Positions 1 through 33,260 of a DNA stretch of 33,260 bases are shown here, piece after piece. The notes under the pieces are model-generated. The model worked only from the letters and a program-made list of their open reading frames with translations. It searched no databases and was not told the origin of the DNA. Position 1 is the stretch's first letter, and the number at the start of each line of letters is the position of its first letter. Made by a program: the position numbers and the translations under genes. The stretch is from a virus (taxonomy: Duplodnaviria > Caudoviricetes), in IMG/VR virus record IMGVR_UViG_3300020388_000038, positions 1 through 33,260 of that record; one strand, 5' to 3'.

Positions 1-2
1 AA

Positions 3-812
3 CTTAAATGTTTGGGATACTATGTCGGTACCATTAGTACCAATACGTATCTTACAAGATCCATTTGCAACATCATGAACTAAAACATTAACCATAGCAT
101 TATCTGCTATTGTTCCTGCGTCATGAAGATTCACTAAAACCTGTGACGATGTTCCAAAAATATGATTATTAGTAAATGTAAATTCTACAGTATCAGTAGC
201 AGCTAAGTCTACAGCCTGCATTGTTATAACTCCTAACTTAGCATCAAAAACAACCTCTGTTGTAGCACTTGTTTGTTGAGTTACAACAGGATTATCTAGA
301 CTAGGTACTTTTTCAAACCTCTCTATAAGCTCATATCTATCTTCAGATTGAGATAAAGTACCAGATATATTAAGGTTACCACTTTTATCTAACTTCATCA
401 CGTCTGCTCCTGATGTCCCAAAAGTCATAGAGTCATTAGAGTGATCATAAAATATTTTACCTACATCGTTGTCGTTAGCATCACCAAAGTAAATGTTGCC
501 TGATCCTGCTGTACCTGAAAGTATAGATAACCCAGAGTCTCCTGAGTTTTCTAATATTAACTGGTTAGCAAAAGAACTAGCAGTAACTGATCCAGCACTT
601 ACAGACATAACATGAAGTAAACCATCAGGTTGAGTTCCTCCAGTACCAACACCAACTTTTAAAAACTCTGCACGATCTGTAGAGAGATTCATAGCGGTAG
701 AGTTACCGTCACCTGTTTCAACACTTCTAAGTGTTGAGTTTAAGACCTCAGTGCTTGTCTGAAGTATTCTTTGATATGTCTTAGATATAGATTTACCTTT
801 TAATGAACCCAT
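3..812 (-). CDS. Putative tail fibre/virion structural protein, runs off the left window edge
   Basis: Not in ORF track. ATG at 812, 1 nt past the holin stop; reads MGSLKGKSISKTYQRILQ...KVGVGTGGTQPDGLLHV...GNIYFGDANDNDVGKIFYDHSNDSMTFGT..., a G/S/T-rich beta-strand pattern typical of tail fibres; open to the edge. Confidence 0.7.
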   Translation of the reverse strand, partial: MGSLKGKSISKTYQRILQTSTEVLNSTLRSVETGDGNSTAMNLSTDRAEFLKVGVGTGGTQPDGLLHVMSVSAGSVTASSFANQLILENSGDSGLSILSGTAGSGNIYFGDANDNDVGKIFYDHSNDSMTFGTSGADVMKLDKSGNLNISGTLSQSEDRYELIERFEKVPSLDNPVVTQQTSATTEVVFDAKLGVITMQAVDLAATDTVEFTFTNNHIFGTSSQVLVNLHDAGTIADNAMVNVLVHDVANGSCKIRIGTNGTDIVSQTFK

Positions 813-813
813 T

Positions 814-1200
814 TTACTTTTTCTTTATTTTCTCTATAGACCTACCTGCAAAATAAGCCCCATATACTGTTATTAATAACGTTTGATATATAGGAATATA
901 GCTTTCTTGAATTACAAAACCTCCTATATTTCCGTCAAATACTGACAAAACTACAAAAATTGCAGTTAAAAATATGCATATTAACGGTCTAATATTTTTA
1001 CTAAGCCAGTTGTCAGACTTCATATCTGCCTCCCACCTTCTCGACACTTGCTCTTGTGCTTGAGACTCAGCTTTGATGAAGATTTCCTCCATAGCTCTTT
1101 TAGCAGCCATTCTTTCATCTTCAGATGTGGTTAAATTATCCACAACATTTCCAACTTGCTGTATAAGTCCTCCTCCTAATAAATCTAATATCTTGCTCAT
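814..1200 (-). CDS. Holin (3TM-holin-like)
   Basis: RWEADMKSDNWLSKNIRP followed by two hydrophobic helices and AYFAGRSIEK; directly downstream of the endolysin gene. Confidence 0.8.
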   Translation of the reverse strand: MSKILDLLGGGLIQQVGNVVDNLTTSEDERMAAKRAMEEIFIKAESQAQEQVSRRWEADMKSDNWLSKNIRPLICIFLTAIFVVLSVFDGNIGGFVIQESYIPIYQTLLITVYGAYFAGRSIEKIKKK

Positions 1201-1664
1201 ACATTAGGTTTTATTTCTGCATATCTATACTTAGTATCTCCTTCCTCGTCTTTATAAGCTTCTAGTACTTGCTTACGATTATCTTTTTCTTTTAGTGATA
1301 TATGTATCCAAGAGAAATCAAATTCATTTATCATTTGATCAAACTCTAGTCCTGAATTTAATATCCAATTATAGATAACCTTATTATTCATTTGTCCTCT
1401 TCCCCAAAACTGAAGATCCAATGCCTCGCCTTTGCTATGTTGGCTACGATTGCTCCCACCAATAGCACGATTAAGTTCTTTGGAACGATAACCACTACTG
1501 ATCCTGATAGGACCAACAGAGTTACGAAGAGGTTGTATAAGACCTGTAATAAGCCTTTGCATACTTTCCAAATGTTTTTCGGACATCTCATTTTTTATAC
1601 CTAATCTTTTTGCTGTGTTACTGTGTTCTATCTCTGCACGAGAGAAATTCTTACTTAGTATCAT
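1197..1664 (-). CDS. Endolysin, peptidase M15A family
   Basis: LSKNFS, ISSGYRS..LN.AIGGS..SQH..GEALD, FDQ.I.E and WIHIS zinc-ligand motifs. Confidence 0.9.
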   Translation of the reverse strand: MILSKNFSRAEIEHSNTAKRLGIKNEMSEKHLESMQRLITGLIQPLRNSVGPIRISSGYRSKELNRAIGGSNRSQHSKGEALDLQFWGRGQMNNKVIYNWILNSGLEFDQMINEFDFSWIHISLKEKDNRKQVLEAYKDEEGDTKYRYAEIKPNV

Positions 1665-1667
1665 GAT

Positions 1668-1904
1668 TTATTTTTGCTTGACTGATTCTAATTCTTTTCT
1701 TAAAAAATCAATTTGATCTTGTAGCTTTTCGTTATTAAAATCAAACTCTATTTTACTAATTTCAGTTTTAGGCAGACTTTTAGCCTCACTAATATCTTTC
1801 TGTAAAACAATATACTCACCAATTAATAAAAATAAAAAAGCACAAATACTAAACAAAGTCTTTAAGCTAATGCTAAATGTAGTGTCTTGTATTTCTTTAC
1901 TCAT
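1668..1904 (-). CDS. Small protein with one TM helix and a coiled coil
   Basis: Hydrophobic LFSICAFLFLLIGEYIVL then heptad-like tail; adjacent to lysis genes. Confidence 0.6.
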   Translation of the reverse strand: MSKEIQDTTFSISLKTLFSICAFLFLLIGEYIVLQKDISEAKSLPKTEISKIEFDFNNEKLQDQIDFLRKELESVKQK

Positions 1905-2125
1905 TTTTCTTTTATTTGATTAGAGGCTAATAACAATTCTATTGCGTGTAATCTAGCTGATATTTCAACTAAAGTAGCTTTTAAATCTGTATCAGATTGC
2001 TCTAAATGATGTACCCTAGATTTTAATTTAGTGTATTCATTGTTTAAATTCACCCACAAACTAAACGCAGTAGCTAAAATTACTGCCACACCTATTACTA
2101 ACTCTATAACACCCACTGGAACCAT
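1901..2125 (-). CDS. Small protein with N-terminal TM helix and coiled coil
   Basis: VGVIELVIGVAVILATAFSLW then Leu heptads; ATGA overlap with the next gene. Confidence 0.65.
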   Translation of the reverse strand: MVPVGVIELVIGVAVILATAFSLWVNLNNEYTKLKSRVHHLEQSDTDLKATLVEISARLHAIELLLASNQIKEK

Positions 2126-2158
2126 AACTATTAATTATTATAAACTTTTAAATACACT

Positions 2159-2692
2159 TTAACACTTCCATCTTCTCCTCGCCTGTCGGATTCTTGAGTT
2201 AGGATCGTTTTGAGTCTTTTGGCTACTTCTCTTTAGTTGGCCAAGAGATCTAGCACAGTATGACTTTCTTCTTTTAGCGGACTTACTACCAGGTTTTACA
2301 TCTCCTGTAACAGCAGTTTTAAGTTTACTACCAGGGTTAGCACGTCTATAAGCCTTAACACCTTTTGATGTCATACCAGCTCCAGACTTAGTAGGTCTAA
2401 AGTTACCAGACTTAATGCTGGTCTTTATTCCCATTCCTTTTTTTGCTTTCTTTACTGCTTTCACTTTTTTATATCTAGATACCCTTCCTTTTTCGTTCTT
2501 TTCTTTTTGTGCTCTAGCTTTCTCTGATGGTGTTACCTCACTCCACGTAGAGGGAGTGTCTTTGCTAATCTTCTTAGTGGGGCGAAAGGTGTTCTCCCCT
2601 CCAGAGTAATCTTTCTTTCCTGAGGGTGTCTTCCAGTTTTCTTTAAACCACCTCTTAAGGTTTAACCCTGCCTTTGTTTTCCTTATAGCCAT
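2159..2692 (-). CDS. Lys/Arg-rich phage protein, apparent fusion of two small conserved domains
   Basis: N-half LKRWFKENWK..RPTKKISKDTP.TWSE and C-half GMTSKGVKAYRRANPGSKL...KRRKSYCARS...RRRWKC resemble small basic domains of marine phages (DUF5872/DUF6321-like, from memory). Confidence 0.7.
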   Translation of the reverse strand: MAIRKTKAGLNLKRWFKENWKTPSGKKDYSGGENTFRPTKKISKDTPSTWSEVTPSEKARAQKEKNEKGRVSRYKKVKAVKKAKKGMGIKTSIKSGNFRPTKSGAGMTSKGVKAYRRANPGSKLKTAVTGDVKPGSKSAKRRKSYCARSLGQLKRSSQKTQNDPNSRIRQARRRWKC

Positions 2693-2695
2693 AGG

Positions 2696-2878
2696 TTATC
2701 CTCTTTTCTTTCTGCACTTAGCTATAGCTCCAGAAGCGTAGGCACTAGGGAATACTTTGTAACTAGCCTTTACTTTATGATAGCACGCATCCTTTACAGA
2801 CCCACCCTTCTTCATAGTCTTAACCTTCTTACTTTTATTCTTTCGCTTTACAGCTTTACAAGTACAACCTTTATGCAT
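2696..2878 (-). CDS. Small basic phage protein
   Basis: KDACYHKVKASYKVFPSAYASGAIAKCRK motif recurrent in marine phages. Confidence 0.7.
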   Translation of the reverse strand: MHKGCTCKAVKRKNKSKKVKTMKKGGSVKDACYHKVKASYKVFPSAYASGAIAKCRKKRG

Positions 2879-3051
2879 TACTTTCCAACTTTTTTCATTG
2901 CTATTGTGTGAGCCTGAGTGAAGGTATTTCCAGACAGCATAGCTTTTTTCATAGAAGCCATGTGTTTCGCACTATGATGAACTGAATGTTTTTTCATAGT
3001 TGCTTTTTGTCTATCGGTTAAACCTTTTGATTTCTTAATTGCTTTAGCCAT
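2878..3051 (-). CDS. Small basic His/Met-rich protein (57 aa)
   Basis: Below ORF-track cutoff. MAKAIKKSKGLTDRQKATMKKHSVHHSAKHMASMKKAMLSGNTFTQAHTIAMKKVGK; fills the gap exactly, TAATG overlap with the next gene. Confidence 0.75.
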   Translation of the reverse strand: MAKAIKKSKGLTDRQKATMKKHSVHHSAKHMASMKKAMLSGNTFTQAHTIAMKKVGK

Positions 3052-3054
3052 AAC

Positions 3055-3267
3055 TTATTTTTTAGCAAATTTCTCTACCCCAGAAATACCAAACGAGCCT
3101 AACACAACCCACACAAATGAATCGTATACAAACTCGTTTATAACTAGGTCTGACCCTACCCAACCAGTAACAAGGTCAGCTACCATTATCATACACATTA
3201 TAGCAAATGCTATAAACCCTACGATAGCTTTCTCGTTCCAGTTGTTGTCGTTCTTAAATATCTCCAT
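3055..3267 (-). CDS. Small two-TM membrane protein (holin-like)
   Basis: Two hydrophobic segments and a C-terminal GSFGISGVEKFAKK. Confidence 0.65.
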   Translation of the reverse strand: MEIFKNDNNWNEKAIVGFIAFAIMCMIMVADLVTGWVGSDLVINEFVYDSFVWVVLGSFGISGVEKFAKK

Positions 3268-3272
3268 TATTC

Positions 3273-3623
3273 TTAATCAGGTGTATTATCAACAATAAAT
3301 TTACGAGCCTCTGAGTTTGTCATTAAAGTATTTTTAGGGTAGGCTAAACCTTTCCCCAAATCTAATAATGCACTTACCTCGCCTTCTTTCCAACTCACCT
3401 CTAATTCTAAAATATAGTAATTAGCATTTCCAACTTTAAGTTTAGGTACTGCACCGAACTTTCTTAAGTTATATACTCCTAACTCTTTAAAGGTTGGGTG
3501 TAAAACTTCTTTTAAACTACCATCTTCATTGTAAGAAGGTATACCATAAGTAGAAACTAATTCTGTTGGTATTTTACTTTCGTAAGTTGATGTGTTAAGA
3601 CACAGATATACGTTACCTCTCAT
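3273..3623 (-). CDS. Hypothetical protein
   Basis: ORF tightly packed in the minus-strand operon. Confidence 0.6.
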   Translation of the reverse strand: MRGNVYLCLNTSTYESKIPTELVSTYGIPSYNEDGSLKEVLHPTFKELGVYNLRKFGAVPKLKVGNANYYILELEVSWKEGEVSALLDLGKGLAYPKNTLMTNSEARKFIVDNTPD

Positions 3624-3625
3624 AA

Positions 3626-3976
3626 CTATCTTGATATTTTAACTGTTCCTCTGTCGTTCCATAACCTACCTGCTGATCTTGGGTCAGAAGTTGGTAAGCT
3701 ATTACCCATAGCAGATGAAGACAAGCTATCTGCTTCTACTGAGTCGTCAGAGCTGTTTTGTACAGACTTCACTAATATGTGACAGAAAGCTCTAAGCTTC
3801 TCTGCTGTAATACCTCCTGTTCCTGTACTCTCAAATAACTCCTCAATCATATCAAGAAGTTCAGCTCTATCTCTTTTTTCATCAGATGCTACTGTAACTT
3901 TAGTAAGGGTCTGTCTTCTTACTTTTGATTTGTATGAGTTTTTTACAGTTGAGTCTTTGTAATCTCTTTTTGCCAT
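3626..3976 (-). CDS. Hypothetical virion-associated protein
   Basis: C-terminal LPTSDP..AG.LWN..GT.KIS motif common in phage tail-associated proteins. Confidence 0.6.
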   Translation of the reverse strand: MAKRDYKDSTVKNSYKSKVRRQTLTKVTVASDEKRDRAELLDMIEELFESTGTGGITAEKLRAFCHILVKSVQNSSDDSVEADSLSSSAMGNSLPTSDPRSAGRLWNDRGTVKISR

Positions 3977-3988
3977 TTTTTATTTATT

Positions 3989-6643
3989 TTATAATCCGTA
4001 ATCTGATGAAAAGTCATTACTAAATGCTGAACCTGGTTTATGTTGACTTAATCCTGCGTTGTAGTTTTGCTCTATTTCATCTGCTAATAACTCTCTATCG
4101 TAGAGCCTAACATCATCTATTAGGTTTTTATATATTCTAGTAGCATCTGTACCTCTACCAATTTTTCTTGCTAAGTTTGTTGACACTGTCTCATCTGTGT
4201 TTCCTGTTTGTGATTGACTTACTGCGGTTAAATCATTTATATACAACTTAAGATTACCACTAGCATCTCTTGTACCTGCAAAGTAAAACCAAGCCCCATC
4301 TGATACAGAACTTGTTATATTTGATGCTAGTTCCGTTCCGTTTACATAAAAAGAAACATACCTAGTACCTCCAGAAGTATTTGTCAATATTGCAAATGAA
4401 CCTGAAGGTGCTCCTACTGGGTTACCTCCATTAATAAAAATGACGTTACCCGAACTAGAACCACTATTTACAAATGTATATTTAGCCCAACCATCTATAG
4501 AGAAAGCACCTTGTCCAAAATCTAAGGTATCATCATCAGCGACCTCAGCATAACCACTTCCATCTAAGTTTAAACTATGTTCTCTAAATCGAACATCGTT
4601 ATCTAAGACGTCTTTAGATGGGTCGTTAGGGTCTGATATTAGAGTAATCTCATCAGCTACTGGTGTGCTCTTCGCCCAATCCATTAAACCAAGTTGTGGT
4701 ATAGTAGGTTGCTGGAGAACCCAAGTTGCACCTAATACAGTTCCATCGCTATCGTGGTCGTCTGCATTACCATCATAGGCAGTACCCACACTTACTTCTT
4801 TTAAAGAGATACTATTAATAATGACTGCACCATCTCCATCTTCTTGCATTTTAAAACTTGTACCATTAGAAGTTATAACACCAGTATATGTCGTGTAATT
4901 TACAGGTATGTCTTCTATTGTTTTCTGAGTAGTAGAACCTGTTATAAGTTTTAAATCACTAAGAGTGCTAGTTTGACTTTTTGCAACAACGGTGTATTTA
5001 TAAGTCTTACCAGACTCAATAACAGACGTTTGAGTTACAAATGCCCCACCATTAGGTAGATATAAAGCATCTGACACAGTCGTATCAATATCAGCACCAT
5101 TGTTTTTATTCCAAACGCTATCTGTAGCAAAATCACCATTATCAAGTTCCTCACTACCTAAAACAACAGCACTATTATAGGCGAAACTACCTGCACCCTC
5201 GCTCAAGTGCCAATAGCCTTTTATGTTTGATACATTTAAAGATGTTTCTTCTTTCAATGACAGGTTATCTATCGAAAACTCAGAAGCATTAACACCATAC
5301 ATATAAACATTAAGATTATCACCTAAAGAAACAACTCTATAATTGTATATACCATTTTCAGTAAAGTTTGGAAGATTACTACTAGTTTCTGCAATATTAA
5401 ACTGGTTAAAACCAAATTGAAAAGCACCTTCTACGTAGTCGCTAATCTCAAAGGTTAAATCATATATCTTACCTTTCGTAACACTTAGTACTTGTCTGAG
5501 TGCTGTAGTTTCATGGTGATTTATAGAAGCTTTACCACCACTAACAGTCCATCCTGTATTAGCGTTCCATTTGCTAGCGTCATCAAACCCTCCGTCATCA
5601 ACTATCTCACTACCATAAGTTTTAACTATACTAGGATTATCCGTAATAAGGTGCTGAGGATTATCGTAGTCAAAGGTTACATCGGCTTGTGTCCAAGCTT
5701 TGTCGTATATTTGGAAGTCTGCTAGTTTTCCTTGTAAATATCTACCTGCACCATATGACCCAATATAGCTATCAGCAGCTGTAGTTGATATTCCTGTTGG
5801 AGCAGTTTCTGTACTTATATGTTCTCCATCTATATATACATTTACTGTATCTTGGTCAGTAATTGTGATAACAAGTCTATGCCATTCATTTGAAAGGTCA
5901 GGTATAGAAATTGAGGTAACGAAATCTGAAATTAAATTATAAAAACTTATAGAGTTGTTACCCCTAAACCACGCAGTTGTTTTACCATATGTTAAAATTG
6001 CCCGTTCACTTGAACCAGATGCTAAAACAGGATTTACCCAAAAAGCAAAAGTAGCTTCAGTAGCATTAGGCATTGATTGTGAACCTAAATCTACATAATC
6101 ATTAACCCCATCAAAGCTAAGTGCCTTTCCTGTGTATAAGGTAGCACTATTTGAATTATTAGTGGATTTATCTTGTGCGATTTGAGTTACTTCTTGTACT
6201 GATACATTGTCTATTGAGCCTACAAAATTTAAAGATTGAAAAGCTACATCCCCAGTTGAACCATCCCATTTTGCATAGTAGGTATAAGTATCATTACTTG
6301 TAACATTTATCGCAGTTGAACCGTTACCTTTAAGAAAATTTAAAGTCCCTGAAGTAGAACCACTTACTGTAAATTCTATTTTATACGTTGATGTTAAATT
6401 TACTATACCATCTTGGCGAAAATAAGAAACAGATTGTGTTCCATCAGAATTAGCTTTACCACTTGATATAGTCCAACCCGTTCCTTTAGTCCAATCGCTA
6501 TCCGTAGCAAAATCTCCGTTAGTAACTACATCCTCCCCAAGAATCTCACTATTCTCGAAAGGTAGCCACATCTTTAGCCCAGACCTTACAAAATCTAGCA
6601 AGGCTGCAGTTATGGATGTTAAATTTAAACCTAAACCTAACAT
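3989..6643 (-). CDS. Tail/receptor-binding protein with LamG (concanavalin A-like) domains and repeated CBM-like modules
   Basis: ALSFDGVNDYV..FAFWV..WHRLVIT..YIDG..FQIYDKA and LDGSGY..DGW..WFYFAGT..LYIN..IDDVRLYDREL..EIEQNY LamG signatures; three NGDF/DGGF..W..SIDN.S..E modules. Confidence 0.8.
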   Translation of the reverse strand: MLGLGLNLTSITAALLDFVRSGLKMWLPFENSEILGEDVVTNGDFATDSDWTKGTGWTISSGKANSDGTQSVSYFRQDGIVNLTSTYKIEFTVSGSTSGTLNFLKGNGSTAINVTSNDTYTYYAKWDGSTGDVAFQSLNFVGSIDNVSVQEVTQIAQDKSTNNSNSATLYTGKALSFDGVNDYVDLGSQSMPNATEATFAFWVNPVLASGSSERAILTYGKTTAWFRGNNSISFYNLISDFVTSISIPDLSNEWHRLVITITDQDTVNVYIDGEHISTETAPTGISTTAADSYIGSYGAGRYLQGKLADFQIYDKAWTQADVTFDYDNPQHLITDNPSIVKTYGSEIVDDGGFDDASKWNANTGWTVSGGKASINHHETTALRQVLSVTKGKIYDLTFEISDYVEGAFQFGFNQFNIAETSSNLPNFTENGIYNYRVVSLGDNLNVYMYGVNASEFSIDNLSLKEETSLNVSNIKGYWHLSEGAGSFAYNSAVVLGSEELDNGDFATDSVWNKNNGADIDTTVSDALYLPNGGAFVTQTSVIESGKTYKYTVVAKSQTSTLSDLKLITGSTTQKTIEDIPVNYTTYTGVITSNGTSFKMQEDGDGAVIINSISLKEVSVGTAYDGNADDHDSDGTVLGATWVLQQPTIPQLGLMDWAKSTPVADEITLISDPNDPSKDVLDNDVRFREHSLNLDGSGYAEVADDDTLDFGQGAFSIDGWAKYTFVNSGSSSGNVIFINGGNPVGAPSGSFAILTNTSGGTRYVSFYVNGTELASNITSSVSDGAWFYFAGTRDASGNLKLYINDLTAVSQSQTGNTDETVSTNLARKIGRGTDATRIYKNLIDDVRLYDRELLADEIEQNYNAGLSQHKPGSAFSNDFSSDYGL

Positions 6644-6647
6644 ATAA

Positions 6648-7010
6648 TTAGTGTTTCGGTGCTATGTAAGCTATTACAGAACCTGAGGTTAAATCAATTT
6701 CTGTCCATCTTCCAAATATAGTAATTCCTTTAGGAAATACTACAGAATCTACAACCTTACCACCAGACCCTTGCTCTTCAGTCTCTGAACCAGAACCCAA
6801 ATCATTAGCAGCAGTTTGGGTGTTAACAAACTTAGTTGCTGTTTCCGCAACTAAACCTGCTGTTGAATCAAAAACTGTATCTTCTAAAAAAGTAATAGCA
6901 GCAAAAATGTGATTTGTTGGTGGTATAATAGCATGAGAACTTGATGTTGTGTATGAAGATCCGTACTGACCTAAAGAAAGTTCGTTAAACTTTGTACCTG
7001 TTAAAGCCAT
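6648..7010 (-). CDS. Small virion structural protein (putative)
   Basis: FAAITFLEDTVF...FPKGITIFGRWTEIDLTSGSVIAY beta-rich pattern; first gene after a promoter. Confidence 0.65.
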   Translation of the reverse strand: MALTGTKFNELSLGQYGSSYTTSSSHAIIPPTNHIFAAITFLEDTVFDSTAGLVAETATKFVNTQTAANDLGSGSETEEQGSGGKVVDSVVFPKGITIFGRWTEIDLTSGSVIAYIAPKH

Positions 7011-7043
7011 AATATTTTTATTTTAAATTTTTTATTTTATACG

Positions 7044-7051
7044 CAAATGTA
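7044..7051 (-). promoter_or_regulatory. Bacteroidota-type -7 promoter element (TACATTTG)
   Basis: Exact TAnnTTTG match in the AT-rich divergent gap upstream of 7010. Confidence 0.65.
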
Positions 7052-7081
7052 ATGATAATTTTTTAATTATGAGAAATTTAT

Positions 7082-7089
7082 TATCTTTG
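7082..7089 (+). promoter_or_regulatory. Bacteroidota-type -7 promoter element (TATCTTTG)
   Basis: Exact TAnnTTTG match 20 nt before ATG 7110. Confidence 0.65.
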
Positions 7090-7109
7090 ACCTAATTTAA
7101 TTTAATCAA

Positions 7110-7433
7110 ATGAGGAATTACCTGAAGTATCTTAGTGATACCATGTACTCCTTCCAAAGAAAGTACGACCTTACAGATAACCAAATGAGGTTCCTACTGT
7201 TCATAAATGACGAGAAGGGGTCCTTTACTAAGAGGTTTATAAGAGAGAGTATGTACGTTAGTAAGAACTTTAACGATAGGATGTTTCCTGAGTTAGTTAA
7301 AAGAGACTACGTATTTGTATTTGAGAAACGAGCCTGGAACTCTAACCTGCCTAATCAGTATAGGGTTACACACAAGACTCATAGATTAATAAATAAATTT
7401 TATAATGTCCTAGAGGGGCGAGAAGAAATATAA
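7110..7433 (+). CDS. Putative winged-helix (MarR-like) DNA-binding protein
   Basis: YDLTDNQMRFLLFI...ELVKRDYV...YRVTHK pattern resembles MarR-type wHTH. Confidence 0.5.
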   Translation: MRNYLKYLSDTMYSFQRKYDLTDNQMRFLLFINDEKGSFTKRFIRESMYVSKNFNDRMFPELVKRDYVFVFEKRAWNSNLPNQYRVTHKTHRLINKFYNVLEGREEI

Positions 7434-7435
7434 AA

Positions 7436-8356
7436 ATGGCAAAAACTATTAAAAAGACAACTGATAAAGAAGCTAAAAAAGAGCTTAGGAAGTCAGGAGC
7501 CTTAAAAGGACTATCTAGGAAAGATAAGAAAATGGCTGTTAAAAAAGCTGGATTCAAAAAGAGGCAAGATATGCGAGCCGATATGAAGGCTGCACGCAAA
7601 GAAGATGCGGATATAAGAAAGATGTTTGCTGATAGACGAAGAGAAGAAGCCAGAAGAGGTGGTCAAAGACTAGCCTATGATGTCGGAAGTAAAGGTCGTT
7701 ACCAAGGAACACCTTCAGAGGTTATGCAAGGAATTAGACGCACCTCTGGTAGTTTTGGTAGTCAAGAAGGGAAAAGAATTATGGAGAACAACGAAAGAGC
7801 TATGCTTAATAGAAAGAATAAAGCTAATGCTAAGGTTGGAGAGATGTTTGAAATAATAGACTCTAAAGGTAAGAAACAAAAAGTAATGAAGAAAAAAGCA
7901 ATGTACGGATCAAAAGTAAAAGCTGTTAAGAAGGCTAAGAATGGAGGTAAAATTACTGATCCACCGAAGAAAACCACTAAAAGTAAGTTTGAAAATACTA
8001 ACGTTGGACAAATACTTTACAATATGGATTTTGAAGAAAATCCAAATTACGAACCAGGTTTTGTAGCAGGATCGAAACAAGATTTAGAAAACCCTAAGTA
8101 TATTAAGAAGAAATCCAATCCAGGGGATAGACCGTATGACGAAGCCCCAGATATTAGCTCACCTAGTGATAACACTAGAGTTAAGAAAGTTACTGTAAAA
8201 GCTAAGAAGGCTAAGAATGGTGGAGCCTTAAAATCAGTACCATCAGATGCTAAAGGGTTGTCTAAACTTCCAAAGAGTGTACGTAACAAGATGGGGTATG
8301 CTAAATATGGGTCAAAAGTTAAGGCAATGTACGGTGCTAAGATGAAGAAAAAATAA
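7436..8356 (+). CDS. Lys-rich protein with repeated K-A-x-x-G motifs
   Basis: KAMYGSK, KKAKNGG (x2), YAKYGSK, KAMYGAK. Confidence 0.7.
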   Translation: MAKTIKKTTDKEAKKELRKSGALKGLSRKDKKMAVKKAGFKKRQDMRADMKAARKEDADIRKMFADRRREEARRGGQRLAYDVGSKGRYQGTPSEVMQGIRRTSGSFGSQEGKRIMENNERAMLNRKNKANAKVGEMFEIIDSKGKKQKVMKKKAMYGSKVKAVKKAKNGGKITDPPKKTTKSKFENTNVGQILYNMDFEENPNYEPGFVAGSKQDLENPKYIKKKSNPGDRPYDEAPDISSPSDNTRVKKVTVKAKKAKNGGALKSVPSDAKGLSKLPKSVRNKMGYAKYGSKVKAMYGAKMKKK

Positions 8357-8365
8357 GTAATATAA

Positions 8366-9544
8366 ATGAAGTCACCAAAGGTAAAAGGTATAGGTGAAGT
8401 AGTCACCGAATATGGTGCTAAGGTGATGAAGATTTTTAAGAAGGGGCTACTAGGACGTAGCCTTTTCGATTTTTATGGGGATGTGAAAGCACAAACCTTT
8501 AGAACTAAAGAATCTGCATCAGCACCATCCACCCCGACAGACGGGGCTGGGGGTATCATGTATACTAAAAGTGCAGATGGTAAACTATACTACAAGAGTA
8601 ACGAGGTCTCTGAGGTGGAGCTTAGTTCTACTGGGACCACATTAACCAATGAGGAGGTTCAGGATATTGTAGGTGCTATGTTTGCATCTAATACAGAGAC
8701 TAGGATAGCTGCAACGTATGAAGACTCTGACGGAACAATAGATTTAGTTGTAGATGCTATACCTGTAGACCTAACATCAGATGGTGCAGGTACTATACAC
8801 GCAAATAATGTACCTACATTAAATCAAGACACTACAGGTACCTCTGCATTAGCTACTATTGCTACAACGGCTAATATAGCTAAAAGTGTTGCAGGTTCAA
8901 CTGACGCTGATGTGAGTATATCGTCAGATGGGGATGTGAATATAATTATAGATGCTGATGGAGATGAATTAAGTAGTCTTGTATTATTTAAGTCTAGAGC
9001 TGAAGAGATAGGAAGAATAGATGAGCTAGGTAATGCTACATTTCCTGGTGTGATAACAGCTAAACAGTATCAAGTATTTCCAAGTAATTTCATAGATGAC
9101 ATTAATGATAGTCTAGTTTTTATACCTATACATGGTACAACATTCGAGCAACCACAAGCTTACCAAGATGACGTGGCTATAGTAGCTCCTTGCGATGGCA
9201 GAATAGTATCCGTCACTCTCAATATAATGAGTGTATCATCAAATGCTGATCTTACACTTACTGTTTACACACTACCCCCTAATACAGCAGGTACTGGTAC
9301 TTTCCCAAGTGATTGGGTTTTAGAAGAATCTGAGCAATTGTCTATAACAAGTTCTTCTGATAATCATGTTTTAAATTTTGCTTTTAGCAATGATAAACAT
9401 TTTGAAAGCACAGAGAAGTTTGTCGTAGCAATTCAAGCTAGTTCGGATCCAGGTCCAAATGCTTTTATGTATGCAACAACAGTAGTAGAATGGGATTACA
9501 GCACTCTGCTATCAACAACTGCAGAGCATAGCTCTGTACCTTAG
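8366..9544 (+). CDS. Putative virion structural/fibre protein
   Basis: APSTP..G.G.MY.KS.DGKLYYK, EEVQDIVGAM...YEDSDGTIDL and LNQDTTG segments typical of fibre proteins; beta-rich C-terminal domain. Confidence 0.65.
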   Translation: MKSPKVKGIGEVVTEYGAKVMKIFKKGLLGRSLFDFYGDVKAQTFRTKESASAPSTPTDGAGGIMYTKSADGKLYYKSNEVSEVELSSTGTTLTNEEVQDIVGAMFASNTETRIAATYEDSDGTIDLVVDAIPVDLTSDGAGTIHANNVPTLNQDTTGTSALATIATTANIAKSVAGSTDADVSISSDGDVNIIIDADGDELSSLVLFKSRAEEIGRIDELGNATFPGVITAKQYQVFPSNFIDDINDSLVFIPIHGTTFEQPQAYQDDVAIVAPCDGRIVSVTLNIMSVSSNADLTLTVYTLPPNTAGTGTFPSDWVLEESEQLSITSSSDNHVLNFAFSNDKHFESTEKFVVAIQASSDPGPNAFMYATTVVEWDYSTLLSTTAEHSSVP

Positions 9545-9654
9545 AATAATGTGATACTAAACAATATATCATTAACTAATGATCCTGTTGCGGCAGGTGT
9601 TGTAGGAACATTTTGTTTAGAATTTGATTTAACAACTTAATAGAATAATTTTTA

Positions 9655-9662
9655 TATATTTG
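9655..9662 (+). promoter_or_regulatory. Bacteroidota-type -7 promoter element (TATATTTG)
   Basis: Exact TAnnTTTG match 26 nt before ATG 9689. Confidence 0.65.
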
Positions 9663-9688
9663 CAAACACAATCTTAATATAAAATAAA

Positions 9689-10081
9689 ATGGCAACAGTA
9701 ACAGCAAAATTAACATTAACAAGCTCAGATTTACTATCTCAGAATTTAAACATTTCTGTGTCTAAATCAGCGACAGCTTCTCACACTACAGGTTTAGCTC
9801 GTAAGAAAGTAGCTCAAACAGCAGTGAACGCTAACGCAGCATTACTATATACAGCAGATGACTACGCAGCTATAGCATATATCTACATTAAAAATACAGA
9901 TACTACAGCTACAAACTACGTATACGTTTATGATGACACCACTTCTGGTGATCCTGTCATATTAAAGCTAGCTGGTGGGGAGTTTGCATTTATGCCTACT
10001 AACGCAGATAAGACGTTAAAAGCTTACGGTACTAACGCAAACACTGTGGTAGAATCAATGGTATTTGGTACAGATCAATAA
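9689..10081 (+). CDS. Putative virion structural protein
   Basis: A/T-rich beta protein (YIYIKNTD...L.GGEFAFMP) with its own promoter element. Confidence 0.65.
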   Translation: MATVTAKLTLTSSDLLSQNLNISVSKSATASHTTGLARKKVAQTAVNANAALLYTADDYAAIAYIYIKNTDTTATNYVYVYDDTTSGDPVILKLAGGEFAFMPTNADKTLKAYGTNANTVVESMVFGTDQ

Positions 10082-10464
10082 GATCTAGACTTTAATCCCT
10101 TTTTGTATTCCTTATTAGCCTTTTTGCAACCCTCACATCGGCATCCTCTTCTGTATGCTGCTGCTGAGGGGCAAGGGTTTTTTGGGTAGTTACCCCTAGA
10201 CGCTCTATAGTTGCAACTCTTGTGAGAGAAGGCTATATTCTCAATATCAAAAAATAACCCCTTAGGATCTTCTGAATGAAGCCAAGGGGTTTTATGTTCT
10301 ACACTCATGTCATCTGAATGCTCTATCTCTGCTGCACACTGAAAACACCAGTGCATATCTAACTTCTTCGCAAGCTCAAACATTAAAGTCTTCTTAAGCC
10401 TGTTCGATGCAGTACCAGGGTCCATACCCAACTGCTCCTTCTTTACCTTCTTGCTGTTATTCAA
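10075..10464 (-). CDS. HNH endonuclease-like protein with Zn-binding cysteines
   Basis: CFQC...SVEHKTPW...NIAFSHKSCN HNH core plus C-terminal YRRGCRCEGC; TTG start uncertain. Confidence 0.75.
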   Translation of the reverse strand: MNNSKKVKKEQLGMDPGTASNRLKKTLMFELAKKLDMHWCFQCAAEIEHSDDMSVEHKTPWLHSEDPKGLFFDIENIAFSHKSCNYRASRGNYPKNPCPSAAAYRRGCRCEGCKKANKEYKKGLKSRSY

Positions 10465-10615
10465 GACTAAGCTCTGTTACGTTTAAATCTACAAGCTCTC
10501 CTTCAGACCCCTGTAGTATCACAACGTAATGCGAGTCCCCTACGTAATGACCTGTAGCTATAAAACCTTTCTCGTGACCATTTGAGTTGTCTGTACCGTA
10601 AATGTTATCGAACAT
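10457..10615 (-). CDS. Small hypothetical protein (52 aa)
   Basis: Start moved to ATG 10615 (MFDNIYG...) because a TACCTTGC promoter-like element lies at 10633-10640 inside the longer ORF. Confidence 0.5.
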   Translation of the reverse strand: MFDNIYGTDNSNGHEKGFIATGHYVGDSHYVVILQGSEGELVDLNVTELSLE

Positions 10616-11067
10616 ATATCTTGAATTTTTTTGCAAGGTAAAAATTTTTTTTGAGGTGTAAAAGGGGTGGGGGTTATATATATAATCTGCGTGCGTGTTT
10701 CCATTCCCGAAACCGAAATCTCCGAAGGGGGTACTCCAAACTAAAACCAATGCGTACATTTCAAATGTCGATTATCTATTTATGGTATGCACTACCTACT
10801 ATCTACTAGCTAGGTGCATTTAATTGTATGCAATACCTAACATTGTCCTCGCTCCATATAAAGACCTGTAACGATGCCTATTCATTGGGCTACTATAATG
10901 CCCCAAGTGTATGCAGATGTCCCATTAGGCTACACTATATGGGCGATAGAGAGAGATAGAGGTGGAATAACTCCCCTCAATTTCCCCCAATCCCCAACAC
11001 ATACAATCAACACTAAAAAAACTTTACACTCTCAATCCCTTGCTATCAGTACATTCTTTGATTTAAT

Positions 11068-11114
11068 TGTAAAAAAACTTTACATTTTATTTGGTAGTGT
11101 AAAAAAACTTTACA
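11068..11114. promoter_or_regulatory. Tandem palindromic operators TGTAAA-N5-TTTACA
   Basis: Identical 17-mer TGTAAAAAAACTTTACA at 11068-11084 and 11098-11114; degenerate copy at 11012-11028. Confidence 0.7.
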
Positions 11115-11121
11115 ATATTTG
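11090..11121 (+). promoter_or_regulatory. Early promoter (-33 TTTG, 20-nt spacer, -7 AATATTTG)
   Basis: TTTG 11090-11093 and a 7/8 match to TAnnTTTG at 11114-11121, with canonical Bacteroidota spacing. Confidence 0.7.
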
Positions 11122-11123
11122 CA

Positions 11124-11166
11124 GAGCAGTTGAGGTAATAATCACTGCTCGTTCTTTTACATACTG
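11124..11166 (+). promoter_or_regulatory. Hairpin plus boxA-like sequence (antitermination leader or attenuator)
   Basis: GAGCAGT/ACTGCTC stem 11124-11150 directly followed by GTTCTTTTACATACTG. Confidence 0.5.
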
Positions 11167-11770
11167 ATTTAGATATAGCACACATCATGGTTGTGGCAAC
11201 GTCCTTAGGGATTAGCAGTAAGTCCACGTTAACCTAGTGTAGCATCTGAGTACTGAAAGCATCTTTCTAGTTTGCGAGTAGGTATAGAAGTATAGAGTAC
11301 TCCTTTAGCTTAATTGAGGGAGGTAAGTCTTAGTAACGATACGTGGAAGTAGCATTGCCTACCTAAGTGTATTAGAGCAATAATTCAATTGGCGTTTGTA
11401 AGTATCGAACCAACTTAACGGAAACCACTGCCGACAACCAAGTGGGCTTGGATAGACCAATAGGCTATCATCAAGTTAGGTAAAGCACCATAGGGGATGT
11501 AAAAAGTCCATACCGATTAATATGGGAAGTCTATCAGAGGGGATGCCTAATGATAGGTGGTAAGCAATTGAAGTACCACCTTGATAAGGCGTGAAACTAA
11601 GTGGCAGTTAGTTTGAAGCAAGATAGACACCACGCCTTTGTATGTTAAGGCGTGATTAATGACAACATACAATTTTTGATTCGATGGGGGTGCATTTATG
11701 TACCCTCCTTTAAAGCTACCAAAGGCAGTTACAAGTCTGCATAAAAGCTGAGTAGAGGAAACATTAATCA
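11165..11770 (+). ncRNA. Candidate large structured non-coding RNA (about 600 nt), family unassigned
   Basis: No + strand ORF of 60 aa or more; downstream of a promoter; more than 12 local and long-range complementary segments (see findings). Boundaries approximate. Confidence 0.65.
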
Positions 11771-11781
11771 ATATAAAAACT

Positions 11782-12048
11782 ATGAAAAATCTAACATCAA
11801 GTACAACAAAATCATCGCTAACTACTTATGTATCAAAATCGTTCAACACCTTTACTCCTAAAGGTAACGAGATTAAAGTATCAGTAGTAAGGAGAATTAT
11901 TAATGCAGGCTTAAGTCCTTTTATATCTAAATATGAATACTTTATAGATACACCAAGTGAAAGTCTTAAGGCTTGGGATAAAGATTCATTCCTTTACTAT
12001 GTAAACGAGTATATAGATAAATATTACACTAATAAAATGGGAGCATAA
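11782..12048 (+). CDS. Early hypothetical protein
   Basis: A-rich leader ATAAAAACTATG. Confidence 0.7.
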   Translation: MKNLTSSTTKSSLTTYVSKSFNTFTPKGNEIKVSVVRRIINAGLSPFISKYEYFIDTPSESLKAWDKDSFLYYVNEYIDKYYTNKMGA

Positions 12049-12055
12049 TGCTCCC
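12039..12055 (+). terminator. Hairpin over the stop codon; weak terminator or processing site
   Basis: GGGAGCAT-A-ATGCTCCC perfect inverted repeat with a poor U-tract. Confidence 0.4.
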
Positions 12056-12077
12056 TTAACCTAAACAACTAGAAATT

Positions 12078-12230
12078 ATGAATTTTACACAAACAATTAA
12101 ATCATTAAGCTCAAAGGAATTAAAGCAACTTTATAAGGAGCTTAAAAAAGAAAAATACTCTATTAATTTATTACATAGATTACAATGGATAAATGAGGAG
12201 CTTATAAATAGAGGAGATTTATACATTTAA
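12078..12230 (+). CDS. Early hypothetical protein (50 aa)
   Basis: Below cutoff; MNFTQTIKSLSSKELKQLYKEL...RGDLYI, bounded by two start repeats. Confidence 0.7.
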   Translation: MNFTQTIKSLSSKELKQLYKELKKEKYSINLLHRLQWINEELINRGDLYI

Positions 12231-12247
12231 CTAAACAACTAGAAATT

Positions 12248-12520
12248 ATGAACACAACAATCATAACCGAAGAAATAACAATAGAACACCTTAATAGTTA
12301 CGCAGAGCAAACACTATATCGTATGTCTTTACTTGCAGACTACTCCCTTACACATAAAAAGAATGGTAAGGTAAACGAGTACCTAATAACTGCCGAAGTT
12401 AGAGGTCTACAAGGTGGTAGTATATGGCTTGAAGTAGTAAGTGTAGAGTACGATAAGAGTAACGAAGAAACACTTATAGATGAAGCAGTAATAAACTTAT
12501 TTGAATCAAACATAAGATAA
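12248..12520 (+). CDS. Early hypothetical protein
   Basis: Begins at a start repeat. Confidence 0.75.
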   Translation: MNTTIITEEITIEHLNSYAEQTLYRMSLLADYSLTHKKNGKVNEYLITAEVRGLQGGSIWLEVVSVEYDKSNEETLIDEAVINLFESNIR

Positions 12521-12538
12521 CCTAAACAACTAGAAACT

Positions 12539-12721
12539 ATGGAAATAGAATTTACAGAATCAGAAATTGAAGCGTTACATAGTGCGATAGGTAATATACC
12601 ACCAATGAATTCATTTAAAGGTCAAGTACCTATAAATTCACATACGCTTTCAGCTTGGCAAAAATTATGCGAAGCAAGAAGTGATATATTTAGACAAAGA
12701 TTTAAAGAAGAAAATAAATAA
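12539..12721 (+). CDS. Early hypothetical protein
   Basis: Begins at a start repeat. Confidence 0.7.
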   Translation: MEIEFTESEIEALHSAIGNIPPMNSFKGQVPINSHTLSAWQKLCEARSDIFRQRFKEENK

Positions 12722-12850
12722 GCACCCACACAACCAAGAAAGTCTTGGGGGTGAATAGAGATGGACAATAGGTATGCTGAAATCTGATAGCATACGCAAG
12801 AGATGTTTAGAACTTTTGAAAGTAAGCAGACCTATTGTTCCCACTCTTTA
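12722..12850 (+). ncRNA. Candidate intergenic structured RNA (hairpin plus three-way junction)
   Basis: CCAAGA/TCTTGG inside CACCC/GGGTG; ACAATAGGT/ACCTATTGT stem enclosing ATGCT/AGCAT and TGTTTA/TAAGCA arms. Confidence 0.5.
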
Positions 12851-12874
12851 CATTAAACTAAACAACTAGAAACT

Positions 12875-13096
12875 ATGAGCAGTTACACAACAATAGGCTA
12901 CCTACAATCTAAGATGATACGTATGCCTTTAAACCTAAACACTAATTGGAACGAGGATATTAATTCACTATCCTCAACACAAGAGATTATCGACTACATA
13001 GACAAGAATGGTACAACAGATGAGCATTGGAGATTACTCCATGCTATCAAAGTTATGGAGGGAATGAATAAAACAACTAACCTATTAAAAGACTAA
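12875..13096 (+). CDS. Early hypothetical protein
   Basis: Begins at a start repeat. Confidence 0.7.
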   Translation: MSSYTTIGYLQSKMIRMPLNLNTNWNEDINSLSSTQEIIDYIDKNGTTDEHWRLLHAIKVMEGMNKTTNLLKD

Positions 13097-13100
13097 GACT

Positions 13101-13469
13101 ATGGACTATCAAAAAGAATTACACAATTCACTTGTCAAATTGTATGAAGATAAGGCAAGAGAATGCGACAGACTTGAAGGAGAATTAAGGAGAGAGAAAA
13201 ACATATCAAGACAACTTGAAGAATTGGTTGAATTGTATTCTTCACTTGCAAACTATGGGGCTATATATGTAAACACCTACTCACAAGATTGTGATGGTAT
13301 TGAGTATTATGGGAGTTATAAATTCAACTCTATTGAGGAACACAACCAAGCAGAAAATTCTTTTGCTGATTCTGTGGAAGGCTCTTGTTCATGGAAAATC
13401 GTTACACCAGAAGATGCAAGACCACAAGAAGAATGTGGTTCTTTTGGACAAGGATGGGGTATAAACTAA
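13101..13469 (+). CDS. Early hypothetical protein with N-terminal coiled coil
   Basis: ORF with GACTAAGACTATG leader. Confidence 0.7.
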   Translation: MDYQKELHNSLVKLYEDKARECDRLEGELRREKNISRQLEELVELYSSLANYGAIYVNTYSQDCDGIEYYGSYKFNSIEEHNQAENSFADSVEGSCSWKIVTPEDARPQEECGSFGQGWGIN

Positions 13470-13482
13470 AACAACTAAGACT

Positions 13483-13779
13483 ATGGAAACAAAAGATAGA
13501 ATACTATTCGCAAGACAATGCGATATTACGGGAGAAGGTATGAACGAAGGTTACTGCATACAAGATGGTCTAATGTACATCAAGTATGAGAAGGATATGA
13601 TTAAGCATCTTAGAGAGGTAGAGAAAGAGGATAATCCTGCATACGATGAAGGACTATCAGATGAATTTCTTCTGAATGACTATTACAATGCAGACTACTA
13701 CTATTGGACAGAGTGGGAATGTGAGTCTGACCTACAATACGAAGAAGTAAATGGAAAACTAATTAACCTAGAAGATTAA
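13483..13779 (+). CDS. Early acidic hypothetical protein
   Basis: ARQCDITGEGMNEGY...YYWTEW; start-repeat variant upstream. Confidence 0.75.
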   Translation: METKDRILFARQCDITGEGMNEGYCIQDGLMYIKYEKDMIKHLREVEKEDNPAYDEGLSDEFLLNDYYNADYYYWTEWECESDLQYEEVNGKLINLED

Positions 13780-13783
13780 CATT

Positions 13784-14098
13784 ATGAAAACACTAGAAAA
13801 GAATTTTAAGAAAGTACGCTACGTAGGATGGGAAAGGTCAACATCTCCTATCGTAGAACGTGAGAAGAAAACAATGCAGTATAGCGTTGGATGGGATAAA
13901 GACAACCAAAGTGGATGGTTTGAAATATACGATGAAGAAAGTGGTGGAGAAGACTACTACGCTGAAGGTGGACTTGAGTTTACGGACAAAGTATTAGATG
14001 GATACGATGGAGTATTCTCCCTAGATGAAGAGGTAATCAATTGCCTTGAAGATTGGGGTGCAGATGTTAAACAAATGAAAGAAGACTTAGAACTATGA
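13784..14098 (+). CDS. Early acidic hypothetical protein
   Basis: GWFEIYD...YAEGGLEF...YDGVFSL. Confidence 0.75.
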   Translation: MKTLEKNFKKVRYVGWERSTSPIVEREKKTMQYSVGWDKDNQSGWFEIYDEESGGEDYYAEGGLEFTDKVLDGYDGVFSLDEEVINCLEDWGADVKQMKEDLEL

Positions 14099-14253
14099 GA
14101 CAACAATGGCTAACCAACCATACGGAAATACTACTACCTCATGATGAGGTGGTAGAAATTCCACTATCATCAATCAGATCAGAATTACTAATTGAATTTG
14201 CTGGGTACAACACTCTACTAGAGTACTACTTACATTATGTTTCCAATAATTAA
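14095..14253 (+). CDS. Early hypothetical protein (52 aa)
   Basis: Below cutoff; ATGA overlap with the previous gene; MRQQWLTNHTEILLPH... Confidence 0.55.
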   Translation: MRQQWLTNHTEILLPHDEVVEIPLSSIRSELLIEFAGYNTLLEYYLHYVSNN

Positions 14254-14270
14254 CCTAACCCTTATAAACT

Positions 14271-14411
14271 ATGGAGAAAACATACACCCTATACTACAAC
14301 AACAAAAGCCTATTTAAAGGCTCTTATATGGATTGCTCTAAACACCTATTAGACATACAACCTAATAGTGTACACTATTGTTTAACCTATGATGAATACG
14401 AAATTAAATAA
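14271..14411 (+). CDS. Early hypothetical protein (46 aa)
   Basis: Below cutoff; AAACTATG leader; MEKTYTLYYNNKSLFKGS... Confidence 0.6.
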   Translation: MEKTYTLYYNNKSLFKGSYMDCSKHLLDIQPNSVHYCLTYDEYEIK

Positions 14412-14413
14412 CT

Positions 14414-14662
14414 ATGAAAGCAAAACAAATGCACAAATACCTTATGGATAACTATGGTAAGGTAGTACACGACATGGACAATATGGAATACGCTTGTAAG
14501 CAAGTAGCTAAAGGGCGTGATATAACACCAAAAGATATATTCTTCTTTATGATTGAGGATAAACCAATAGAGAGTATGTACACACATAGCTATGGCTTCA
14601 ACACAAGAGAAGGTAGAGCGTTGAAGGAACAATTTGAATATTTCTACTACGAGGGAAATTAG
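14414..14662 (+). CDS. Early hypothetical protein
   Basis: Packed ORF with AACTATG leader. Confidence 0.7.
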   Translation: MKAKQMHKYLMDNYGKVVHDMDNMEYACKQVAKGRDITPKDIFFFMIEDKPIESMYTHSYGFNTREGRALKEQFEYFYYEGN

Positions 14663-14919
14663 ATATGAACTTACAGAACATAATATGGGTTTGATACATC
14701 AAGGTAACGTGAGTAGCCCCCTTTATAAATTCAGACATTCCTCCTTGCTAGGATACCTCAACAGTCGGACATTGCTGAATTTAGAGTGAGAGAGATTTCT
14801 TAAAAATGAAAAGGGTAAAGAATGTCCCATTGTTACATTAGGGTACGAAGTTACAATAAATATTTTATAAAGTCAAGGAATTAAAAAACATTAACAATTA
14901 TTAACCTAATTTATTTATT

Positions 14920-15234
14920 ATGAAAGTTTACATTTTAACTATGAAAGGAAGTGCATTTATGAAAACCTTCAAGTCTTTTGATGATGTATTAAAGGAGATA
15001 GAGGTTATAAATAAAGATACTTACGATGGAAGTCATTGGTCTATTTTCGGTAGAGGTTATGAACAAGTTTTGGGGGATGGAGATGAAATTGAATATAAAG
15101 ATGCTGAAACCTATAATATTGATAGTGCAGTCCTTCAAGAAGTAGTAAATCACAAGTATGAATATACTACATTCTTCATAAGATGTATAGATGGAAATAC
15201 TGGAGAGATAATAGATTTAGATACGGAGAATTAA
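14920..15234 (+). CDS. Early hypothetical protein
   Basis: ORF after an AT-rich leader. Confidence 0.7.
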   Translation: MKVYILTMKGSAFMKTFKSFDDVLKEIEVINKDTYDGSHWSIFGRGYEQVLGDGDEIEYKDAETYNIDSAVLQEVVNHKYEYTTFFIRCIDGNTGEIIDLDTEN

Positions 15235-15243
15235 ATTAGGATA

Positions 15244-15267
15244 TGTAAAATAAGTTTACTATGTTTG
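15244..15267 (+). promoter_or_regulatory. Operator (TGTAAA-ATAAG-TTTACT) overlapping -7 element TATGTTTG
   Basis: Same geometry as 11098-11121. Confidence 0.7.
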
Positions 15268-15295
15268 CAATCTAATTAAACCAAACCAATATGCT

Positions 15296-15505
15296 ATGAC
15301 AACCACACAAACACTTATCGAGGGGGCTAACTACGAGGTAGTATCTCATGCCCACATATCAGCAGATGACTTTGAATTAGAGAGTATCATGTACCATTGT
15401 AAAGATACAATGACTGCAATAGATATTACAGATTTCCTCTATGACTTTTTAGATACAGGGGCAATCAATGAACTTGAACAAAATATAATTAACCAAAACG
15501 ACTAA
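15296..15505 (+). CDS. Acidic hypothetical protein
   Basis: First gene after the promoter element at 15260. Confidence 0.7.
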   Translation: MTTTQTLIEGANYEVVSHAHISADDFELESIMYHCKDTMTAIDITDFLYDFLDTGAINELEQNIINQND

Positions 15506-15509
15506 CATT

Positions 15510-15833
15510 ATGGAACAGAGTAATAAACTTATAGCAGAATTTATGGGGCATAAAGTAAATTTTGGATTTAAAAAAGATGGGGTCTTATTTTTAGGGCATC
15601 ATATAGGTTTAGATAAATTAAAATACGACTCATCTTGGGATTGGCTTATGTCAGTGGTAGATAAGATAGAGAGTTTAGGGTATGAAGTACAGATCAGAAA
15701 TACTGACTGTATTATATTCCAACTATTAGATAATTTTAAATATAAACCAATAGTGGATATATCAAGTGAAAACGGTAAAATGAATAGCACTTACAAAGCA
15801 GTAGTAGAATTTATTAAAAACCAAAACGACTAA
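15510..15833 (+). CDS. Phage protein, ABA-sandwich-like family, paralogue 1
   Basis: NKLIAEFMG...LKYDSSWDWLMSVVDKI...YKAVVEFIK. Confidence 0.65.
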   Translation: MEQSNKLIAEFMGHKVNFGFKKDGVLFLGHHIGLDKLKYDSSWDWLMSVVDKIESLGYEVQIRNTDCIIFQLLDNFKYKPIVDISSENGKMNSTYKAVVEFIKNQND

Positions 15834-15837
15834 CACT

Positions 15838-16059
15838 ATGAAAGAATTTAACTTAAACAGGCTTATGATGTCTTGTTGTGTAGATATAGACAACGAGTAT
15901 TACAATGAACTCTTTGACTATTTAATTATGATAGATGTAGACTTAAACGAATTAAACATAGATAACCTTGTGGTTAATGGTATTCAGTTTCTCGACAAAG
16001 AAGATGCCGAAGATTATTACATATTAAAAGAAACCGAAGATGGATGCTGGTGCATCTAA
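15838..16059 (+). CDS. Acidic hypothetical protein
   Basis: Bounded by junction repeats. Confidence 0.7.
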   Translation: MKEFNLNRLMMSCCVDIDNEYYNELFDYLIMIDVDLNELNIDNLVVNGIQFLDKEDAEDYYILKETEDGCWCI

Positions 16060-16083
16060 TTAAAAACCAAAACAACTAACACT

Positions 16084-16257
16084 ATGAGTAGCTTAAAAGA
16101 ATTATTCGTACAGATGGGGCAAGACTACCTTGAATTTTGCAATAGTATACCTAAGATCGAACACGATAGAAGATTAGAGGATGAACACCACCAATTCACT
16201 ATCCTCAAAACCAAAGATGTTAAACCTAAAAACCAAGAAGATGTGCTTAAGAGGTGA
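16084..16257 (+). CDS. Hypothetical protein (57 aa)
   Basis: Below cutoff; starts at a junction repeat; MSSLKELFVQMGQDYLEFCNSIP... Confidence 0.6.
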   Translation: MSSLKELFVQMGQDYLEFCNSIPKIEHDRRLEDEHHQFTILKTKDVKPKNQEDVLKR

Positions 16258-16294
16258 AGATGCAAAGAAAATCAATAAGCAAAACGATATTGAT

Positions 16295-16603
16295 ATGAAA
16301 AATAAAATTATAGCAGAATTTATGGGAGTTAAAACCATTGCAATGGATGAGTTATATTCTATACTTAGACAAAACAGAGAAAATGGTTTTATACATACAC
16401 CACAAGCCTACACTATAGATGAACTTAAATACCATTCCTCTTGGGATTGGCTGATGCCAGTAGTCCAAAAGATAGGGGATGAATATCTTAACACACCATT
16501 TGATGAAACATACTCACACCTTACAGAGCAGTATGAAAACATATGGACTAGAGAAGATACATATAAGGCAGTAGTAGAATTTATTAAAGACCAAAACAAC
16601 TAG
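16295..16603 (+). CDS. Phage protein, ABA-sandwich-like family, paralogue 2
   Basis: Start moved to 16295 by alignment with paralogue 1: NKIIAEFMG...LKYHSSWDWLMPVVQKI...YKAVVEFIK. Confidence 0.65.
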   Translation: MKNKIIAEFMGVKTIAMDELYSILRQNRENGFIHTPQAYTIDELKYHSSWDWLMPVVQKIGDEYLNTPFDETYSHLTEQYENIWTREDTYKAVVEFIKDQNN

Positions 16604-16608
16604 AAATT

Positions 16609-16986
16609 ATGGGATACATAAGCGAGGTACACATAGCAGTACCAAAGAAAGATGAGACAGAATTAGATGCTATCATGAACGAACATAAATTACTTGAGGG
16701 AAATTACCCTGCCTTTATTAAAGAAGATTACCCTGTCTTTACTAATGACCCTATAGATGAGAGGTTAGATTATGTTATCTATCGTGGTATAAGCCTTAAG
16801 TGGTATGAGGAATATAAGGATGTAAAAGCAGTAAACTCCTTTATAATGGATAAACCTTACGATTCCTGTGAAGATGCTCTACAGGGTAGAATGATGGTAT
16901 GTATAGGAGAGGACAACGCTGTACATTCAGAAGTAGGAGACTATTACGAAGTATTTAATATTAACGTGGTTGTCGAATTACAATAA
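16609..16986 (+). CDS. Hypothetical phage protein
   Basis: MGYISEV...LKWYE.Y.DV...IGED motif; starts at a junction repeat. Confidence 0.75.
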   Translation: MGYISEVHIAVPKKDETELDAIMNEHKLLEGNYPAFIKEDYPVFTNDPIDERLDYVIYRGISLKWYEEYKDVKAVNSFIMDKPYDSCEDALQGRMMVCIGEDNAVHSEVGDYYEVFNINVVVELQ

Positions 16987-17002
16987 CCTTAAAACTAAAA
17001 GA

Positions 17003-17308
17003 ATGGATATACACGAGAGATTAGAGGGTAAATGCTTTCCTTCGGAAATTGATATTGCTATAAGAGAACACCTTAAAGAGGATGGTTACTTTGTAGACAA
17101 CTCAGACTATATGGAGTTTATAGATGATATAGCGACTCAAATTACAATACAGAGATTTGGAGAGGATACTTATGCACCCTCATCTGAGGTAGGTCAAGAA
17201 CATGTAATGATGTTTCAAGAGGATGCTCAAGACTTTTACAACGAGCAGTACGATTGGGTAGAGACAATGTTAAACAGAACACTAAAAGTATATAGCGATG
17301 AGCAGTAA
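17003..17308 (+). CDS. Acidic hypothetical protein
   Basis: ATG 17003 after an A-rich leader preferred over the overlapping TTG start. Confidence 0.65.
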   Translation: MDIHERLEGKCFPSEIDIAIREHLKEDGYFVDNSDYMEFIDDIATQITIQRFGEDTYAPSSEVGQEHVMMFQEDAQDFYNEQYDWVETMLNRTLKVYSDEQ

Positions 17309-17444
17309 TGAGTTTAACCTAATAAGGATAGAAGCCCTTGAAAAAAGGATACAAGAATTAGAGACTCAACTTAAACTTGAGACAATCAAACCCCCAACTA
17401 AATTTAAAAAAATAAATAAATGGAAAGCCAACCAACCTCAATAA
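17298..17444 (+). CDS. Small coiled-coil protein (48 aa)
   Basis: Below cutoff; MSSNEFNLIRIEALEKRIQELETQLK... Confidence 0.5.
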   Translation: MSSNEFNLIRIEALEKRIQELETQLKLETIKPPTKFKKINKWKANQPQ

Positions 17445-17782
17445 ATTTAAGTCAAGCGTGGTATGGAGGTACTGAAAATGCTTGTTCACTTTATACAACC
17501 TTTTGTAAGATTGAAAGGAAGTATATAAACCCTATAATAGATGATATAAAACAAGTATCAAAAGATTTATCGGGTAAAAGAATATTCAAACCTAAACCTA
17601 GACAATGTAAACCTCAGATTATGTCTATTATATCTAAAGTAGATGAACTTACTCTTAGTGATTTAAAAGTCTTGCTAGAAAAAGAATACACAACTATTGA
17701 TTTCTTATGTAAAGTACATGAAATCAAAAAGAAAAATACTAAAGAATATTCTATAAGAAGAGGTCGTGCATATCAAGATTAG
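17420..17782 (+). CDS. Hypothetical protein
   Basis: ORF with A-rich leader. Confidence 0.6.
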   Translation: MESQPTSINLSQAWYGGTENACSLYTTFCKIERKYINPIIDDIKQVSKDLSGKRIFKPKPRQCKPQIMSIISKVDELTLSDLKVLLEKEYTTIDFLCKVHEIKKKNTKEYSIRRGRAYQD

Positions 17783-17812
17783 GTTAAATATTTTTACAAA
17801 AACTATTGTAGG

Positions 17813-17836
17813 AGTAAAAAAAGTTTCCTATATTTG
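17813..17836 (+). promoter_or_regulatory. Degenerate operator overlapping -7 element TATATTTG; promoter of the recombination/replication operon
   Basis: AGTAAA-AAAAG-TTTCCT then TATATTTG at 17829-17836; TTG 20 nt upstream. Confidence 0.65.
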
Positions 17837-17872
17837 CATCATAAGTTAATTAAATTTAAAACAACCAAAACT

Positions 17873-18436
17873 ATGGAGAAGTCCGAAACAATTGGCAACT
17901 TAACACTTGCCCTATCAAAAGTACAGGCTCAATTAAGACCTGCAAAAGAAAACTCAAAAAATCCTTTCTTTAAATCAAATTATGCTGACTTAGGTTCAGT
18001 ATGGGACTCTGTTCGTAAGTTATTATCTGAGAACGAGTTATCAATTATTCAAATGCCTACCGATGTAGGTGGTCTAACAACAATCTTATCACACTCAAGT
18101 GGAGAGTTTATCTCATCTACTATGTACATCCCATCTAAAGAGGATGCACATGGTGTAGGTTCAGCTATCTCTTATGCTAGAAGATACGCACTTGCCTCTT
18201 TTGTAGGTGTAGTTACTGGCGATGATGATGGTAATGGTGCAGTAAAAGGTAGCACACCTACTAAGAAATCTACATCTAAGCCTAAACTATCATCTGATCA
18301 ATACAAAGCTATGGTTAAGGCTATAGAGGATGGTAAGGGTGCTGTTGTTCAGCAAAAGATGAGTGGTTATTCTCTTACTAAATCTCAAGAAGACAATCTA
18401 GGGAAACTTATAAAAATTGCTAATACACTTTCATAG
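17873..18436 (+). CDS. erf: ERF family ssDNA annealing protein
   Basis: AL.K.Q...KNPFFKSNYADL...LTTILSHSSGEF...GSAISYARRYAL...DDDGN; start at ATG 17873. Confidence 0.9.
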   Translation: MEKSETIGNLTLALSKVQAQLRPAKENSKNPFFKSNYADLGSVWDSVRKLLSENELSIIQMPTDVGGLTTILSHSSGEFISSTMYIPSKEDAHGVGSAISYARRYALASFVGVVTGDDDGNGAVKGSTPTKKSTSKPKLSSDQYKAMVKAIEDGKGAVVQQKMSGYSLTKSQEDNLGKLIKIANTLS

Positions 18437-19203
18437 TGAGTTTAGGTAGTTTTATAAAGAAGATAGAGGATGACTCTTTCTATTACTCTGACTACGAGTT
18501 TGTAACGAACTCGCAGTTAGGGTTAATAAAGAAGGATGTTCGTACCTATAAGATGATGAGGGATAACCCTAACTTGAGAACGGAAACTCTACCTATGATC
18601 TTTGGTAGGGCATACCATGTGGCTATGTTAGAGCCTAACGAGTTTAACGACAAGGTTAAGGTGTTTGACTCAGCTACAAGGACTACTAAAGGATATAAGG
18701 AGTTTAAGGCTAATAATCCTGATGCTCCCACTATCATCCTTCAGAAAGAGTACGACAAGATAATGCGTATGCAAGATGTGTTGTTCTCTCACAAGGAGGT
18801 TAGAGATTTATTGGTATCAGAAGGAGAGCGAGAGATAGCTAACGCTTGGCAAGATGATGATACTGGTGTGTTCTGTAAAGGTAAAGCAGATTATCGTAAT
18901 GGTACTACATTGATAGACCTTAAGACTACTGCTGATGGAAGCCTTCATGGGTTCTCAAACTCTTGTAGGAAGTATGGGTACGATAGACAATCAGCATTCT
19001 ACTCAGATGGGTTTGGGTGTGATGATTTCATATTCATAACTCAAGAGAAAGAGATGCCTTATAACGTATCTATATTCTATGCTGGAGAAGATTTTATGAA
19101 TAGAGGTAGAGATGAGTACAAGTACCTTCTCGATACTTATAGAAGATTTTTTATAGATAACGAAGAAGTTGTTGAAGATCATTTAATAACGGATACATTA
19201 TGA
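18436..19203 (+). CDS. RecE/exonuclease VIII-like PD-(D/E)XK nuclease (DUF3799-like)
   Basis: FGRAYH..MLEP, CKGKAD...IDLKTT, YGYDRQSAFY; adjacent to ERF. Confidence 0.85.
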   Translation: MSLGSFIKKIEDDSFYYSDYEFVTNSQLGLIKKDVRTYKMMRDNPNLRTETLPMIFGRAYHVAMLEPNEFNDKVKVFDSATRTTKGYKEFKANNPDAPTIILQKEYDKIMRMQDVLFSHKEVRDLLVSEGEREIANAWQDDDTGVFCKGKADYRNGTTLIDLKTTADGSLHGFSNSCRKYGYDRQSAFYSDGFGCDDFIFITQEKEMPYNVSIFYAGEDFMNRGRDEYKYLLDTYRRFFIDNEEVVEDHLITDTL

Positions 19204-19391
19204 GTTTAAAAGAAATACTAAAGGAAAAAGGCATTACTGTTATATTCCTTTCAGAAAGATTAGGGTTAAGCCGACCTACCCTATATAAATACTTGGATAG
19301 TCCTGAGGAGTTTAAATTAAAGCACTTCAAAAAGATTGCAGGGTATTTAGATACAACAGAAAGAGAGGCACTTATTAATTATTTTATTTAA
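19200..19391 (+). CDS. Cro/CI-type helix-turn-helix regulator
   Basis: LKEILKEKGIT..LSERLGLSRPTLYKY...KIAGYL. Confidence 0.85.
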   Translation: MSLKEILKEKGITVIFLSERLGLSRPTLYKYLDSPEEFKLKHFKKIAGYLDTTEREALINYFI

Positions 19392-19402
19392 AGCTAAACG
19401 CT

Positions 19403-19672
19403 ATGAGTAACAAGACAGAAAAAATTTACATTGGAAACGGAGTAGAAAAGTTCGATGGGGACTTAGTAAACTTCTCATTAAACCTAACAAAATTAGGTAC
19501 AGATGCTAAGGACTTTATGTTCGAGTATAACGGAGACAAATACGTTAAACTAAAAGTAGTTAAGAAAAGAGATGGGGCTGACCAGTATGGTAAGACTCAC
19601 TATGTAGAGGTTGATACCTTTAAGCCTGAGGCTAAGGCTACTGCATCAAAAGCAGATGACTTACCATTTTAA
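19403..19672 (+). CDS. Putative single-stranded DNA-binding protein
   Basis: C-terminal DDLPF tail; located in the ERF/RecE module. Confidence 0.6.
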   Translation: MSNKTEKIYIGNGVEKFDGDLVNFSLNLTKLGTDAKDFMFEYNGDKYVKLKVVKKRDGADQYGKTHYVEVDTFKPEAKATASKADDLPF

Positions 19673-19683
19673 GTTATGATTAC

Positions 19684-19710
19684 AGAGGGGTGTGAAAGCC
19701 CCTCTTTTTT
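19684..19710 (+). terminator. Rho-independent terminator
   Basis: AGAGGGGT-GTGAAA-GCCCCTCT followed by a T run. Confidence 0.8.
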
Positions 19711-19730
19711 ACCTAAACCAAACCAAAGCT

Positions 19731-20234
19731 ATGAGACTAAGAGTATCCGATAACGACATAATCAATATAGACAATGTTGATTTTATAGAGATGGATGGTA
19801 GGTATATACTATTTCACTCTAAAGGTGTTGTATATAAATCTATATACAATAACGAATTTGAATCACAAAGTACATTTAATAATATCGACAACTTACTTAG
19901 GGTAAAGGATGCTAGGTTCATTACTAAAGAGGAGCTGAATGTCGAAGATGAGAGAAAGGCTAAAGGGTTCAAAATGTTTTGGGCTATGTACGACAAGAGG
20001 GTGGATGAAAAGAATTGTAGAATTTCATTTATGAGACTAACCCTAGAGGATATGGGTAAGGCTATTAATGGAGTTAAGAGTTATGTAGACTCAACACCTG
20101 ATAAGAAATACAGAAAGAACCCTCGAACTTGGATCAACCAAAAAGGATGGGAGAGTGAGGTAGTTCTTAGTGAGGATGATAAGAAGAAGGTTAATAGATA
20201 TGTCCAACCAAAATACGTAAGCGATGACAGATAA
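19731..20234 (+). CDS. Putative replication initiator/helicase-loader-like protein
   Basis: C-terminal F..FW..Y.K.V...KYRKNPRTWINQKGWE motif of phage replisome organisers; upstream of DnaB; start moved past the terminator. Confidence 0.6.
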   Translation: MRLRVSDNDIINIDNVDFIEMDGRYILFHSKGVVYKSIYNNEFESQSTFNNIDNLLRVKDARFITKEELNVEDERKAKGFKMFWAMYDKRVDEKNCRISFMRLTLEDMGKAINGVKSYVDSTPDKKYRKNPRTWINQKGWESEVVLSEDDKKKVNRYVQPKYVSDDR

Positions 20235-21558
20235 TAAAGATATGGAGATGAGATTGCTTGGTCGTATTATGAGTTATCCTAGAGAATACTACGACAACCA
20301 TAGTCTTTTCTCTGAGGGTATGTTTAGTGATGTCCTCAACAGAAAAATATATAAGGTAGTATCAAGCAGATTAGACTCTGGAGAGAAGGTTGATTTAGTT
20401 ATCCTTAATACGTTAGTAAAGGACTCTATGGCAGGCTACCGTATAGCTGAGTGCTACTCAGTAGACTTTAGCCACTATAATACAGAACACATGATTCTTT
20501 TCCTATCCCAAGAGGAGAAGAAGATAAAACTAAAGAAATTATTGGAGACAACTAACAATAAGTTGAATAAGGATGAAGACTTATTTGATGTGTTAGATTA
20601 TGTTGAGTCAGAACTTAAGCCTATATCTGAGGTTAGGGGTAGCGATATACCTGATATTAAGAAACAACTTAAGGTGCTACATGATGATATACAAAAGAGA
20701 ATGTCTTCAGAGAATATGGTTGGTCTACCTACAGGTTTCCAATCAATAGATAAATTTACTGGTGGGTGGCAAGAGACTGACTTTATAGTTATCGGTGGTG
20801 CATCATCTATGGGTAAGACATCGTTAGGTTTAGCATTCTGTTACAATTGTTCTAAGGCAGGTATACCTTCTGCAGTGTTCTCTTACGAGATGGGAGATAC
20901 ACAACTGCTTCAGAGGTTAGTATCTTTAGAGAGTTCAGTTAACAATAGATACATAATGAAGGGTACACTACAGAATGATGAGTTAGCTAGGGTTGATACT
21001 GCTATAGGTAAGCTAGAGAATGCTGAGTTGTACGTAGATGAGTGTAAAGACTCATCACTTAGATACCTACTAAATAAGATACGCCAGTACGTTATAACTA
21101 AGAGTGTTAAGTTCGTATTAGTGGATTACCTTCAATTAGTTAAGGGTAGTGGTACATCAAGGGAACAAGAGGTAGCCCTAGTTGCTCGTGAACTTAAGAA
21201 TATAGCTAAGGAGTTGAACATAACAATCGTAGCGTTATCTCAACTTAGTAGAAATGTAGAGAAGAGGGGTGGAGGTAACAGACCTATGCTATCTGATCTT
21301 CGAGAGAGTGGAGAGATTGAGCAAGCATCAGATATTGTTATGCTTGTGTACCGACCAGAATACTATGGTATAATGCAGGATGATAATGGTAACAATACAG
21401 AGGGCTTAGTAGACCTTATCTTTGCAAAGGGTAGGAACATAGGAACTGGAGTATTACCTCTTAAATTTGAGAAGGAGTACACTAGGTTTAGTGACCCTAC
21501 AGATTATGGTAATAATTTCATCTCAATTCAAAGTGTTGAGACATCAGAAGCTTTCTAG
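20224..21558 (+). CDS. dnaB: Replicative DNA helicase, DnaB family
   Basis: GLPTGF..ID..TGGWQ, Walker A GASSMGKT, FSYEM, VDYLQL, LSQLSR, RPMLSDLRESGEIEQASD, AKGRN. Confidence 0.95.
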   Translation: MTDNKDMEMRLLGRIMSYPREYYDNHSLFSEGMFSDVLNRKIYKVVSSRLDSGEKVDLVILNTLVKDSMAGYRIAECYSVDFSHYNTEHMILFLSQEEKKIKLKKLLETTNNKLNKDEDLFDVLDYVESELKPISEVRGSDIPDIKKQLKVLHDDIQKRMSSENMVGLPTGFQSIDKFTGGWQETDFIVIGGASSMGKTSLGLAFCYNCSKAGIPSAVFSYEMGDTQLLQRLVSLESSVNNRYIMKGTLQNDELARVDTAIGKLENAELYVDECKDSSLRYLLNKIRQYVITKSVKFVLVDYLQLVKGSGTSREQEVALVARELKNIAKELNITIVALSQLSRNVEKRGGGNRPMLSDLRESGEIEQASDIVMLVYRPEYYGIMQDDNGNNTEGLVDLIFAKGRNIGTGVLPLKFEKEYTRFSDPTDYGNNFISIQSVETSEAF

Positions 21559-21561
21559 GTT

Positions 21562-21651
21562 ATGGAGTGGGATTTTGAATTTACATGCAATTTCATAGTG
21601 GGATGCGTGTTTATATTGTGGTTTATTAAAAAGATTATAGAAAAGATATGA
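21562..21651 (+). CDS. Small hydrophobic peptide (29 aa)
   Basis: MEWDFEFTCNFIVGCVFILWFIKKIIEKI; fills the gap, ATGA overlap with the next gene. Confidence 0.45.
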   Translation: MEWDFEFTCNFIVGCVFILWFIKKIIEKI

Positions 21652-22157
21652 CAAGAAATAAAGATACAGAATTAGCAGTGTATAAAGCAACTCGTCACCT
21701 TGATACCTTAAACTTAAATAAGGATGAATTACGAATAATAAAAAACCTATTTAGTTTTGCTTACGAAAGAAAATGTGTTTACCCTTCGGATGTAGGTAAG
21801 AGATATAGGCATGTAGTAGAGGCTAATGCTTCTATATCAATTCTAATTGATAAGCATTTCCCTTTTACACTTAGCTTTATAGGAAAGATAATGCGTAAAC
21901 ATCACGCTACTATAATTCATTATAAAAATCTTTATAAGAATTGTTTATCTTATGATAAGGAATATTTAAGACTAATTAAAAACCTTGACTTAATAGTTGA
22001 TGAGATGAAGAAAGATATAGAAGAGGATAAGATTGATCACTTACTACTTGACTCTGAAAAAGACAAACTAATAAGAGAGTTAATCAAATCTAACGCATCC
22101 TTGAAGGTAGTTAATCATAAATTAAAGGATGAGTTGTATAACATCAAGAGAGCTTAA
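21648..22157 (+). CDS. Protein with a DnaA domain IV-like HTH
   Basis: TLSFIGKIMRKHHATIIHY resembles the DnaA signature SLxxIGxxFxxRDHTTVxH. Confidence 0.6.
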   Translation: MTRNKDTELAVYKATRHLDTLNLNKDELRIIKNLFSFAYERKCVYPSDVGKRYRHVVEANASISILIDKHFPFTLSFIGKIMRKHHATIIHYKNLYKNCLSYDKEYLRLIKNLDLIVDEMKKDIEEDKIDHLLLDSEKDKLIRELIKSNASLKVVNHKLKDELYNIKRA

Positions 22158-22420
22158 TGAGGAAGAAGATATACCACGTTATAGTTCATTATAATTGGAG
22201 GACAATAAGATATGTGAAGGGTGTAGAAAAGCCATCCAAGAAATGGAGTGAAGCTAAGTATGAGACTGTAGTTACGGAATTAGATACAGATGTTTTAAAC
22301 TCAGATCAGAGATTTTTAAATAAACTATCTAATAAACACAAATCTTCTAACGAGATAGGAATTAAAGTAACTAATGTTGTTGTGATAAATTACTTATGCC
22401 TATCAAATGATGTTTATTGA
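22157..22420 (+). CDS. Hypothetical protein
   Basis: TAATG overlap with the previous gene. Confidence 0.65.
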   Translation: MRKKIYHVIVHYNWRTIRYVKGVEKPSKKWSEAKYETVVTELDTDVLNSDQRFLNKLSNKHKSSNEIGIKVTNVVVINYLCLSNDVY

Positions 22421-22423
22421 AAT

Positions 22424-22884
22424 ACGAGAACCAACTGCGTGAGTGTTGGAAATTAATATCAAGTAAATTTAAAATCAAGTTATGAAAAACTTATTTATGA
22501 TTGTAGCACTATTATTCGTTTCAGTAAGTGCATACAGTAACACTAATTGTTCAGACTCAGGAGAGTATTATGCTGTGATCGCAACAACATCTGACGGGTA
22601 TCAATCTTACTCTATTCACTTAAGAGTGGAGGGCAATTGTTATGGGAATACTTGTTCAATATCAGGAGTCGAGGTAGCAACTAATGGCGGCTATACATCA
22701 GTACATTATTCGTATTCTTATGATGGTAAATACTCTGTAAGCTGGAACGGATACACCTATTACTTTAGATTTTAGTTAACGAGAGTACCAAGCGTGAGTT
22801 GGGCATAAAGTGAAAAGTCCTAGAGTGGGAGCTAGGCAAAAAGTCAGTGTTGAAAGTAAAGAGGGTGGTGGGAACCTACCCTCT
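22424..22884 (+). repeat. Related GNRA-capped hairpins flanking a secreted-protein gene
   Basis: ACGAGA..CCAA..GCGTGAG..TTGG at 22424-22449 and 22779-22802; further GGGA-loop hairpins at 22819-22836 and 22860-22884. Confidence 0.65.
22482..22775 (+). CDS. Small secreted protein with signal peptide
   Basis: MKNLFMIVALLFVSVSAYS Sec-type signal; Y/S/G-rich beta mature part. Confidence 0.75.
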   Translation: MKNLFMIVALLFVSVSAYSNTNCSDSGEYYAVIATTSDGYQSYSIHLRVEGNCYGNTCSISGVEVATNGGYTSVHYSYSYDGKYSVSWNGYTYYFRF

Positions 22885-22910
22885 TGCTTCAACCAACCAA
22901 AACAAGTAGT

Positions 22911-23075
22911 ATGTATCAAGGCACCTTAACAGATAAGGATAAAGGAGAAACTATAAAATTTAGAGATAAGTCTATATTTGAAGTGATGACACACTTCAGT
23001 ATGCTTATAGAAGATTGCGACTTAAAAAGGATTCAGATCAAGATAGTCAATAAGTCTAAGCCCAAAGAGCTATAG
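22911..23075 (+). CDS. Hypothetical protein
   Basis: ATG 22911 preferred to the TTG at the hairpin edge. Confidence 0.55.
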   Translation: MYQGTLTDKDKGETIKFRDKSIFEVMTHFSMLIEDCDLKRIQIKIVNKSKPKEL

Positions 23076-23191
23076 TATAAACTACCACCATGATCAATGC
23101 GTATAGAAGTTTTGTAAATTTATTCATAGGGTAAACATACTAAATGATTGAAAAAAGAAAGTTAAGCGAGTATTAATTAACAGTAAAGATT

Positions 23192-23458
23192 ATGATTGAA
23201 GCAGTATTAGTAGTGATTTGTGTAATATCCCTGCACTTAATATGGGAAATGTTTAAGTATTCAAAACAAAAAAAAGAAGATGAAAGGGTTAGTAAACAAG
23301 ATTTTATTAGAGTCAATCAAAAAAGGACAGACACTGAATGTTGCTCAAAGGTATCTAAGGATAAAACACAAAATAAATGCAAGCGTAAAAGTCTTAAGAA
23401 AAAGAATGTTAAATCTAAAGTAAAGAAAAATGCAGGACAAGATAAGAAAAAAGTGTGA
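23192..23458 (+). CDS. Hypothetical protein with N-terminal TM helix
   Basis: Hydrophobic N-terminus and basic tail. Confidence 0.5.
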   Translation: MIEAVLVVICVISLHLIWEMFKYSKQKKEDERVSKQDFIRVNQKRTDTECCSKVSKDKTQNKCKRKSLKKKNVKSKVKKNAGQDKKKV

Positions 23459-23792
23459 TGAGATTAGAGACCTGTTACTAGAGAAGAATAGTAGTTATGG
23501 TAACTCAGTATTTGAGAGGGGAGTTCTATTTGATGTAGACCCCTTATACGCTATTCAAGCTAGGATAAACGATAAGCTTAATCGGATAAAGAACAAGACA
23601 ACATACATAAGTGAGAATGATCTTATGGATGTTACTGGGTATTTTATATTACTTCAAGTATTAAGGGAGGATATGGATAAAAAGCTTGAGAAATCAATTA
23701 AGAGTGCTGAAGTTGATGAAGATAGAGAAACAGTATTTAGTTACACGTGGAACTTAAACAATAAAGATGAAGAAGAGGGAACCCCAGTTTGA
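23430..23792 (+). CDS. DUF1599/nucleotide-modification-associated all-alpha domain protein
   Basis: LLLEKNSSYGNS...RINDKLNRI...DLMDVTGY.IL. Confidence 0.75.
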   Translation: MQDKIRKKCDEIRDLLLEKNSSYGNSVFERGVLFDVDPLYAIQARINDKLNRIKNKTTYISENDLMDVTGYFILLQVLREDMDKKLEKSIKSAEVDEDRETVFSYTWNLNNKDEEEGTPV

Positions 23793-24213
23793 GAAATCAT
23801 CTGACAGAGATAGAGAAGAGGAAACTCTTCGTATACTTCTAGAAGATAAAGACTTAACATTCAGACAATTAGATAAATATGCTCCAGTTGATGCAGAGAT
23901 ATTTGATAATAGAACTATGGATATTGTATCTTTGTGTGAGATAAAGACAATGAGTCTTAATATGGATGACATAAAGAGAGTTAGGACATCCGTAAGGAAG
24001 ATACAGCATTGTCAAAAGGAGGCACTTCATAGGGCTTTACCTTTATGTATAGCTTGGAGATTTAACGATGGTATAGGCTATATATGGTTAAGAGAGATAA
24101 CAAAAGCCACAGTTGAGTGGGGTGGCATGAAGAACCCACGACCAGGATCTATATGGGATAGGGAACTCCTGTTTTATATAGACATAGATTTACTAACTAT
24201 AATTAAATTTTAG
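23767..24213 (+). CDS. Putative PD-(D/E)XK nuclease
   Basis: YAPVD...CEIKT catalytic-like motif. Confidence 0.55.
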   Translation: MKKREPQFEKSSDRDREEETLRILLEDKDLTFRQLDKYAPVDAEIFDNRTMDIVSLCEIKTMSLNMDDIKRVRTSVRKIQHCQKEALHRALPLCIAWRFNDGIGYIWLREITKATVEWGGMKNPRPGSIWDRELLFYIDIDLLTIIKF

Positions 24214-24215
24214 AG

Positions 24216-24407
24216 ATGAACAAAGTTCAAAAAGATCAAGAACAGCAGTACAAGTACTTAAAGTTTGACTGCGAGATGAGGGCTAGAGTATTAGAAATAG
24301 CCTCAGGTTTACCAACAAGTAAAAATGCTAAGTCTCTTCTAGAGAATGCAGATAAACTTGCTAAATACGTTTTTGGTATTCCAGAGCCACCTAAGGAAAA
24401 GAAATAA
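24216..24407 (+). CDS. Hypothetical protein
   Basis: Packed ORF. Confidence 0.65.
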   Translation: MNKVQKDQEQQYKYLKFDCEMRARVLEIASGLPTSKNAKSLLENADKLAKYVFGIPEPPKEKK

Positions 24408-24438
24408 TTTGTATCTTGCATCTTATAAATAATATAAT

Positions 24439-24711
24439 ATGGCAAGGAATAAATTAGCAGGAACTAAGGTAGGAAAGAGCAAGAGTGCTAAGTACTACCA
24501 AGACAATCCTGATGCTAAGAAGAAGAAAGACGAGTATAATGCTAAGTATGGTGCTAGCTTATCTAGAAAACTTTACAGAGCTTTTCTTAACGCTATGAAT
24601 AAAAAGAAAGGCAAGAAGGGTGATGGTAAGGATGTGTCTCACACTAAGAAGGGAGGCACAACATTAGAATCTCAAAGTAAAAATAGAGCTAGGAACAGAA
24701 GTAAGAAATAA
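24439..24711 (+). CDS. Basic protein with a degenerate HNH-like motif
   Basis: KGDGKDVSH.K.G...S..NRARN. Confidence 0.6.
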   Translation: MARNKLAGTKVGKSKSAKYYQDNPDAKKKKDEYNAKYGASLSRKLYRAFLNAMNKKKGKKGDGKDVSHTKKGGTTLESQSKNRARNRSKK

Positions 24712-24728
24712 ATTCTTATCTTAGCCTT

Positions 24729-25205
24729 ATGCGATATAAGAGAAGGAAAGGTAAGCAAATAACTAAAGCTAAGAAGCATACTGAGGATGGTATTACATTC
24801 GCCTCAGGACTAGAGCTTTACTGTTACAGAGCCTTAAATAAAGCAAACATCCCCCATGAGTATGAGGGCAAGACCTTCGAGCTTGTAGAAAAATTCAAGT
24901 TCGAGGGTCTCCTTATGGATAAGGGGACCACTAAAGGCAAGAAAGTATTTAAGGAAATGACTGGAAATGTTAGAAGTATATCTTACACTCCCGACTTCAT
25001 TAACTTAGATGCTGGCTTTATAATAGAAACCAAAGGATTAAGAACACCTGTGTTTAGTATGAGATTCAAATTGTTTTTGAAATACCTACATGATAGTGAT
25101 CAAAACCTAGACGTATACATCCCATCGAATCAAAAAGAAGTGAACGCAACAATAGAATCCATACTAAGCAGGGGTAACTTTAAAAAGAAAAAGAAGAAGA
25201 AATGA
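24729..25205 (+). CDS. Endonuclease I-like (T7 gp3-type fold) nuclease/resolvase
   Basis: FASGLE...EYE...YTPDF...IIETKG. Confidence 0.75.
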   Translation: MRYKRRKGKQITKAKKHTEDGITFASGLELYCYRALNKANIPHEYEGKTFELVEKFKFEGLLMDKGTTKGKKVFKEMTGNVRSISYTPDFINLDAGFIIETKGLRTPVFSMRFKLFLKYLHDSDQNLDVYIPSNQKEVNATIESILSRGNFKKKKKKK

Positions 25206-25357
25206 GTAAAGAAAGAGAAGAGGCTTTACGCCAATTGAAAAAATCTGAAGAGGCAGCGAGTGATACGTTTGACTCTTGGATAGTAGATTTAGAAGAGGCA
25301 GAGCAGCCAGAAACATGCAGTATTGATGATGAAGACTGCGAAGCTTGTGGATCGTAA
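25202..25357 (+). CDS. Small acidic protein ending CSIDDEDCEACGS (51 aa)
   Basis: Below cutoff; ATGA overlap upstream and ends 2 nt before the phoH ATG. Confidence 0.75.
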   Translation: MSKEREEALRQLKKSEEAASDTFDSWIVDLEEAEQPETCSIDDEDCEACGS

Positions 25358-25359
25358 CT

Positions 25360-26016
25360 ATGGATAATAAATCTAAAAAGCCACCAAAGGGTAACGTAAA
25401 GTTTAACATAACTTTATCAGAGGAGCAAAAAAGAGCAAAGGAGAATATATTAAACCACGCCTTTAGTTTTCTAGTAGGTAAAGCAGGCTCAGGTAAGACT
25501 CTTTTAGCTGTTCAGGTGGCTTTAGATTTGTTTTTCAAGCGTCAGTATAATAAGATTATTATAACACGCCCTACAGTCGCTACAGAGGATAACGGGTTTC
25601 TTCCTGGTGATGAGAAAGAAAAACTAGAGCCTTGGCTTGTACCTATTATGTCTAACATGCGTAAGGTGTATAATAAGCCTGAGAAGATACAGAAAATGGT
25701 AGAGGATGGGGATATTGAGCTTGTCTCTTTAGCCCACTTCAGAGGTAGAACATTCGATAATGCTGTAGTTATAGTGGATGAGTTTCAGAACTTAACTAAG
25801 CCTCAGTTACGTATGGCATTAGGTAGGTTAGGTAAAGACTCTATTATGATATTCTGTGGGGATAATCAGCAGATAGATTTAGGATCAGCGTTGAACTCTG
25901 CTATAGATGATGTTCATAAGATAAAGGATAGCGAGCATGTGTACAAAGTTATCTTAGAGGATAATCATAGACACAAAGCTATTGATGATGTACTTAAATT
26001 ATTAACTGGATATTAA
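25360..26016 (+). CDS. phoH: PhoH family ATPase
   Basis: GKAGSGKT, IIITRP, GFLPGD..EK..PW, FRGRTF..A.VIVDEFQN, GRLG, GDNQQID, HRH. Confidence 0.95.
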   Translation: MDNKSKKPPKGNVKFNITLSEEQKRAKENILNHAFSFLVGKAGSGKTLLAVQVALDLFFKRQYNKIIITRPTVATEDNGFLPGDEKEKLEPWLVPIMSNMRKVYNKPEKIQKMVEDGDIELVSLAHFRGRTFDNAVVIVDEFQNLTKPQLRMALGRLGKDSIMIFCGDNQQIDLGSALNSAIDDVHKIKDSEHVYKVILEDNHRHKAIDDVLKLLTGY

Positions 26017-26020
26017 AGAT

Positions 26021-26257
26021 ATGAAAAGCAGAAAAGATGGTACAAGTCCGTACTACACAAACAAATCAGTTAAAGCAAAGATAGATAAACTTCTTAATGA
26101 GAACTCCATTATATGGTCTAATATGGGCACTGGTACTTCGTTAGACTTAAAAACAAGAGAAGAAGGAGAAAAGAAATGGGGGCAGTTAGCTCTTAAGATA
26201 AAGGAGCTAGATGAAACATACTTTAATGTTATATGCCCATACGGTATAGACTCTTAA
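26021..26257 (+). CDS. Hypothetical protein
   Basis: Packed ORF. Confidence 0.65.
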   Translation: MKSRKDGTSPYYTNKSVKAKIDKLLNENSIIWSNMGTGTSLDLKTREEGEKKWGQLALKIKELDETYFNVICPYGIDS

Positions 26258-26268
26258 TAGGAATAGTT

Positions 26269-26436
26269 ATGAAATATAAAATATCAAAGAAAAAAGCTGA
26301 AGAGATACTGTTAATTATGTGGGAGAACTTTGAAATTCCCTCTAACTTTACAGAAGATCACAGCGAACATGATCAAGCTGTTATATACACAAGGGTTCAT
26401 GGCTATTTCGATTACGATGATTTTTGGGATATATAA
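26269..26436 (+). CDS. Hypothetical protein
   Basis: Non-overlapping ATG 26269 preferred. Confidence 0.55.
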   Translation: MKYKISKKKAEEILLIMWENFEIPSNFTEDHSEHDQAVIYTRVHGYFDYDDFWDI

Positions 26437-26445
26437 AGGTAACCC

Positions 26446-26577
26446 TTAATCCCATATAATATATATGCAAAAAGGTCCAGCAAATAGCTGGACTTCGTTG
26501 TATGGCACCTCTTCAGTTGCCTCAAAGTTTCTTATACCTAACAACAATCCCTTAATTAGTCCTACTCCTACTTCCAT
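26446..26577 (-). CDS. Small hypothetical protein (43 aa)
   Basis: MEVGVGLIKGLLLGIRNFE...; upstream part of the listed ORF is a terminator hairpin. Confidence 0.5.
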   Translation of the reverse strand: MEVGVGLIKGLLLGIRNFEATEEVPYNEVQLFAGPFCIYIIWD

Positions 26578-26584
26578 ATAGTTC

Positions 26585-26612
26585 AAAAAAAAGGGAGGGA
26601 ACCACCCCTCCC
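26585..26612 (-). terminator. Rho-independent terminator after the giant gene
   Basis: Minus strand GGGAGGGG-TGGT-TCCCTCCC followed by T8. Confidence 0.75.
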
Positions 26613-26700
26613 ACAAATTAACCAAAACGCTAAAAAACAAGAAGTCTTAAAACATTATAAAGGTAATATATTAATATTAGAATATATGTTGTTTTTGTTT

Positions 26701-29700
26701 TTATTTAGCATCAACACTTAAAACATCCTGCTTGTAGTTCTTAAGCATTCTATTATAAGCTAAGTCTATAACAACATCACTTATACCCATACCCTTAAGT
26801 ATAGCTTTAGTATCTCTACCTGCGACCTTATTAAGTCTACACCCAGCCATAAGATCAGCTATAATATTTAAGTCGTTATCTAAGTCAGGATTATTCTTCA
26901 TCTCGTTAAGTAATAAAGTTTTATCTCTTATAATACTATCAGAAGATCGACTTCTCATGTCATTATAAGCATTCCTAGCATTTATAGATAGGGTTTTATT
27001 AAGGTTTGTTCTAGATATTCTTAACCCAAATAAAGCTAATGTTTCGTAGGTAGGAACTCTTTCTGAGTCTTGCTCAAAAGACTCTTTAATTCTTATAAAG
27101 TTTCTACCTACACCTGGCATAGCAACCCTCTTACCTACGTACTCAATCATTTTAAGTGTCGCTGTAGCAGCATCATCTGTTCTGCTGTATATTCTATCAC
27201 CCTTATTTTCATAAGCCTCTAAGAATGTAGCTAATGTCATCTCCTCACCTAAGAAAGGTTCATACATCTTCTTCACTATGCTGTAAGCAGATTCCTTACC
27301 TACCTCAGTATCTATATCTGTAAAGCTTAGTCTTAGAATATCTCTTATGTGACCTACACCAGATATGCTAGAGAAGTTTATATAGTCGAAGTACTTATCG
27401 TTCTCCATTTGATTTTCGTTAGTCTTACTATCTAAGACACCGCTATCAACGTATGCTAAACTACCATCTCTATCCCATTGAGCCACCATAGTTCTAAGTC
27501 TTCTCTCTTCAGACTCTTCTTCATCTCCACCAGCTAAACCTAAGGCTTGAGATAAAAACTGCATAGTGTATAATTGAAGTCCTTCTAAAAGAGTCATAGT
27601 AGCTATAGTACCAGCTATTCTTGTAGTACCAATCCTTTTAATCTTAGGGTTACTACTTCCCATCTCTTCAAATCCTAGCTTAACAGCATTCTTAGCGTTA
27701 CGGAATGATTCAGCCTGGAATGCAACGAATGAACCTACTAAAGGAGACCTACCTATATATCTTATTATTCTAGGTATCTCGTTGTAGTTAGGGTATAGGT
27801 TGATTATATTCCTAGCAGCCATATCATCAGCTTCCTTCTCTGAAAGACCAGCCTCAATATACCTAGCCTTCTCAGATAAGAAACCATAGAACTTCCATAC
27901 ATCATCCTCTGCTTGGTAAGCTCTAGTAAACTTATCATCCAAGTACTTTAATGGTTTACCTACATACCTTACAGACTTAGACATTAATTTTTGAATCTTA
28001 CCATTTTTCTCGTCTAAGTATTTAGATAGGTCATAGTCAGTATCTCCTAAGTCTTTAGATATATTTCTAATCTCTTCTAAAGAAGCAGAAGAACTAAGAA
28101 CTCCTTTTTCTATAAGGTTTTTTCTTATAGCATTTAACTCAGCATCACTAGAACTTGCAACTGCTTTTAAAGAGGCTTTAGCATCTTGATACATACCACC
28201 TCTAAAACCTATATGACCATTCATAGTAGCGAATGCTGTGTTACCTATAATGTTCTTAAAGTGAGTACCAATATTCCACACAGTCTTTGTCTTCTTATTT
28301 AGAAGTACAAGCTCCATATATTTATCAAAAATCCAGTTAAATGTTCCTGTACCTTTCTCAGGTGCTATTTGGTTCATCACAGCGAACATCTCGTTATCTA
28401 CAAACTTACCTTCTATGCTACCCCACTTAGCTCCTACAAGTTCGTTAAATGTATCTAGAGTCTTAGTGTCAGAGATAAACTTACCATTACCTATCTCATA
28501 AAGCTCTTTATACATTCTCTCAGCAGTTATAGTCTGAGCCATCTTCTTAATTGTGTTGTTGTAATTAAATATAGGGTCATCAATCTCACCCCAGAAATCC
28601 TTAATCTCTTGAGGTATTTCTTTTCTTTGTTTGAAGATGGAAGTTAATCTACTAAGCCCATCTAAAGAGCCACCGTTCTTAACGTTATAAGCAAATTCTT
28701 TATCACTGTTTAGTTCTTCGTAGCTAACATCAACTATTTGATTTAACCTTTCTTCTGTAGCATCAGGGTTATCTTTCTTAGCTTCTCTGCGTAAGAACTC
28801 TTTAAGCTTCTTTATGATAAGATTATCTGTTTGCTCCCACCCTTTAACCTCAAAGTTTTTATAGGCTTGAGTTACATATAATCCTAGGTTACTATCAACT
28901 GTGAACATAGTCTGACCTGCTATAAGATCTTCAGCAATAAGAGTCTTACTTAGATCGTCAATACTCATACGCATCTCAATAAGAGTATTCTTAATATCAG
29001 AATCCTCTAAGGCTTTTATTTTATTGTGGTCGTGAAGGAAGTCATTAAGCTCTTGCTCAGTGTAGTTATACTTCTCGTTTAGTTCCTTAAGTCTTTTACC
29101 CACCTCATTAGCCTCTATGATTGCAGAGTTTAAAGCACCTCTACTCCTAACCATTATCTCCTTCACTTCTTTATCAGAGTGAGTACCAAAAGGTTTAGCC
29201 AGTAAAGTTGTTAACTTAATATCGTAACGCTTTCTTTTCTTAGGTCTAAAAGAGTCTTGATCTATAAACCCAGTAAGGTAAGTACCTGACATGTAGTTAA
29301 GATCCTGCATAGCCTTAGATATATCCCAACCTATAGATACTAAACCATCAGTGTATACGTTAGACTCTCCTTCCTCTTGAGGGACTTGAAACCTAAGTGG
29401 TCCAACCTTATCAGTGGCAGCCTTAAGTTCTGGGGTTAGGTTTATTACTGCGTTTTTATTAGATATATTTAACTTCTCTCCTCTTTCTTTTTCAGACAAC
29501 TCTAGGTAATCCTCATAAGACTGAGTAACATCAGTTTTTGTAAAGTCACCAATGAACTCTGACACCCCATACTTCATACCCTTAACCAACCTCTTAAGTT
29601 CGTTATTGATATTTTTAGGGACTATCTTATTGTAGAACTCGTGAGTTAAACCTTTATTCTCTCCAGTATGTGATTGAACTATATCAGACTGCTCTCCATT

Positions 29701-32700
29701 AACAAAAGCTATCTGATCGTACCCCTCTTTAGAGGCTTGATTGATTAACTTTCTAATAGTTAAACCAACCCATAGGTCTGTTTGATTCCAAGGGAGGTAT
29801 GGTCTACCTTTTTTATCTATCTCAAGGAAAGTTATTTTTGCTTTAAGATCTTCAATATAATCCTTTTCTCTCATCATCTTTTCACTACTGAATGGAGAAT
29901 CAGTATCTTCTATCATCTTTTCAAGTCTTTCTTCAGAAGCCTCTAACTCTTTATTTAAAGAATTTATTTGTAAGTCTGCAGAAGCAATTTTTTCTTTAGT
30001 TACAAAGTTACCTTTATTAACACCTTGAACCCAATCAGACTGTATCTCTTGAACGAAGAGGATCTTCTCCCCGTTAGGACCAACTCTATCATCAACCCTA
30101 GCAGAAGCTATTAAGTTTTTACCTTCGCCAATACCATCGTAGTGAGGAGCAGTAAATATCTCCTCAGGAGACTTATCCTTAATAAGAAACTCTCTGTAGT
30201 TTTCACCCCCAGGGAGGGTAAAAGCACTGTACTGAGCTTCTGGAAACATATCGTTTTCTATTAAAACTTTATTTACGAGCATTTGAGTACTAAGGTCAGA
30301 CAATTCCTCAACCTCAATTGAAGATTTTTTACCAGTATCGAATATCTGTCCGTCAGGAGTCTCAACACTATAATTCTCTCCATCATAACCTATATAGTAA
30401 TCATCGTAATTAATTACAGCTTCTTTCCCAAAAATCTTAGTCTCTATATCAGCCATGTTTGTAGCTATCAACTGAGCTACAACCTCCTTAGATATACTCT
30501 TAACCTTAGCATCTTTTTTGTAAGCTTTAAGAATGTCTAATAACCCCATGGTGTCAACATCCTTTGAAGCACCTTTAAGTCCTTTACCTATCTCTTTAAC
30601 CCATTGCTCTGGTTGTCTATTGTTATCAGACAACATAGCTAAGGATACTAAAGAGTTAGGTGTATACTCCATTTCGTATGTAGGAGCTTGGAATCTAAGG
30701 TTTTTAGGATTTACAATATTGTCAGGAAGTATGCCCATCTTTTGATCAGCAAAAGGTCTCTCAGATAAAGGAGTGTAGTCATTATCACCCCTTTTTGGTA
30801 TACTACCATCTTCCCTACGCAAGTTTTTGTTGAAGTTAACCCAAGAGTTTTGACCTCTAGTCTCAGTAGTCATTGCTTTTCTAGCTTCAGGGCTATACAT
30901 TCTAGAATGGTTAAGCCAAGCGTTTTCTTCACCGATAGGACCAAACCCATTACCAAGTTCTGTATGACCAAAGAAATCGTGAACAAACCTAAACAAGTCA
31001 TTCACAAGTAAAGTCTTTCCATTAACATCTTTATACTGAGTCTTAGCAAGCATAGCATTTTCAGATCTCTTCTCAGGGGTTATTTCTCCCTCACCAAAAC
31101 CTGCTTCAGTACCGAATATATACATGTGCTTGTTGTCTCTAACATCAGAAATCATCTCAGCACTATTTTTATAAGGCTCTCCTTTTCCATCCCAAATCTC
31201 AACATCATATCCTTTGTTTAAGATAGCCTCATGCTGTAAAATAGTTTCGTTAGCTAGGGCTTGATAAGCAGACTTTACCTCAGCATTTTTAGGATCTTCA
31301 ATTAAGTTGTCGTATGCGTCTGCAATCATTTTAGAATTATTTTCATCTAAACGATTAACAAATCTTACGTCAGAGTACTGATCTACCCCAAGCTCTGTTG
31401 CTTTATCCAAAAGATAAGACTTAGATATATCTGCAGTTTCTGGGTTAGGTTCGTTAAATAATGTAGGAGCCTGCATTCTAATCTTCTCAGATATTTTTAG
31501 AGGAGTAGTAGATACCCCAGCTGTAGGAGGCATTATCTGACTTCTTCTTGAGCTTATTTTACCAGACTTAATACTTCTGCCTGTATTCTCTCCAATAACA
31601 GTATTAGTCATTGGGTCTTCAGCTACATCATACCAAAACTCTCTGTTATCTAACCTATGTATCTTAGCTCTATTACCTGACTCAGAAACTATAGCAGTAC
31701 CATAGCTTTCATACTCATCAGTCTTAATAGCTTTTACAGGACCGTCAATCTCTAGTACAGCATACACTTTATCAGTTACTTCTTCACCTCTCAATTCTGG
31801 CTCTGTAAGTACATTGATTAAAGCTTTCTTCATGCTGGTTACATTAGGTTCTCCTTTCTTATTAAGCTTTACTAAACTCTCATCACCCATAGTGGTTTTA
31901 ATGAAGTTTACAAAGTTAGTCTTACTCGATCCAGACTCAAGAGATTGTTTAGCGAGTGTAAGGAATTTATCGGTAAAGAACTTTCTATCCTTAAAAGAAG
32001 TCTTTTTATTATCTAACTTATCCCAAACTTTCTCAAGTACATCACCCTCAAACTTAGAGCTAGCTCTATAAGGCTTTAACCCTAATTTTAAACCATCACC
32101 TAATGGGCTAGTTTGATTAGCAGCATCTATCAAAGCTTTATATAAGGTAGGTTTACTTAAACCTATTTTAGATATAAAATTAGGGGATGTAAATAAGTTT
32201 ACTACACCTCTAGACATAGCTGTATTAGAAAGCAACTTACCTTCTCTAGCTGTAGTTAGACCCATATATATTTTACCACCATTAGCCTCCAACATAGAAT
32301 TTAGTTGTTTAGCCATTGAGTTTGCAGCGTTGTCTGTAGATGCCCAAAAGTATCCCCCTTCGCTATGTTTAAAGGTATAATAAATTCCACCTTTACCCTC
32401 AACTAGTATTGTACCATCCTTGTCAATTATAGAACCTGAGAACGTAGCGTCAGGAGAATGTATCATCATTGTCTTACCTGCGAAGTCTTGTATAGTCATA
32501 CCACTAGTGATAAGACCATCAGCCTCCATATCAGCAAACTCTTTAGAATTTACATCGTAAGTGTATTGCACCTGAGTTCTTCTATCAATAGCATCTAGTT
32601 GGAATCTAGACTCAGCGTCAGTTTCTCCAACCTCAAACTCTACCCCTCCAACGTTAACCTTTCTACCATCAACCAAAGCCTCAGCTAGGTTTGTTCTTAT

Positions 32701-33258
32701 ATCAGATAAAGACATATCGTCAAGGTCTATAGCCTCAACATTCTCAGGTAACGATGTTACACCAAGTTTAGTTAGGATAGCCTTTATAACCTCTCTAAGT
32801 CTATTAAGTCTAGTTCCTTTATTCTTGAAGTGACCATAAGCAGCATCACCCATCATCTCAGCAAAAGCCTCCTCTATTTGTTCCTCCCTAGAAAGACTAG
32901 CGTAAGCTGGATTATTCTGTGCCCACTCAAGGTAAGAGCCTTTTATCTTACGACCACCCTTTGTAGTTCTTCTTTTAACTTTACCCTCAGCCACCTCAGC
33001 CTCTATTCTTTTGTATAGAGCTGGGTCAGTCTTCTTAATAAAGTCAACCATTGGGTGAATAATCTCGTGGAATAAAGTATTACCTCGAACAGTTTCAAGG
33101 TTTACGTATATAGTTTTATCAAGGAAGAAAGAACCTCCTCTTCTTTCAGAGGCATATTTGTTAGCTTCAACTTCAGCTTTTTCTTCTGACATTCCATCTT
33201 TAATATATCTATTCTTTTGAATAGATTTTATTTGACTCTGCATAGCCTCACTGTTACG
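26701..33258 (-). CDS. Giant multidomain polyvalent/internal virion protein, N-terminus beyond the window
   Basis: Frame stays open upstream of Met 33243 (..RNSEAM); zincin motif FHEIIH...EEAFAE, HDFFGH..GEENAW module, LPGGENYRE...EIQSDW module, long helical C-terminus. Confidence 0.85.
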   Translation of the reverse strand, partial: RNSEAMQSQIKSIQKNRYIKDGMSEEKAEVEANKYASERRGGSFFLDKTIYVNLETVRGNTLFHEIIHPMVDFIKKTDPALYKRIEAEVAEGKVKRRTTKGGRKIKGSYLEWAQNNPAYASLSREEQIEEAFAEMMGDAAYGHFKNKGTRLNRLREVIKAILTKLGVTSLPENVEAIDLDDMSLSDIRTNLAEALVDGRKVNVGGVEFEVGETDAESRFQLDAIDRRTQVQYTYDVNSKEFADMEADGLITSGMTIQDFAGKTMMIHSPDATFSGSIIDKDGTILVEGKGGIYYTFKHSEGGYFWASTDNAANSMAKQLNSMLEANGGKIYMGLTTAREGKLLSNTAMSRGVVNLFTSPNFISKIGLSKPTLYKALIDAANQTSPLGDGLKLGLKPYRASSKFEGDVLEKVWDKLDNKKTSFKDRKFFTDKFLTLAKQSLESGSSKTNFVNFIKTTMGDESLVKLNKKGEPNVTSMKKALINVLTEPELRGEEVTDKVYAVLEIDGPVKAIKTDEYESYGTAIVSESGNRAKIHRLDNREFWYDVAEDPMTNTVIGENTGRSIKSGKISSRRSQIMPPTAGVSTTPLKISEKIRMQAPTLFNEPNPETADISKSYLLDKATELGVDQYSDVRFVNRLDENNSKMIADAYDNLIEDPKNAEVKSAYQALANETILQHEAILNKGYDVEIWDGKGEPYKNSAEMISDVRDNKHMYIFGTEAGFGEGEITPEKRSENAMLAKTQYKDVNGKTLLVNDLFRFVHDFFGHTELGNGFGPIGEENAWLNHSRMYSPEARKAMTTETRGQNSWVNFNKNLRREDGSIPKRGDNDYTPLSERPFADQKMGILPDNIVNPKNLRFQAPTYEMEYTPNSLVSLAMLSDNNRQPEQWVKEIGKGLKGASKDVDTMGLLDILKAYKKDAKVKSISKEVVAQLIATNMADIETKIFGKEAVINYDDYYIGYDGENYSVETPDGQIFDTGKKSSIEVEELSDLSTQMLVNKVLIENDMFPEAQYSAFTLPGGENYREFLIKDKSPEEIFTAPHYDGIGEGKNLIASARVDDRVGPNGEKILFVQEIQSDWVQGVNKGNFVTKEKIASADLQINSLNKELEASEERLEKMIEDTDSPFSSEKMMREKDYIEDLKAKITFLEIDKKGRPYLPWNQTDLWVGLTIRKLINQASKEGYDQIAFVNGEQSDIVQSHTGENKGLTHEFYNKIVPKNINNELKRLVKGMKYGVSEFIGDFTKTDVTQSYEDYLELSEKERGEKLNISNKNAVINLTPELKAATDKVGPLRFQVPQEEGESNVYTDGLVSIGWDISKAMQDLNYMSGTYLTGFIDQDSFRPKKRKRYDIKLTTLLAKPFGTHSDKEVKEIMVRSRGALNSAIIEANEVGKRLKELNEKYNYTEQELNDFLHDHNKIKALEDSDIKNTLIEMRMSIDDLSKTLIAEDLIAGQTMFTVDSNLGLYVTQAYKNFEVKGWEQTDNLIIKKLKEFLRREAKKDNPDATEERLNQIVDVSYEELNSDKEFAYNVKNGGSLDGLSRLTSIFKQRKEIPQEIKDFWGEIDDPIFNYNNTIKKMAQTITAERMYKELYEIGNGKFISDTKTLDTFNELVGAKWGSIEGKFVDNEMFAVMNQIAPEKGTGTFNWIFDKYMELVLLNKKTKTVWNIGTHFKNIIGNTAFATMNGHIGFRGGMYQDAKASLKAVASSSDAELNAIRKNLIEKGVLSSSASLEEIRNISKDLGDTDYDLSKYLDEKNGKIQKLMSKSVRYVGKPLKYLDDKFTRAYQAEDDVWKFYGFLSEKARYIEAGLSEKEADDMAARNIINLYPNYNEIPRIIRYIGRSPLVGSFVAFQAESFRNAKNAVKLGFEEMGSSNPKIKRIGTTRIAGTIATMTLLEGLQLYTMQFLSQALGLAGGDEEESEERRLRTMVAQWDRDGSLAYVDSGVLDSKTNENQMENDKYFDYINFSSISGVGHIRDILRLSFTDIDTEVGKESAYSIVKKMYEPFLGEEMTLATFLEAYENKGDRIYSRTDDAATATLKMIEYVGKRVAMPGVGRNFIRIKESFEQDSERVPTYETLALFGLRISRTNLNKTLSINARNAYNDMRSRSSDSIIRDKTLLLNEMKNNPDLDNDLNIIADLMAGCRLNKVAGRDTKAILKGMGISDVVIDLAYNRMLKNYKQDVLSVDAK

Positions 33259-33260
33259 TA

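Follow-up and report, generated by a model that had tools for sequence, protein, structure and literature searches.

What is encoded by the roughly 600 nt that separate the promoter of an early operon from its first gene in an uncultured marine phage? We examined this question in the caudoviricete record IMGVR_UViG_3300020388_000038 (33,260 nt, analyzed as a whole and called the window below; the genome record is 52% complete), for which a sequence-only reading had proposed a single ornate non-coding RNA at 11165-11770. As judged from comparative sequence analysis, the locus is that of a large conserved structured RNA, built of separable modules and followed by a predicted self-cleaving ribozyme.

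Genomic context of the non-coding region

The + strand is indeed free of genes here, with no ORF of ≥50 aa in 11168-11781, and the sequence motifs quoted in the earlier reading were all at their stated coordinates (10/10). The reported GC richness held relative to the early genes (40.6% vs 33.7%) and is not special to the RNA: the upstream non-coding and HNH region (10100-11000) is equally GC-rich (41.3%), so that GC content alone is not distinctive. Downstream lies a long rightward operon of small ORFs, which begins with the following gene.

11782..12048, + strand: opening ORF (88 aa) of the early operon downstream, without a PHROG match

Relatives do not keep this ORF behind the RNA; read by eye, about 20 different ORFs take the first place after the cassette among them, which argues against a gene-specific leader. 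PHROG matches identify Erf, exonuclease VIII, PhoH, HNH and endolysin in the window, which also encodes a DnaB-like helicase with only ~33% identity to cultured phages. The host is probably a member of the Bacteroidota, because the promoter and boxA words are of that type (see below), and from gene order we infer expression early in infection.

Several further features were observed in the window. A small HNH nuclease gene (10075-10464, − strand, 129 aa) lies beside the non-coding region and may mark a packaging end; it fits a core packaging-type HNH, the search itself having named it 'HNH endonuclease' only. Very lysine-rich ORFs occur at 2159-3051 (− strand) and 7436-8356 (+ strand), with similar short motifs at the ends of some such ORFs; the former has PHROG matches only to families without an assigned function, and the latter has none. 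The word CTAAACAACTAGAAAYTATG, repeated ahead of many small early ORFs (12041-12879 and 16572-16613), is read here as a translation-start signal, and could possibly be a recombination point for first-gene swapping. Additional Bacteroidota-type promoters occur at 15244-15269, 17814-17838 and 9641-9664, with a one-mismatch copy of the palindrome described below at 15244.

A conserved fold across related phages

Homologues were gathered by a neighbor-protein search and by pattern scans of viral and metagenome contigs; the pattern scans gave many chance loci, and nhmmer-confirmed ones alone were retained. The resulting 43 distinct profile hits are all on viral or metagenome contigs, and 31 of them were aligned, leaving out nine partial copies, one nearly complete copy (L248) and two with module A only. 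Three relatives are complete genomes of 61-64 kb, and module B of the relatives (see below) is 74-96% identical to that of the window. The RNA had no match among cultured phages and plasmids (blastn), no hit in a core-pattern scan of GTDB genome contigs, no homologue in 401 Flavobacteriaceae genomes (a single 28-nt match, E 1.2e-4), and no profile hit at eight loci reached via the 9689 protein (L003, L006, L007, L010-L014), several of which stop short of the region. A literature search returned no published description of it; the IMG/VR motif set of PMC10690425 (29-151 nt), covered in part, may contain fragments. Across these searches, the family is absent from Rfam and uncatalogued.

The alignment divides the RNA as follows.

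11161..11293, + strand: module A, self-contained branched domain, variable; elsewhere joined to module C
11300..11685, + strand: module B, conserved core with ~20 helices and five predicted pseudoknots
11310-17/11385-92, 11354-58/11377-81, 11404-12/11677-85, 11488-92/11521-25 and 11638-45/11666-72, + strand: the module B pseudoknots, predicted from the alignment
11686..11707, + strand: spacer hairpin; 6/31 twister-bearing relatives have a small three-way junction in its place

Overall, stem searches on the same 31-sequence alignment yielded a model of 133 pairs. These are paired in 94.3% of 3963 cells (slid controls, 32-38%), a fraction that is partly circular because the model was built from those sequences, and the evidence therefore lies in the two-sided changes. 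Such changes were found at 57 of the 133 pairs vs 34.5 ± 2.8 in shuffles (0/500 reach this number), i.e., homologues display the covariation expected of a structured RNA. Joint changes on several tree branches were seen for the pseudoknots 11310-17/11385-92 (four), 11488-92/11521-25 (three) and 11638-45/11666-72 (five), although these counts of independent changes are inflated because the hairpins look recombination-swapped, whole hairpins occurring as few discrete alleles in many combinations among relatives. Neither 11354-58/11377-81 nor 11404-12/11677-85 showed a two-sided change; the latter is maintained through G-U wobbles only, and its strand 11677-85 is also retained in module-C leaders without the partner strand. 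Hence at least three of the predicted pseudoknots of module B are shown by covariation to be real. Among invariant positions, 130 of 141 fall in module B, a figure inflated by the search patterns used, and 63 invariant positions are unpaired in the model, e.g., in loop 11430-40.

Signals from the single sequence are weak, so that the structure is established through homologues. The folding energy, anticipated to lie below that of shuffled sequences, did not stand out (z −1.22; 3/20 shuffles as good), and the AGTA words, taken as a sign of loop-E motifs, were not clearly more frequent than in shuffles (10 vs 7.0 expected; at least 10 in 12.9% of 1000 shuffles), so that the loop-E reading is not supported. 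Helices of ≥7 perfect pairs numbered 16 vs 9.5 ± 3.0 (3/200 shuffles reach 16). Nor did the idea of one nested 600-nt fold survive, since modules A and B assort independently among relatives. The long-range helices proposed for it were poorly kept in the alignment, with 110/174 and 76/145 cells paired for 11188-98/11429-40, 85/193 for 11223/11341, 148/205 for 11248/11296 and 129/177 for the possible loop pseudoknot 11278/11356, counts that are somewhat low because module-A columns are imperfectly aligned; 11653/11762 formed 8 or 9 of its 9 pairs in only 4 of 30 relatives scored, six registers being allowed. The strands of the rejected long-range helices pair locally instead, with two-sided changes. 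Among the local hairpins, 11447-75 (244/248 cells), 11556-80 (205/205) and 11594-614 (110/114) stood, each with two-sided changes, while 11507-26 (146/155, none two-sided) gave way to the pseudoknot 11488-92/11521-25 (155/155, two two-sided pairs) and 11531-56 (156/179) to the pairing 11529-35/11622-28 (211/217).

The small three-way junctions found ahead of the twister, after either module B or module C (L008:7955-8012, and in L193, L256, L002 and L001), fall into two or more types; compensatory changes are visible in them, and Rfam gave no hit.

Promoter, palindromes and a boxA-like site at the 5' end

The leader of the RNA carries a compact series of putative expression signals.

11068..11084, unstranded: operator-like palindrome TGTAAA-N5-TTTACA, perfect match
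11090..11121, + strand: Bacteroidota-type promoter, with TTTG at 11090-93 (−33 box), a 20-nt spacer and the −7 box AATATTTG at 11114-21
11098..11114, unstranded: second palindrome, perfect copy, adjoining the −7 box
11124..11150, + strand: leader hairpin in a boxB-like position, varying in sequence among relatives with the hairpin retained (by eye)
11151..11163, + strand: boxA-like site GTTCTTTTACATA, present as a variant in 35/35 distinct leaders

The placement of the RNA behind a promoter with operator-like palindromes, as first proposed, was borne out by these two perfect copies: sites within one mismatch number four vs 0.45 expected (0/100 shuffles), and 31 of 33 leaders hold at least one looser copy. 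TTTG is the consensus −33 box of Bacteroidota, and 32 of 33 leaders fit a loose promoter pattern, with transcription predicted to start near 11126; a sigma-70 promoter scan is uninformative for this host type. The window's −7 box departs at its first base from the consensus TAnnTTTG, located at −12 to −5 in the available text of PMC9723704, and many relatives match it exactly. Taken alone, the −7 and boxA patterns are not above chance in the window, and their support comes from position and conservation.

The boxA-like site resembles a word of rRNA operons. In relative L002, the word at this place, GTTCATTGACATATTG, is exactly that of Bacteroidota rRNA spacers and leaders, and the putative site in the window shares 11 of its 13 bases with the rRNA word. 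A genome scan with the L002 word gave 122 loci, of which the 80 listed are mostly from Bacteroidota, and GTTCWTTGACATATTG fell within rRNA operons at all 20 genome loci tested (19 in the 16S-23S spacer, one before 16S), these having been hand-picked from the 122 with Bacteroidota names favored. A hairpin followed by a boxA or boxA-like word directly behind the start site is common to this leader, rRNA-operon boxA/Nus systems and lambda nut, although, unlike for lambda nut, no N-like protein was identified here. According to the available text of PMC10931766, boxA-bound Nus factors block Rho and chaperone rRNA folding.

A predicted twister ribozyme or a tRNA-like element at the 3' end

The 3' boundary initially set at 11770 had to be revised, since the last 60 nt correspond to a separate predicted ribozyme, so that a released RNA would end at 11711.

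11707..11758, + strand: minimal type-P1 twister without P3/P5 (Rfam RF03160, 44 bits, E 4.5e-8, model 1-68)
U11711/A11712, + strand: predicted cut site, with G11750 the predicted general base (twister model)

Hairpin 11714-49 does pair as the sequence-only reading had described, its true identity as the P2/P4 core of the twister having gone unrecognized. The twister was the one strong hit in a permissive Rfam scan of 10600-12100; at gathering threshold, Rfam returned nothing in the whole window. Its scores (39.5-44.7 bits, E down to 2e-10 per genome) do not reach the Rfam cut-off of 67.2 bits, and the optional P3 is absent. In the available text of PMC5408937, about 20% of twisters have a short junction where P3 would be, and the U-A cut, general-base G and general-acid A are named. 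The element shares P1, L1 with U-A, P2, P4 in twister order, T1, T2 and the conserved G before T1 with the O. sativa-like minimal form of RF03160, and differs in its score below cut-off, in a T2 of AC/GU where the usual one is a GC pair set, and in bounding a large non-coding RNA; its activity is predicted.

Both sides of pseudoknot T1 (11730-32/11752-54) have changed in 10 of the 25 twister variants examined, and T2 (11718-19/11735-36) is invariant and paired. P2, P4 and T1 change on both sides together in the 10/25 twister variants, all 25 of which were selected by a structural pattern that required pairing; these changes represent perhaps one ancestral event, and 311/500 shuffles reach the pair count. 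U11711, A11712 and G11750 are invariant in 25/25 variants, the same letters being part of the selecting pattern. Each of five genomes examined holds a single twister copy (5/5).

Position provides a separate line of evidence. Among 38 distinct module-B cores, five ended too early and were dropped; in the 33 complete ones, module B is followed by the twister in 31 and by a tRNA-like element (acceptor stem plus T-arm) in two. The tRNA-like element begins within 3 nt of the twister-cut position, i.e., two unrelated devices appear to replace one another at one site. These elements (L195:3302-3455 and L270:2349-2469) have a T-arm with a covarying stem and end in ACTA; ARAGORN called neither, and a weak T-arm Rfam match was obtained for L195 only. 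Theta ribozymes of gut phages, self-cleaving ribozymes that mature 3' ends, come closest as a precedent for ribozyme-based maturation of a phage non-coding RNA; in the available text of bioRxiv 2023.06.13.544163, they are HDV-like and trim tRNA trailers, whereas here a predicted twister stands behind a 585-nt RNA.

Exchangeable modules between promoter and twister

Five relatives (L002, L225, L226, L228 and L236) keep the promoter and twister with a different RNA, module C, in place of module B. No match was found between the module B and module C profiles, or between the C profile and the window, and module C carries its own boxA word (the exact rRNA word at its start). Module A is joined to module C in L225, L226 and L228, and a further module, D, lies ahead of module A in L245 and L269. 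With C, D, A and B swapping between promoter and twister, the locus is thus a slot for exchangeable RNA domains.

Module C itself (L002:8520-8810; also in L225, L226, L228, L236, L408 and L409) is an uncatalogued, apparently structured RNA of ~110-290 nt with variable inserts, present in L408 and L409 in a minimal form without the usual 3' cassette. Module D (L269:490-610, L245 and L236:120-330) is a conserved non-coding block before A or C, behind a boxA-like word.

Contigs from RNA libraries

At least part of the stretch is present in 17 RNA runs, and seven RNA runs plus one run of unrecorded kind were compared with the window, at the level of contigs, not reads. In X1, a marine metatranscriptome, a 452-nt contig is identical to 11239-11690 and further contigs lie over downstream genes. 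X2 is continuous over the promoter region (10424-11295), so that DNA can be present in RNA libraries. An X7 contig bridges the predicted cut (11658-11777) and would thus derive from uncleaved RNA or from DNA in that library, the same run holding upstream non-transcribed DNA. Contigs of X1, X3 and X4 end at 11690, 11691 and 11687, i.e., 20-24 nt before the predicted cut; these ends come from one study at depth 2-4 in which other gaps exist, and they are not counted as evidence, nor is the lack of X1 contigs over 10036-11238. Overall, the library contigs contain the RNA sequence but do not prove transcription or cleavage.

One contig, of run X6 (window 11235-11667, where it ends), represents a relative with ~130 extra bases inside module B (247 letters vs 117).

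Comparison with known large RNAs

The placement of this RNA in the size class of ROOL and GOLLD holds, as it is large, conserved and structured, and neither family's model matches. These two RNAs served as comparators in size, complexity and phage setting (available text of PMC12286853, PMC5737381 and PMC12990946); PMC11662667 and PMC6064168 added nothing decisive. GOLLD (RF02032) is likewise a large phage RNA with several junctions and pseudoknots; as far as described in PMC12286853, a single chain joins its variable 5' domain to a conserved 3' one, and two Flavobacteriaceae copies also stand behind a boxA-like word. It differs in that RF02032, a model of the conserved 3' domain, has no sequence or model match here, and in lying in tRNA arrays, whereas this RNA heads an early operon and ends in a predicted twister; no tRNA gene was found in the window (of a record 52% complete) or in 14 related loci. 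ROOL (RF03087), of about 580 nt with several junctions and at least three pseudoknots, is alike in size and complexity only: RF03087 has no match, the predicted host phylum is another, there are no tRNA neighbors, and a predicted ribozyme lies at the 3' end.

Could the RNA nevertheless be a divergent ROOL or GOLLD? Its size, its phage setting and a variable 5' part followed by a ~400-nt conserved 3' domain, as in GOLLD, would suit such a reading. Yet the ROOL and GOLLD models gave no match in the region (E up to 10) or in five genomes, while the same models found true copies (ROOL of pMP118, E 1.1e-29; Flavobacteriaceae GOLLD, E 1e-34), and profile comparisons in both directions were empty or at noise level. 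Because the models miss this RNA and find true copies, we do not regard it as a ROOL or GOLLD member, and divergent membership is very improbable. In the permissive scan of 10600-12100, Rfam models of OLE, HEARO, group I/II introns, RNase P and tmRNA likewise gave no match at E up to 10, and the raiA model had no match either; resemblances to RNase P, group I introns and tmRNA seen by eye had no model hits and were dropped.

The two Flavobacteriaceae GOLLD loci (L419:1501-1977 and L420:1501-1981; E 1e-35 and 1e-32, under cut-off) both have the boxA-like word GTTCATTGA just upstream, and the L419 copy sits in a tRNA array. Attempts to obtain GOLLD controls elsewhere were negative, both for four named records and for 151 genomes from the class around G408. 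The marine Bacteroidota phage phi14:2 (Cellulophaga) offers a parallel, as its early region yields abundant and persistent intergenic non-coding RNAs in the available text of bioRxiv 2020.03.07.982082; that phage is crAss-like with its own polymerase, and positions 1-9000 of its genome had no profile match.

Proposed mechanism and alternative explanations

We somewhat favor the view that the locus makes an rRNA-style phage RNA that would be released by the predicted twister and then persist as a stable free RNA early in infection. In all relatives the region opens with a Bacteroidota-type promoter, followed by the leader hairpin and the boxA-like site; host polymerase would start near 11126 and NusB-S10 would load on boxA, which would protect the untranslated 600-nt transcript from Rho and aid its folding, as for rRNA. 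Modules A and B would fold as the transcript is made, and the twister is predicted to cut at U11711/A11712, giving a ~585-nt RNA with a 2',3'-cyclic phosphate and leaving the downstream mRNA with a 5'-OH. We consider these steps, from signals and transcription through folding to twister cleavage, jointly probable. Least certain is what would follow: the freed RNA may bind a host factor (a defense or RNA-binding protein) as decoy or scaffold, possibly as an oligomer like ROOL and GOLLD, and would then be an exchangeable accessory gene made of RNA. Action in trans has a slight edge in our estimate, because the RNA is exchangeable and is located among early genes that vary; a decoy role specifically is less likely than not.

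The main rival, which we rate as rather unlikely, is a cis-acting antitermination leader that modifies polymerase for the long early operon, the twister only trimming the spent leader. Lambda nut and HK022 put are models of such leaders, and the position directly behind the start site, the boxB/boxA-like signals and the long rightward operon of small ORFs would all fit. However, cleavage would sever the tether to polymerase, and + strand terminators are few downstream: the terminator scan found no + strand intrinsic terminator before 19684 and none near the RNA end, with only three of 14 sites downstream on the + strand. In addition, the same slot takes either module B or module C, although their profiles show no relationship, and five pseudoknots over 390 nt exceed the needs of a boxA. 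Compatible with twister release, and possible though doubtful, is a tandem of separate RNAs, A of ~135 nt and B of ~390 nt, processed apart. The occurrence of A with C and of D before A speaks for it, as do weakly correlated A and B distances (Spearman 0.26) and a stem search of the alignment that found no A-B helix with consistent covariation. Against it, B has no boxA of its own or visible processing site, whereas C has its own boxA, an A-type domain precedes B in 31/31 aligned relatives, and the one-chain architecture of GOLLD offers a precedent for a variable 5' domain joined to a conserved one.

Other readings concern what the conserved core itself might be. Its multi-pseudoknot build and invariant unpaired positions would befit a new class of ribozyme or ligand-binding RNA; the lack of any group I/II intron, RNase P or tmRNA match, an identity within module B as high as given above, and an invariance partly forced by the search patterns make this improbable. 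HEARO and omega RNAs are guide or scaffold precedents for an HNH-linked RNA, and the HNH gene lies upstream in 23 of 24 related loci with enough DNA. That the RNA guides this HNH is highly improbable, however, as the protein has only 129 aa, is encoded ~700 bp away on the other strand and is equally present in three module-C phages tested, with no HEARO match. Conservation driven by the 74-aa antisense ORF present in the window (11547-11771) has negligible probability: over 11547-11685, the frame and its freedom from stops are kept in only 5 of 31 relatives, which refutes this explanation, and the ORF had no PHROG match.

Returning to the favored reading of a released RNA, a broader picture may be sketched with caution, in which the cassettes would be exchangeable accessory genes made only of RNA, A to D, with a boxA borrowed from rRNA operons on one side and a 3' device for self-release (twister or tRNA mimic) on the other. 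The A+B RNA would then be one more kind of large RNA that assembles with itself, and its release within the first minutes of infection would serve to disarm or titrate a host system.

Implications for large phage RNAs

Large ornate RNAs from bacteria or phages are few in number and of open function; this family adds one with defined predicted ends, ~35 natural variants and a built-in release switch. A single point change in the twister would distinguish action in cis from action in trans, and transcripts made in vitro would have a homogeneous 3' end for cryo-EM. The twister in turn gains a concrete predicted job, large non-coding RNA maturation, which the tRNA mimic standing in for it at that position supports, and the related phages would constitute natural RNA-module swaps in one expression slot.
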